Notes under the pieces: generated by a model | Seen by the model: the letters and a program-made list of their open reading frames with translations, nothing else | What the model was told of the DNA's origin: nothing | Databases searched by the model: none | Program-made: the position numbers and the translations under genes | NCBI GenBank assembly: GCA_047285535.1 | Contig: JBJBDC010000001.1 | Location: forward strand, 2,112,136 to 2,176,135 | Source of the DNA: Synechococcus sp. | GTDB lineage: Bacteria > Cyanobacteriota > Cyanobacteriia > PCC-6307 > Cyanobiaceae | DNA: 64,000 nucleotides | Reading direction: 5' to 3' | In this document: in pieces, positions 1 to 64,000 of the stretch | How positions within the stretch are numbered: position 1 is the first letter of the stretch | Layout of the letters: each line of letters begins with the position of its first letter

Positions 1-30
1 TCAAACTGGTAATGACAACGATCGGTGACC

Positions 31-288
31 ATGACCCTGGATCTCAACGATCCCGAACTCGAGTTCTCGGATCTGGTGTATGCCTATCAGAGCTGGGTAA
101 TGGCAGTCATCAATGATGAGAAGCTCGATGGCGATGACTTGCTATTAACAGACGAAATCGCTGAAGACGCTCTGAATTCAATGCGCTTCTTGCCGGGCGA
201 AGTCACGAGTGCGATCGAAACCTCTCTCGCTCGTGTTTACGATGTCGACGCTGATGAACTGGCTGAGTTGCTTTTCCCAGAAGACTGA
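31..288 (+). CDS. Small acidic hypothetical protein
   Basis: Clean ORF, very acidic (MTLDLNDPELEFSDLVYAYQSWVMAV...), same strand as the next two genes; ATG at 31 chosen over GTG at 25. Confidence 0.75.
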   Translation: MTLDLNDPELEFSDLVYAYQSWVMAVINDEKLDGDDLLLTDEIAEDALNSMRFLPGEVTSAIETSLARVYDVDADELAELLFPED

Positions 289-324
289 ACTCACCAACCC
301 ATGAGCAATCGTTAAAGTTGTTCC

Positions 325-1245
325 ATGGGTTGGAACCTGAAGGACATCCCGGAGCAACACGGTCGAGTGGCCCTTGTCACCGGTGCCAATAGTGGCCTGG
401 GGTTTGAAACCACCCGTGCCCTCTTAGGGAAGGGTGCAACTGTACTGATGGCGTGCCGTAGCAAGCGCAAAAGCGAAGCAGCGCGCCGAGAGTTGTTGGA
501 TCTCGGCACCGCTGGTGTTGACCTGTTGGATCTTGATTTATCCGATCTCAACAGCATTGAACGTTGCGCCAACGTTGTCCATAAGCAGTATGGACGCCTG
601 GACCTGTTGTTTAACAACGCCGGGCTGATGGCTCCACCACGACAATTAAGTGCTCAAGGGTACGAATTGCAGTTCGCCGTTAATCATCTCGGCCATATGG
701 CTCTTACCGAGAGATTGCTGCCACTCATGCAGGGACGTCATGATGCCCGGGTTGTCACTGTGTCCTCTGGAGCGCAATACTTCGGCCAAATCAATTGGTC
801 AGACCTGCAAGGGGAAGAGCGCTATGACCGATGGAGTGCCTATTGCCAAAGCAAATTGGCCAATGTGATGTTTGCAATCGAGCTGAATGAGAGGCTGCAG
901 AAGCAACAAAGCTCTGTTATTTCCCTCGCTGCCCATCCAGGTCTGGCACGAACCAACCTTCAGCGAGCATCGGTAGCCTCAAACGGTGCATGGCATGAGT
1001 CTCTCGCCTATCGACTCATGAATCCCCTATTCCAAAACGCAGCAATGGGTGCCCTCCCCCAGTTGTATGCAGCCACAGCTAGCAATGTGCAAGGTGGAGA
1101 CCATTTCGGGCCCGGTGGGTTTGCTGCGATGCGCGGTTCACCAAAACGTCAACCTGTGGCCCGCAACGCCCGCGACGAGAATCAGCGGGGACGACTTTGG
1201 GACATCAGCGAAAAGATGATTCAAATGACCATGGCCAGAATCTGA
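325..1245 (+). CDS. Short-chain dehydrogenase/reductase (retinol-DH/WWOX-like)
   Basis: TGANSGLG nucleotide-binding motif, NNAG, YxxSK catalytic motif (YCQSK), HPG. Confidence 0.92.
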   Translation: MGWNLKDIPEQHGRVALVTGANSGLGFETTRALLGKGATVLMACRSKRKSEAARRELLDLGTAGVDLLDLDLSDLNSIERCANVVHKQYGRLDLLFNNAGLMAPPRQLSAQGYELQFAVNHLGHMALTERLLPLMQGRHDARVVTVSSGAQYFGQINWSDLQGEERYDRWSAYCQSKLANVMFAIELNERLQKQQSSVISLAAHPGLARTNLQRASVASNGAWHESLAYRLMNPLFQNAAMGALPQLYAATASNVQGGDHFGPGGFAAMRGSPKRQPVARNARDENQRGRLWDISEKMIQMTMARI

Positions 1246-1251
1246 ATAGCG

Positions 1252-1650
1252 ATGACGACACAGTCGACAGCAACCCAAAACCGACAGCAACGTCTTCTAG
1301 AAGAATTGCGCAGATGCGGTACCGAAATGAGTGGGCAGCAACTCCATCGTCAACTGGAGAACGGACCGAGCTCGATGGGCCTCGCCACGGTGTATCGAAA
1401 CCTCAGGCATCTCCAGCAGAAGGGGCTTGTCCGCTGCAGACATTTACCAACTGGAGAAGCACTTTATGCACCTGTTGAACATGATCGCCATCACCTCACA
1501 TGTGTTGACTGCGGCAGCACCAGAACCTTGGATCACTGTCCACTTCACGGATTGACAATGTCCAACGCAGAGCAGTCCGACTTCAAGCTGCTGTTCCACA
1601 CACTGGAATTCTTTGGGATCTGCTCAAAATGTCAACAGAAGCACCAATAG
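1252..1650 (+). CDS. zur: Fur-family regulator, zinc uptake regulator type
   Basis: GLATVYRNL helix, HHLTCVDC and CxxC motifs; closely resembles marine Synechococcus Zur as I recall it (EMSGQQLHR...RCRHLPTGEALYAPV). Confidence 0.85.
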   Translation: MTTQSTATQNRQQRLLEELRRCGTEMSGQQLHRQLENGPSSMGLATVYRNLRHLQQKGLVRCRHLPTGEALYAPVEHDRHHLTCVDCGSTRTLDHCPLHGLTMSNAEQSDFKLLFHTLEFFGICSKCQQKHQ

Positions 1651-2010
1651 ATCGGTCTTAATCTTAGGAAATAAACTCCACATAAGCCTGCGCTGAACTC
1701 CTGTTCAGCATGAAGAAATGCCTACTTCACCAATGGAAGACCAACGTGTTGATAGGGTCAGTCTACAAACAATTTCATCCACAAATTGAGCGGGTTGCAT
1801 TTGCTACATACGGGTGAGCCATCTAGACCCAAGGCTATGGATCATTATTGATATTTAACCTCTGATGTGGATTAACAGTGGTCATGACACAGGAAGGGTG
1901 GCCCCCTGGGTTGGCCTGGTTGGCACAGAGGTTTCTGTTTGAACTCTCTGCTTTCCCTCTAAACGGAGCTGAGCAGTAGGAGGCTCTTTCATCGCTTCAT
2001 CCATCAATGG

Positions 2011-2235
2011 CTAATCGGTCGTCATGGAGCTTTCCATTGGACAAACCTTGACTGCAAACCCATTGGCTTCCCTCAAGACTGACCACTGAAGCAGAGGTGG
2101 CTGGACTTGTTGTTGAGCTAGAAAACGACCTGAACGATGGAGTGAACATTCGGGTGTTGACGGATGCAAATATCGTGAGGGACTCACCCTGGCCCCAATG
2201 CAACAGGGTAACAATTTTTGCTGAACGCATTGCAC
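2011..2235 (-). CDS. Small hypothetical protein
   Basis: 74-aa ATG ORF in islet; no recognised motif; competing overlapping ORFs. Confidence 0.35.
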   Translation of the reverse strand: MQCVQQKLLPCCIGARVSPSRYLHPSTPECSLHRSGRFLAQQQVQPPLLQWSVLREANGFAVKVCPMESSMTTD

Positions 2236-2464
2236 AACCTGCTCGTGGCAACTGCCGATCGGTTGACGCCCTTGGGTCCAATCACCTGCACAAAACTAGG
2301 AACAGTTTCAAGGCTCTGTGGTCTTCGAAGCACAAGGCCTATCAATTCTCTCTCTGAACGATCAAAAAAGAAGGTCCTGAAACCGAACCGTGTAAATACG
2401 GCTGCCCCACTTCCGAGATCAGCACGACAGATTTAGACCAATCAGGTCCCACTCGGGCCGATTC

Positions 2465-2698
2465 ATGAACACAACAACACTCCAGACACCAACTGGCCTT
2501 GTCACAAAAAATGGCGAAGGTCACGGCAATGTGTATGCCAAAGAACCCCCCATGGAGTTCGCACCATCAGATGCTGGCTGGGGCTTCCACGAACGTGCAG
2601 AAAAGCTCAATGGACGCATGGCCATGATTGGATTTGTGGCTGCTCTGGCAACTGAACTCATGACCGGTGAGGGATTAATTCGCGCCATTGGACTCTGA
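2465..2698 (+). CDS. hli: High-light inducible protein (HLIP)
   Basis: AEKLNGRMAMIGF chlorophyll-binding motif followed by TM helix and TGEG. Confidence 0.93.
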   Translation: MNTTTLQTPTGLVTKNGEGHGNVYAKEPPMEFAPSDAGWGFHERAEKLNGRMAMIGFVAALATELMTGEGLIRAIGL

Positions 2699-2738
2699 GT
2701 CCGATCAAGACAACTAGCAAATCAACTGGATATGAATC

Positions 2739-2918
2739 ATGAAACTTTTCTCCGCCTTAGCAGCTCTCACCCTGATGAGTTCACCAGCACAGGCAGTCAA
2801 AGGACCTCAGGCCCCAACCCTCCTCCTTGAAAAGCTCTATTACGCAGAAGGTCGCCAACATCCTGAACACCCCGAGCATGGGTCTTTTGCAGGGCTTCGA
2901 TGTGGCGATGAAAACTAA
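2739..2918 (+). CDS. 59-aa putatively secreted protein with LYYAEGR-HxxHxxH motif (not in ORF track)
   Basis: Hand translation MKLFSALAALTLMSSPAQAVKGPQAPTLLLEKLYYAEGRQHPEHPEHGSFAGLRCGDEN*; signal-peptide-like N-terminus; clear paralog at 63021-63185. Confidence 0.8.
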   Translation: MKLFSALAALTLMSSPAQAVKGPQAPTLLLEKLYYAEGRQHPEHPEHGSFAGLRCGDEN

Positions 2919-3296
2919 AACCATGAATGAAAGCCCCTCTCGGTTTGTCGCCAAACTCGAACGCCTGAAAAAGCACCCATTGCTCTAGGGGCACCATCCT
3001 GGCCTAATCCGAGTTTATGTCTTGCCAAAAACTTGAACCAATTACGACAAATAAACGGCAAGTCCTAAACTTGCCAGAACACCCACACGAATACAGCCTC
3101 AACAATTAGTTCAATCCATCATCAATGCGATCACAATGCATTTAATCACTACTTGAAGCACATGAAGCACTACAGAGCCTCAACGCAAGAGAGCCTTCAC
3201 TTAGCACCTTGACCACCTTAAAGCCCACTGAATATTCACAGCACAGAAAACTGTTCGTCAATACATCTTTCAGACTAATATTGACATCATCATCCA

Positions 3297-3540
3297 AGAA
3301 AGATCGTTCTCTGCATTTGCAATAACAGAACCATCACTGATCGGGTAAGACACACAACAAAGCAACGCCCATAGCGATCTGATCGTCATCCAAAAGCTCT
3401 GATCACCTTGGTCGACCTCACCAGCTGTGACCTTTCCGGACACGTTGAACAAGCCCCGCTCAACAGGAGTACATCAGATCTATTCCCTGTTCTTAAGCAG
3501 CATCAAGAATGGATTGATCATCCGAGCAACTGACCACTGT
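3297..3540 (-). pseudogene. petF: Decayed plant-type [2Fe-2S] ferredoxin
   Basis: Across frames it reads CSDDQSILDAA*EQGIDLMYSC*AG/ACSTC/GKVTAGEVDQGDQSF/LDDDQIAMGVALLCV/SYPISDGSVIANAENDL; two in-frame stops and about four frameshifts. Confidence 0.9.
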
Positions 3541-3832
3541 TCAATGCAGTCATAAAGAATGATCCTATTGAATTTGAACTGAACATAAAAACTTCGATCA
3601 ATAGCTTAACCAAGCCCACTTTACAGACGCAAAGAATCAACAATCCCACACTTAATCTTATGCATTACGCACCTGCATGCGAATCATTTTAAAAATTAAT
3701 TGATGGGACAATCACAACAATAAAAATATCGCAAAATCGCCAGTTATGACAAATGCACACATCAACAGGCCCTAAGCAAGCCAAACAACTACTGTCTCAA
3801 CATTGCAACTTATAGATCACCCAGCAGTAAGC

Positions 3833-4033
3833 TCACCCACCCTCAATCTCAAAAGAATACTCAAGCAAGCAGCGAAATAGCTGATCTTTGCTTTCAGCCA
3901 AAAACTGTTGTTCAAGCGGGTCGCCGCCAGACCAATTTCGAAGTGCGTCGCTGGTCGTTTTGTAAGCCAACCGAAGAGCCTCTCGACTCAGCTGGATGGT
4001 GGCAGCGATTTCACCAGAATGATCGGAAGACAT
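3833..4033 (-). CDS. Small hypothetical protein (WxGGDPxEQ motif)
   Basis: 66-aa ORF starting 11 nt after the stop of the NblA-like ORF, probably co-transcribed. Confidence 0.7.
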   Translation of the reverse strand: MSSDHSGEIAATIQLSREALRLAYKTTSDALRNWSGGDPLEQQFLAESKDQLFRCLLEYSFEIEGG

Positions 4034-4044
4034 TGAATAACTCG

Positions 4045-4203
4045 TTATTTTTCAGAAATGACTCTTGCTGTAGCAACCTTCTGCATGAAATAAAGGTCTA
4101 GCAGTTGTCCAGCAATCTCCTTGAGTTCCACGATGTCACTCGCTTGCTGGATAGCCCCCTGCAGCCGAAGTTTTTCAAATTGAAAGTGGAGGGGCAAACT
4201 CAT
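4045..4203 (-). CDS. 52-aa NblA-like small helical protein (not in ORF track)
   Basis: MSLPLHFQFEKLRLQGAIQQASDIVELKEIAGQLLDLYFMQKVATARVISEK*; LxLxxQF start and two amphipathic helices as in NblA; NtcA promoter directly upstream. Confidence 0.6.
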   Translation of the reverse strand: MSLPLHFQFEKLRLQGAIQQASDIVELKEIAGQLLDLYFMQKVATARVISEK

Positions 4204-4225
4204 GACCAGAAAGCAGCACTGAGTG

Positions 4226-4267
4226 AATGTAAAGAATAATCAAGATCCATATGGTAGTTATTTCTAC
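4226..4267 (-). promoter_or_regulatory. NtcA-activated promoter (GTA-N8-TAC, 22 nt spacer, -10 TACATT)
   Basis: GTAGTTATTTCTAC at 4254-4267; on the minus strand TACATT (4231-4226) follows after exactly 22 nt. Confidence 0.85.
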
Positions 4268-4301
4268 CTAAAGTTCATTGCGTACTCCCAAGGCCCGGCT
4301 T

Positions 4302-4315
4302 GTAACCGAAATTAC
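4302..4315. promoter_or_regulatory. Second perfect NtcA box
   Basis: GTAACCGAAATTAC. Confidence 0.65.
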
Positions 4316-5054
4316 TACTCCAGCCCCTCTCCCTCCCCTCGCTGGCCCACTTCCTGGCTCCAAGGAGAGGCTCTGCAAAGCCACCTTTGACTGATCTCCA
4401 TGCATCAAAAGTCTTCGTAGATGGGTCGCTAACCCAGACCACTCCACTCCCAAGCGGAACTCTCTAAAACGATGCAGCCCTAGCCTGTCAAATCCCAGAG
4501 AGCGTGCCTCAACCTGAAGTCAGAGCATGCACAGAGCGCAGGAATCAACACTGACACAACTGAATTAAAGACACGTCTCTTGCCGACGCAACCACGACAA
4601 AGTCCTGATCCCTGATCGCTCTCGAACCAAACCGTTACAACGACCCGAAATGGTTCTAGCGCAAGGATTTTCCGACGACCTGCTTTCACGACCTGGATGG
4701 TTCCCATCCCCAGTCTGAAGCCTCTCAGAACCGATAACCATCCATTTTTGCAGCTGTGGCTTGCCTCAAGGCTGAGCAATGCGACCTAATCACCGCTCCT
4801 CAGCCCGTCACCACTCATCCACGCAGAACCAAAACTAGGGATTGGGTCAATGAAAGACCCCCGGATTCTTTTAGAAAGTTCAGAGGAACCATGTTTCGAG
4901 AGCTGGACCTCAGATTCATCGTTGGTTGATGACAAACCGCTAAGCACCTGGCATCAAGGTGGGTGCTGGTCGTAGATCGTCATCAATCGCTCAAGATTGC
5001 TCGCGCGACAGCGAACAAGCGAAAAAAACCTCGCTCCCTTCGCAAACGCTGGTA

Positions 5055-5228
5055 TTAATCATGGTGTTGTTTCTCCAGAAGCTCAGCCTTGAGCTCTGCC
5101 TCTTCAGTCTGCTGCTTCAGATCAAGCGCGATGTTGTGCGAAGGCTCATCCATCCTCTGCCTGCCACCATTCATCATCTCGGTGTAAGTGAGAGCCCTGG
5201 GCGTCTTTGACTCGTTCATATCATTCAT
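5055..5228 (-). CDS. Small hypothetical protein
   Basis: ATG ORF with LTYTEMMNGGRQ and a coiled-coil-like tail; start uncertain. Confidence 0.5.
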   Translation of the reverse strand: MNDMNESKTPRALTYTEMMNGGRQRMDEPSHNIALDLKQQTEEAELKAELLEKQHHD

Positions 5229-5644
5229 TTGACCTTTGGCTCCAACCCCAGCTGCTGCCAAGCCTTGATACACCGCAAGTGCTGCATGGCGACATAAACA
5301 GCCCTCAACATCTTCTCGTCAGCGTTCAGGCTGAAACAGGAATGCATGAGCTACTTCCTCACAATGTTCTCAAACATGGCCAGCAGGTTGTTGCATGCCT
5401 TCAAGTCCAACCAGATCCCACCAACAATATCTAGAAGTTCAGTCCCCTCCTGTCTTCTGACTGTTCCCATCCGAGAGCTGTCTTAAAGAGAAACTGTCTT
5501 GAAGGAAGCCAACAGCCCCACCAGACCTACAGCGCGAAATACTCAGAAATTGGAATGCCGGCCCGATGACTCACCATCGGGCAGCTCTTCATGAACGTCA
5601 TGAAGAACGTGCACAATCAAGGCTTTTTGAATGGTGGACTGAAA

Positions 5645-5716
<72 letters not shown>

Positions 5717-5774
5717 TCGATGATGATTCTGCCTGAAGGTGGCAGGCTACGTCCATCATTGTGCATCGACGAAC

Positions 5775-6269
5775 ATGGCTTCCGGCCGGGAGCACGATCA
5801 AGCCACCTGTGCGCTCTCTTTAATTTACGGAGTGATTTGGTGGCCATGGCTGGGCTTCCGTGTTGCTGCTGTCAGCGGACTGGCCTTTTTGTTCGGAGGG
5901 CTGCTGCTTTCCCCTGACCTCGACATCAATTCCAGGCCTTATCAACGCTGGGGTGTACTGCGTTGGCTGTGGTGGCCATACCAACGCCTGATCCGTCATC
6001 GATCTGTGTTGTCCCACAGCCCATTTTTAGGGACTGCCATTCGGATCAGCTATCTCACCTGTTTGGTGATCTCCATCAGCTGGCTGGGAAGTCCTTGGGG
6101 CACACCCACTCCAGAGCGATGGCTGTTCTGGCTGCAACAAGGATGGAACGCATGGTCAAACCTTGTCTCCATTGGCTTAATTGGCATCGAAGCCAGCACT
6201 TGGCTGCATCTGATTCAGGACGGTGACCCGATGCCAAGGCTGTCGTTTAAGCCATGGCTCCGTCGATGA
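5775..6269 (+). CDS. DUF2227-type putative metal-binding membrane protein
   Basis: MASGREHD start, SPDLD, HRSVLSH, HLIQD motifs and hydrophobic segments. Confidence 0.8.
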   Translation: MASGREHDQATCALSLIYGVIWWPWLGFRVAAVSGLAFLFGGLLLSPDLDINSRPYQRWGVLRWLWWPYQRLIRHRSVLSHSPFLGTAIRISYLTCLVISISWLGSPWGTPTPERWLFWLQQGWNAWSNLVSIGLIGIEASTWLHLIQDGDPMPRLSFKPWLRR

Positions 6270-6396
6270 ATCCAGTCCACGAACGCAGCCTCTAGGACCT
6301 GGCCTGCAACCGCAATTCAAACCGTCTCTTGTAAAGCTGAAGTTCAGCCGAAGGTCCGCCCAGACATAAGACTTCAGAAATCTCGACCCTGCCCCC

Positions 6397-7239
6397 ATGA
6401 GCAAAGCAATGGACGATTTGGTCAAGGTGGTCGCACAACTGCGCGACCCCGATCGTGGTTGTCCTTGGGACCTCAAGCAAACGCATCAAACCCTGGTGCC
6501 TTACGTGCTGGAAGAAGCTCACGAAGTCGCGGACGCCATTCGTCATGGAGATGAGCGACATCTCAAAGAAGAATTAGGTGATCTGCTGCTTCAGGTGGTC
6601 CTGCACGCTCAACTCGCGCAGGAACAAAAGCTCTTCGATCTCGACGCCATCGCTTGTGAAATAAGTGAAAAGTTGATTCGCCGTCATCCTCATGTTTTTG
6701 GCGATGCTGAAGCCTCTGACAGAGAGACTGTGTCCATGAATTGGGAAGCTATCAAAGCAGCCGAGAAGGCCGAACGCGGTGAGACCGCCTTCCAATCAAC
6801 AAGCCCATTAAGCGATCAACTCGCCGACAAAATTCGCGGACAACCAGCCCTAGCTGGAGCCATGATCATCTCGCGCAAAGCCGCCAAAGCTGGCTTTGAG
6901 TGGGACCAGATGGAAGGGGTCTGGGACAAAGTGCAGGAAGAACTCGATGAGCTCAAAGAGGCCATCTCCTCCGGTCATCAGAGTCATGCGCAGGAAGAGC
7001 TCGGCGATCTGTTGTTCACGCTGGTCAATGTGGCTCGCTGGTGTGACATCCAGCCAGAAGAAGGCTTGGCAGGTACGAACCATCGGTTCCTCGACCGCTT
7101 CTCTCGCGTCGAGACTGCTTTGGCAGGACAACTCAAAGGCAGAAGTATCGATGAACTTGAAACGCTGTGGCAGCAAGCCAAATTAGAGATACGTCAGGAA
7201 CAAAATTCGCTCGCTAGATCTCAAAACGAATGTCAGTGA
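6397..7239 (+). CDS. mazG: Nucleoside triphosphate pyrophosphohydrolase MazG
   Basis: LRDPDRGCPWD, EELGDLLLQV, RRHPHVF, tandem MazG domains. Confidence 0.96.
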   Translation: MSKAMDDLVKVVAQLRDPDRGCPWDLKQTHQTLVPYVLEEAHEVADAIRHGDERHLKEELGDLLLQVVLHAQLAQEQKLFDLDAIACEISEKLIRRHPHVFGDAEASDRETVSMNWEAIKAAEKAERGETAFQSTSPLSDQLADKIRGQPALAGAMIISRKAAKAGFEWDQMEGVWDKVQEELDELKEAISSGHQSHAQEELGDLLFTLVNVARWCDIQPEEGLAGTNHRFLDRFSRVETALAGQLKGRSIDELETLWQQAKLEIRQEQNSLARSQNECQ

Positions 7240-7260
7240 ACAGAGGATTCTGCCCATGGC

Positions 7261-7698
7261 TTAATCATCGTCCACTTGGGGACGCTGTTGGCGATTTCGT
7301 TTCACCTGACTGCGCCGCCCCTTGGCCTCGAGTCGTCGTTGAACAGCTCCTGGCCCAGGTCGTGTAGCCCTGCGCTGGGGGGAAGGAGGTTTCAAGCCCT
7401 CTCGCAACAAGTCGGCAAGCCGAGCCAATGCCGTCTGACGGTTTTGCCACTGAGAGCGCTCCTCGGATGCCACCACTCGCAAGCACCCATCAATCAGTCT
7501 CGATGCCAAGACTTCCTTCAGCCGTTGGCGCCGGAATGGGCCCAGCACGGCCGATCGCTCTAGATCAAACACCAGCTCAACCCTGGAATCAGTGGTGTTA
7601 ACACCCTGACCTCCTGGCCCTGAGGCTCGCGAAAAACGCCATTGCAGCTCCCTAGAAGGGATCACTAGGCGAGCATTCACCGTGAGGTCCTGGGCCAT
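7261..7698 (-). CDS. arfB: Alternative ribosome rescue peptidyl-tRNA hydrolase
   Basis: SGPGGQGVN (GGQ) motif, RSQWQNR, basic C-terminal tail. Confidence 0.95.
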   Translation of the reverse strand: MAQDLTVNARLVIPSRELQWRFSRASGPGGQGVNTTDSRVELVFDLERSAVLGPFRRQRLKEVLASRLIDGCLRVVASEERSQWQNRQTALARLADLLREGLKPPSPQRRATRPGPGAVQRRLEAKGRRSQVKRNRQQRPQVDDD

Positions 7699-7958
7699 CG
7701 TTCCAGCTCTCCTTCACTGCATCATGAGTGCATGAATCTTCGAAAGACCCACTGACAGCATGACCCTGGGACCACGGCCACAGAGGCTATCGGTCTCCCT
7801 CATGATCAACGTCTTTGCAGATTGCTTCCTAACTCGCCAAAAGCTGAGCATTGAAGCCCCATTGCCTGATCTCAGTACAACCCAAAAAACACGCTGGATT
7901 CACCCATGGATCCGGTGCTGGTTTTAGCTGGATACAGCGAACGTTCCAGAAACCCGGC

Positions 7959-8822
7959 ATGACCACTGCACCCCAGACCAGTGGCAACTGGATCGATGAA
8001 CACCACAACGGCGTGCGCTATGGCATGGAAGGCGTCGTGATTGTTGACGAGACAAGCTCGTTTCAACGCATCACTGTGATCGATACCCAACGCTATGGGA
8101 AGGGTCTTTTGCTAGACGGCTGCTGGATGACAGCAGAACATCAGGAACGCCACTATCACGAATCGTTGGTTCATCCTGCTCTCTGCTCAGCCGAATCGAT
8201 CGAACGGGTGCTGGTCATCGGCGGCGGTGATGGAGGAACCGCCCGTGAATGCTTACGTCACCAGGGGATCAAGCACCTCGACATGGTGGAGATCGACAGA
8301 CGGGTTGTGGAGCTCAGTCAAGAACATTTGCCTTCAATCGGAGGCGGGTGCTGGAGCGACCCCAGGTTTCATCTCAACATCGGCGATGGCATTGCCTGGG
8401 CCGCTGAGGCCGCAACCGAGTCCTACGACGTTGTACTTGTGGATGGTTCAGACCCAAAAGGCCCTGCTGAAGGGCTGTTCAACAGGACCTTCTTCAATCA
8501 TTGTCGCCGTATTCTCAAGCATGGAGGGGTGTTCGCGACCCAAAGCGAATCACCAGAGGCCTTCCGGAACGTTCATATCGAGATGGTCAAGCTCATTCGA
8601 GAGCTGTTTGGCCACGCTGACCCCCTCTATGGCTGGGTCCCGATGTATCCAAGCGGCTGGTGGAGCTGGACCTTTGCAGCCAAAGATGCACCCCGCTATT
8701 TCAACGTCAAAAACGATCGAGCCTCAGCCGTTGCCGAAGGTTGTGCCATTTGGAGTCCCCGCTGGCAGCAAGGAGCTTTCAACACCACTCCAGCCTTCAT
8801 CGAACGGGAACTGAATCCATGA
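7959..8822 (+). CDS. speE: Spermidine synthase
   Basis: [18 protein letters not shown] motifs. Confidence 0.95.
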
Positions 8823-9700
8823 CGAACGGCAAAGGCCAACTCATCACGCAGAACTTGTTCGACGATGAAGGTGCCGTTTTCATGGGAGCCAGCCGCAATC
8901 CGGACGGATGCAGAGTGGCGATTTTTGGTGTTCCCTACGACGGCACCACCTCATTCCGTCCTGGAACAAGGTTTGGACCCGCCTCAATTCGTGAGCTGAG
9001 CACTGGCCTTGAAACCTACTGCCCACAGCTGGATCTCGACCTCGAAGACATCTCCTATGCGGACATCGGAGCCGTCGACATTCCTTTTGGCGATCCTGAA
9101 CCCGTTGTAGAAACCGTACGGCTCGCAACAAAGACCGTTCTATCCAAAGACATGAAGCCCTTGATGCTCGGCGGTGAGCATTCCGTGAGTTCAGGAGCGG
9201 TGGCTGCTGTGGCAGAGCTCCACCCAGACCTTGTGCTGGTGCAACTCGATGCCCATGCTGACTTAAGGGAGGAATGGCTTGGAGCGCGGCACAGCCATGC
9301 CTGCGCCATGCGTCGCTGCTTAGAGGTGCTACCGAGCCAGCAGCTCATGCAGATTGCAATCCGCAGCGGCACCTGTGATGAATTTAAAGAGCTGCGTCGC
9401 AGTGGCCGACTCATCAGCATGGATGATATGGCTGGTGAATTAGGTGCTTTAAGGGGGCGGCCGATCTATCTCACGGTGGACCTCGACTGGTTTGACCCGG
9501 CAGTCATGCCAGGCACGGGAACACCAGAACCAGGTGGATTTCTTTGGAATGATTTCGCTACCGTCATCAACGAGCTACGCCATCACCGTCTCATGGGCGC
9601 AGACGTCGTGGAACTCGCGCCTCAACTCGATCCCAGCGGGATCAGCAGCGTTCTTGCAGCCAAAGTCACACGAAGCCTTCTGTTATTGATGGCTCAATAG
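8819..9700 (+). CDS. speB: Agmatinase
   Basis: [32 protein letters not shown] overlap with speE. Confidence 0.95.
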
Positions 9701-9876
9701 ACAGAACAGGCATCAAGCGGTGGTAAGCAAAATGAAAATATTGCCCCTTTGAATATGACGATCAGTCGAGATGCCGAAGGCATCGAGTCAAGAGCATCAA
9801 GAGAAAAGGCCCGGTCAGACCAAACCTTTATAAAACCCAATCAAAAAGCAAAAAACTGATGACCCACATAATCCAT

Positions 9877-10137
9877 TCAAAGCAACACTTTGAGGTCTGA
9901 TTCTTGTTCTGAATTCCGCATCGAATCGCAAAAATCCAACTGGCGATCCCCAGGGATCAGGGCTGATTCCTTGAGGTTAAGTTCGGGCAAGGATGGTGGA
10001 CGTGCAGTCCAATGATGGCAAAAAACCTGACCGGCCAACTCTGCATGGACAGAGAGTCGCCGCAAGCGGCACCATCCTGATCCCGTCGAGGAGGGGGGTG
10101 TGCAATGCACGCAGGATTGGCAACTGGATTGAGTCAC
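9877..10137 (-). CDS. Small Cys/His-rich hypothetical protein
   Basis: CxxCxHC...GWC...CHHW pattern; GTG start inferred. Confidence 0.6.
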   Translation of the reverse strand: MTQSSCQSCVHCTPPSSTGSGWCRLRRLSVHAELAGQVFCHHWTARPPSLPELNLKESALIPGDRQLDFCDSMRNSEQESDLKVLL

Positions 10138-10277
10138 ATCACACCTGGCGAAACGCGAGCTCAGGCTAGGGACGCTTGCAAAAGCGGACCACAAAAACGC
10201 CACAATCTGCTGCTTTGCTTCCAATTCTCAATTCAGAGCCTATGGGTTCATAAGATTTGCGTGCACGTCTCCCGGTC

Positions 10278-11387
10278 ATGGACCTGAACCTCACACCTCT
10301 CTATGACCTCTGTGTCGAGGCCGGAGGCCGAATGGTGTCCTTCGCTGGATGGACTATGCCCGTTCAGTTCTCGGGACTAGTGGCTGAACACAATGCCGTC
10401 CGCAGCGACACGGGCATGTTTGATATTTCCCACATGGGTGTTCTGCGCATTGAAGGCAAGAACCCAAAAGATGCTCTACAAAAACTGGTACCCAGTGATC
10501 TGCACCGAATCGGCCCCGGCCAGGCTTGCTATTCGGTCCTACTCAATGAGCAGGGCGGAATTATTGATGACTTAATCATCTACGACCTGGGGCCCTCGTT
10601 ATTAGAACCAAGCCATGAAGCATTGCTGGTTGTGATCAATGCAGCTTGTGCAGAAACCGACACGGCGTGGATTCGCAAACATATTGAACGCTCTGATCTG
10701 CAGGTCCTCGACGAAAAGAAAAATGGTGTACTGATTGCTCTACAAGGGCCAAAGGCGATCCGTCTTGTGGAGCGGTTAAGTCAAACAGACCTAAGCGAAC
10801 TACCTCGCTTCGGCCATCGCAATCTCAGCCTTGAAGGACTCACCGCTCCGGTCTTCACAGCCCGTACTGGCTACACCGGAGAAGACGGGGTGGAGATGCT
10901 GCTCAACGCGCAAGATGGACGCCAGCTATGGAAGCAATTGATAGAGGAAGGGGTGACTCCCTGCGGTCTAGGTGCCCGAGACACCTTGCGTCTGGAGGCG
11001 GCGATGCATCTCTATGGACAAGACATGAACGCTGAAACCACGCCTTTCGATGCTGGATTGGGGTGGCTTGTGCATTTAGAAATGCCAGCAAACTTCATTG
11101 GCCGCCAAGCGCTCGAGGCATCCGCAGAACAAGGTCCCACTCAGCGCCTGGTGGGGTTAAAGCTTCAGGGTCGTTCAATTGCTCGCCACGATTATCCCGT
11201 TCTCCACGATGGGGTCGCAGTTGGCAGGGTGACTAGCGGCAGCTGGTCTCCAACCCTTGCAGAACCGATTGCTCTCGCCTTCCTTCCTCCAGCCCTGGCC
11301 AAACTCGGCACTGAGATCAGCGTGGAAATTCGCGGAGAGCCAAAACCCGCCACTGTGGTGAGGCGTCCCTTCTACCGTCGTTCCTGA
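10278..11387 (+). CDS. gcvT: Glycine cleavage system T protein
   Basis: [36 protein letters not shown]. Confidence 0.97.
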
Positions 11388-11434
11388 TCGGGGCACAGGA
11401 TGTGGGAAACTCGCCTCTCTCCAGCGAAACTCCC

Positions 11435-13270
11435 ATGCGCAGCAACGGATGCGGTGACCTGCGCGACACGCACATCGACGAAACCGTTCAGCTCTGCGGC
11501 TGGGTGGATCGCCGCCGCGACCATGGAGGGGTGATCTTTATCGACCTTCGTGACCGCAGCGGCACCGTTCAGATCACCGTGGATCCTGATCTCGGCGCTC
11601 AAGCATTTGCCGTTGCCGAACACTTGCGCAGCGAAACCGTGTTGCAAATTCAAGGCAAAGTCAGAGCGCGTCCGGCGGAGGCCCTGAATGATCGACTGGC
11701 AACCGGTGCTGTGGAGGTCTTAGCAAGCGAGATCAAACTGCTCAATAGCGTTAAAGGCACTCTTCCCTTTCCGGTGTCTGTGCACGATGAAGAAAACACA
11801 CGAGAAGAACTTCGCCTTCGCTACCGCTTTTTAGATCTGCGCCGCAAGCGCATGAACGACAACCTTCGCTTGCGTGCACAAACCATCCAAACAGCACGGC
11901 GTTTCCTCGAAGCAGAGGGATTCATTGAAGTGGAAACTCCAGTGCTGACGCGTTCAACCCCAGAAGGAGCTAGGGATTACATCCTTCCAAGCCGCGTCTG
12001 CGGTGGCGAATGGTTTGCTCTGCCCCAGTCACCACAGTTGTTCAAGCAGCTGCTGATGGTGGGGGGCATCGAGCGGTATTACCAAGTCGCTCGCTGCTTC
12101 CGAGATGAAGATCTGCGTGCGGATCGACAGCCCGAGTTCACCCAACTGGACATGGAGATGAGCTTCATGGACCAAGAACAGATCCTTGAACTCAACGAGC
12201 GTCTCATTGCAACGATATGGAAAACGGTCAAAGGCATTGATCTCCCGCTCCCCTTCCCGCGCCTCACCTGGCATGAGGCAATGGAGCGCTACGGCACAGA
12301 TCGACCCGACACCAGGTATGAGATGGAGCTCACCAACGTGAGCGACATTGTTAAAGACATGGGCTTCAAGGTGTTCAGCGGAGCCGTGAAAACCGGCGGA
12401 TCGGTGAAGTGCATTGCCGTACCTGGAGGCAATGAAGCCATTTCCAATGTGCGCATCAAACCAGGCGGTGACGTGTTCAGCGAAGCCCAAGCCGCAGGCG
12501 CCGGTGGCCTGGCCTTTATCCGTGTGCGAGAAGGCGGCGAGATCGACACGATTGGTGCCATAAAGGACAACCTTTCAGAAGAGCAGAAGCAAACCATGCT
12601 GGAACGCACAGGGGCTCTGCCTGGAACCCTGCTGCTATTTGGTGCTGGCGACACCGACACCGTGAACAAAGCTCTTGATCGCGTGCGCCAATTTCTCGCG
12701 CGCGAGATGGACATGGTGAAGCCCGACAAGGACAACGATCAATGGAATTTTCTTTGGGTGGTCGATTTCCCAATGTTCGAATTCAACAAGGATGAAGATC
12801 GATTCGAAGCGCTGCATCACCCCTTCTGCGCCCCCAACAACTCTGACCTTGGCGACAATGTCGAGCGCTGGCCTGAAACCCTTCCCACAGCACGCGCCCA
12901 GGCTTACGACTTGGTTTTAAATGGTCTTGAACTGGGTGGGGGCTCCCTGAGGATCCATGACTCTGCCCTCCAGAATCAGGTGCTGGATACCATCGGACTG
13001 TCTCCGAACGAGGTCCAAGAGCAATTCGGATTCTTGGTTAATGCGCTTGATCTGGGAGCACCACCGCATGGCGGATTGGCCTTCGGCATCGACCGATTGG
13101 TGATGTTGCTGGCTGGGGAGGACTCAATCCGTGACACGATTGCGTTTCCGAAAACACAGCAGGCACGCTGCCTGATGACCTCTGCACCTTCAGGGGTGTC
13201 TGAGCGTCAACTCGACGAGCTGCACGTCGCGAGCACTTGGGTGGATCCTGTGACAGAAAACACTGACTAA
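11435..13270 (+). CDS. aspS: Aspartate--tRNA ligase
   Basis: [47 protein letters not shown]. Confidence 0.98.
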
Positions 13271-13361
13271 ACAGCACAAAACCCGAACAGAAACCAACGT
13301 TTCTGAACACCAACCGCCTTCGACCGAGAACCTTGGGGGACTTACCTAGCAATCGAGCCTT

Positions 13362-14492
13362 TTGTCCACCAGCTCCCCATCGACGGGATCAGCCCCGATC
13401 CGCTGGAGCGGCGGCAATGACCTCTTGCGTCTTTATCTGCAAGACATCGGTCGGGTGGATCTGCTCACTGCAGAAGAAGAGGTAACCCTGTCGCGCCTCG
13501 TACAGCAATACGAGCGCCTCAAACGTGAAGAACGCCAATTAGCAGCAGAGCATCCTGAAATCGAAAAACTGCAGTACCTGGAGGAACTGCAGCAGAGAGA
13601 GGCCAACCATCTTTCGCACTGGCCAACAAGGCAGGAATGGGCAAAGGCCGCCGAGATGCCTTTACAAGAGCTGAACCGAACACTGAATCAGGGCTACGAG
13701 ACCTGGGCAAATCTCATCACCACCGACAGCCGAGAGCTGCAACAACGTCTACGAAGAGGCCGTAAGGCCCGAGACCGCATGATTCAGGCCAATCTTCGCT
13801 TGGTGGTTGCAGTGGCAAAAAAATACCAACATCGAGGCATGGAACTGCTGGACCTGGTGCAAGAGGGCACTCTTGGCCTTGAAAGAGCGGTCGAAAAATT
13901 TGATTCAACACGAGGGTTTCGGTTCAGTACCTACTCCTACTGGTGGATTCGCCAGGGAATCACACGGGCAATCGCTACACAAAGCCGAACAATCCGGTTG
14001 CCTGTTCACATCACCGAAAAACTCAACCGAATCAAGCGGGTTCAGCAAGAGATCGCCAGCAATGAAGGACGCACCGCTTCGGTGACGGATCTAGCGAGAG
14101 AACTAAGTGTCAGCGAAGACACCGTGCGTCAAACGCTGGCTCGAGTTCCGCGATCAGTCTCGCTGGAAACAAAGGTGGGTCGTGATCAAGACACCCAGCT
14201 TGGAGAGCTGCTGGAAGACGGTCATGCCACACCGGAACAAACCCTGACCCGCGATGCACTTCACGATGACCTCGAACATCTGCTCGAAGAGCTAACCCCG
14301 CGAGAAGCAACAGTGATTCGCTTTCGCTTTGGACTCGAAGACGACACCCCACGCACGCTCGCCCAGATTGGCGAAGACATGAACCTCTCCAGAGAAAGGG
14401 TGCGTCAGATCGAAACCCGTGCCCTCCTAAAACTCAGGCAGCCCCAGCGTCGTTGCAAAGTGCGTGACTATATCCAGACACTGGATTCCTGA
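13362..14492 (+). CDS. Group 2 RpoD-like sigma factor
   Basis: ANLRLVVAVAKKY, DLVQEG, FSTYSYWWIRQGITRAI, SRERVRQIE; no region 1.1; TTG start uncertain. Confidence 0.93.
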   Translation: MSTSSPSTGSAPIRWSGGNDLLRLYLQDIGRVDLLTAEEEVTLSRLVQQYERLKREERQLAAEHPEIEKLQYLEELQQREANHLSHWPTRQEWAKAAEMPLQELNRTLNQGYETWANLITTDSRELQQRLRRGRKARDRMIQANLRLVVAVAKKYQHRGMELLDLVQEGTLGLERAVEKFDSTRGFRFSTYSYWWIRQGITRAIATQSRTIRLPVHITEKLNRIKRVQQEIASNEGRTASVTDLARELSVSEDTVRQTLARVPRSVSLETKVGRDQDTQLGELLEDGHATPEQTLTRDALHDDLEHLLEELTPREATVIRFRFGLEDDTPRTLAQIGEDMNLSRERVRQIETRALLKLRQPQRRCKVRDYIQTLDS

Positions 14493-14831
14493 ACCAACAA
14501 ACCGTTCAAAATCATTCAATGCGTGGCTCAAGGCCAAACAGAGTGATGATCATCTCAGACGCAGAACTGGAGAGAATCGCTGCCTGAATCAATCTCCTTG
14601 CCAACACCGACTGACGGCAAAACCCAAGGTTTTGACTGGAACGCGACCTTACCGATGATCATCACGATGCGCCTGATGTTGATGGACTACTCAACCTGCT
14701 GTTCAATGCCCTGAACGTCATGGAAGACAGAGACGGGCTCATGGCGAGGCCCGCGTCAACCACCACGAAAAGCACCACGGATCAGAAGTGATCGCACGGC
14801 TACGGGTTGACGGACTACAGCGGTAAATTGA

Positions 14832-17128
<2,297 letters not shown>

Positions 17129-17486
17129 TTCCCACCGTTCTGCCATGTTGTACCAATGATCTCTGCGGTACAGCAGGGAGAAGGAAGGATCGAAAAACCC
17201 GCGAGGAATGACAACACCAGTTCGCTACTCGAACAGATGAAGCTTTCGATCCTTGCGTCGAAAGCGACCCTATCAACACACAACTCAGATTGATCTTGGC
17301 TTAGTGAGAACGAGAACCTTTCGAATCAACGAACGTGTCCCAGGTCTATAGAAGCCTGGAAAGACTTAATCTGAAACTGACAGAGAGCAGCTCCGCTGTT
17401 CAACGACATGAGTTCGTCATCAACTGCTTCAGCGAGTTGCGGATCAGTCTCGACCTAACTGAATGCATGACTTATAAATGTGGATT

Positions 17487-18245
17487 ATGAATAATTTTCG
17501 GCCAGATATCGAAGCAAAGATCAGTGCTCTTGGCGGCAACACAATCGACCTCCTTAGAAGCACCGGCCTATTGAGGCAATTAATCCGTCGTTTACTCATC
17601 GAGGAAACAACCAAGACTTTCAAGCCGCCGGCGGAACAGATTCAGCAAGCGCTGACCGTCCATTGCCAAAAAGAGCAGCTCAACAACGAAGAAGCTCTGA
17701 AGCACTGGCTAGCAGAGCGCTGTATCACTCGGGACGAATTACAACTGCAAGTCAGTCTTCCAATCAAGCTCAACAAACTGGCCATCGATTCCTTTGGAGC
17801 CAAAGCAGAAGCACAATTTCTACAGCGCAAAGCAGCACTCGATCAGGCGACCTACAGCCTGCTGCGTGTGAAGGATTCAGGACTTGCCCATGAGCTCTAT
17901 CTGCAACTAGAAGCAGGTGAAGCGAATTTTGAACACCTGGCGAGCGAATACAGCGCAGGACCTGAGCAGCGCAGTGGTGGCCGGGTTGGGCCAGCCCCCT
18001 TAATACGCGCCCATCCAAAGTTGAGCCAGCGTTTACGAACAGCCACCCCAGGGGTCGTTCTCGAGCCCGTACTGATTGAAGAATGGTGGGTCGTGGCGAG
18101 ACTGGAGGAGCACATCGAGGCCAGCTTTGATGATCAAATGCACCAACGCATGGCAAGCGAACTTCTTGAGCATTGGCTCCAGACCGAGACCAACGAGCTC
18201 GCCAAAACCATCTCCGCCTGCACGAACTCGCAGGACCGTATCTGA
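17487..18245 (+). CDS. PpiC/parvulin-type peptidyl-prolyl isomerase associated with T1SS
   Basis: FEHLASEYS...SGGRVG parvulin-like segment; TGATG-coupled to the ABC transporter. Confidence 0.85.
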   Translation: MNNFRPDIEAKISALGGNTIDLLRSTGLLRQLIRRLLIEETTKTFKPPAEQIQQALTVHCQKEQLNNEEALKHWLAERCITRDELQLQVSLPIKLNKLAIDSFGAKAEAQFLQRKAALDQATYSLLRVKDSGLAHELYLQLEAGEANFEHLASEYSAGPEQRSGGRVGPAPLIRAHPKLSQRLRTATPGVVLEPVLIEEWWVVARLEEHIEASFDDQMHQRMASELLEHWLQTETNELAKTISACTNSQDRI

Positions 18246-21199
18246 TGCCCCCAACTTCTTCACCTTCAAATGGTCTGCAGGCCCTCCAGAGGATCTTCTC
18301 TGAACGTGGGGAACTCCTTCGATACGAGATCGGCCAACGTCTTTGTGAGGGCCAATTTATTCCAGGCCAGGTGTTGTTGATCGAAAGGGGCAGTGCCCGT
18401 CTTCTTGGAGAGCAAGAAGGCCGGCTCAGTACCCTCGCCAAACTAGAGGCAGGTGAATTCATTGGTGCTGCTTCGTTATTAAGAGGAGCACCATGCGAAG
18501 AGGTTAGAGCTGCGTCTGAGCTCGTGGCATACCAACTGAGCGACAACGATTTTCTAGACCTCATCCGAGATAACCCAGCAGCAGCTAGTTGCAGGAGTCA
18601 TTTATGGACAGCTGAGTTAGCAGCACTTCTCAGCACTCTTCTGCATCAAACACCAAAACAAACGCGAACGCTGAACAGCTGGCTCCAAGAACTGATGCCA
18701 CAGGCTCAGCTCCTCGATGCCTCTGACGACACTGCGGTCCAAAACGCCTTCAATACCAATCAGCGTCTCTTCCTCGGCGGAGAACCGGCAGAACCAGGCC
18801 ATGGAGAGATGGGGCAAGAGTTCAGAAACGTCAAGGACATCTCAGCTTTACCAGGAGGACTGCATCAACTGCCGTTGCGGCTGATCGCCCTTCCCGATTC
18901 TGCGATCCAAGAGCTCAATGTAGAGGCAACAGCGGAACTCGTTTGCGCCGAAGTCGTCGGGACCATCCCCCCAGCAGACCAAGCCCCTGACCAAGCCATC
19001 CCTACAGCACCTGTCAGGCCACCAGTCAGTCGCTTTAACAGCAACAGTGTTGAGAACCAGAACTTCTTTGTCAGCGGGGAAGGACCGTTGCAGGAAACCC
19101 TCGCCTGCTTCCAGATGCTGGCCAAGCTGATGAAGTTGCCGTTCCGGCGCGACGCCATTGAAAAGGTGCTGCGCGATCAATTGCGTCGCGGCCAAACCCC
19201 AACCCTTCGCTTATGTGGACAGATAGCAGCAAGCCTTGGCTTGCATGTGTCGGGCGCGACGGTTGCAGCGCGGTTCGGCACCCGCTTACAGACACCAACC
19301 ATGATCCCCTGGCAGGGTGGATTCGCTCTCGCAACGCGAAGTGATGAACGCGGTTTGGTACTGGCATCGCCGAGTCAGGGATTCGTAGATCTTCCAGTCT
19401 CAAAACTCGAGGACGTGTTCCCTGAAGGAATCGAGCTATTACTGCTCGATCGCACAAACACCACTCCTGAACAGAATTTTGGACCGGGCTGGTTCTGGCC
19501 GGCGCTCAAGCGGTATCGCAGCGTGTTGATCCAAGTGCTTGCCGCCAGCTTCGTCGTACAGCTGTTCACACTGGCCAATCCATTACTGATCCAGGTGATC
19601 ATCGACAAGGTGATCAACCAGCGCAGCCTTGACACCCTTCAAGTGCTGGGAATCGCCCTTGTTGCAGTGACCATTCTTGAAGGTGTACTTGGAAGTCTCA
19701 AAACATTCCTCTTCGCCGAAACCACCAACCGCATCGACCAACGTCTAGGAGCAGAAGTCATTGACCACCTTTTACGCCTGCCACTTGGCTATTTCGATAA
19801 GCGCCCCGTTGGAGAACTGGGCTCGAGGATCAGCGAACTCGAAAAGATCCGCAACTTCCTGACGGGTCAGGCCCTCACCACACTTCTTGATGCCGCTTTC
19901 TCGGTGATCTACATCGTTGTGATGCTGTTTTACAGCTGGGTGCTGACACTCATCGCCCTTGCCGTATTGCCGATTCAGGTTGGTCTCACTCTGCTTGGTG
20001 CACCCCTGTTCAGGCGTCAATACCGACAAGCAGCGGAAGCTAACGCCAAAACCCAGAGCCACTTAGTGGAGGTACTGACTGGAATCCAGACCGTCAAGAG
20101 TCAGAACGTGGAAATGGTGAGCCGCTACACGTGGCAGGAGCGCTACGCCGAGTACATCAGCCGCACTTTTGAAAAAACAATCAGCGGAACAGCACTAAGC
20201 CAAACCTCCCAGGTGCTGCAAAAAATCTCTCAGCTCTTGGTGCTGTGGGTCGGGGCAACTCTGGTTCTCTCCGGTGATCTGACCCTGGGACAACTGATCG
20301 CATTCCGAATCATTTCCGGTTATGTCACCCAACCACTACTTCGCCTTTCAACCATCTGGCAAAGCATCCAGGAACTGAAGGTGAGCTTTGAAAGACTCGC
20401 TGATGTGATCGATACACCGCAAGAGTCAAACGAACTCGACAAAGCGAAAGTGCCACTCCCCTCTCTTCAGGGAGACGTGAGCTTCGAAAACCTCACGTTT
20501 GCATTCAGCAAGGGTTCGGCACCGGTTCTCAATAATATCGATTTAAACATCAAGGCTGGAACCTTCGTAGGAATCGTGGGGCAGAGCGGCAGCGGTAAGA
20601 GCACACTGATGAAACTGCTCCCTAGGCTCTATGCCCCTGATGAAGGAAGGATCCTGATCGATGGCTACGACATCGACAAAGTGGAACTGTATTCACTACG
20701 TCGCCAGATTGGTATCGTGCCTCAGGATCCACTGTTGTTCTCAGGCAGCGTAAGCGAAAACATCGCCCTCACCCAGCCTGATGTCTCAAGCGAGACGATC
20801 GTGACAGCCGCCAAGATCGCCTGCGCCCATGACTTCATCATGCAACTACCGAGCGGTTACTCCACACCTGTGGGTGAACGTGGAGCATCACTCAGTGGTG
20901 GACAACGACAACGAATCGCCATTGCCCGAACGCTGCTCGCCAATCCAAAACTTCTAGTGATGGATGAAGCCACCAGCGCGCTGGACTACGAAACTGAGCG
21001 CAAGGTTTGCGACAACTTGATCAATACATTGCAGGACTGCACCGTGTTCTTCATTACGCACCGCCTATCCACCGTGCGCAGAGCCGAGCGGATCGTGGTG
21101 ATGCATCAGGGAGCCCTTGCTGAACAAGGATCACACGATGAATTGATGGAAAAACGCGGCCGATACTTCGCCCTTTACCGACAGCAGGAGGCCAGCTGA
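18245..21199 (+). CDS. HlyB-family type I secretion ABC transporter (cNMP-like + C39-like + TMD + NBD)
   Basis: GQSGSGKST, LSGGQRQR, DEATSALD; N-terminal cNMP-binding-like domain; FTLANPLLIQVIIDKV TMD. Confidence 0.93.
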   Translation: MPPTSSPSNGLQALQRIFSERGELLRYEIGQRLCEGQFIPGQVLLIERGSARLLGEQEGRLSTLAKLEAGEFIGAASLLRGAPCEEVRAASELVAYQLSDNDFLDLIRDNPAAASCRSHLWTAELAALLSTLLHQTPKQTRTLNSWLQELMPQAQLLDASDDTAVQNAFNTNQRLFLGGEPAEPGHGEMGQEFRNVKDISALPGGLHQLPLRLIALPDSAIQELNVEATAELVCAEVVGTIPPADQAPDQAIPTAPVRPPVSRFNSNSVENQNFFVSGEGPLQETLACFQMLAKLMKLPFRRDAIEKVLRDQLRRGQTPTLRLCGQIAASLGLHVSGATVAARFGTRLQTPTMIPWQGGFALATRSDERGLVLASPSQGFVDLPVSKLEDVFPEGIELLLLDRTNTTPEQNFGPGWFWPALKRYRSVLIQVLAASFVVQLFTLANPLLIQVIIDKVINQRSLDTLQVLGIALVAVTILEGVLGSLKTFLFAETTNRIDQRLGAEVIDHLLRLPLGYFDKRPVGELGSRISELEKIRNFLTGQALTTLLDAAFSVIYIVVMLFYSWVLTLIALAVLPIQVGLTLLGAPLFRRQYRQAAEANAKTQSHLVEVLTGIQTVKSQNVEMVSRYTWQERYAEYISRTFEKTISGTALSQTSQVLQKISQLLVLWVGATLVLSGDLTLGQLIAFRIISGYVTQPLLRLSTIWQSIQELKVSFERLADVIDTPQESNELDKAKVPLPSLQGDVSFENLTFAFSKGSAPVLNNIDLNIKAGTFVGIVGQSGSGKSTLMKLLPRLYAPDEGRILIDGYDIDKVELYSLRRQIGIVPQDPLLFSGSVSENIALTQPDVSSETIVTAAKIACAHDFIMQLPSGYSTPVGERGASLSGGQRQRIAIARTLLANPKLLVMDEATSALDYETERKVCDNLINTLQDCTVFFITHRLSTVRRAERIVVMHQGALAEQGSHDELMEKRGRYFALYRQQEAS

Positions 21200-21202
21200 A
21201 TC

Positions 21203-22453
21203 ATGACTGACCCAAACAAATATCCTGAGAAGAGCAGCAGCACTAACCCGATTGGGAATCTGATTCGCCAAGCCCAGAACAAGCTCGAAAGCAGCGTCAG
21301 CAGTGCGGATCACAACGAAGGCGTCCTTCAGCAAAGTCAGGTGTGGGTCAAAGCTGTGACCTGGAGCCTGATCGGCACAACCTTATTCGGCATCGCTTGG
21401 CTGGGGATCGCACGCACTGAAGAAGTGGTGGTAGCCACAGGAAAACTCGAACCTGTTGGCAACGTCAAAGAGATACGAATCCCAGCGGGCGCCGTAGTGG
21501 AAGACATCCTGGTCAAAAATGGTGAACAGGTGAGCAAGGACCAAGCTCTGATTCTGCTTGATCAGGAGAGTACAGCCGAACAGCTCAATTCACTCGAACA
21601 AGGTCTCAAGGAGAAAACATCGCAAATCGTCCAGAAACAGGAACAGTTATCCCTCAAAAAACTGGAAAGAGATCGCACCTTCGAACTCAATCGTGAACAA
21701 CTTGCAACTACCCGAGATAATTTGGCACTTGAAAATCAGATTTTAGATCGACTTCAAAGTCTAGCCAAACAGGGAGGCATACCAGACATCCAATACTTGC
21801 AGCAACGAAACAAAGTACATGGCCTAAGAGGAGAATTAACGAAGTTAGAAATTGAAGGCAAGCGCCAGATCAATCAAATCAACCAACAGATTGAACAAAT
21901 CAATGCCGAACTGGCTGGTCTCCGCAGTGAACGTGCTCAGCTCAATGCCAATCTTACTGAAGTGAAAGTAACTAACAAGAATCAGACCCTGCGAGCACCG
22001 GTCAGTGGCATTGTCTTTGATTTGCAGCTGAACAACCCTGGTTACATCTCGCAAGCACAATCGTCTGAAGCCATGTTGAAGATAGTGCCTTTTAACACCC
22101 TGGAAGCCGATGTAGAGATTCCCAGCAACAAAATCGGGTTTGTGCGCACTGGCCAACCAGCTGAAATCAGCATTGATTCTTTCCCCTCCAGTGATTTTGG
22201 AGTGCTGGAAGGAACAGTCATATCGGTGGGCTCGGATGCACTCCCACCAGATCAACAAAAGATGCGTCAGGGCTACTCCTACCCTGCAGCCATCAAACTA
22301 GATAGTCAGCAATTAAAAATAAAAAACGGAACGTCGTTGCCATTGCAAGTAGGCATGTCTCTTACCGCCAATATCAAACTACGAAGCGTTAGCTATTTGC
22401 AATTACTTCTAAACACTTTCCAAAGCAAAACCGACTCGCTGCGAGAACTCTGA
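21203..22453 (+). CDS. HlyD-family membrane fusion protein
   Basis: N-terminal TM, VVVATGKLEP, coiled coil, LRAPVSG, LQVGMSLTANIK. Confidence 0.92.
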   Translation: MTDPNKYPEKSSSTNPIGNLIRQAQNKLESSVSSADHNEGVLQQSQVWVKAVTWSLIGTTLFGIAWLGIARTEEVVVATGKLEPVGNVKEIRIPAGAVVEDILVKNGEQVSKDQALILLDQESTAEQLNSLEQGLKEKTSQIVQKQEQLSLKKLERDRTFELNREQLATTRDNLALENQILDRLQSLAKQGGIPDIQYLQQRNKVHGLRGELTKLEIEGKRQINQINQQIEQINAELAGLRSERAQLNANLTEVKVTNKNQTLRAPVSGIVFDLQLNNPGYISQAQSSEAMLKIVPFNTLEADVEIPSNKIGFVRTGQPAEISIDSFPSSDFGVLEGTVISVGSDALPPDQQKMRQGYSYPAAIKLDSQQLKIKNGTSLPLQVGMSLTANIKLRSVSYLQLLLNTFQSKTDSLREL

Positions 22454-22456
22454 AGA

Positions 22457-22972
22457 TCAAAGCGGTAAAGCTTCTTGCTGCTTGGTCTCAGCCTTCCACA
22501 CTCGCCAGCGCAACTCCATCCCGTCGGGTAAATCAACAACAATTGGCCAAGATGCGTTGTAGGGAATGAGATAAGGCTGTTTGCCAAGGGACAAAAAAGA
22601 ACGGCTTATCGATTGATTCGGAGTACAAGCCTTACGCGTGCTCAAGACAATCACCGGCCCCCTAACCTCAAACAAAGCCTTACCAGAGGCCTTAGGGAGC
22701 CGACGCATCGATAGGGACGACCCCGACAAACGCTTGATGTTGCAATCAACATCCACTTCTTTCCCCACGATGAGTTGAATGCGCCAATCGATGGGATTGG
22801 AAGAGATCATGGCATCGTCACTCTTCGGCAGCAGTCCGGAGGGCTGGATCACCCAACGGTTCAAGCCTCCTCTGGGTGCTGGGTATCCACTCAGATCAAG
22901 ACGAGGAATCGCCACAGCAGCATCACTGAGCGCCACGAACAACAGAGGAAGTGCAAACCTCCACAGACCCAT
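22457..22972 (-). CDS. eco: Ecotin-family serine protease inhibitor
   Basis: Signal peptide, [34 protein letters not shown]. Confidence 0.85.
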
Positions 22973-23004
22973 CGTCATACCCAAAGGGCAACAGAATGCC
23001 CAGC

Positions 23005-23685
23005 ATGACCGATTCCACCGCGATTGCCCTGCTCTCGGGCGGGCTTGATTCCGCAACAGCTGCTGCCCTGGCCATGAAATCAGGCTTCCGCGTGATTGGG
23101 TTGTCCTTTGATTACGGCCAGCGTCACCATCGTGAACTCGATGCCGCAGCTGACGTCGCCAAGGCTCTGAATCTCTCGGAGCACCACATCATCCAGGTGA
23201 ATCTTGCGAGTTGGGGAGGTTCCTCTCTGACCGATCACAACCAGGCACTGCCAACAGGAGGCGTGCAGGAGGGTGTGATTCCAAACACGTATGTTCCAGG
23301 GCGAAACACCGTCTTTATTTCGATTGGACTCAGCCTTGCCGAAGCACGAGCAGCTGATCGCTTGGTCCTGGGCGTTAATGCTGTGGACTACTCGGGCTAT
23401 CCCGACTGCCGACCGGATTACTTGAAGGCGTTTCAGGCTTTAGCTGATCTCAGCAGCCGCGCTGGTAGAGAAGGCCATGGTCCAAAGCTGTGGGCACCTT
23501 TGGTGGAGTGGACTAAACAACAAATTGCAGAAGAAGCACTACTGCTGGGTGTTCCGATCGAACGCACCTGGAGTTGCTACAGCGGCGGTAGCGAGCCCTG
23601 TGGGGTGTGCGACAGCTGTCGAATCCGTGATGAGGCTTTGCTCGCCATCGGACGACCAGATCTTTGCAGTCCTGGCTGTCCATGA
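23005..23685 (+). CDS. queC: 7-cyano-7-deazaguanine synthase
   Basis: [31 protein letters not shown]. Confidence 0.96.
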
Positions 23686-25025
23686 ACTCCAATGAAACCA
23701 ACAGCGAAGAGCTGATCCGCAGCGCCCACCCCTGGACCGATCCTCAAGTGGTGGCATCGGCCTTAATTCAGGACCATGGTGAAGCCGGTTTGATCTGGCT
23801 CGATGGTGACGGAAGCGAACTCGGCCGTTGGCTCACCCTGGCCGTTAACCCTCTTGAACAAATCTGTTGCCGAGGTTTACCAGGGGAAAAGGGCGCCACC
23901 AATCCATTCCAAGCTCTAAGGTCGCTGACTCCAGGTCACTGGACAGGCTGGCTGAGTTATGACTCCGCATCCTGGCTGGAACCGAAAAATTCGTGGCGAA
24001 CCGATGCCATGGCGAGTCTCTGGATGGGACGGCATGACCCCGTTCTGCGCTTCGACCTACAACAACAAGAGGTTTGGATTGAAGGAACCGATGCCAAACG
24101 CCATGCCGAAATGGAACGCTGGTTTCTTGGTTTTGATCGGAGCGTGAATGAAACCAATGATCGAGGCCAGCATGCCAAACCCATTCACACATCGTGGGTG
24201 CGCCATAGCGACAGGAATGACTATGCAGCGGGTGTGCAACGAATCCGTGAGCTGATCGCCATTGGTGATCTTTTTCAGGCCAATCTCACCAGCTGCGCAC
24301 ACACCATTTTGCAGCAGCCCATCAGCAATCTGGATCTCTTTCTACGTTTGCGTCAGCGCTGCCCTGCCCCCTTTGCTGGATTGGTCGTTGCCAGTGGTGA
24401 AGCCCACGGAGAAGCGCTTCTATCGACCTCACCGGAACGATTCATGGAAGTATTGCCGAATGGTGCCGTACAAACAAGACCCATCAAGGGAACACGCCCT
24501 CGTGATCCAGACCCACAACGCGATGCTGATCATGCCGCTGAATTGATCTGCAGTGAAAAAGACCGTGCCGAAAACGTGATGATCGTCGACTTGCTCCGCA
24601 ATGACTTAGGCAGGGTCTGCGTACCAGGCAGTATTGAGGTCTCTGAATTAGTCAATCTCGAGAGCTATGCCCAAGTCCATCACCTCACATCGGTCGTCAA
24701 AGGTCAACTCCGAGTCGACAGGAACTGGGTAGACCTTCTGGAAGCGAGCTGGCCAGGAGGTTCCATCAGTGGAGCCCCAAAACTAAGAGCGTGTCAAAGG
24801 CTCCAGGAATTAGAGCCTAAGGGTCGCGGTCCTTACTGTGGCTCCTTGCTGAATATCAATTGGGATGGGCGTTTAGACAGTAATATTCTGATCCGCACCG
24901 TGCTTCGCAAAGGGCAAGAGCTTCGGGTGCATGCAGGCTGTGGAATTGTCGCCGACTCTGATCCTCAAGCGGAAGCCGACGAACTCGATTGGAAACTGCT
25001 GCCACTTTTAGAGGCACTTGAGTGA
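23682..25025 (+). CDS. pabB: Aminodeoxychorismate synthase component I (chorismate-binding family)
   Basis: [38 protein letters not shown]; adjacent class-IV aminotransferase. Confidence 0.85.
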
Positions 25026-25870
25026 CCACAACCGAACGACGCAGATCAATTGCTTGGATCAACGGCTGTTGGGGCCATCCAACAGACCTAACGGTTCCGC
25101 TCAGCGACCGCGGCCTCCAACTGGCCGATGGGCTATTTGAAACCATTTTGGTTCATGAGCAAAGGCCGTGTTTACTGGACGCACACCTGCTGCGCTGGAG
25201 GGAGAGTGCTGCACTTTTAGGAATGGCACCGCCACCCCAAAGACCATGGCTGGATTCATTGATTCAGGAAGCCATCCAACGGGTTGGGCTTGCCAAGCAG
25301 GAAGGGGCCCTTCGCTTGAACTGGAGTCGAGGTGATGGATGCAAACGAGGCATCGGACTTGACGAAAACCCACCCACTGCATCACGACACCGCTTTTGGT
25401 TGACGTTACACGTCCATACCCCGACTTTTGAAACCGTACGCACTTGGATCAGTCGCCATGAATACCGGCATGTCTCAAGTTTGCTCAGTCGATGTAAAAC
25501 CCTCTCCTATGGCCAATCGATCCAAGTCCGACGGGAGGCTCAGCAGAGAGGAGGTGACGAAGGTCTGATGCTCAGCAGCAATGGTGCGCTTTGCTGTGGA
25601 AGCACTGCGAATCTTCTTGTACAACGCCATGGCCGATGGCTCACACCCCCCTTAAGCGATGGCTGTTTAGCTGGAGTGATGCGGGCAGAGTCCATCAGAC
25701 GAGGGCTTGTCCATGAGCAATCCCTTTCACCAAAACCTCAACCAGATGACCAATGGTTGTTGATCAATAGCCTTAGCTGCCATCCAATTAGTCACTTGAA
25801 CAATGAGCCACTGAAGATCAACGGAGAAGCCGAGGCTTTTTGGCGATCTCTGCTTCACTCTCATCCTTAG
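25022..25870 (+). CDS. pabC: Class IV aminotransferase / aminodeoxychorismate lyase
   Basis: DRGLQLADGLFET, KTLSY, TPPLSDGCLAGVMR. Confidence 0.82.
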   Translation: MTTTERRRSIAWINGCWGHPTDLTVPLSDRGLQLADGLFETILVHEQRPCLLDAHLLRWRESAALLGMAPPPQRPWLDSLIQEAIQRVGLAKQEGALRLNWSRGDGCKRGIGLDENPPTASRHRFWLTLHVHTPTFETVRTWISRHEYRHVSSLLSRCKTLSYGQSIQVRREAQQRGGDEGLMLSSNGALCCGSTANLLVQRHGRWLTPPLSDGCLAGVMRAESIRRGLVHEQSLSPKPQPDDQWLLINSLSCHPISHLNNEPLKINGEAEAFWRSLLHSHP

Positions 25871-25912
25871 AAATCATTGTCATTGTGATCACGACAGGAC
25901 GCAATAGGTGAT

Positions 25913-27511
25913 TTGGAATTACGTCGAGATCTAAGCCTCACAAGCCTCACCATGACCGTCGTAACGGGAACTATTGGTTCGGGATGGCTATTGGCATCCT
26001 ATTTCGCCGCCCGCACAGCAGGGCCAGAAAGCCTACCTGCCTGGCTTTTAGGAGGCTTCATTTCTTTCCTGCTAGCGCTGGTCTTTGCTGAGCTCGGCTC
26101 ACTGATCAACAGCTCCGGTGCCCTGGCACAGATTCCCCTCGTAAGCCATGGCCGTTTGTCAGGCTTCATCGGCGGATGGAGTATCTGGATCAGCTATTTA
26201 GGCGTGCCCACGATCGAGCTACTCGCCATGCTCGATTATCTCGACAGCAGCCTCCCCTGGCTCACTCAAGATCGAAGTGGGACTCAAATTCTCAGCGGTG
26301 CAGGTCTTGCTGTCGCGGTCGCATTGATGTTGCTCCTCACCTGGATCAATCTCAACGGAGTCAAAGGTCTGGCCCGCTGGATCAACAGCTTGACGATCTG
26401 GAAGCTTGTAGTCCCCCTTCTGGTAGCCACCGTGCTGATGCTGCTCAGTCAGCACTGGGAAAACCTGTTCATACCGATGACCCTTGGAGACACCATCGCA
26501 ACTGACATCACCAATGGTGAAGGCACGGAACTCATGAATGCTGTGGGCAGCGGGGGGATTCTTTTCTGTCTGCTGGGCTTTCGCACAGCTGTGGACCTCG
26601 CTGGAGAAACCCGCAACCCGCAACGCAATGTGCCCTTAGCCATGGGACTCGGGCTAGGTATCAGTTTGCTGATTTACGTTCTCCTACAACTCTCCTTTTT
26701 GGTGAGCGTGCCTCCGGATGCCCTGCAAAAGGGTTGGAGCCATCTCAACCTCAGCCAACATGGTGGCCCCCTCGCCGCCCTAGCCCTGGGACTGGGTCTC
26801 GGTTGGATGGTGGTTCTCTTGCTAATCGATGCAGCACTCTCCCCAAGTACAACCGCTATGGCCTACTTGGGAGTGTCGGCTCGAGTGAGCTGGATGATGG
26901 GTCGCTGCAAGCTGCTCCCAAAGAACTTCGAACGGGTCAACAGAAATGGTGTTCCCGATATTGCTGTCATCAGCAGCTTGGTGGTGGGCTGTGCCCTGTT
27001 CTTGATCGGACCAGGTTGGCAACAGGTTGTTTCGTTCCTCACTGCAGCACAAATGATCGCTCTAGCCATGGGACCGGCAAGTTTGTTGGCCTTGCGCCGC
27101 CAGCTCCCTAAGGAAAGAAAACACTTTCGTATTCCATGGCCAACGCCAATCAGTTCAATGGCTTTCGTGATGGCCACATGGGCTACAAACTGGTGCGGAC
27201 GCATAGCTCTAGAAGGAGCCGTGATCGCCATCGGAATCCCAAGCTTGTTATTCGCTCTCTACAACTGGCGGAAACAACAACCAATCGAAACCAAAGCAGG
27301 TCTTTGGTGGGGGCTTTATCTCGGATTACTAGTGCTTGACATGGAACTCTTCAGTAGCGGACAGCCCTTACAACTGCCAAATCATTCCCATCTAGCCGTA
27401 TTGGCCGGCATAGCTCTACTGATATTGCCGATAGCGGTCAACAGTGCATTACCCGAGATATCACCCCTAGCACTCACTCACTTAAACAACGAGTTTCAAC
27501 AACCTGACTGA
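25913..27511 (+). CDS. APC-family amino acid permease
   Basis: GTIGSGW, AELGS, many TM helices, GFRTAVDLAGETRNPQRNVP. Confidence 0.92.
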   Translation: MELRRDLSLTSLTMTVVTGTIGSGWLLASYFAARTAGPESLPAWLLGGFISFLLALVFAELGSLINSSGALAQIPLVSHGRLSGFIGGWSIWISYLGVPTIELLAMLDYLDSSLPWLTQDRSGTQILSGAGLAVAVALMLLLTWINLNGVKGLARWINSLTIWKLVVPLLVATVLMLLSQHWENLFIPMTLGDTIATDITNGEGTELMNAVGSGGILFCLLGFRTAVDLAGETRNPQRNVPLAMGLGLGISLLIYVLLQLSFLVSVPPDALQKGWSHLNLSQHGGPLAALALGLGLGWMVVLLLIDAALSPSTTAMAYLGVSARVSWMMGRCKLLPKNFERVNRNGVPDIAVISSLVVGCALFLIGPGWQQVVSFLTAAQMIALAMGPASLLALRRQLPKERKHFRIPWPTPISSMAFVMATWATNWCGRIALEGAVIAIGIPSLLFALYNWRKQQPIETKAGLWWGLYLGLLVLDMELFSSGQPLQLPNHSHLAVLAGIALLILPIAVNSALPEISPLALTHLNNEFQQPD

Positions 27512-27990
27512 GTCCAGCTACAGAGTCACTGGCCAAAGACTATTGAATGAAGCAACAACAATCGGCTTAACGTACAAAGCCTCCAGTTAGCAAACCTGCC
27601 TAACTCTGTCCTTGAGCCATCGCATCTCAAGGGATTGATCCCTTCGCAAGCGCTCGAGCAAACAAACATTCTCGAGCGAGCCATCAAACCGCACCCACTC
27701 ATAAGCAATTCATAACTAGCGAGCAACAACCTGAGCCCAAGAGGCAGCCGGATGCGCAATGGGAAACGTCTGCAGAAGCAACAAAGGTCACTAGAAACAG
27801 TCTATTTACGAGCAAAAGGCCAAGGGTCATTCATAACAATGATCCAAAACGACTATTTGATACGCATAAAACAGCAAAGGCTAGGACAACAATGAAGAAT
27901 CAATCAAAAATCATCATTCAACACAAGCTTATAACTTAAGGTAATTCCGGGAGATAATTGAATCTATAAAGATTAATTGCCTCACAGATA

Positions 27991-28431
27991 TTACGCACTA
28001 TACTCAACACCTCGATAAACTTTTTTCAGGCATGAAGTCAAAGTAGATTCAATCTCTAATAAAGCGGCTAGTCGACGAGAGCGCAGAAAGCCACCGGGCC
28101 TAACTGTTGCCCGTGAAACTGGGGATGGATCTACTCCGATCAGCTCAGCAGTCATTCGTGAACGGATAAACCCACCAGGCTGAATTGTTCTTTTTGACCG
28201 ATTACAGGAAGAATAAGGAGAGACTAAACACCCGCGATAAACAAGACGGCAATTAGTATTTGTACTGTTGTCAAGCTGAAGAAGTAGCGCCGTTTTCTTG
28301 GATCGAATAATATTATTTCGTGAATTAATAGAAACTCTTCTACGGTAAACTAATTCAAGAGGAGTTAGGCATTCAACCCTAGATCCTTCCATTTTCTCGT
28401 AAGAATTTCCTCGAAAGACAAGCTGTGACAT
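27991..28431 (-). CDS. Basic DUF4278-like protein with repeated (Y/F)RG motifs
   Basis: LVFRGNSY, LVYRRR, LVYRGC, VYRGVEY; AAGGAG RBS; riboswitch upstream. Confidence 0.8.
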   Translation of the reverse strand: MSQLVFRGNSYEKMEGSRVECLTPLELVYRRRVSINSRNNIIRSKKTALLLQLDNSTNTNCRLVYRGCLVSPYSSCNRSKRTIQPGGFIRSRMTAELIGVDPSPVSRATVRPGGFLRSRRLAALLEIESTLTSCLKKVYRGVEYSA

Positions 28432-28455
28432 GAATTACGCTCCTTTTCAAATGGG

Positions 28456-28508
28456 CCCCGGTTCCCTGGCCCTAAAGCAGGTGCGCCCTGACTTAGCAGG
28501 GTGAACGT
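28456..28508 (-). ncRNA. Glutamine riboswitch class II (Downstream-peptide motif)
   Basis: CGTTCA-CCCTG/CAGGG stem-CGCA-CCTG/TAGG stem-GCCAGGGAACCGGGG upstream of a YRG-motif ORF, the typical context of this motif. Confidence 0.8.
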
Positions 28509-28515
28509 TTGATCA

Positions 28516-28529
28516 GTAACGATAGTTAC
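28516..28529. promoter_or_regulatory. Perfect NtcA box in probable repressing position
   Basis: GTAACGATAGTTAC, 7 nt upstream of the riboswitch and containing a minus-strand TAN3T (TATCGT). Confidence 0.8.
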
Positions 28530-28657
28530 ACAATTAAGAATGCCCAAACAACGCAAGGCTCGAAGCTCGGGTGGATACCAAATCCCAAAAAAGTCATATC
28601 TCTACACAAAGAGGCATGATTGCAAAATGTAGAGCGAGGTCTGCCCGATGCTCAACG

Positions 28658-29134
28658 ATGAATCACAGCTGGATCACCAAAAAAAGGCTGGCAAGCCTCA
28701 TCCTGGCCTGTCTGAGCATCACAAGTTGCGCTTCACAGAAGGAGGTACGGGTCAGCTCTGCAACTCCTGGTGACGTGCTTACAGTTGTGGGCGACGACAA
28801 GGTTGTTCTAGTCAGCGCCTTTAAACCGGGCCAGCCAAATGGATTGTTCGATGGCGGAATCAAGGTGATCAGCAATAAGAGACCAACACGGTTTGCTGAA
28901 ATAAATGTTGTCTGCAGCATGCCAGATCTACCTAATTGGCCTCAGTACGACAACATTTACGGACGTTGGTTAAAGAAAGATGAACAGCCTGGACTTGAGG
29001 GCGGGCAAACTGACTGGCAACTTTTGACTTACTTTAGTGGCGATAAAAAGAGCCAAGGGAAGGAAGAAGTTCCACAATGGGCCAACCGGTTAGCACAAAA
29101 CCTATGCAGAAAAGGTGACTTTAGCGACAAATAA
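28658..29134 (+). CDS. Putative lipoprotein of unknown function
   Basis: KKR + hydrophobic stretch + SITSC lipobox-like. Confidence 0.7.
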   Translation: MNHSWITKKRLASLILACLSITSCASQKEVRVSSATPGDVLTVVGDDKVVLVSAFKPGQPNGLFDGGIKVISNKRPTRFAEINVVCSMPDLPNWPQYDNIYGRWLKKDEQPGLEGGQTDWQLLTYFSGDKKSQGKEEVPQWANRLAQNLCRKGDFSDK

Positions 29135-29203
29135 GCCACTACTTGTTCAAAGCTTAGAACCAAATGAAGCAATCAATACGCTGAAAAGATCAGTCGATAA
29201 AAA

Positions 29204-29219
29204 TGTCTCATCTGAGACA
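29204..29219. promoter_or_regulatory. Palindromic operator upstream of amiF (TGT-N10-ACA)
   Basis: TGTCTCA-TC-TGAGACA perfect inverted repeat. Confidence 0.55.
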
Positions 29220-29251
29220 ACTCGGTACCTAAGAGAAGTCGAAGATCAAAG

Positions 29252-30346
29252 ATGTTCTCTAAAACTCCGCTTGTGGCAAGTACCGGCAGCGTAAGCGCAT
29301 GGGATGAAGCATTGCTCACCGCAATGGTTCAATATCCAGTCCCCGTTATTAAAGGGCCAGAAGATATCCAGACCCAGGTCGACCAAATCTGCACATGCTT
29401 AGCCAACACAAAGGCTGGCTATCCCGACCTAGATCTCATTGTCTTTCCTGAGTACTCAACTCAAGGTCTGAATACCAAGATCTGGACATACGATGAAATG
29501 CTTCTTCGCGTGGATTCGCCTGAGATCGATCGATTCCGTCAAGCATGCAAAGAAAACGACGTATGGGGTGTCTTTTCTCTAATGGAGCGGAATGACGACC
29601 CTAGTCTCCCTCCGTTTAACACAGCAATCATCATCAACTCTGATGGTGAAATTGCTTTGCATTACAGAAAACTGCAACCTTGGGTGCCGATTGAACCCTG
29701 GTCTCCTGGTAATTATGGAATGCCAGTTTGTGACGGTCCTAAAGGTTCAAAATTGGCTGTTTGCATCTGCCATGACGGCATGTTCCCAGAACTAGCGCGC
29801 GAGGCCGCCTACAAAGGTGCCAATGTTTATATCAGGATTTCAGGCTATTCAACGCAAGTCAATGATCAATGGATTTGGACCAACAGGACAAACGCATGGC
29901 AGAATTTAATGTATACAATCTCGGTTAATTTGGCAGGCTACGACAATGTCTTCTACTACTTTGGAGAAGGAACGGTCTGCAATTATGATGGAAATGTGAT
30001 CCAACAAGGTCACAGAAATCCTTGGGAGATTGTTACTGCTGAATTATTCCCACGCCTTGTAGACAAGGCAAGGGAAAACTGGGCTCTCGAAAATAACATC
30101 TTCAACCTTGGATGCAGAGCCTATGTTGGCAAGCCAGGAGGCGAAAAAGAGAATTATCTCACTTGGGTTAAGGATCTTGCCAACGGCGAATACAAACTTC
30201 CTTGGGATGACAAGATCAAAGTTCGAGATGGCTGGAAGTATTACCCAGAAGGCGTCCAATTAGGCCCATTGCCCACAACAGGTAATGGGCATAGTACTCA
30301 GGCTCCTGTGCTAACGGAAGAAGCGCCTGTGATGGCACAAGTCTAA
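29252..30346 (+). CDS. amiF: Formamidase (nitrilase superfamily, AmiF type)
   Basis: [10 protein letters not shown] (Glu), YRKLQPW (Lys), [18 protein letters not shown] (Cys), [11 protein letters not shown], matching AmiF as I recall it; start may be the nearby GTG. Confidence 0.92.
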
Positions 30347-30371
30347 CCATAGCAACTAAGAATCTTCAATT

Positions 30372-30400
30372 AAGCCCCAGATAACTCTGGGGCTTTTTTA
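30372..30400 (+). terminator. Intrinsic terminator after amiF
   Basis: AAGCCCCAG-ataact-CTGGGGCTT followed by T run. Confidence 0.85.
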
Positions 30401-30581
30401 TGAATAAAGGAAATTCAAGGCAAATAAACCAGTCAAAAACAAAGAGACAATCCTGATGCAATAAATCAGCAGATCAAGCCATGAGACATCAATTAGGAGG
30501 TTGTGTCATTGAATGATTAGCCAATAGAAGACCTTTCAAAGTAAAAAATATAGATAAATTCAAAACAAGAGACTGTGAGTC

Positions 30582-31337
30582 TTAGACAGTCAAGAATTCC
30601 TGGATAACAGCATCAGAAAGATTTGAAGTGGGACCACTAGACACAATTCCTCCACGTTGCATCGCATAATAAAAGCTTGATTGCTTAACGAAATGAAGAT
30701 GTTGTTCAACAAGCAGTACGCTAATGCCAGTCTCTTTGATAATTCTCTGCACAGCTCGTTCAATATCAAGAATGATGGATGGCTGAATTCCTTCGGTAGG
30801 CTCATCCAATAGTAATAATTTTGGTTTCCCTAGCAAGGCGCGTGCAATAGCTAATTGTTGCTGCTGCCCACCACTTAAATCACCACCTTTACGATTTAAG
30901 AACTGCTCGAGAATCGGAAATAGTTCATAGATAAACGGATCTATATGTCGATTTTTACCCATACCACCTGGCAATGCTTCCATACCCAAAAGAAGATTCT
31001 CACGAACAGTTAGGAATGGAATGATGTCTCTACCTTGGGTCACATAACCAATTCCGTGTCGAGCTCTTTGATAGGGAGGTTGAGTTAAAAGCTCATTAGA
31101 TTCATAATAGATCGAGCCAGATCGTTGCTGTAAGAGTCCAATCAAAGTCTTCAGGAAAGTGGTTTTTCCAACACCATTCCTGCCAATCAAACAAACCATT
31201 TCACCCTTGGGTATTTGCAAATCAACATTACGTAAAATATGGCTCTCACCATAATAAACATTGATGCCAGAAGCACGAAGGACAAATTCAGCAGAAGATG
31301 GATGGGCTGTTTGTGGCTGCATAACAGAAGAAGGCAT
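30582..31337 (-). CDS. urtE: Urea ABC transporter ATPase
   Basis: GRNGVGKTT, LSGGQQQQLAIARAL, DEPTEGIQPS. Confidence 0.93.
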   Translation of the reverse strand: MPSSVMQPQTAHPSSAEFVLRASGINVYYGESHILRNVDLQIPKGEMVCLIGRNGVGKTTFLKTLIGLLQQRSGSIYYESNELLTQPPYQRARHGIGYVTQGRDIIPFLTVRENLLLGMEALPGGMGKNRHIDPFIYELFPILEQFLNRKGGDLSGGQQQQLAIARALLGKPKLLLLDEPTEGIQPSIILDIERAVQRIIKETGISVLLVEQHLHFVKQSSFYYAMQRGGIVSSGPTSNLSDAVIQEFLTV

Positions 31338-31376
31338 GATTAACAATTAGCAAAGAACAAGCGAGATAAGATCTAA

Positions 31377-32126
31377 CTAATGATCATCAGATTGACCAAG
31401 ATATACCTCAATGACACGCGGGTCACGTTTAACCTCATCCAAAGTTCCTTCGGTTAACTTTTGACCCTGATGCAACACCGTGACAGGTGCGCCAAGATCT
31501 CTAATAAATTCCATATCGTGCTCGATTACAACAACTGTATGCTCTCCAGCCAATGACTTAATGAGTTCAGCAGTTTTTGAAGTCTCATCATCGGTTAAAC
31601 CAGCTACAGGCTCATCCAATAGAATGATGTCAGGAGATTGAGCTACAAGCATCGAAATAGCAAGCCATTGTTTTTGTCCATGAGAGAGGGATCCTGCCTG
31701 AAGCTTGGCATAGGGAGCAAGCCCGACATATTCCATAATTTTAAAAACCTCTTCTCTTACAACAGAGCTGAGAGATTTTGTTAACAACGCCAAAGGTGTT
31801 TTAGTAGGAGAAGCCGTCAACTCAAGATTGCGTTGAACGGACAAATTCTCCCAGACTCTTGGTGTTTGAAATTTACGACCGACTCCCATTCTAGAGATTT
31901 TTTGTTCTGATAATCCGATAATACTTTTGCCTCGTAATTTCACACTACCCTTGGTGGGTTTGACCTTTCCTGTAATGACGTCTAAGAAAGTAGTTTTACC
32001 AGCCCCATTTGGACCGATAATGGACCTCAGTTCACCAGGATACAACTTAAAATCAAGGTCGGTTAAAGCGTAAAAGCCATCAAAACTAACGCTTACCTGG
32101 TCTAAATCAAGAATTGAATTCTGCAT
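31377..32126 (-). CDS. urtD: Urea ABC transporter ATPase
   Basis: GPNGAGKTT, GRKFQTP, LSHGQKQWL. Confidence 0.93.
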   Translation of the reverse strand: MQNSILDLDQVSVSFDGFYALTDLDFKLYPGELRSIIGPNGAGKTTFLDVITGKVKPTKGSVKLRGKSIIGLSEQKISRMGVGRKFQTPRVWENLSVQRNLELTASPTKTPLALLTKSLSSVVREEVFKIMEYVGLAPYAKLQAGSLSHGQKQWLAISMLVAQSPDIILLDEPVAGLTDDETSKTAELIKSLAGEHTVVVIEHDMEFIRDLGAPVTVLHQGQKLTEGTLDEVKRDPRVIEVYLGQSDDH

Positions 32127-32164
32127 GGGTAATTGAAGCTCAGTGATTCATTGAAAAAGACAGA

Positions 32165-33313
32165 TTAGACTTTAAGAGACTCCTCTCGAACGGATTCGTC
32201 TAAATCTAATTTTGGATAGGTAGAGGTTTTTTTCGCAATTCCAAATGCTGCAAGCATCGATGTGAACCCACCTTTGGTGAACCAACCATAAATACCATCA
32301 GGCATAAGAACCACAACAAAAACGAAGAGAGCACCTTGAACAAACAACCAAGCTTCTGGAAGTGCTTCACTTACCAAACTACGCAAATAGTTCACCAAAA
32401 CAGCACCGATAATTGGTCCCACCAAAGTGCCACGACCACCTACTGCAACCCAAATGACCATCTCAATCGACATTGAGATAGACATAAATTGAGGAGAAAC
32501 AATACCTGATTGGACTGTATATAAGGCTCCAGAAACTCCGGCTAGTCCTCCTGCCACAATAAAAACTATAACCTTAAATGGGGTAGGATTAAATCCAGAA
32601 AAACGTAACCTTGGCTCATCATCTCTGATTGCTATTAAGGAGTCACCAAACCTTCCAGAGGTTAAATATTTGCATAACAAAAAAGCAAAAGGAAGAAGTA
32701 TCAATGTAATTTTATAGAATAAAACCTGAGCATCGTCAGAACCAGCAGCCATGCCAAATATCTCAGTTGTACTTGTTTTAAGTCCATTGGTCCCGTTCAC
32801 AAGCTTTTGCTGTCCGTTGAAAAAGTGATAAAAAACCATCAACGAAGCCTGCATAATTATCGAAAAATAGACTCCTTTAATTCTGTTCCTAAAAATCAGG
32901 TAGCCAACAAAACCAGCAATAATAGAAGGGATCAAGAAAATCGCTATGATCGAGAAAGGGAAAGACCAAAAAGGTTCCCAGAAAAATGGCAAATTATCTA
33001 CACCATAATTTTCAAAGAATTTCGGAAGTCCATTAGCACCAGTTGTAAAGTCGTTTTTAGTAACCAACAACAGATGCATTGCAATTGCGTAACCTCCCAA
33101 AGAGAAGAAAATGCCTTGTCCCAAACTGAGTAATCCTGTATATCCCCAAATCAAATCAATCCCAAGAGCAACAAATGCTAAAGAGAAATAACGACCAAAC
33201 AAATTTAAGCGAAATTGAGAAAAACCAAACAGCCCAGATTTTGCCATCGCAGGTAAAACGAAAAAGGCAATGGCGAGAAGTATCCAGGGGACAAGTCGTT
33301 TAAAAAGTTTCAT
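32165..33313 (-). CDS. urtC: Urea ABC transporter permease
   Basis: DLIWGYTGLLSLGQG, IKGVYFSI, AIRDDEPR, VAVGGRGTL. Confidence 0.93.
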   Translation of the reverse strand: MKLFKRLVPWILLAIAFFVLPAMAKSGLFGFSQFRLNLFGRYFSLAFVALGIDLIWGYTGLLSLGQGIFFSLGGYAIAMHLLLVTKNDFTTGANGLPKFFENYGVDNLPFFWEPFWSFPFSIIAIFLIPSIIAGFVGYLIFRNRIKGVYFSIIMQASLMVFYHFFNGQQKLVNGTNGLKTSTTEIFGMAAGSDDAQVLFYKITLILLPFAFLLCKYLTSGRFGDSLIAIRDDEPRLRFSGFNPTPFKVIVFIVAGGLAGVSGALYTVQSGIVSPQFMSISMSIEMVIWVAVGGRGTLVGPIIGAVLVNYLRSLVSEALPEAWLFVQGALFVFVVVLMPDGIYGWFTKGGFTSMLAAFGIAKKTSTYPKLDLDESVREESLKV

Positions 33314-33335
33314 GAGTTAATGAATGAGGAGTGTG

Positions 33336-34496
33336 TTAAGCCTCAACTGAACGTCCCTTCTGGGGGAACATTCCAGTTGGCTTGAATTGCAAAAAGGCGA
33401 TGATAAATATAAATACCAATACATATGACATGCTTGTTGTAGCAAAGAATTCAACAACAGACCGAAGTGAATTTGGCATGCCTGGGAAAGCAATTAATAA
33501 AGATCCAGATCCTATAATTGATTGAATAATGCCCAACATCAAGGATGCAATGACAGTCCCAACAAGATTGCCAACACCTCCAAGCACAATCACCATGAAA
33601 CAGGAAACAATATAAGAACCACCGAGATTAGGACCAACAGAACCAAGCAAAGTTATTGCACAACCTGCAACTCCTGCCAACCCAGATCCAATGCCAAAAG
33701 TAATACTATCAACACTATCTGTAGGAATACCAAGGCAATTACTCATTTCACGATTTTGAGTCACGGCTCTAATTCGAACACCCCAAACACTTTTTGTAAG
33801 AAACCATGCAACTGCAGCTAGCAAGAGTGCAGAGAGAATGATGATAAAGATGCGAATACCAGGTAATTCAATTCCTGCAATTGAGCCCCAACTACCTTGA
33901 AGCCACTTCGGAGGGGTCACATCTAGATTTCTTGGACCAAACCAAGGGCTCGAAAAAAATCTACCGGCTGAAGCGACAGATCCAATCGATATCAAACCAA
34001 TAACACCTGCAACAATCCAAATAACGCCATTCAAGTAAGAAGCAAAAGAGGCTTGCTTTAATGGCATAGGCAAGAATTTTTGCACTGCCCAACCCAATAA
34101 TGCAGTAACAGCAATGCCAATGACCATCGCCAAAGAGACACTGCGGACAAATTGGATAAGAATCAAACTGACTCCCCATGTAGCCAGCAATGTTTCTAAG
34201 GGACGACCATAAAGACGTCGTATTAATGTCCTTTCAAGGAAAACGCCAATGACAGCCGTGACAAGAAATGCTGCACATAAGGCAATGATGTAGTAGGACT
34301 CAAATAAGATACCTCCCAATGGTTTAAAAAGATTTTGAACCACAAACGTGACATAGGCGCCTATCATCATGAATTCGCCATGGGCGAGATTAATCACACC
34401 CATCAGTCCAAAAACGATGGCCAAACCTGTTGCAGCAAGCAGCAAGACTGCTCCTATACTTAAGCCATCAAGCAACTGTGAAAAAATTAGCTCCAT
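33336..34496 (-). CDS. urtB: Urea ABC transporter permease
   Basis: FGLMGVINLAHGE, RPLETLLATWG, IRAVTQNR. Confidence 0.93.
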   Translation of the reverse strand: MELIFSQLLDGLSIGAVLLLAATGLAIVFGLMGVINLAHGEFMMIGAYVTFVVQNLFKPLGGILFESYYIIALCAAFLVTAVIGVFLERTLIRRLYGRPLETLLATWGVSLILIQFVRSVSLAMVIGIAVTALLGWAVQKFLPMPLKQASFASYLNGVIWIVAGVIGLISIGSVASAGRFFSSPWFGPRNLDVTPPKWLQGSWGSIAGIELPGIRIFIIILSALLLAAVAWFLTKSVWGVRIRAVTQNREMSNCLGIPTDSVDSITFGIGSGLAGVAGCAITLLGSVGPNLGGSYIVSCFMVIVLGGVGNLVGTVIASLMLGIIQSIIGSGSLLIAFPGMPNSLRSVVEFFATTSMSYVLVFIFIIAFLQFKPTGMFPQKGRSVEA

Positions 34497-34525
34497 AGAT
34501 CAGTAGCTCCATAATTCTTTTGAGT

Positions 34526-34560
34526 AAAAAAAAGGTGGATCAAAGATAAATTGATCCACC
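34526..34560 (-). terminator. Hairpin with U-tract between urtA and urtB
   Basis: GGTGGATCAA-N7-TTGATCCACC with an A run on the + strand (U-tract on minus). Confidence 0.75.
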
Positions 34561-34592
34561 ACAAGGAAAATTCTTAGTCAAGAATTACTGAA

Positions 34593-35897
34593 TCACATTT
34601 TGAACTTACCTGCATCAGGCCGATCCAAGGTCCAATCACACTTATACCCTTTGGTTTCAGGGACATATTGGTTCCAGGTGATTGGAGCCACAGGGGTCTT
34701 ACTATCCCAAAGAATCTCAAATTGACCGTCGTCCTTGGCTTCGCCAATTCGAACGGTTTGAGAGATGTGGTGGTTGGGGTACATTTTGATAGGCCCCTGT
34801 GGTGCATCTAAGCTGATGCCAATTAAAGCACTGCGTACTGCTGGTAGATCTTCGTAAGTACCAGCCTTCTCAACCGCAGCCTTCCATAGGTAGACCATAT
34901 TGTAGGCAGACTCCATTGGATCGTTTGTTACACGATCATCGCCATATTCAGCGAGAAAGGCTTCATTAAAGTTGTTTGCAGCCTCAGTTCCTAGAGACAT
35001 GAAGTAATTCCATGCCGCATAGGTACCACCAACAAACTCAGGTCCAATTTGACGAATTTCTTCCTCTGCAATAGAGAAAGACATAATGGGATATTTGTCA
35101 GGGGTGATGCCTGCTGCCTTGAATTGCTTGAACAAGGCAACATTGGAATCTCCATTCAAAGTGTTGATGATAATTCCACCATCAGGAAATTCTTTTTTGA
35201 TTTTGGCGATAATTGGAGCAACCTCTGTATTTCCTAGTGGAATGTAATCTTCACCAACTGTTTCACCTCCAAGGCTCTTAACCTGTTCCTTAATAATTGT
35301 GTTAGCTGTACGGGGGTACACATAGTCAGAACCAACTAAATAGACTTTCTTGCCATATTTATCAGAGAACTGGTCAAAGAGCCAATCAACCGCAGGCTCT
35401 GCCTGCTGGTTAGGGACAGCACCTGTATAGAAGATGTTTTTGGAACATTCCTGGCCCTCGTACTGGATTGGATAGAAAAGGAAATGATCTTTTGCTTCAT
35501 ATACAGGAAGCATGGCTTTGCGACTTGCAGAGGTCCAGCCACCGAAAACAACAGCTACTTTGTCAGCATCAATCAGCTTCTGAGACTTTTCAGCAAATGT
35601 CGGCCAATCAGAGGCTCCATCTTCTGAAACGTATGTGATTTTGTAATTTTTACCGTCGATTTCGACCCCGCCAGCGTCATTGATCTCCTTAATGGCCATC
35701 TCCTCAGTTTCCTTAAGAGTGGTCTCAGAGATAGCCATTGTTCCACTCAGAGAGTGAAGAATGCCGACTTTGATTTCGCCGTCAAAATCTTCACTTGCTG
35801 TGTCACTACTACCTCCTCCTCCACAGGCGGTGACGGCTAAACCCAGCGAAGCTGCCGCTATGCCAGCAAACAGGCGCTTGGAGAATGATGAGCTCAT
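34593..35897 (-). CDS. urtA: Urea ABC transporter substrate-binding lipoprotein
   Basis: VTAC lipobox, GILHSLSGTMAISE, WTSASRKA, YPIQYEGQE, TLNGDSNVA. Confidence 0.95.
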   Translation of the reverse strand: MSSSFSKRLFAGIAAASLGLAVTACGGGGSSDTASEDFDGEIKVGILHSLSGTMAISETTLKETEEMAIKEINDAGGVEIDGKNYKITYVSEDGASDWPTFAEKSQKLIDADKVAVVFGGWTSASRKAMLPVYEAKDHFLFYPIQYEGQECSKNIFYTGAVPNQQAEPAVDWLFDQFSDKYGKKVYLVGSDYVYPRTANTIIKEQVKSLGGETVGEDYIPLGNTEVAPIIAKIKKEFPDGGIIINTLNGDSNVALFKQFKAAGITPDKYPIMSFSIAEEEIRQIGPEFVGGTYAAWNYFMSLGTEAANNFNEAFLAEYGDDRVTNDPMESAYNMVYLWKAAVEKAGTYEDLPAVRSALIGISLDAPQGPIKMYPNHHISQTVRIGEAKDDGQFEILWDSKTPVAPITWNQYVPETKGYKCDWTLDRPDAGKFKM

Positions 35898-35944
35898 GGA
35901 GAAAAGGAAACAAGAGAGACGACGCTTCAACGTCGAAGACCCGA

Positions 35945-35987
35945 AAAGTACAGATACTGAGAAGTGATGGCCTGTAACAACAAGAAC
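35945..35987 (-). promoter_or_regulatory. NtcA-type promoter of urtA
   Basis: Minus-strand GTT-N8-TAC at 35987-35974, 23 nt spacer, -10 TACTTT. Confidence 0.7.
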
Positions 35988-36015
35988 ATTTTTTTCGTTT
36001 GAGGATTAAGGGGTG

Positions 36016-36618
36016 TCAATTCGGTAACTGTTGCAACACAAATTCGACGACTCCATCGAGTCCATCGCCAGCACGAAGATTCGTGAAGCACCAAGGCTTC
36101 TTGCCGCGCATCCGTGCTGTGTCCTGTTCCATCACCTCTAAATCAGCACCAACCAGAGGTGCCAGATCAATCTTATTGATGACTAATAAATCTGATCGCG
36201 TAATCCCAGGTCCGCCTTTGCGAGGAATTTTGTCCCCAGCAGCCACATCAATGACATATATGCATAGGTCTACTAATTCAGGACTGAAGCTAGCCGCAAG
36301 GTTGTCACCACCGCTTTCAACCATCACCAGGTCGAGCCCAGGGAACTGGAGCTCCAGGTCGTTCACAGCAGCTCGGTTGATGGAGCAGTCTTCACGTATC
36401 GCTGTATGGGGGCACCCCCCAGTTTCAACTCCTCGAATGCGCTCGGGATCTAAAGCTCCTGCCCGCGTCAGAAATTGAGCATCCTCTTGGGTGTAGATGT
36501 CATTCGTGACCACCGCTAACTGCAAGCGATCGCGCAATCGCTTGCAAAGTGCTTCCACAAGCGCCGTCTTTCCTGAACCCACCGGACCAGCCACCCCAAG
36601 TCTGAGCTTGCTACCCAT
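36016..36618 (-). CDS. ureG: Urease accessory GTPase
   Basis: [25 protein letters not shown]. Confidence 0.97.
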
Positions 36619-37286
36619 CAGCTACGGAACAAACGTGAATACAACTCAGCATGCGCCAACTGGGCGAGCCCTGCACCAACACCGCTATTCCAAAGGCTCA
36701 TGGGGTCCTGGTCTTTCAAAAAACAAGCTTGAGAACTGATCATCGGCAAAATGCGTTGCTGAATCTTCTGAGCCGTGGTGGGACCAAGTGGTACCAATCG
36801 AACTGCTGCACTGAGCTGATTAGCAACCCATCCATAGAGATAGCCCTCAACCATGTCGAGCTCAGGAATCTTCATCGCTAAGGAAGCCCAAGCCCAAGCC
36901 GCAGGCCAAGCCAGAACCACTTGTTGAGGCAACGGATGGCCAAGATCTGCCAAAAGCTCCAACAAAGAACCTCCCATCTGAACGTGCTGCGAACGGACGG
37001 ATGAGGCTTCCCTCAGAGCTAGCAACCAACCATCAAGAGACATCAACTCTCCATGCGCCTTTGCCCTTCCTTGGATCCAGCTTTGAAGGTGAGAACGCAA
37101 GGTCGACAGTGCGGCAGCCTCCAACCTCAGTGCGCCTCTGCAAAGCTCAGCTTCAATCCACCGCTGAATCTCTGTTTCATCAGTCAAATAACCCTGTTGG
37201 ATCAGGACTTCAAGACCCTCGGAATAACTGAATGCACCAACCGGCAAGGCAGGACTCACCAACTGCAGCAAAGCAAGAGTTGTCAT
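36618..37286 (-). CDS. ureF: Urease accessory protein
   Basis: [32 protein letters not shown]-terminus. Confidence 0.95.
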
Positions 37287-37762
37287 GAATGCAGATGGCC
37301 GCTGTAAGCACCCCCCTCCGGCAGAAATGGACGACAGCACCGCGTCACCATCAATCCCCGTCCTTCCAGCATGGTGGCGAGCACAGAGTCCTCGAGCAAC
37401 AACAGTTCATGCTCATGCAGCTCAAGAGCCACATGACGATTGCCCAGGTGATAGGACGCTTCAAGCAACGCTAATGGCGTGGCTGCCTTGACCCGCAATA
37501 ACGCCTCAGGCGCAGCCGCAACCTTCACATCCACATTCTCTTGCGAATCGGCGAGTCGATCACCAGGCTTCAAGACTCCCTCTCGCGGCAACTGCAACAA
37601 AACATCTCGGCCACAAGCTGTGCGACGACGTCCACGCAACACCGTGCGTTGATCTGCAGTGAGTGGTAACTCCATCACTAGGGGAATGGAGCTCCTCAAC
37701 CCGGCATCAGCAACGAGGCGATGGTCCAACACGATCAAGCCAGCGCTCAAGGGGTCACACAA
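37283..37762 (-). CDS. ureE: Urease accessory Ni chaperone
   Basis: YHLGNRH, FLPEGGAY; start uncertain. Confidence 0.93.
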   Translation of the reverse strand: MCDPLSAGLIVLDHRLVADAGLRSSIPLVMELPLTADQRTVLRGRRRTACGRDVLLQLPREGVLKPGDRLADSQENVDVKVAAAPEALLRVKAATPLALLEASYHLGNRHVALELHEHELLLLEDSVLATMLEGRGLMVTRCCRPFLPEGGAYSGHLHS

Positions 37763-37811
37763 CCAACGACATCACAAGACAAAGATTGCCCAGAGACGAC
37801 AAAAGCTTTTG

Positions 37812-37825
37812 GTAGCACTTGCTAC
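37812..37825. promoter_or_regulatory. Perfect NtcA box between divergent ureE and ureD
   Basis: GTAGCACTTGCTAC. Confidence 0.85.
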
Positions 37826-37859
37826 AGAGAGCCTAGCCATTGGCATCGAGCTTGTCTAA

Positions 37860-38750
37860 ATGCAACGACTTGACTCCTGGCACGGCACCTGCAACCTCCA
37901 ATTCCACGCAGACAGCAGCGGTAGTCAGCACCAAGGAGGCTGTACCTCACCATTCAAGTTGATGCGCGCAGAAAGGGGTGCAAACGGGCGCTGCGAGCTA
38001 CCACTCCTTCACACTGCTGGCGGCCTCGTTGGAGGAGATCAATTGAGCATCAATTTGAACTTAAAACCAAGCAGTCGCTGCTTGATCACCAGCGTGGCGG
38101 CACAAAAAGTCTATGGATCGGTGGGCCGTAGCCAGCTCCATCCACAAGGAGTCTGGGCTCAACACAACATGGATGCGGAGCTGCATTCGGCTAGCGATTT
38201 GGAGTGGCTTCCCCAAGAAGTCGTGCTCTACTCCAATGCCTTATTTCATCAAAACCTGACGGTCAGCTTGCCCTTAGATGGATCATTTTTCAGCGCAGAA
38301 ATCGTGCGCCTGGGACGCACGGCCGCCGGCGAAACCTTGGGCAAAGGACGCTGGAGATCATCTGTTCAGCTGCGTCGCCGAACGCCTAAGGGCATTCTCT
38401 GGGAACTCGTCGACAGACTTGAACTCAGCGAGGAGGCCTTGCAAGGACCCCACGGCCTCAATCAGAAACCTGTATTCGGCAGCCTGATTTGGGCAGCACC
38501 CTTTGCTCTAGAGACAGAAATGATGAATAACCTGATAAAAGAAGCTAGGCATGATCGATGCGGACTCAAAGGCGAGATGCATTGTGGACAGCTTCACCAA
38601 GGGTTGATCGCTCGATACAGCGGTGACTCAAGCCGTGATGCCCGTTTTTGGTTCAGCAGGATTTGGGCTCTGACCCGTCAAGCTCGAGACCTTTCAACCC
38701 CAACCATTCCGAGAGTGTGGCCCTTGCAAGAAAATCCATTCAGGCCATAA
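37860..38750 (+). CDS. ureD: Urease accessory protein
   Basis: HTAGGLVGGD, AAQKVY, LEWLPQE, PRVWP. Confidence 0.94.
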   Translation: MQRLDSWHGTCNLQFHADSSGSQHQGGCTSPFKLMRAERGANGRCELPLLHTAGGLVGGDQLSINLNLKPSSRCLITSVAAQKVYGSVGRSQLHPQGVWAQHNMDAELHSASDLEWLPQEVVLYSNALFHQNLTVSLPLDGSFFSAEIVRLGRTAAGETLGKGRWRSSVQLRRRTPKGILWELVDRLELSEEALQGPHGLNQKPVFGSLIWAAPFALETEMMNNLIKEARHDRCGLKGEMHCGQLHQGLIARYSGDSSRDARFWFSRIWALTRQARDLSTPTIPRVWPLQENPFRP

Positions 38751-38813
38751 GAGTTCAATTTGAACATTCCACCAAGCCTGCCAGAGACAAACTAAAAAAA
38801 GTGCAAGGACACC

Positions 38814-39116
38814 ATGCACCTCAGCCCTCAGGAAAAAGACAAGCTATTGATCGTCACCGCCGCTCTACTGGCAGAACGTCGGCTCAATCGCGGTCTCAAA
38901 CTCAACCATCCTGAAACAGTGGCTTTTCTCAGTTTCTTGGTCCTAGAAGGGGCACGAGACGGAAAGAGCGTGGCCGCCCTCATGCAGGAAGGGAGCACAT
39001 GGCTGCGCCGAGACCAAGTCATGGAAGGCATTCCTGAATTGGTGAACGAAGTGCAGATCGAGGCTGTTTTTCCCGATGGAACCAAACTTGTGACCTTGCA
39101 TGATCCGATTCGCTAA
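38814..39116 (+). CDS. ureA: Urease gamma subunit
   Basis: [30 protein letters not shown]. Confidence 0.98.
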
Positions 39117-39128
39117 GGCTTCCTCTGA

Positions 39129-39449
39129 ATGGCACCCCTAATTCCCGGTGAATTGCTACCTGAACCAGGAGAGCTTGAACTCAATGCCAACAGAGGCGTC
39201 ACAACCCTCACTGTCGCCAACAGCGGCGACCGCCCTGTGCAGGTGGGATCTCACTTTCATTTCCAAGAGGCAAACGCTGCATTGCACTTTGATCGTGATG
39301 CAGCACGCGGACAGCGGCTCGACATTCCAGCCGGAACGGCTGTTCGTTTCGAACCGGGAGACAGCCGCGATGTGAATCTGATTCCCTTCGCAGGCAAACG
39401 CCGTGTCATCGGATTCAACGGCCTGATCAACGGACCCCTCGACACCTGA
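39129..39449 (+). CDS. ureB: Urease beta subunit
   Basis: [27 protein letters not shown]. Confidence 0.98.
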
Positions 39450-39452
39450 TCC

Positions 39453-41162
39453 ATGCCCTATCGCATCTCACGCCGGGCTTACGCCGAAACCTATGGGCCC
39501 ACCACCGGTGATCGCATTCGCTTAGCGGACACCGAACTCATCCTCGAAGTGGAAAAGGACTTCACCACTTACGGCGATGAGGTGAAGTTTGGCGGCGGGA
39601 AGGTAATTCGCGATGGCATGGGCCAAGCCCAAACCTCCCGGGCTGGAGGAGCCGTTGACACCGTGATCACCAACGCCCTAATCCTCGATTGGTGGGGAAT
39701 CGTGAAGGCAGATTTAGGCCTGAAGGATGGCCGCATCGTGGGGATCGGCAAGGCAGGTAACCCCGATACCCAGGAAGGGGTCACCATTGTGATAGGTCCT
39801 GGCACCGAAGCCATTGCTGGCGAAGGACACATCCTGACCGCTGGTGGAATTGACACTCACATTCATTTCATCTGCCCCCAACAGATTGAAACGGCCTTGG
39901 CCAGCGGAGTCACCACACTCATGGGCGGCGGCACCGGACCAGCCACCGGAACCAATGCAACCACCTGCACCCCCGGCGCTTTTCATATCAGCCGAATGCT
40001 GCAGGCCGCGGAAGGGCTACCCGTGAATCTGGGCTTTTTCGGGAAAGGAAACTCCAGCACCCCAGAAGCCTTGGAAGAACAAGTGCAAGCGGGAGCTTGC
40101 GGCCTCAAGCTTCATGAGGATTGGGGGACCACTCCTGCTGCCATCGACGCCTGCCTGTCTGTCGCCGATCAAATGGATGTGCAGGTCTGCATCCACACGG
40201 ACACCCTGAATGAAGCCGGCTTCGTGGAAGACACGATCGCCGCGATCAAAGGCCGCACGATTCACACCTTTCATACAGAAGGTGCAGGCGGCGGTCACGC
40301 TCCAGACATCATCAAAATCTGCGGTGAAGCCAATGTGCTTCCCAGCAGCACCAACCCAACGCGCCCTTATACCCGCAACACACTTGAGGAGCACCTCGAC
40401 ATGTTGATGGTGTGCCACCACTTGGACCCCAAGATCCCGGAAGATGTAGCGTTTGCGGAATCAAGAATCCGCCGAGAAACGATTGCCGCGGAAGACATCC
40501 TTCACGATCTCGGCGCTTTCTCGATCATTGCCAGCGACTCCCAGGCGATGGGACGCGTTGGGGAAGTGATCACGCGCACGTTCCAGACCGCCCACAAGAT
40601 GAAAGTTCAACGCGGAATCCTTCCGGAAGACTCAAACCGCAACGACAACCACCGCCTGAAACGCTATATCTCCAAGGTGACGATTAACCCAGCCATCGCT
40701 CACGGCATCAGTCACCAGGTGGGTTCGGTGGAGACAGGCAAACTTGCCGATCTCGTGCTCTGGAAACCGGGCTTTTTTGGGATTCGACCTCAACTCGTCA
40801 TCAAAGGCGGTTCGATCGCCTGGGCCCAAATGGGTGATGCCAATGCCTCAATCCCTACACCTGGTCCAGTGCACGGAAGGCCGATGTTTGCGACTTACGG
40901 CAAAGCACTTGCACCGAGTTGCCTCACATTCATGAGCGATGCAGCAATCAACGACAATATCCCGAGCAAACTTGGCCTAGAACGCACCTGCATCCCTGTG
41001 CACAACACCAGAAACGTTGGCAAGAGTGCACTCAAGCTCAATTCGGCGCTCCCGAATGTCAGCGTGGATCCTCAGACCTATGAAGTGTTTGCCGACGGCG
41101 AACTCCTGGTCTGCGAGCCAGCAGAGGTACTACCCCTTGCCCAACGTTATCTACTGCTTTGA
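39453..41162 (+). CDS. ureC: Urease alpha subunit
   Basis: [37 protein letters not shown]. Confidence 0.99.
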
Positions 41163-41932
41163 TCACGAACCCGCCAACTTTGCTGGTGGTTCAGCACATC
41201 GATCGAGAAGGACCTGATCTGGTTGCCGACATTGCGATTGAGCAAGGGATGAACGTGCATACCATTCGCCCTGATCGAGGGGAATCCCTGCCGAACCCCA
41301 GCAGCACGTACAACACGATTGCTCTCCTGCTTGGAGGACCGATGGGCGTGGAAGACCGTCATCAAAGTCCCCTGGCATGGTTGCAACAGGAGTTGGAATG
41401 GCTCACTCTCTGGCATCAGCAAAAACAACCAGTCTTAGGAATCTGCCTCGGTGCACAACTTTTAGCCGTAGCTGCCGGTGGCTCCGTACAACCTCTGCAA
41501 GTAGGAATGCCACCTCATCAATTGAAAGAAGTTGGCTTCGGAGCCATTCATTGGCTGAAAGAGTCAATCAGCGAACCACTCCTCAAAGGATTACAACCAA
41601 GCCAAATGGTGTTGCACTGGCATGGAGACCGTATCCATCTACCTCCAGAAGCGACCTTGCTGGGGTCAAGTCTTCAATGCCAAGAACAAGTATTCAAAAT
41701 CGGGCAACACGCCATTGGCTTGCAGTGTCATTTGGAGCTTCACAAGCCAAATCTGGAACGATGGATTCAAGAAGACCTCTGCTATGTCCTCAATGCACTA
41801 GGGCCCGATGGCCCAGAACGCTTACGAAAAGACAGTGACCGATTTGCTGTGTCCTTACATCTACAAGCTCGAGTCTTCATCAGCAATGCATTGCACCACC
41901 TCTCCTCATCAACAAAAAGGCCGAGTGCGTAA
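41159..41932 (+). CDS. Class I glutamine amidotransferase-like protein
   Basis: GGPM, GICLG (Cys), HWHGD, QCHLE (His-Glu); overlaps ureC stop. Confidence 0.9.
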
Positions 41933-42366
41933 GCAAATGATAACGCCTGACAGGCTTAATCTTCTACCAGCTACACGCTTAAGCTGATTGAACAAACTTT
42001 CAGAATCAACCCTCTTCCGAAATAATTACACAGCATTATAAAACTCCTAGCCACAACAAAGCAGCATCCCAAATTCCCAAACAAGACCCCAGCGAAGCAA
42101 AAAATGACTTCATGCTCAAGCAAAAATTGCCCACAAAAACCTCGCCCATAAAACCCAATGAGCATTACATTTCTAGGCCAATAATGATCAGCCTTAGCCA
42201 AAGACAACCAAGAGAAGCATGCAAGGCCAACCGCTTCTCCTCAATACGACAAGAGGCAAGTAGAAAAACTTCAGCGAAACCAAAAATCCAGAGATCAGTA
42301 ACAAGCAACACCAGACCAGAACCCCTTAAAGGCTTTAGATAGAACCGAAGAGTGACCATTCTTGCG

Positions 42367-43839
42367 ATGTTCCAGGAATACCAGCCATCGCATGGATACG
42401 ACGAGTATTTCTGCAGAGAACAGGCAGCTCCGCGTGCGGATTTAGAGCCTCTGCTTACCTCCTTGGGCCAAATCGGACTGGCAGAACTGAAACGCAATCA
42501 TGTCTCTGCCAGCAATCTGTTACGTCGTCTTGGCGCGACATTCCAAATTAAAGGCTCAGGACTCCACGATGGCGAACGGATCCTGCCCTTTGATCCGTTA
42601 CCTCGGTTGATCCATAAGCGTGAATGGAGTCAATTGGAGGCAGGTTTGCTGCAAAGACTTGAAGCGATTGATCTTTTCCTGGCCGATGTTTACGGACCAC
42701 AAAAAATTATCAATGACGGAGTCATTCCTAGAGAAGACGTTGAAAGTTCTCAGGGGTGGAGGCCTGAAATGCAAGATATGGAGTTACCCCTAGGACGATG
42801 GTGTCATATCTCCGGTCTGGACTTGATACGGGATGGTCATGGCAACTGGAGAGTCCTGGAAGACAATTTGCGCTGCCCCTCCGGCGTGGCCTATTTCCTG
42901 GAAAACCGTCGGGTCATGAAAAGACTATTTCCAAGCCTTTTCGAAGGGCGAAACATTCAAGCCATCGACGATTACCCCTCTCATTTGCTGCAAACATTGC
43001 AAGATCTAGGATCCTGGAGTGATGCTCCACGCGTAGCTCTTCTCACACCAGGAATCTTTAACAGCGCCTATTTCGAACACAGCTATCTCGCCCAGCAGAT
43101 GGGCATCACTCTTGTTGAAGGCAGGGATCTGATCTGCGAAAATGAAAGAGTATGGATGCGAAGCACAGCTGGATTGCAACCAGTAGATGTCATTTACCGG
43201 CGCATTGATGATGACTTCCTCGACCCCACTGTGTTCCGCCGAGACTCAGTCCTTGGCGTGCCCGGCATCATGGAGGCGATGAAAAAGGGAAATGTAGCCA
43301 TCGCTAATGCACCAGGTACCGGAGTTGCAGACGACAAGCTGATCTACGCCTACGTACCCGAGATGATTCGTTATTACCTCGCACAGGAACCAATCATCGA
43401 AAATGTGCCGACATATCTCTGCTCCAGAGCAGAAGACCTGTCCTATGTGCTGGATAATCTCAAATCACTCGTGGTGAAATCAGTCGCCGAAGCCGGTGGC
43501 TACGGCATGTTGATCGGTCCGCACGCTGCAGCAAGCGAACTTAAGGCCTTTGCTAAGAAGATCAAGGCTCATCCACGCAATTTCATTGCACAGCCCACAT
43601 TGCAGCTGTCCACCGTTCCATCACTCAGTGAGGGAGAGCTCTATCCATGCCACGTTGATTTGCGTCCTTATGTGCTTAGAGGAAAAAGCAAATGGGTCAG
43701 TCCAGGTGGACTCACCCGTGTCGCCTTACGACGAGGATCTTTAGTCGTGAATTCCTCTCAGGGTGGTGGCTGCAAAGACACCTGGGTGGTCACCGAAAAC
43801 CCAACATCACTAGAACATCAGGGGGCCATGCCGTGTTGA
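42367..43839 (+). CDS. Circularly permuted type 2 ATP-grasp protein
   Basis: LPFDPLPR, VLEDNLRCPSG, NSAYFEH, YRRIDDDFLDP, HVDLRP, GGLTRVAL, NSSQGGGCKDTW. Confidence 0.92.
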   Translation: MFQEYQPSHGYDEYFCREQAAPRADLEPLLTSLGQIGLAELKRNHVSASNLLRRLGATFQIKGSGLHDGERILPFDPLPRLIHKREWSQLEAGLLQRLEAIDLFLADVYGPQKIINDGVIPREDVESSQGWRPEMQDMELPLGRWCHISGLDLIRDGHGNWRVLEDNLRCPSGVAYFLENRRVMKRLFPSLFEGRNIQAIDDYPSHLLQTLQDLGSWSDAPRVALLTPGIFNSAYFEHSYLAQQMGITLVEGRDLICENERVWMRSTAGLQPVDVIYRRIDDDFLDPTVFRRDSVLGVPGIMEAMKKGNVAIANAPGTGVADDKLIYAYVPEMIRYYLAQEPIIENVPTYLCSRAEDLSYVLDNLKSLVVKSVAEAGGYGMLIGPHAAASELKAFAKKIKAHPRNFIAQPTLQLSTVPSLSEGELYPCHVDLRPYVLRGKSKWVSPGGLTRVALRRGSLVVNSSQGGGCKDTWVVTENPTSLEHQGAMPC

Positions 43840-44831
43840 GCCGAGTCGCTGACTCTCTCTACTGGATCAACCGCTTCGTGGAACGCGCAGAAAACATCTC
43901 ACGTTTTTTAGAGGTGAGCGAAGCAATGTCTCTAGACAATCCAAGTAACAGCGCGGAACCCTGGTTGCCGTTGATCGATGCGAATGGCGATCGCCAACGC
44001 TTCGATCAAAGCTATCCACTTCGCTCTCCACAAGATGTGATGGGGTTTCTCCTACTAGACCACGACAACCCGAACAGCATTGTCAACTGCATCGCAAATG
44101 CCCGCGAAAATGCAAGGCAAATCCGCGATGTAATCTCGACAGAGATGTGGGAACACATCAACGATCTTTATTGGAGTATTCAGGAAGGAGAGGCCCTCTG
44201 GCACGAGCCGGACCAGGAGCAGCTGCGCAACATTCGCCGAGGTTGCCAACTTTTCTATGGCATCACTGATGTCACACTCAGCCGCGATCAAGCATGGCTG
44301 TTTAGCCGACTAGGCAGACTGATCGAGAGGGCCGACAAAACCTCACGCATCCTCGATGTGAAATATTTCCTTCTATTACCTGAAGCCAGCGCGGTGGGTG
44401 GCGTGCTGGATGAACTGCAATGGATTGCCCTTCTGCGCATCGCTGGGGCTTATCAGATGTACCGCCGAAGCGTCCAACAAGCGATCACTCCCACGGCCGT
44501 GGCCCGTTTTCTTTTACTTGATCCGATTTTTCCCAGATCTGTACGATTTTGCCTGCAACAGATCAACGAAACCCTCGAGCAAATTCAACAACACCCCATT
44601 CCAGGATCACCTGACGACCTTGAATGTCTACGTGGTCAGCTCGTGGCCAAGTGGAGTTATGTCCGCATCGAATCTTTGATCGACCGCGGATTACATGAAG
44701 CGATTGATCAACTACAAAGCGATCTCAATCAGCTTCATGAGCTAATTCACAAGAGCTTTTTCATCACTAAGGACCTCAGGTCAAAAAACATCTCAACCCT
44801 CACGACTGATCCATCATGCTCGCTGAGTTGA
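43833..44831 (+). CDS. Alpha-E domain protein (DUF403)
   Basis: LSRVADSLYWINRFVERAEN, ARENAR, LGRLIERAD, FPRS; GTG start inferred. Confidence 0.92.
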   Translation: MLSRVADSLYWINRFVERAENISRFLEVSEAMSLDNPSNSAEPWLPLIDANGDRQRFDQSYPLRSPQDVMGFLLLDHDNPNSIVNCIANARENARQIRDVISTEMWEHINDLYWSIQEGEALWHEPDQEQLRNIRRGCQLFYGITDVTLSRDQAWLFSRLGRLIERADKTSRILDVKYFLLLPEASAVGGVLDELQWIALLRIAGAYQMYRRSVQQAITPTAVARFLLLDPIFPRSVRFCLQQINETLEQIQQHPIPGSPDDLECLRGQLVAKWSYVRIESLIDRGLHEAIDQLQSDLNQLHELIHKSFFITKDLRSKNISTLTTDPSCSLS

Positions 44832-45727
44832 CGCACACTCTTACTTATCAATACGACTCACCTATCAGCCTGGGCGATCACCGGTTATGCCTCAAACCAA
44901 GAGGTCACGGTCATCAGCGACTCCTGAAACACCAACTCGTTGTGACGCCACAACCAATCCATCAGCACGCATTAGTGGCAGCCAGTGGCGATGAGATTCA
45001 ACGAATGCGCTTTCAAGGAACAACTGACCACTTGTGTATTGAGGCCCGGAGCCAGGTGGAAACTCAAACAGCCGCGCCGCTTGAAGAATGCTTGACCACA
45101 GTGGCGCCTCCCCTACCGTTCCCTCGCGGATATCTCAATAAGGATCTGTACGGGGCATTAGAAGGTTGGTTGCCTAATGGTCAACACGATCCATCAGCCG
45201 TTGCCCTAACCCAAGACGCACTCATGGGGGGAAACCAGCATGCCTTGCCATTTTTGCTTCAACTGATGGCAACCATTCAAGACCGAGTGAAATACACCGA
45301 GCGTCACTTAGGTCCCGCCTGGCCAGCTGGCCGAACGCTGAGGGAAAGAGTCGGGTCGTGCCGAGATCTTGCAATGCTGATGGTGGAGTGTTGTCGCAGC
45401 GCCGGGCTACCGGCACGATTCACCAGTGGATACCAACTCACTTACCCACCACCTGCTGAGTATGACCTTCATGCCTGGGCTGAAATTTATCTTCCTGGAG
45501 CCGGCTGGCGAGGCTTTGACCCCAGCACTGGACAAGAAACCAGTGAGAATTACATCGTTCTAGCCAGCTCCTCAAAACCAGAGCTCACTGCCGCTGTGTC
45601 AGGCAATTTCAACGGACCACCCAACACAATCAGCAAACTCAACTGGACAATCAAGGCAAAAGTAGAGGGACTCAAGCCCGAAGATGCAGAAAGACAGACA
45701 ACACAGCCTTCACTGGATGCGCACTGA
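44816..45727 (+). CDS. Transglutaminase-like protein
   Basis: GSCRD (Cys), SGY, HAWAE (His), GFDPS (Asp). Confidence 0.92.
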   Translation: MLAELTHTLTYQYDSPISLGDHRLCLKPRGHGHQRLLKHQLVVTPQPIHQHALVAASGDEIQRMRFQGTTDHLCIEARSQVETQTAAPLEECLTTVAPPLPFPRGYLNKDLYGALEGWLPNGQHDPSAVALTQDALMGGNQHALPFLLQLMATIQDRVKYTERHLGPAWPAGRTLRERVGSCRDLAMLMVECCRSAGLPARFTSGYQLTYPPPAEYDLHAWAEIYLPGAGWRGFDPSTGQETSENYIVLASSSKPELTAAVSGNFNGPPNTISKLNWTIKAKVEGLKPEDAERQTTQPSLDAH

Positions 45728-46283
45728 CATCTGTACAACTCCGAATCAACCATGGCAACAAAAATCTACCTTCTCAAAAAGCTGCCTATGAAGCACCACT
45801 ATCTAATGATATTAAAACTTTAGGCCTCAATCGTATCGAGCTGAAAAAACAAAGTTACGCCAAGCGCTGCAGAGGACGCTCTAAGCAATGAGCAGGCATA
45901 CAAAATCTTGCTTACACACATTCGCAAGGGACAAAGAACACTTCAACTCTTGACTCAACAAGCGACAATACGAGCATATATATTCGACGGATCAAGAGCA
46001 CATGGAAACAAGATAATAAATTCAAAGAAGCATAAATGATGCAGAGAATGACTACTGATATGTCACTCTATAACCAAGAGAGCGATCCTATCCAGACCAA
46101 TAAAATCATAGTGTAACAACTAAAAATCCTTACCCAAGGAGAGAGCATTCTCAACCGTTTTCCAGAAAAGGAATTCGCAACAGCCAACCAAGCGAAGGAG
46201 TCGTTATGTCAGATTTCACGACTCAACTGTGCTGCAATTTAATCTGGCAATCAACGATATCTCTAAAACTCATCTCCCCAAGC

Positions 46284-46775
46284 TCACATCAATTCGAGAA
46301 CAGGCTCAAGACCATGCAAACGTGGATGAACTGCCGATTTTGAGGTCACTTGATAAAGCTTGGGAATTTCAGAGCTGTTGTACACACGGAACTCTCTCTC
46401 GACACAGACATTTGGACTTCGCTTCGCTTGATTAATAACAACAGAGCCATCAGAATCAGACACAGACCGATGAAATGTCCCTCGAGGAATATTCAGAATG
46501 TCGCCCCCACTCGTCAAACGTACAATATGATAAGGATGGTCCCAAGTAAAATTGACTAAATAAAAAGTTCTTCCCCCATGAACCGCGAGAAGATTATCAT
46601 CCTGATTAGGATGTAGGTAAAATTGCCATGCTCCACTCTCTCTATCATTCGGTGGACTCACAGCAGGCCCTGAGTGAATCACAAGATCGCGAGCATTGGA
46701 AGCGGGAATGGTGACATCAAAGAAACGAACGGAGGGTGTATCTCGAAAGCGTGTGTACGGAATGAGCTCGAACAT
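46284..46775 (-). CDS. Cupin-fold hypothetical protein
   Basis: HPNQDDNL and IPRGTFHRS cupin-like motifs; downstream of moaA. Confidence 0.75.
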   Translation of the reverse strand: MFELIPYTRFRDTPSVRFFDVTIPASNARDLVIHSGPAVSPPNDRESGAWQFYLHPNQDDNLLAVHGGRTFYLVNFTWDHPYHIVRLTSGGDILNIPRGTFHRSVSDSDGSVVINQAKRSPNVCVEREFRVYNSSEIPKLYQVTSKSAVHPRLHGLEPVLELM

Positions 46776-46847
46776 CTTGACCAGAATCCAGTCATCAGCA
46801 ACTGATATTTAATTCTGAAATCTCTCACAATCCGTAGCAAATGCCAC

Positions 46848-47894
46848 TCATCCACCAAGATAGGCCATTTCGGCATGCTGATGAGCTAATTGCTTTGTTC
46901 CGCGCTCCTCGCTGAAACGATCCGAACGGTCACGCCACAACTGAATCAGCACTTTTTCAAGCACGGAGTCGGAGACATTCTGATTCAGCCAATGGCGAAG
47001 ATCGATACCTTCACTTGCAAACAAACAGGTAAAGGCCTGGCCATCGGCTGTGATTCTCAACCGATTGCAATCCGAGCAGAATGGCTCAGTAATGGATGCA
47101 ATAGTGCCAATGTTTCCCCCTCCATCTTGATAGATCCATTGCCGACTCGTTCCACCAGCGGGGCGATCACAAGGTTGAAGCGGCCAGTGGAGGTTAAGGA
47201 GCTGAATCATCTCATTGACGGGCATGACTTGATCGCGACTCCAGCCGTTACGATTGCCCACATCCATGTATTCAATCAAACGCAACTCAATCCGTTGCTG
47301 ACGGGCCAGATGCGCCAAAGGAATCAGTTGATCGTCATTTCTTCCACGCTGGATCACGGCATTCAGCTTCAGGCCACCTTTAGCAGGGTCAAACCCAGCG
47401 GCTCGAGCAGCATCAATACCTGACAACACGCGCTGAAATAAATCAATCCCAGCTCCTTCACGAAGACCTGCCATCCGCGCAATGCTGTCGGCATCTACAG
47501 CATCCAAGCTGATCGTGATGCGATCAACTCCAGACGCTCTCAACCTTCGAGCTTTCTCATCATCAAGCAGAGAGCCATTGGTGGTGATTGCAAGATCTTT
47601 GAGCTTGGAAAAGGAACTTTCAAGGTTCTTCCTGCCGGAGGAGAGCGCGTCTAGAAGTGGCCAAAGCCGATCGGACAGTAGAGGCTCACCGCCGGTTAAT
47701 CGAAGAGTATGTGCTCCTAATCGGCAGGCAGCATGGATCAACCGCAGCTGATCTCGAGTCGATAACAAACCCCGCGGCTCGATACTTTCCGGACAGCAAT
47801 AAGGACAGGCCAAGTTGCATCGTGCTGTAAGAGAAAGTCTCAAAACCCCAAGAGACCTGCCAAGACGATCGCTAACCGGTGGTGGCTCCATCAT
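46848..47894 (-). CDS. moaA: GTP 3',8-cyclase
   Basis: CNLACPYC, TGGEP, FCSDCNRLR, C-terminal GG. Confidence 0.95.
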   Translation of the reverse strand: MMEPPPVSDRLGRSLGVLRLSLTARCNLACPYCCPESIEPRGLLSTRDQLRLIHAACRLGAHTLRLTGGEPLLSDRLWPLLDALSSGRKNLESSFSKLKDLAITTNGSLLDDEKARRLRASGVDRITISLDAVDADSIARMAGLREGAGIDLFQRVLSGIDAARAAGFDPAKGGLKLNAVIQRGRNDDQLIPLAHLARQQRIELRLIEYMDVGNRNGWSRDQVMPVNEMIQLLNLHWPLQPCDRPAGGTSRQWIYQDGGGNIGTIASITEPFCSDCNRLRITADGQAFTCLFASEGIDLRHWLNQNVSDSVLEKVLIQLWRDRSDRFSEERGTKQLAHQHAEMAYLGG

Positions 47895-48514
47895 TCCCCA
47901 AGCTCGACGAGATCGGCAGGCCAATTGGCATTGCGTAAACATCCCTCGGGAAATTCAAGCGTCCGGTATGGCACTTTTTCAAGCCAATCATGCATGCTCC
48001 TGTGATCGGCAGCCAACTGCACTAACAGGGTGTCACGATAGAAAGGATCATTGGGATAGATAGCAAACAAAGGCTGAAGCCTTATCCCATCATGTGAAAC
48101 CAACGCCAAGGAAGGTTGCTCCTGCCACGCGCCAATCAACATTAAAAGAGTTTCAGACTCCAACCAGGGCATATCGACAGGCAACACCATCAAACCCATG
48201 GCCTTCACCTGACCAAGAACCGCCACCATTGCAGCAAGAGGACCCATACCAGGTCGAGGATCGAAACGGCAATCAACGCCTTCCAAGGTTTTCGCCAGCC
48301 GGTGATGCATTGGGTTCGCACTAACGACATCAACAGGAAGCCCTATCTGAATACATAAATTAATACTATGTGTTAACCAACATCCTCCTTGAGGATGGGA
48401 AAGGAATGCTTTATCACGCCCCATTCGACGACTAGAACCTCCACAAAGCAAACAGGCACGAAGCCCGTGAACTGCGGACAAATCATTATTTGATTCAACA
48501 ATATTTGAAGTCAT
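47891..48514 (-). CDS. mobA: Molybdenum cofactor guanylyltransferase
   Basis: GGSSRRMGRDKA, GPLAA, PVDMP, QPLFAIY. Confidence 0.9.
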   Translation of the reverse strand: MTSNIVESNNDLSAVHGLRACLLCGGSSRRMGRDKAFLSHPQGGCWLTHSINLCIQIGLPVDVVSANPMHHRLAKTLEGVDCRFDPRPGMGPLAAMVAVLGQVKAMGLMVLPVDMPWLESETLLMLIGAWQEQPSLALVSHDGIRLQPLFAIYPNDPFYRDTLLVQLAADHRSMHDWLEKVPYRTLEFPEGCLRNANWPADLVELGE

Positions 48515-48530
48515 AGCTCACCGCATAACT

Positions 48531-48619
48531 GTAGCCAATGCAACCATAAAACGAGAATTCTAGACGAAGTATTTTTAATGGCGAAGCTGACCTTGTGGCA
48601 ATTCGGTATCAGAAGCAAC
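48531..48619. promoter_or_regulatory. Two NtcA-like boxes between mobA and nrtP
   Basis: GTAGCCAATGCAAC (48531-44) and GTATCAGAAGCAAC (48606-19), both GTA-N8-AAC. Confidence 0.6.
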
Positions 48620-48734
48620 AGGGGAGGCATTCATCAGATGCTGTACTTAGTTGTGGTTTGCATTTGCGCCGCAGCTTGAATCCTGAGCGCATATTTTGAG
48701 AAGCCGGGGTTTACTCACACACATTATTAACCCC

Positions 48735-50294
48735 ATGCTTGGAGAACTCTGGTCTTTCAAGGGGAGATATCGAACGCTTCATCTCACCTGGTTCGCTTTT
48801 TTTCTAACCTTTGTTGTTTGGTTCAACCTGGCTCCGCTGGCTACCACGGTCAAGGCCGATTTGGGCTTGACTGTTGGACAGATACGCACAGTGGCCATTT
48901 GCAATGTGGCACTCACGATTCCAGCACGTGTGCTGATCGGAATGCTCCTCGATAAATTTGGGCCCCGATTGACCTATTCCACACTGCTGGTGTTTTCGGT
49001 CATTCCTTGCCTGCTTTTTGCCTCTGCTCAAGACTTCAATCAATTGGTTGTTGCACGCCTGCTGCTATCCATCGTTGGTGCAGGATTTGTGATTGGGATC
49101 CGGATGGTGGCCGAGTGGTTCCCACCTAAAGAGATCGGTCTTGCTGAAGGGATCTATGGGGGTTGGGGAAATTTTGGATCAGCATTTTCTGCTTTAACTC
49201 TTGTCGGATTAGCTGGTTGGCTCTCCTTTTCAGGCGGCTTCGAACTCCCCTCCGGCGCCGTGATCAATTGGCGTGGTGCCATCGCCCTGACAGGAATTAT
49301 CTCTGCTATCTACGGCATCTTCTATTACTTCAATGTAACTGATACACCGCCAGGAAAGGTTTATCAAAGGCCTACTCGCACAGCGGGCCTGGAAGTCACA
49401 TCGATGCGGGATTTTTGGGGATTACTGGGCATGAACGTGCCGTTTGCCGCCATTCTCTGTGTGCTCTGCTGGCGACTGCAAAAAGTTGGTTTCCTCAATG
49501 CTGGCACCTATCCAGTCGCCCTCGGTGCAGTATTGATCTGGTTCCTTTTTCAAACTTGGGGAATTATTCGCACTAATCGAGAGCTGATCATGGGTACGAA
49601 GTCATACCCTAAAGAAGATCGCTACGAGTTCAAACAAGTTGCCATTCTTGAACTCACCTACATAGTGAATTTTGGATCAGAATTGGCGGTCGTATCGATG
49701 TTGCCGACCTTTTTCGAAACAACGTTTGATCTTCCAAAAGCCACCGCTGGAATCCTGGCATCTTGCTTCGCTTTCGTAAATTTAATAGCACGTCCTGCAG
49801 GCGGATTAATTTCCGACAAGCTCGGTAGCCGTAAAAACACCATGGGGTTTTTAACAGCAGGCTTGGGAATTGGCTATCTAGTCATGAGCATGATCAAGCC
49901 GGGCACTTTCACAGGGACTACAGGCATTGTGATCGCTGTTTTGATCACCATGCTTGCCTCCTTTTTCGTTCAGTCAGGAGAAGGTGCAACTTTCGCCCTG
50001 GTTCCATTAGTGAAGCGGCGCGTCACAGGCCAAGTCGCAGGCTTAGTGGGTGCTTACGGCAACGTTGGAGCGGTAACATACCTCACCATCTTTAGCCTTC
50101 TCCCTATGTGGATGGGTGGAGGGAAGGATCCTTCAGCAGAGGTAATCGCAGCTTCTAATAGCGCTTTCTTCCAAGTACTTGGAATTGCGGGCCTCATTGT
50201 TGCTTTTTTCTGTTTCTTTTTCCTCAAAGAACCCCAAGGATCCTTCGCTGAACTCCACGAAGGAGAAACCACAATCCCTTCACTCGTCAATTAA
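48735..50294 (+). CDS. nrtP: NarK/NNP-family nitrate/nitrite permease
   Basis: GGWGNFG nitrate signature, FGSELAVVSMLP, GAYGNVG; upstream of narB. Confidence 0.95.
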   Translation: MLGELWSFKGRYRTLHLTWFAFFLTFVVWFNLAPLATTVKADLGLTVGQIRTVAICNVALTIPARVLIGMLLDKFGPRLTYSTLLVFSVIPCLLFASAQDFNQLVVARLLLSIVGAGFVIGIRMVAEWFPPKEIGLAEGIYGGWGNFGSAFSALTLVGLAGWLSFSGGFELPSGAVINWRGAIALTGIISAIYGIFYYFNVTDTPPGKVYQRPTRTAGLEVTSMRDFWGLLGMNVPFAAILCVLCWRLQKVGFLNAGTYPVALGAVLIWFLFQTWGIIRTNRELIMGTKSYPKEDRYEFKQVAILELTYIVNFGSELAVVSMLPTFFETTFDLPKATAGILASCFAFVNLIARPAGGLISDKLGSRKNTMGFLTAGLGIGYLVMSMIKPGTFTGTTGIVIAVLITMLASFFVQSGEGATFALVPLVKRRVTGQVAGLVGAYGNVGAVTYLTIFSLLPMWMGGGKDPSAEVIAASNSAFFQVLGIAGLIVAFFCFFFLKEPQGSFAELHEGETTIPSLVN

Positions 50295-50376
50295 CGATTC
50301 AAGGAACCTTCTTTTAAGAACATCACACCCGAAGCTGTTGGCGTTGGGTGTGATGTATCACGACTACAACAATGTC

Positions 50377-52605
50377 ATGGCAGAGCAAACGTCAAGTATT
50401 CGTAGTCAATGCCCTTACTGTGGGGTGGGATGCGGTTTGGACTTACGACCACCAGCACAGAAAGGAGAAGCTGTTCGTCGTGATGCTGAAGGAACTCCCA
50501 TGTGGAGTGCAAGAGGTGATCGGCTCCATCCATCGAGCCTTGGCCAGGTTTGTATCAAAGGAGCCACCGTCGGAGAAACTCTGTCACGTGGTCGACTGGA
50601 GCAACCACTTGGTCGAACCAGTCTTGACGAGGGTTTTCAGCCCATTAGCTGGGACGAAGCTCTGGAACGAATCGCCTGCCAAATCAAAACGAGCCTGCAA
50701 TCCAAGGGGCCGGACTCAATCGCCATGTATGGATCCGGACAATTTCACACCGAGGATTATTACATCGCTCAAAAACTCCTGAAAGGAGCATTAGGAACGA
50801 ACAATTTCGACGCTAATTCAAGACTCTGCATGAGTTCTGCGGTTGCTGGCTATACCCGCAGCTTGGGCTCAGACGGCCCCCCCTGTTGTTACGAAGATCT
50901 TGACCACTGCACTGTGGCTTTTCTCATCGGAACCAACACTGCTGAATGTCATCCAGTGCTATTTCAACGTTTACTGAAGCGAAAAAAAAAGCACCCTGGC
51001 AGCATCACCATCGTGGTTGTGGATCCACGCCAAACAGACACTGCCAAGGCAGCAGACATTCATCTACGGGTTACTCCTGGCAGTGACCTCGCCCTTCTTC
51101 ACGGCATTGCACATCTGGTAATGCGGGAGAACGGACAGGATTCCGTCTTTATTGATGAATGCACAAACAACTACGACTCCTTCTTCGATGTCGTTGCCCG
51201 TTGGACGCCTAGACGGGTGGCCTTATTTTGCGGAATTCCCGAAAAACATCTACGTGAAGTCGCACAACTCTTTCATCGCAGGGAGAGAGTATTGAGTCTG
51301 TGGTCAATGGGAGTGAATCAACGGCGAGAAGGTACAGCCGTTGTTGGTGGCATCATCAACTTACACTTACTCACAGGCCAAATCGGCAAAAAGGGCACAG
51401 GACCATTTTCACTCACTGGACAACCGAATGCCATGGGTGGCAGAGAAGCCGGCGGTCTCTCCCATCTCCTTCCTGGATACCGTCAAGTCACCAACCCGGA
51501 TCATCGCGCCGAAGTCGAAGACATCTGGAAGGTTCCGACTGGAAACATCTCAGCCAAGCCAGGACTAACCGCCTGGCAACAAGTTGAGGCGATGGAACGC
51601 GGAGAGCTGGATCTGTGGTGGGTGGCTGCGACCAACCCTCTCGTGAGCATGCCAGACCTGGAACGCTTGAAAGCCGCCATCAAGCACTGCCCTTTGGTCG
51701 TGGTCAGCGAGGCCTATGCAGACTCGGAAACTTCTCATTACGCCCATCTCCTGCTCCCCGCTGCTCAATGGAGTGAAAAAGCAGGAACCATGACAAATTC
51801 AGAAAGACGGGTGACCTATTGCCCAGCGTTCAGAAATCTCCATCGAGAAAGCCGTCCTGACTGGGAGGTCTTTGCAGACATTGGACGGCGCCTCGGCTTT
51901 CATCAACAGTTCACGTATCAGTCCTCAGCTGAGGTGTATGCCGAATACACGGCACTCACGGAAAACCGACTGTGTGATGTCTCAGGATTGAGTCATGAAT
52001 TGTTGGCCAAAGAAGGACCTCAACAATGGCCATTTCCTCAAAACAGCCCACCATCTGAAGGGTCAAAACGGCTTTACACCAATCAGCTCTTTCTTACAGC
52101 CAATGGCAGAGCTCACTTCTGTACCGACCAGCCACTTGGTTTGGCAGAACAACCCTGCGACACGTATCCACTTATTCTCACAGTCGGTCGATATCTAGGA
52201 CAATGGCACACAATGACACGCACAGCAAAGGTGCAGCGACTAACAGCAATGCACCCCGAACCACTGCTCGAGATTCATCCTAAGGATGCAGATCAATTTG
52301 CGATTAAACATGGAGAACTCGCAGGAGTCAGCTCACGTCGAGGACATCTAACTGCTCGTGCGAAGGTTACTGACCACATCCGAAAAGGCACAGTATTTTT
52401 ACCTATGCACTGGGGATTTACCCAAGCTCAAGCCTGTGAGGTGAATTCTCTGATGCATGATCAGGCTTGCCCGATCTCAAAACAACCAGAGCTGAAGGCT
52501 AGTGCGGTCATCGTGGCCCCAGCGGCTTCGATGATCAAACCAATCAAACAGGAAGGAAGACTCTTGGAAGGCATGCGCCGATTCATGACCCCATCACTTC
52601 GCTGA
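50377..52605 (+). CDS. narB: Ferredoxin-nitrate reductase
   Basis: CPYCGVGCG, SRLCMSSA, TGQPNAMGGRE, WHTMTRT, SKQPELK. Confidence 0.97.
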   Translation: MAEQTSSIRSQCPYCGVGCGLDLRPPAQKGEAVRRDAEGTPMWSARGDRLHPSSLGQVCIKGATVGETLSRGRLEQPLGRTSLDEGFQPISWDEALERIACQIKTSLQSKGPDSIAMYGSGQFHTEDYYIAQKLLKGALGTNNFDANSRLCMSSAVAGYTRSLGSDGPPCCYEDLDHCTVAFLIGTNTAECHPVLFQRLLKRKKKHPGSITIVVVDPRQTDTAKAADIHLRVTPGSDLALLHGIAHLVMRENGQDSVFIDECTNNYDSFFDVVARWTPRRVALFCGIPEKHLREVAQLFHRRERVLSLWSMGVNQRREGTAVVGGIINLHLLTGQIGKKGTGPFSLTGQPNAMGGREAGGLSHLLPGYRQVTNPDHRAEVEDIWKVPTGNISAKPGLTAWQQVEAMERGELDLWWVAATNPLVSMPDLERLKAAIKHCPLVVVSEAYADSETSHYAHLLLPAAQWSEKAGTMTNSERRVTYCPAFRNLHRESRPDWEVFADIGRRLGFHQQFTYQSSAEVYAEYTALTENRLCDVSGLSHELLAKEGPQQWPFPQNSPPSEGSKRLYTNQLFLTANGRAHFCTDQPLGLAEQPCDTYPLILTVGRYLGQWHTMTRTAKVQRLTAMHPEPLLEIHPKDADQFAIKHGELAGVSSRRGHLTARAKVTDHIRKGTVFLPMHWGFTQAQACEVNSLMHDQACPISKQPELKASAVIVAPAASMIKPIKQEGRLLEGMRRFMTPSLR

Positions 52606-53041
52606 ACGCAGCATCCAAGTTGTGATGATCGTGGCCCGGACGAGCCAATTTGCACAAGGCAAAGCGCTCAATTTCCCATAAATCAGCCCATTGACCAACA
52701 CTGATCGAGATCGATCGATTCAAAGCCGCTTGCTGCACAACGTCTGGGACCATGACCACAATCTGCCAAGGCTCGTCCACAGCAGTAGGCAAATCTTTCA
52801 CCATCCCTTCAGCCGTGAACTGGGTGAACATTCTCAAGTGCTCGCGCAAACCATTCAACTCAGGCAAGTGATCAGGCCAATCGACCAGAGCTTGACGCTG
52901 CTCCCGAGTGAACTCCAACCAATGACTTAATTTTAGCTTGACTCCAATGAGATCTAGCTTCCGACGCACACACAGAGGAATGCAACGCCAGTTCCCCACA
53001 AAATCCATCTCAAAGTGAAAGCAATGACTTGCCTGATTCAT
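52583..53041 (-). CDS. narM: Nitrate reductase-associated protein
   Basis: CIPLCVRRKLDLIGVKLKLSHW, RFALCKLARPGH. Confidence 0.88.
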   Translation of the reverse strand: MNQASHCFHFEMDFVGNWRCIPLCVRRKLDLIGVKLKLSHWLEFTREQRQALVDWPDHLPELNGLREHLRMFTQFTAEGMVKDLPTAVDEPWQIVVMVPDVVQQAALNRSISISVGQWADLWEIERFALCKLARPGHDHHNLDAAFSEVMGS

Positions 53042-53352
53042 GCATTCAACAATTGATATTGTTCATTCTGAACCCTTCGACGATTTTGATGATTAAACGG
53101 TTTCAATCGCAACCTCGAGCAACAACAAGAGAAGAGAGCATTTAAATCTATTGGGAAATTTCAAGTGCGTTTCGCCGTTTCACTAGGTCTTCTTCTTGGT
53201 TCCATTCATGGTTGGCATACCAGCGAAGCGAATGCGTATTCATCGGCTCCCTATGGCTTGATGAATGTGAATTATCCTGGAGCTTTGGCACCATTGCGTA
53301 GCGATTCACTCAGCACGTTTCCATAGTGAGAGTCTGATACTTCCATTAGGAC

Positions 53353-53682
53353 ATGTCCTCTGGCGCCGTCTCTACGACAAATCGCAGCCAAATTGCAGTG
53401 GCTACAGGCTTTCTAGGAGCCTTCATTGTGGGTTCACTCGCAGTACAAATGATTCGCATCCAAGGTGGAGTTGTAATCAACAGCACAAGCGCCAGCACCA
53501 GAGCAAAAGTCGAACCGGTGGTCGCGTCTCCAGCCACCCTCTGGGCAGAGCTGGGATCCAGTAGCGATTTTATTGATCAACCATCAGCTTCATCAGCTGT
53601 TTCCAACCCGGCAGCCAAAGCCAATGTGAAGCCTGTCGTGGGCTCTGAAGCCACTCTTTGGTCCGACTTTGGCACCCGCTGA
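53353..53682 (+). CDS. Membrane-anchored hypothetical protein with duplicated C-terminal motif
   Basis: One TM segment, then [14 protein letters not shown] and [14 protein letters not shown]. Confidence 0.75.
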
Positions 53683-53684
53683 TC

Positions 53685-54161
53685 ATGGGGCAAGGGTTCA
53701 CTCACCTCAACACTTCAGGCGAAGTACACATGGTTGATGTGGGTGATCGACCTCCCACTCGACGTGAAGCCAAGGCACAAGGCTTCCTGCAAATGCAGCC
53801 AGCAACCCTGGAAATGATCCGTTCCGGTAATACCCCAAAAGGCGATCTACTAGCCGTTGCCAGAGTCGCTGCCATTCAAGCCGCGAAAAGGACCTGGGAG
53901 CTGATTCCCCTCTGCCACTCCATTCCACTCAGTGGTGTTGGAGTGACGATTGAAGAGGATTCATCACTACCTGGACTCGTCATGTGTTGCCAATGCAGCA
54001 CAACCAGCAATACAGGCGTAGAAATGGAGTCAATGACAGCTGTCTCGATCGGCTTGCTCACGCTTTACGACATGCTCAAATCCATCGATCCAGGAATGAC
54101 AGTGGGTCAGATCTCACTGACACACAAGGAGGGAGGCCGCAACGGTGTCTGGTCCCGTTGA
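53685..54161 (+). CDS. moaC: Cyclic pyranopterin monophosphate synthase
   Basis: HMVDV, LIPLCH, TGVEME, YDMLK. Confidence 0.95.
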
Positions 54162-55404
54162 ACCCTACGGGCGAGAAGGGTTACCCCTCCCAGAAGCAAG
54201 ACAGCGACTTTTAAGGGAGATCAGTCCGATCAATGAAACAACAACCGTCGCTCTTGATAAAGGGCTTGGGCGAGTCAGTGCTCAGTCAGTCCACGCTCTT
54301 GCCTCGATCCCAGGGTTTCAAGCCTCGATCATGGATGGCTATGCATTAGGCCAACACCATCAACCAACTGTCGGTAACCACTGGACGCTTCAAGGTCGGT
54401 CAGCACCTGGCTCTCCATTTGATCAGGACTTAAATGCTGGGGAAGCAGTTCGAATTTTGACCGGAGCACCCCTTCCCAAAGGAGCCGGTTGGGTATTACC
54501 GCAAGAAATTGTAGAAGTCAGAGGGAATAGGCTGTCGTTGATGGTTGAAGCCTCTGACCAACCCTGGATAAGAGCCGAAGACGAAGAATGTAGAGCCGGG
54601 GATCAGTTACTCAGCGGGGGCCAACGCCTAACACCTTCCCACCTTGGACGCTTGGCCAGTTGCGGGGTATCCACACTTCAAGTGCACCGCAAACCTCGAA
54701 TTGGACTTCTTATCTCTGGTGATGAGCTCGTGCCAGCCGGAGTAGAGCGACCATCAGGAACCATATGGGAGAGCAATAGCACCCTCCTTGAGATGATCTT
54801 TCATCAGATCAACCAAGGGGTGTATGCACATCGCGTTGTTCCCGATCAACCAGAAATCTTGCGGCAGGCCTTAGAGGAACTCAGCAATGAATGTGATCTT
54901 GTCGTCAGCACGGGGGGGATTTCGGCGGGGGACAGTGACTGGATCCGAGCCCTTGTGAACGAAATAGGGCGCGTGACTTTCTGGAAACTCTTTCTAAAAC
55001 CTGGGCGCCCCTTCGCCTTCGGGCAACTGAAAAGCAAAGGAGGCGAGATTCCTTTTTTTGGTCTACCTGGCAACCCTGTTGCCGCAGCAATCACTGCACT
55101 ACAGCTCCTGTGGCCAGCCTTGCAAATTTTGGAAGGTCAGCTGGAGCCGGAATTATTTCCTCGCCTGAAGGTCACCCTTGCCAATTCCCTACCTCGCCGA
55201 CCAGGGCGACCTGAATTAGCCCGAGCTCGTCTGGAGGTCAATCCACAAGGAGAGCTCATGGCACGGGTGAGCGAATCGCAAGCCTCGTCCCGCATTGGCT
55301 CACTAGTCAACACTGATCTACTACTGGAGATTCCCGAAAACGCCGAACGGTTGGAGGCAGGTACGAGTCTTTGGTCACAACTGATTCGAACCCAACTTCT
55401 CTGA
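54145..55404 (+). CDS. moeA: Molybdopterin molybdotransferase
   Basis: MDGYA, ILTGAP, SGDEL, KPGRP, GLPGNP. Confidence 0.95.
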
Positions 55405-55412
55405 CCATCAGT

Positions 55413-55850
55413 TCAAAGCAGCGAATTTTCGCTGATCCAAGTCCCTTGGCCATCCCTCCACTCCCTTTTCCAGAAGGGAGCCTGATGCTTGAGAGCCTCA
55501 AGTAAAGCAGCACAACAACGTTGAGCTGGGCCACGACGATCCGCCTCGACAGCCACAAGCACGATCGGCTCAGCAGGCAACAAGCGGCCAACCCGATGCA
55601 GCACAAGTGCTGCACTCGCTCCGTGAACCATTAAGAGCCGTTGCGCATCCCTACGAATCATCTCTTCGCACATTCCTGGATAATGTGTGAGTTCAAGCGC
55701 TTCAAGACGACGTCCATCGTGCGCAACATCACGCACGCGACCAAGAAAAGTAGCCGAGGCAGCAGTAACTGACGACCAAGCAGCCAAGTGAACCCAAGGA
55801 TCAAAGGGTTGAGTGTGCAGTTGAATCATGATCTTCTGTGGGCATCTCAT
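55413..55850 (-). CDS. moaE: Molybdopterin synthase catalytic subunit
   Basis: FLGRVR, HYPGM, HRVGRL, LKHQAPFWKRE. Confidence 0.93.
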   Translation of the reverse strand: MRCPQKIMIQLHTQPFDPWVHLAAWSSVTAASATFLGRVRDVAHDGRRLEALELTHYPGMCEEMIRRDAQRLLMVHGASAALVLHRVGRLLPAEPIVLVAVEADRRGPAQRCCAALLEALKHQAPFWKREWRDGQGTWISENSLL

Positions 55851-55854
55851 CCCT

Positions 55855-56109
55855 TCAACCCCCTGTAAATGGTGGAAGAAATGCGACTTCATCCCCGGTA
55901 TGAACAGGCGTAAGAGAATTCACCAACTGCTGATTCACCGCAACTTGCACTGTCAAAGGTCGAGGTCCAAGCTTCAATAAATTCCAAATATCCTCAGCGG
56001 TGACGACATCGCTCTCGGGGAGAGTGATGCATTGCTCCTGCCAGCCAGCTTGATCTCGAAGAGAAGCAAACAACAACACCTGAAGAGTTCTCTCCTGGGA
56101 TTTCGTCAT
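55855..56109 (-). CDS. moaD: Molybdopterin synthase sulfur carrier
   Basis: LFASLRD, AVNQ, EVAFLPPFTGG C-terminus. Confidence 0.93.
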   Translation of the reverse strand: MTKSQERTLQVLLFASLRDQAGWQEQCITLPESDVVTAEDIWNLLKLGPRPLTVQVAVNQQLVNSLTPVHTGDEVAFLPPFTGG

Positions 56110-56159
56110 AAAGAAAATCTGCAAGTGCTGTTTCGTTTTAGCGTTAGATCCCTCGCACG

Positions 56160-56669
56160 ATGCTTGAGCTGGCCCTCTCGATTGCTCTTCTCACAATCTC
56201 TGACCGTCGAACCAGAGAGACTGACACTAGCGGGGATGCGCTGGAACTACGCCTTACTGCTGCTGGCCATCAACTTGCCGATCGAAGAATCTGCCGTGAT
56301 GATCGCTATCAAATCCGATCCGAACTGAGTCAGTGGATTGTCAATCCAACCATTGATGTGGTGATCACTAGCGGCGGCACAGGACTCACAGGCCGAGACG
56401 GTACCCCTGAAGCGGTCCTTCCCTTACTGGACAAAACGATTGATGGCTTCGGAGAACTGTTCCGTGTTCTCTCTTTCGAAAGCATTGGCACCAGCTCGCT
56501 GCAAAGTCGATGCCTCGCTGGCGTAGCCAACGGCACCATCGTCTTTGTTTTACCTGGGTCTCTAAATGCTGTTCAAACGGCTTGGGACCGAATTATTGCC
56601 AGCCAACTGGACACTGAAACCAGTCCTTGCAACCTTGTACAACTGCTACCTCGATTGCGCGAAGTGTGA
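56160..56669 (+). CDS. moaB: Molybdenum cofactor biosynthesis protein B
   Basis: TISD, SGGTGLTGRDGTPEA, FGELFR, LPGS, PCN. Confidence 0.93.
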   Translation: MLELALSIALLTISDRRTRETDTSGDALELRLTAAGHQLADRRICRDDRYQIRSELSQWIVNPTIDVVITSGGTGLTGRDGTPEAVLPLLDKTIDGFGELFRVLSFESIGTSSLQSRCLAGVANGTIVFVLPGSLNAVQTAWDRIIASQLDTETSPCNLVQLLPRLREV

Positions 56670-56934
56670 TGAGATCCACCGATGGACCTGTTTAGGCAGA
56701 CAAAAGACCTCGAGGACGTTGACTCTTTAACCCATTCGTACCGCTCTACCGTGAGGTGATCGAAAGGCATCCCCACTCAGTTTGTTGTTCAAAGCCGTCA
56801 GTCCTGTTTCCATTTCCCATCGGCAGAAGTCCCTGCAGACCGGGATGTTGGCGCGGAAATCGAGTGATCACTGAACTATGGATAAAGACCACTTGAAGTG
56901 GTCTACATCGGGTTTAGCAGCACTTTGGCAGGCG

Positions 56935-57723
56935 TCAGAAGGGAATCGGCATCGTTACATCCGCAGGCTCCGGTGCACATGCACTCACTTGGTAATTCAC
57001 CACATCTCCCACCACAACGATGGATGGAGACACAAAGTTTTTGGTTCGCGTTAGGGCTGCCACATCATGCAAGGGTGCACTGAGGCAACGCTGGCCTGCC
57101 ACCGTTCCCTGCTGAACAACCGCAACCGGTGTTTCAGCATCAAGACCACCAGCAATCAATTCTTCAGCAATTCGCGGAAGATTATGCAAACCCATATAAA
57201 TCACCAAGCCATCACTGGCTGTGGCCAGAGCCCGCCAATTCACCGAAGGGCGACGCTTATCAATTTCCTCATGACCTGTCACGAACGTGACCGACGACCC
57301 AGCACGACGATGAGTCACAGGAATTCCGGCATAGGCAGGAGCCGCAATACCCGCCGTGACACCAGGAACAACCTGAACTTGAATCCCGTGGGATACCAAA
57401 TGGGCCGCTTCTTCACCACCACGACCGAACAGAAAGGGGTCCCCTCCCTTCAATCGCACCACTGTTTGATAGCGCTTCGCTAACATCACAAGCACTGAAT
57501 TAGTGCTCGGCTGGGGAACAGAGTGATGGCCACGACGTTTACCCACAAAATGCCGTTTGCAACACTCGGGCACAAGATCAAGAACCTCACGCGGAACAAG
57601 TGAGTCATAGACAAGGGCATCGCAACTTCGGAGGAGACGATGGGCTTTGACCGTCAGGAGGTCGGGATCCCCTGGGCCCGCTCCTACGAGATACACAGTT
57701 CCTGTATTGGTCGACTCAGTCAC
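56935..57723 (-). CDS. cobA: Uroporphyrinogen-III C-methyltransferase (siroheme)
   Basis: VGAGPGDPDLLT, LKGGDPFLFGRGGEE, IPVTHR. Confidence 0.95.
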   Translation of the reverse strand: MTESTNTGTVYLVGAGPGDPDLLTVKAHRLLRSCDALVYDSLVPREVLDLVPECCKRHFVGKRRGHHSVPQPSTNSVLVMLAKRYQTVVRLKGGDPFLFGRGGEEAAHLVSHGIQVQVVPGVTAGIAAPAYAGIPVTHRRAGSSVTFVTGHEEIDKRRPSVNWRALATASDGLVIYMGLHNLPRIAEELIAGGLDAETPVAVVQQGTVAGQRCLSAPLHDVAALTRTKNFVSPSIVVVGDVVNYQVSACAPEPADVTMPIPF

Positions 57724-58406
57724 GGCAAAGCAGCAAGACAATTGATCAGACCCTGCCGCAGGGCGGGATCTTCAAGAAGGGTTGGGAGACCACCAGCCTC
57801 ACGCAGTACCTCCGACATCCGATTGGGTGCCAACGAAAGGGGCAAAGGAACCATTTTGGGATGGTCACGAGCAAACGCAGCCCAAGCGTCAAACGCTACC
57901 AAAGGCAGGTTCAGGCGACGCTGAATTGAAGCCAGAAAACGATCGGATACTCCTGAATGGAGTGGATGATGAACCAGTGCCAGACCCGGTTGATAGTGAG
58001 CAAGATCAGACGTCCATCGCACCACCAGCGACCACCAACTTTCCCAACTGCCAAGAAAGGGAAGGGGCCTCACGTTTGTCCCTTCACCTCTCAGACGATC
58101 ACGAATCTGCGGGACATCGATACGAACATGACTGCCAGGAAGTAAGAGCAGAGGAACAAGCCATTGACAGTCGCACCGCGCAGGCTGCTGCCGATCTGCC
58201 GTAAGAACTTCCAGCTCAACTTGAGACGAACGTCGCTCCGAGACAGCCATAACGATCTGATTCAAGCAAGAGGACACCAATCCCCCAGATCGACCATGGA
58301 TGACCAAACGAAGACCAACAGAGCGATCAGAATCGCCGCGATTACGTAACAACGGCCACGGATCAGGACCCCCTTGTCCTGATGTAGTCAGATGGTCACG
58401 ATGCAT
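57720..58406 (-). CDS. CbiX/SirB-like chelatase-domain protein
   Basis: IHGRS, VPLLLLPGSHVRIDVP, PFLG; coupled to cobA near nirA; start uncertain. Confidence 0.7.
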   Translation of the reverse strand: MHRDHLTTSGQGGPDPWPLLRNRGDSDRSVGLRLVIHGRSGGLVSSCLNQIVMAVSERRSSQVELEVLTADRQQPARCDCQWLVPLLLLPGSHVRIDVPQIRDRLRGEGTNVRPLPFLGSWESWWSLVVRWTSDLAHYQPGLALVHHPLHSGVSDRFLASIQRRLNLPLVAFDAWAAFARDHPKMVPLPLSLAPNRMSEVLREAGGLPTLLEDPALRQGLINCLAALP

Positions 58407-58412
58407 CACTTC

Positions 58413-58592
58413 ATGGCCAATTACCGCAGAAGACATTCTCACGCCCAAAGGCAACAGACATCTCGGAACACACAAGCTCCAAAAAGATATCGCAATGATT
58501 TTGATCGCGACTTAGCAGCAATGGCAAGGGTTTGGTCCATGATCCGCCAAGGCGCTGTTCGCTGGATTGGTGAAATAGGTCGCCAATACTGA
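58413..58592 (+). CDS. Small basic hypothetical protein
   Basis: ...RYRNDFDRDLAAMARVWSMIRQGAVRWIGEIGRQY; start uncertain. Confidence 0.45.
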   Translation: MANYRRRHSHAQRQQTSRNTQAPKRYRNDFDRDLAAMARVWSMIRQGAVRWIGEIGRQY

Positions 58593-58649
58593 ATCAAGTT
58601 CTTGCCCATGCATTGCAGATCTATCGAGCCAGAAATCACAGCAGAATCA

Positions 58650-58736
58650 TGTATCCATTTAGACAAAACCATGAGCTGACAATTGCCAGTTTTGTTCCAA
58701 CCGATACCGAAACATGGGTCCACAGATCGCTATAAA
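58650..58736 (+). promoter_or_regulatory. NtcA-like boxes and -10 of nirA
   Basis: TGTA-N8-GACA (58650-65) and GTT-N8-TAC (58694-707), followed 23 nt later by TATAAA. Confidence 0.6.
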
Positions 58737-58813
58737 TCGATGATCAGCACGCTATTCCTGATGTGCTGGAAATCTCACCTCCAGAAGAATTCCTGCTTTT
58801 AAGCATCAGTATT

Positions 58814-60355
58814 ATGAGTGTTCAAATACCAGCCAGGCCATTCCTAGAGGACAAAAAGCTCAACAAAATTGAGCAAAACAAGGCTTCTAAGGATGGCCTT
58901 CTTGTTGGAACTGAAATCGAAGAATTTGCACGTATTGGCTGGGAAGAAGTTGATGAAACTGATCTCCAGCTGAGGCTGAAATGGTATGGAATGTTTTGGC
59001 GCCCCAAAACGCCAGGCAAATTCATGCTCCGCCTGCGGATACCCAATGGCGTCATCAACAATCAACAGCTTAGAGTTGTTGCTTCTATTGTGGAACGCTA
59101 TGGGGACAATGGAAGTTGCGACATAACAACTCGTCAAAATCTTCAATTACGTGGGGTACTACTGAATGACCTGCCAGACATATTAAAACGCCTAAAAGAT
59201 GTTGGCCTGAGTACTATTCAATCAGGCTTTGACAACCCAAGAAACGTCACTGGAAACCCTTTGGCGGGCATTGATCCCAATGAGATCATCGATACACGTC
59301 CGTTCACAACTGAACTTCAAAATTTCCTCACCAATCATTGCGAAGGAAATCCTGAATACTCAAATCTTCCTCGCAAATGGAATACTGCTGTTGCCGGGTC
59401 TAAAGATAACTTTCTGCTCCACAATGACATCGTCTTTCATCCCGTAGAAAAAGATGGAGTCATGGGGTTTGGGGTTTGGGTTGGAGGAATTCTCTCCTCA
59501 CAAATGAATGCTTACGCCATCCCTTTGAACGCCTGGGTTAAACAAGATGAAATCTGCAAAATGACTGATTGTGTAATCCGTTTATGGCGTGACAATGGTG
59601 AGCGTGACAAGCGGCCCAAAGGTCGCTTTCGGATGTACCTAGACCAGCTCGGGATCGACACGTTTAGAAGCAAAGTCGAAGCGATCTTCGGCCCACTTGT
59701 AGAGGATCCTGGATCCGTTTTTGATACCACGCCACGTTCTCATTATGGAATTCATCCTCAAAAGAATACAGGTGAGTTTTACGCTGGTCTACACGTCAAT
59801 GTAGGACGACTGACAGCAAACGACCTTCACGATTTCGCCACTGCAAGTTTGGAGTATGGCAACGGTGAAGTGCGTCTAACAGAAGACCAAAATGTCATCA
59901 TCGTTGGAATTTCTACGTCCAATGTCGATCGGTTTAAAGCAGATCCCTTACTACAACGCTTTCCGCTTCATCCAGAAGCCATAGCTGCTGGAACGGTGTC
60001 CTGCACTGGCAACACCTATTGCAGCTTTGCACTCACAAACACTAAAGATCAAGCGATTGCAACAGCAAAAAAACTTGACGATGAACTCGAACTACCCGAA
60101 GAACTCAAAATTCATTGGACGGGATGCCCGAATACCTGTGGACAAGCTTTTATGGGTGCCATCGGACTCACAGGAACCAAAGCAAAAAACAGCGAAGGCG
60201 TGATGGGTGAGGGCTACAACCTGAGCATCGGAGGGTCTCAAGGAGAAAATCCACAAATTGGAGAAGTACACCAAAAAGCAATTCCCGCTGACGAGATCCA
60301 CAGCGTATTGAAACAAGTACTCATCGAGCAATTTGGCGCCAAGCCCAAAGCCTAA
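58814..60355 (+). CDS. nirA: Ferredoxin-nitrite reductase
   Basis: TTRQNLQ, NLPRKWN, SCTGNTYC, WTGCPNTCG. Confidence 0.97.
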   Translation: MSVQIPARPFLEDKKLNKIEQNKASKDGLLVGTEIEEFARIGWEEVDETDLQLRLKWYGMFWRPKTPGKFMLRLRIPNGVINNQQLRVVASIVERYGDNGSCDITTRQNLQLRGVLLNDLPDILKRLKDVGLSTIQSGFDNPRNVTGNPLAGIDPNEIIDTRPFTTELQNFLTNHCEGNPEYSNLPRKWNTAVAGSKDNFLLHNDIVFHPVEKDGVMGFGVWVGGILSSQMNAYAIPLNAWVKQDEICKMTDCVIRLWRDNGERDKRPKGRFRMYLDQLGIDTFRSKVEAIFGPLVEDPGSVFDTTPRSHYGIHPQKNTGEFYAGLHVNVGRLTANDLHDFATASLEYGNGEVRLTEDQNVIIVGISTSNVDRFKADPLLQRFPLHPEAIAAGTVSCTGNTYCSFALTNTKDQAIATAKKLDDELELPEELKIHWTGCPNTCGQAFMGAIGLTGTKAKNSEGVMGEGYNLSIGGSQGENPQIGEVHQKAIPADEIHSVLKQVLIEQFGAKPKA

Positions 60356-60450
60356 GCGTAGAAAATCTGATCAACGGATGAACATCGTGGCGCTTTTTTT
60401 TGAAGCCATGATTCCACCGATCTGTAACACAACCCTTTATTGGTTTCACA

Positions 60451-60585
60451 ATGACTCGTTCAAGTGATTTTCTCACTCGGTTTGTTAATTGGCTGAGTAC
60501 TAGTGGTGCAGACAAAGCACCAATTAGCACTAAACCCGCCAATCAAGATTTCTTTTCTCGCTTGATGAATCGCGTCAGCGGTTGA
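60451..60585 (+). CDS. 44-aa small protein between nirA and focA (not in ORF track)
   Basis: MTRSSDFLTRFVNWLSTSGADKAPISTKPANQDFFSRLMNRVSG*; internally repeated DF-x-x-R-x-x-N-x-x-S motif. Confidence 0.65.
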   Translation: MTRSSDFLTRFVNWLSTSGADKAPISTKPANQDFFSRLMNRVSG

Positions 60586-60613
60586 TCACTTTCAATCCAT
60601 TAATAACTCAATT

Positions 60614-61522
60614 ATGAGCGCAACAGCGTCCCAGATGGACTACGTCCTACCCAATGAACTCGTCGACGGCATGATTGCCGCTGGCGGCAAGAAAGCAACG
60701 GTCAGCATCAAGAACTTGCTCATCCGGGGGTTTTATTCCGGCGCCATTCTTGGTCTCGCAGTGGTCCTGGCCCTCACCGTTGGAATCCTGACAAAACTTC
60801 CATTCGTTGGATCTCTTCTCTTCCCATTCGGTTTTGCCAGCATCGTTCTGTTCGGAATGGAGCTGGTGACCGGTAACTTCGCATTACTGCCCATGGCCAC
60901 TTGGGCTGGCAAAAGCAGCTGGAGTGCAACATTTCGAAATTGGGTGTGGGTGTGGATCGGCAATTTCATCGGCACACTTGTAGTCGCCATCATCATGGCG
61001 ATCAGCCTCACTAGTGGCAGCATGGATGCTGCTGCTGAGAACGTTGGACCTCCAATCTGGGATCTTGTCGCTCAGAAAATCGTTGCTCTGAACCAAATCA
61101 ACGTAGTCAAGAAATACGAGGCTCTTGGAAGCATGGGCTTCTTTTTGGCATTCCTGCGCGGTGTTGTTGCCAACTGGTTGGTTTGTCTTGGAGTCACGAT
61201 GGCTCTAGTGAGCAAAAGTGTTCCAGGAAAAATTCTGGCCTGCTGGTTACCGATCACAGCCTTCCAATCGTTAGGCATGGAACACATCGTTGTGAATCAA
61301 TTCCTACATACGGCTGGGCCAATCCTCGGCTCAGGGGTGCCCTTCTATAAGGTGATTTTCTGGAACTTCTTACCTGTCACGCTAGGAAACATTGTTGGAG
61401 GCATGGTGTTTATCGGAATGCTCTTCTACAGCACCCATCGCACCAAGATTTCAGGCGTGCTGCCAACCGAGCATGATGAAAAACTAGAACGTGAACTGGC
61501 CGCTGAACTTGGTGCTCGCTGA
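60614..61522 (+). CDS. focA: Formate/nitrite transporter (FNT family)
   Basis: ELVTGN, NWLVCL, GMEHIVVN, VTLGNIVGG. Confidence 0.93.
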   Translation: MSATASQMDYVLPNELVDGMIAAGGKKATVSIKNLLIRGFYSGAILGLAVVLALTVGILTKLPFVGSLLFPFGFASIVLFGMELVTGNFALLPMATWAGKSSWSATFRNWVWVWIGNFIGTLVVAIIMAISLTSGSMDAAAENVGPPIWDLVAQKIVALNQINVVKKYEALGSMGFFLAFLRGVVANWLVCLGVTMALVSKSVPGKILACWLPITAFQSLGMEHIVVNQFLHTAGPILGSGVPFYKVIFWNFLPVTLGNIVGGMVFIGMLFYSTHRTKISGVLPTEHDEKLERELAAELGAR

Positions 61523-62225
61523 TGATGAAGCCATCCTTTGGGAACGGCTGTCCAATGCACGACGGATTCCACTGAATCCAATCTGGCTGGGAGAGGTTTT
61601 CTCTCCCAGCCTTTCCGACCGTCTCCGCTTTGCCATAGCTGAGCGTTTAGGAATGCTTGCGGAATCAGGCTGGCCAATTATCTACACCCTGATCGAACAG
61701 TACGGAATCAATCCTGAATTGATTCATGCTGCCGGTCTATGCCATCAACCTGAGGCAAGAGATTGGTTGCTCAAGCAACTGAATCAATCTAATCATCCAG
61801 ATGCCCTGTTGCTCAACGCACTCAGTTGCTGGGGTGCCGAACTCACTCTTGATCAGTTCAAATTTATTCTGCAGCTACCTGGCCAGGCAGAACGCCTTGC
61901 CGGATTAAATCTTCTGAGCTTTAAGTCCCATCAACTTCAAGCCTCAGAATTAATCGATTTATGTGAATTCACACTTCAAGATTGGAGAGATCCTGTTGTG
62001 ATTGCCAGCATTCGCTTACTACAAAGGCGAGACGAATCAGAAGTGAGTAACAGGCTCGCCCTTTTAGTCCACAAAGGATCAGAAGCGAGTGCTGAAGCTG
62101 CCTTAAGAGCCTTGGGTTGCATGGCTACTATAGAAAGCAAAAAATCATTAAAGAGACTCAGCTGTGAATTAAAAGACAAGGAGCGGCGGCTGCAAGCCTT
62201 AAAACAACTCCAGCAGCAATATTAA
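61512..62225 (+). CDS. nirX: HEAT-repeat-like protein of the nitrite cluster
   Basis: Helical repeat character; follows nirA-focA as in marine picocyanobacteria. Confidence 0.7.
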   Translation: MLADDEAILWERLSNARRIPLNPIWLGEVFSPSLSDRLRFAIAERLGMLAESGWPIIYTLIEQYGINPELIHAAGLCHQPEARDWLLKQLNQSNHPDALLLNALSCWGAELTLDQFKFILQLPGQAERLAGLNLLSFKSHQLQASELIDLCEFTLQDWRDPVVIASIRLLQRRDESEVSNRLALLVHKGSEASAEAALRALGCMATIESKKSLKRLSCELKDKERRLQALKQLQQQY

Positions 62226-62232
62226 AAGTAAC

Positions 62233-62260
62233 AAAAAAGCCCGGACTGACCGGGCTCAAA
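62233..62260 (-). terminator. Intrinsic terminator between convergent nirX and cynS
   Basis: AGCCCGG-actga-CCGGGCT preceded by A6 (U-tract on minus). Confidence 0.8.
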
Positions 62261-62280
62261 ATCCAATCAACCGAAATTAT

Positions 62281-62760
62281 TCACCATTTTTTATAAGGAA
62301 GAAATTTTCCACACATGGTTATTTCTACGCGATCACCCTTAGGATCTTCAACCTTATCCACATCGATTGTAAAATCAATCGCACTCATAATGCCGTCACC
62401 AAACTTCTCCTGAATCACATCTTTAAGCGGCATGCCGTAAACCTGCATAATTTCATAAAAACGATAAATCAGAGGATCTGTAGGAATCACTGGATCAAGG
62501 CTTCCTTTAGTTGGAAACTCCTGCAAGGCAGCAGTTATGGCAGGATCAAGATCCAATAATTCTGATAACTTACTTGCTTCTTCTGGTGAAGCCGTTGCCT
62601 GACCATAGAAAAGGGAAGCAATCCAAACCTCATCGAGGCCAAGTGCCGTTTCTAAATCAGCAAAGGAAAGCTGCTTAGCCTTTTTTGCAGCCATAAGAGA
62701 GGCTGTAAGCGTAGATGGAGAAGGTCCAGCCAATGAAGGCACTAAGGCTGAAGTAGTCAT
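62281..62760 (-). CDS. cynS: Cyanate hydratase (cyanase)
   Basis: [30 protein letters not shown]. Confidence 0.97.
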
Positions 62761-63020
62761 GCAGCGAAAACCAAATAAATGAACGACTAGAGATCAGCAA
62801 CCCTTCCGGGGCTTCTCAAAAGTGAATCGATCATCGACAACATCAAGACCCAAAACTGATGCATTGACTACCAATTCATGATCTCAAGGCAACCAAAGCA
62901 GCATCCGTAACAGAATGCCAGAAGATAAGACGTCACTATGAAATCACAGACGATCGCTGGGTCTTCATGTTTCTCTCCTCATCAATTCAAAAATTCAATC
63001 ATTTCCTGAATCAATTCCAA

Positions 63021-63185
63021 ATGAGCATCAACAACCTCATTGCGAATCAACCATTAACAGCATCACCAGCCCCTGCACCTCAATCATTTCCAAATCTGCT
63101 CATTGAACGCCTCTATTACGCCGAAGGGCGTCATCACCCCGCGCATCCACGTCATGGCAGCTTTTCAGGGCTTTCCCTGAACTAG
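63021..63185 (+). CDS. 54-aa protein with LYYAEGR-HxxHxxH motif, paralog of 2739-2918
   Basis: PNLLIERLYYAEGRHHPAHPRHGSFSGL; alternative ATG at 62967. Confidence 0.75.
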   Translation: MSINNLIANQPLTASPAPAPQSFPNLLIERLYYAEGRHHPAHPRHGSFSGLSLN

Positions 63186-63211
63186 CACTAAAATGACTCT
63201 AGGGTCATCCG

Positions 63212-63225
63212 GTAACAATTAATAC
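63212..63225. promoter_or_regulatory. Perfect NtcA box
   Basis: GTAACAATTAATAC, 52 nt upstream of the cnaT-like start. Confidence 0.75.
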
Positions 63226-63277
63226 CGTCATAGGAGATAATTCTGCAAAACGATTTCCTGCGGTACCGGTCACATCT

Positions 63278-64000
63278 ATGGCAACTCCCCTAGAAGCCAA
63301 TCAGCGTGAACGTTTTAAGCAACTTCTACGCAAAATCGGCAGTGGAGAGCACACCAGCAAAGGTTTGAGCCGAAGTGAAGCGGCTGATGCCATGGAGCTT
63401 ATGTTGACTGGAGGAGCATCCGATGTACAAATCGGTGCTTTTCTGATCGCCCATCGCATACGTCGCCCCGAACCTCAAGAGCTGACCGGCATACTCGACA
63501 CCTTCAAAAGCCTCGGACCATGCCTGCGTAGTGAACCGAGTCAACGTCGACCGATCTGCTTTGGCATGCCGTTTGACGGACGCTCTCGCACAGCACCGAT
63601 CTACCCCTTAACTGCTTTGTTGTTACTGGGTGCCGGGCAACCGGTGGTGTTACACGGTGCAGGTCGAATGCCTGTGAAATTTGGCATCACAGCAACAGAA
63701 TTGTTTTCTTCACTCGGGCTCGATCTACAGGGCATGTCAATCAATGAGGTCCAAAGAGGTTTCAACCTCCATGGTCTCGCCCTCATTCACCAACCAGATC
63801 ATTTCCCAATCGGCGAGACTCTCATTCCGGCTCGGGACGATCTAGGTAAGCGACCACCTCTCGCCAGTGCCGAGTTGCTGTGGACCGCTCACCAAGGGGC
63901 CCACCTACTAGTCAGCGGCTTCGTGCACCCGCCTACCGAAAGTCGAGCCTGGCAAGCCCTGGAATTAGCTGGAGAAACTGAGGTGATAACCGTCAAAGGA
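63278..64000 (+). CDS. Anthranilate phosphoribosyltransferase-like protein (CnaT/YbiB type), truncated by window end
   Basis: Hand translation MATPLEANQRERFKQLLRKIGSGEHTSKGLSRSEAADAMELML...QIGAFLIAHRIRRPEPQEL...PFDGRSRTAP. Confidence 0.85.
   Translation, partial: MATPLEANQRERFKQLLRKIGSGEHTSKGLSRSEAADAMELMLTGGASDVQIGAFLIAHRIRRPEPQELTGILDTFKSLGPCLRSEPSQRRPICFGMPFDGRSRTAPIYPLTALLLLGAGQPVVLHGAGRMPVKFGITATELFSSLGLDLQGMSINEVQRGFNLHGLALIHQPDHFPIGETLIPARDDLGKRPPLASAELLWTAHQGAHLLVSGFVHPPTESRAWQALELAGETEVITVKG

Follow-up and report, generated by a model that had tools for sequence, protein, structure and literature searches.

We identified a compact two-gene unit on the minus strand of a 64,000-nt stretch of Synechococcus sp. 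DNA (hereafter the window, meaning the whole stretch that was analysed). The unit consists of two short open reading frames that are both under selective constraint. One of them, orf52, belongs by similarity to the divergent picocyanobacterial NblA-like family, and the other, orf66, is a member of phrog_628, a protein family with homologues in cyanophages. Both lie behind a promoter of NtcA type whose architecture is conserved among relatives, and genes of the two kinds are found linked at further host loci. We consider it probable that the two genes form a bicistronic nitrogen-stress unit in which NtcA activates an NblA-like adaptor, orf52, together with orf66. When nitrogen is scarce, 2-oxoglutarate-bound NtcA, which is encoded elsewhere in the genome, would bind the box at 4254–4267 and activate transcription on the minus strand from about position 4219 through orf52 and orf66. 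The orf52 protein would most likely be NblA-like in its action, serving as a dimeric adaptor that hands phycobiliproteins, and perhaps further proteins, over to the ClpC-Clp protease, and orf66 would be co-expressed with it as a small helical hairpin. The adaptor activity of orf52, and any role of orf66, are put forward here as predictions.

On the minus strand, the unit starts with orf52 (4045–4203), which encodes a 52-aa NblA-like protein of the clade-I '2955-type', and continues with orf66 (3833–4033). The 66-aa product of the latter contains RNWSGGDPLEQQF and is modelled as a helical hairpin with the loop motif W-x-G-G-D-P-x-E-Q. Between the stop codon of orf52 and the ATG of orf66 lie 11 nt (4034–4044, minus strand) without a promoter-like or terminator-like site. 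Along the same strand, the order of elements is a distal box, 34 nt, a proximal box, 22 nt, the hexamer TACATT, 22 nt and the ATG of orf52. The first-pass annotation of this DNA had given the coordinates of both frames and of the 11-nt spacer, the 52-aa translation and the spacings correctly throughout. Pairwise comparison of five orthologous loci from the same genus, over the pairs with a computable dS, gave dN/dS values of 0.02–0.10 for orf52 and 0.01–0.05 for orf66. Across locus pairs, dS ranged from 0.4 to more than 2, and it was at least 1.2 between the window and its relatives. All other reading frames contain stops in most of the five loci. We conclude that orf52 and orf66 are real genes under strong purifying selection, conserved at the codon level in relatives as their reading as genes had supposed. 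By blastn against related loci, a single block of conserved DNA runs from 3828 to 4273, that is, from just upstream of the proximal box to 5 nt past the orf66 stop, and we therefore take the conserved unit to comprise the box, the −10 hexamer, orf52 and orf66. It sits in an ORF-poor stretch of 42–50% G+C that adjoins a tRNA-Val gene.

The proximal box, GTAGAAATAACTAC (4254–4267), is a perfect GTA-N8-TAC, and exactly 22 nt downstream of it lies a −10 hexamer of the TAN3T form, TACATT (4226–4231, minus strand). NtcA-activated (class II) promoters are described as carrying GTA-N8-TAC near −41.5 and a TAN3T −10 element ~22 nt downstream (PMC9430850), and by sequence the region upstream of orf52 fits this definition exactly. 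Setting the centre of the box at about −41.5, the geometry quoted in PMC9430850, places the predicted transcription start near 4219 on the minus strand, with a leader of ~16 nt that follows from the same promoter geometry. The exact class II pattern that had been read at this place is present, unique in the window and conserved in six orthologous loci. In all six, the box lies at −64 or −65 from the ATG. An alignment covering 137 nt ahead of the start codon shows hardly any invariant columns outside the box (G.GTAG.AAT.ACTAC) and the −10 element (TTTACA.T); five loci have the hexamer TACATT and one has TACAGT. The leader and the DNA upstream of the proximal box are unalignable across the six loci. 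Because synonymous divergence is near saturation, the conservation of the box and the −10 element constitutes a clear footprint, and in the alignment the proximal NtcA-type promoter stands out as a conserved island amid diverged DNA.

The window contains seven GTA-N8-TAC boxes against 2.23 expected, a count reached in none of 100 shuffles, and a single GTA-N8-TAC-N22-TAN3T against 0.02 expected, a pattern that was present in two of 100 shuffles. Genome-wide (3,025,339 bp), there are 165 simple GTA-N8-TAC boxes and, over both strands, three complete patterns with a spacer of N21–23; the orf52 site alone among these three has an ORF start ~22–25 nt past the −10 element. The genome encodes ntcA itself (375 bits against a cut-off of 245). 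Its ntcA and glnA upstream regions both carry GTG-N8-TAC, N22 and TAN3T, a geometry like that at orf52 with a less perfect box, and the amt1 upstream region has an imperfect box only, without a clear TAN3T. As an internal control, the window contains another perfect box (37812–37825) where ureD and ureE-ureF diverge, in the 97 nt that separate them. Judged by its pattern, the orf52 promoter is the most canonical of NtcA type in the genome. Among 21 NblA-like family loci examined (one further locus was cut at a contig end), strict NtcA-type promoters were found upstream of ten, and these fall into several sequence groups. Perfect boxes upstream of ORFs genome-wide proved too noisy to define a nitrogen regulon. 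We rejected the use of either box by a divergent plus-strand promoter, since no TAN3T was seen, reading by eye, at 22 nt. The arrangement at orf52 suggests that NtcA binds the proximal box, that nitrogen starvation induces the unit and that orf52 and orf66 are co-transcribed.

The distal box, GTAACCGAAATTAC (4302–4315), is also a perfect GTA-N8-TAC and lies 48 nt from the proximal box, centre to centre. The first-pass annotation had noted this second perfect box 48 bp further out, and the box does exist; however, it is confined to this genome. It is present in the window locus (L001) and absent upstream of the orthologues L002–L005, and it falls within a ~1.3-kb stretch (4274–5613) that has no alignable counterpart in the five related loci compared. 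In four relatives, tRNA-Val is located ~70–250 nt upstream of the proximal box, and here the 1.3-kb stretch intervenes. We found no att-like repeat of the tRNA-Val end bounding this stretch, and no integrase was seen at the unit.

The window comes from a marine Synechococcus close to strain CC9311, and the best match of orf52, at 90% identity, is annotated in that strain as a 'hypothetical protein'. This protein, CC9311_2955 (52 aa), is named NblA in Supplementary Dataset 11 of a paper published in Nature in 2025 (PMC12695635), together with orthologues from six further clade-I strains, and the sequences of this group differ from orf52 by ~10%. Since the CC9311_2955 group carries the name NblA there (PMC12695635), the identification of orf52 is right but already in print as a catalogue entry, and the gene is neither hidden, as it had been made out to be, nor new. 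Orf52 is 88–90% identical to its genus-level orthologues. At a loose limit of E ≤ 10, full-length relatives were found in 142 of the 201 genomes of its family of genera; the best matches outside the genus have E values of 2.5e-15 to 1e-9, and full-length relatives in other genera share 38–60% identity with orf52. The pattern common to the relatives is ..L.L..QFE......I....D..EL..A..L......Q.AAT.WVI. A 21-member family profile matched 334 cluster representatives at E ≤ 1e-3, 158 of them at E ≤ 1e-10, and the family HMM scored orf52 at E 5e-27, a significant similarity to the catalogued members. The AF2 model of orf52 (pLDDT 93.3) has helices at residues 5–20 and 24–51 and is a two-helix hairpin in the short size class of about 50–80 aa. 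These similarities place orf52 in the divergent picocyanobacterial NblA-like family, in keeping with the divergent NblA that the first-pass annotation had proposed.

Both the CC9311_2955 cluster and the WH8109 NblA1-6 proteins (PMC12695635) are in the same family as orf52. The CC9311_2955 cluster is the same orthologue group. Its members match orf52 in their length of 52 aa, in the helix-loop-helix fold and in the pattern ..L.L..QFE...L....I....D..EL..A..L..LY..Q..AT..VI; at the protein level there is no essential difference. A homologue (L012) with 42% full-length identity to orf52 contains exact matches to the two published qPCR primers for the host nblA2 gene (Syncc8109_1607), and among the paralogue types orf52 is closest to the nblA2-type (42–48% identity). 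An nblA2/0884-type copy was not found in this genome with the family profiles used. Several nblA genes are typical of marine Synechococcus, and a general profile misses them; the predicted structures of marine NblA proteins keep the dimeric architecture (PMC12695635). Degradation of the antenna is the presumed activity of the host marine NblA-like proteins.

Direct tests of orf52 against canonical NblA gave weak results that point in the same direction. The Pfam NblA profile, PF04485, did not match orf52 at E ≤ 10, short of its gathering score of 25 bits. Nothing in this genome was above its cut-off, none of 16 orf52 relatives matched, and 14 of 149 family members matched weakly (best E 0.002). 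Across a phylum sample, PF04485 was above cut-off in 50 of 151 genomes, and in none of the three that belong to the window's own family. Pfam and NCBIfam gave nothing significant for orf52 or orf66. By hhalign, the orf52 family and 27 PF04485-type NblAs were linked at P 2.8e-4 (probability 40.7%) over 21 columns in helix 1 only, with SLPLHFQFE of the orf52 family paired with LSLEQQF of canonical NblA; a 149-row alignment against canonical NblAs gave a probability of 31.9%, and controls with the orf66 family gave P 0.14 and 0.33. The outcome of the profile check was divided, the Pfam profile giving no match and hhalign giving this weak link to canonical NblA.

Structural comparison gave a similar picture. 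When the orf52 AF2 model was compared with 48,161 chains by VIA-align, the NblA chain 1OJH_A ranked third (Z 5.7, rmsd 2.5, 51 of 52 residues aligned) and 2Q8V_A ranked 11th (Z 5.4), among 21 chains at Z ≥ 5; the NblA scores are tied with those of unrelated hairpins, for which the top Z was 6.7. Helical hairpins are a common fold. Foldseek with the orf52 model against the PDB returned 48 rows, none at E ≤ 0.001 and none of them an NblA, and the family profile against PDB sequences gave three chance-level matches only, with no NblA chain. Canonical NblA (PF04485; Nostoc PCC 7120 1OJH, T. vulcanus 2Q8V) is defined as a homodimeric four-helix bundle that binds phycobiliproteins and ClpC and so targets the light-harvesting antenna for degradation. 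It resembles orf52 in size, in its hairpin of a short helix 1 and a long helix 2, in the N-terminal L-x-L-x-x-Q-F motif that opens helix 1, and in superposing structurally over the full length at the Z scores given above. It differs in being detectable by Pfam, and helix 2 of orf52 has no profile alignment with it. The nblA1/nblA2 genes of Synechocystis are NtcA-activated and, like orf52, have an NtcA-type promoter (PMC7865187). The partner of orf52 is not a second nblA and encodes an unrelated phrog_628 protein.

This partner had been described as uncharacterised, and it is no orphan. Orf66 matches the phrog_628 profile with E 1.1e-12, residues 5–62 (58 of 66) aligning with positions 4–64 of the 66 in the profile, which makes it a member of this family, which hosts share with T4-like cyanophages. 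By tblastn, homologues are present in 216 of 50,697 phage records, and all of these are Synechococcus or Prochlorococcus phages. One such homologue, YP_007001728.1 of S-MbCM6, is labelled 'equivalent to T4-GC_876' and lies between gp53 and gp32 homologues. The phage proteins keep the pattern L.L.YK...W.GGD..EQ..L...K..LFR..LE seen in orf66. Their genes have structural or auxiliary neighbours, lying in the gp53–gp32 interval, ahead of the large terminase subunit, or in the uvsY–uvsW interval, and in the four loci examined they do not adjoin NblA-like genes, unlike orf66. Among hosts, 26 of 201 genomes, from 5 of 64 genera, proved to carry the orf66 family. The ESM Atlas neighbours of orf66 are unnamed cyanobacterial and viral clusters, and we found no mention of phrog_628 or T4-GC_876 in the literature searched. 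The AF2 model of orf66 (pLDDT 85.5) is a hairpin with helices at residues 17–33 and 39–65 and the invariant W-x-G-G..E-Q motif at the turn; its VIA-align matches are generic (602 chains at Z ≥ 5, with no NblA in the top 50).

Two known identities were considered for orf66 and rejected. It is not a second, cryptic NblA, as shown by the hhalign P values of 0.14 and 0.33 and by the NblA family HMMs, which do not match it. Neither is it NblD, because the cysteine motifs of that protein are absent: NblD has four conserved cysteines in two pairs with a CPxCG-like motif (PMC7865187), and the single cysteine of orf66 lies outside the invariant or nearly invariant columns of its family. The signature of orf66 is a W-x-GG-x-P-x-EQ loop, unlike that of NblD, and the protein falls outside the NblD family. 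NblD is a 66-aa, NtcA-regulated cofactor of phycobilisome degradation in Synechocystis (PMC7865187). Orf66 has the same length of 66 aa, its expression under nitrogen stress is predicted, and it is linked to a gene of NblA type; by this analogy it could be a functional counterpart of NblD.

We assessed the linkage of NblA-like and orf66-like genes at 51 host loci, namely 51 listed places minus one weak match inside a 407-aa open frame and plus one further orf66-like copy in the window's own genome. We inspected 1.5 kb of flank at 20 loci and 2.5 kb at the other 31. An NblA-like ORF lies within these flanks at 19 of the 51 orf66-like loci. At 12 of the 19, the NblA-like gene is directly upstream on the same strand, being of the 2955-type as here and of the WH8109_4/0475-type in another genus. 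The remaining linked loci are two divergent pairs, three with the orf66-like gene first, one convergent pair and one with the NblA-like gene ~730 nt upstream; overall, no fewer than five arrangements and no fewer than two NblA paralogue types are represented. The family tree has three host subfamilies, and linked loci cluster in two of them (17 of 26, versus 2 of 25). The four phage copies in the tree fall with the subfamily of the window (support 94/85), but their long branches make this placement uncertain. Relaxed NtcA-type promoters (one mismatch allowed, spacer 21–23, TAN3T or TAN3C) lie upstream of 13 of the 51 loci, against a background of 2.5% of random 330-nt genome windows, and form four sequence classes; relatives among them are not independent. 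In G004 and G066, one 14-nt NtcA-like box with one mismatch lies between a divergent NblA-like/orf66-like pair, with TAN3T hexamers 22–23 nt away on both sides. We conclude that the linkage of NblA-like and orf66-like genes is real and recurrent.

The NblA-like and orf66-like proteins may act together. A complex prediction with two copies of orf52 and one of orf66 (score 0.02, mark 0.32) speaks neither for nor against this. The 19 of 51 linked loci, their concentration in two subfamilies and the box shared in G004 and G066 lead us to suggest, tentatively and as an unlikely extension, a conserved two-component nitrogen-stress module. Here, orf66 would assist, gate or antagonise the NblA-like adaptor as a functional analogue of NblD that is unrelated to it, and T4-like cyanophages would carry the phrog_628 half in order to steer or block the degradation of host antennae and proteins during infection.

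Other readings of the unit differ in what orf52 does, in what controls it or in where the pair comes from. Orf52 might have kept the NblA fold and not the job, working under nitrogen stress as an adaptor or regulator for non-phycobilisome targets, as one of four specialised paralogues. We regard this as unlikely. Such specialisation would fit the presence of four NblA-like genes of different catalogue types in this genome and of five in CC9311, and the differing upstream sequences of the paralogues, several of which lack an NtcA-type promoter and have other upstream motifs instead. Phycobilisome-free Prochlorococcus, too, have NblA-like genes, and viral NblA affects proteins outside the antenna, which are cleaved in its presence (PMC12695635). 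The alignment of helix 1 alone with canonical NblA can be read the same way. Nevertheless, the type to which orf52 is closest, nblA2, was singled out as structurally most like Nostoc NblA, and the organism, like marine Synechococcus in general, has phycobilisomes (PMC12695635). Control by NtcA is moreover a canonical trait of nblA genes, and this again favours an NblA-like adaptor for the antenna.

That trait would be lost if the GTA-N8-TAC box were not an NtcA site and the unit were constitutive or under another regulator. Most of the 165 simple boxes in the genome are surely non-functional, and the motifs upstream of other NblA-like paralogues are different ones; even so, the complete pattern is expected at only 0.02 per window and occurs three times in the genome, the box is invariant over six loci amid unalignable flanks, and its geometry is that of the ntcA and glnA upstream regions, all of which makes this reading improbable. 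We consider it very improbable that the two genes form a phage-related mobile cassette, set in a variable island by tRNA-Val and used in phage–host conflict instead of the nitrogen economy of the host, with an NtcA box employed in cyanophage style. In five related genomes the unit lies at the same place with respect to tRNA-Val, and strong purifying selection together with near-saturated synonymous divergence indicates its long vertical inheritance. Neither the integrase nor the att-like repeat of a mobile element was seen, and the four phage loci examined have no NblA-like gene next to their orf66 homologue. What such an origin would explain is the match of orf66 to phrog_628, whose phage records are all cyanophages, the presence of an NblA-like gene of the same marine type in phage S-CRM01, the ORF-poor setting of 42–50% G+C beside tRNA-Val and the many NtcA sites in T4-like cyanophages (PMC3037559). 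We therefore retain the bicistronic nitrogen-stress unit with an NblA-like adaptor as the probable reading of this locus.

With respect to previous work, the NblA-like kind of gene is already known, and its NtcA wiring and its phage-shared partner are modest additions. In the main text of PMC12695635, we found nothing relevant on promoters, NtcA, operon partners or the neighbourhood of host nblA genes, and PMC7170224 contains nothing on the orf52 gene. Searches by title and abstract found neither an NtcA promoter on a marine host nblA nor a phrog_628 partner in print; beyond titles and abstracts, this comparison covered the main text of PMC12695635 and file 1 of its supplements.

Marine Synechococcus were long believed to lack nblA (PMC3037559), and the divergent NblA-like family has been catalogued only recently. 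In conclusion, the locus described here would connect nitrogen status with an NblA-like adaptor in a concrete way that can be tested, and does so in a coastal clade of high abundance. The recurrent pairing of such genes with a protein family found in hundreds of cyanophage genomes points to an unstudied player in the turnover of antennae and proteins, in starvation and in infection.

The perfect GTA-N8-TAC box 5' of the orf52-orf66 pair (the NblA-like gene and its phrog_628-family partner) follows a tRNA-Val gene (anticodon tac, 5645-5716, minus strand). In four related genomes the tRNA-Val precedes the NtcA box at about 70-250 nt upstream; in the window, a 1.3-kb stretch (4274-5613) separates the two. 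This stretch, which contains the distal box (4302-4315), did not align to any of five related loci, and no att-like repeat was found. The wider region 1650-5640 holds few long ORFs and has a G+C content of 42-51% in 500-nt windows.

Beyond the window, the same genome carries three further NblA-like paralogues (G000:C1:87290-87562, 1308036-1308266 and 2455724-2455984), all of catalogue types other than that of orf52. A search with the family profiles found no nblA2/0884-type copy in this genome, whereas four same-genus genomes have a second match at 43-47% identity. In the freshwater cyanomyovirus S-CRM01, g108 (L085:2989-3252, plus strand), annotated solely as 'hypothetical cyanophage protein', clearly belongs to the NblA-like family of marine type, scoring E 7e-16 with the family HMM. 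The orf66 homologue lies among auxiliary metabolic genes in some cyanomyoviruses: in P-RSM1 (L083) it directly follows a 'ferredoxin oxidoreductase' gene, with plastocyanin and plastoquinol terminal oxidase genes close by, and in S-CAM4 (L082) it is close to a plastocyanin gene.

The window contains seven GTA-N8-TAC boxes, against 2.2 expected. One perfect box, GTAGCACTTGCTAC (37812-37825), falls within the 97 nt that separate ureD (37860-38750, plus strand) from the divergent ureE-ureF genes (37762-36618, minus strand), and is probably an NtcA site for these urease accessory genes.

Upstream of stand-alone and divergent orf66 homologues (L062-L070), the motif (T)GAyACGTCAAG is conserved about 50-70 nt 5' of the start codons. 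The left portion of this motif completes an imperfect NtcA-like 14-mer, GTT/GTC/GCA-N8-TAC, with a TAACA(T/C)-like hexamer 22 nt downstream, and the conserved GTCAAG extension may be where a different regulator binds. At two of these loci (L069 and L070, in genomes G004 and G066), the divergent NblA-like and orf66-like genes have between them just one 14-nt box, which departs from the consensus at one position (GTATCAAC.GATGC; opposite strand GCATC.GTTGATAC). Since TAN3T hexamers flank this box on both sides, 22-23 nt off, it is possibly one bidirectional NtcA site common to both genes.

The 0475/WH8109_4-type NblA-like genes (L071, L072, L086-L088, L095 and L021) have in common a different conserved upstream region, with the elements ..TTCAGAAATGTTCTGTAA.. 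and ..AATCGGTTGCAA..ACTAC.., and a canonical -10 at 22 nt is absent upstream of them. Because of this distinct upstream architecture, the sequences suggest that these genes are regulated by means other than classical NtcA activation.
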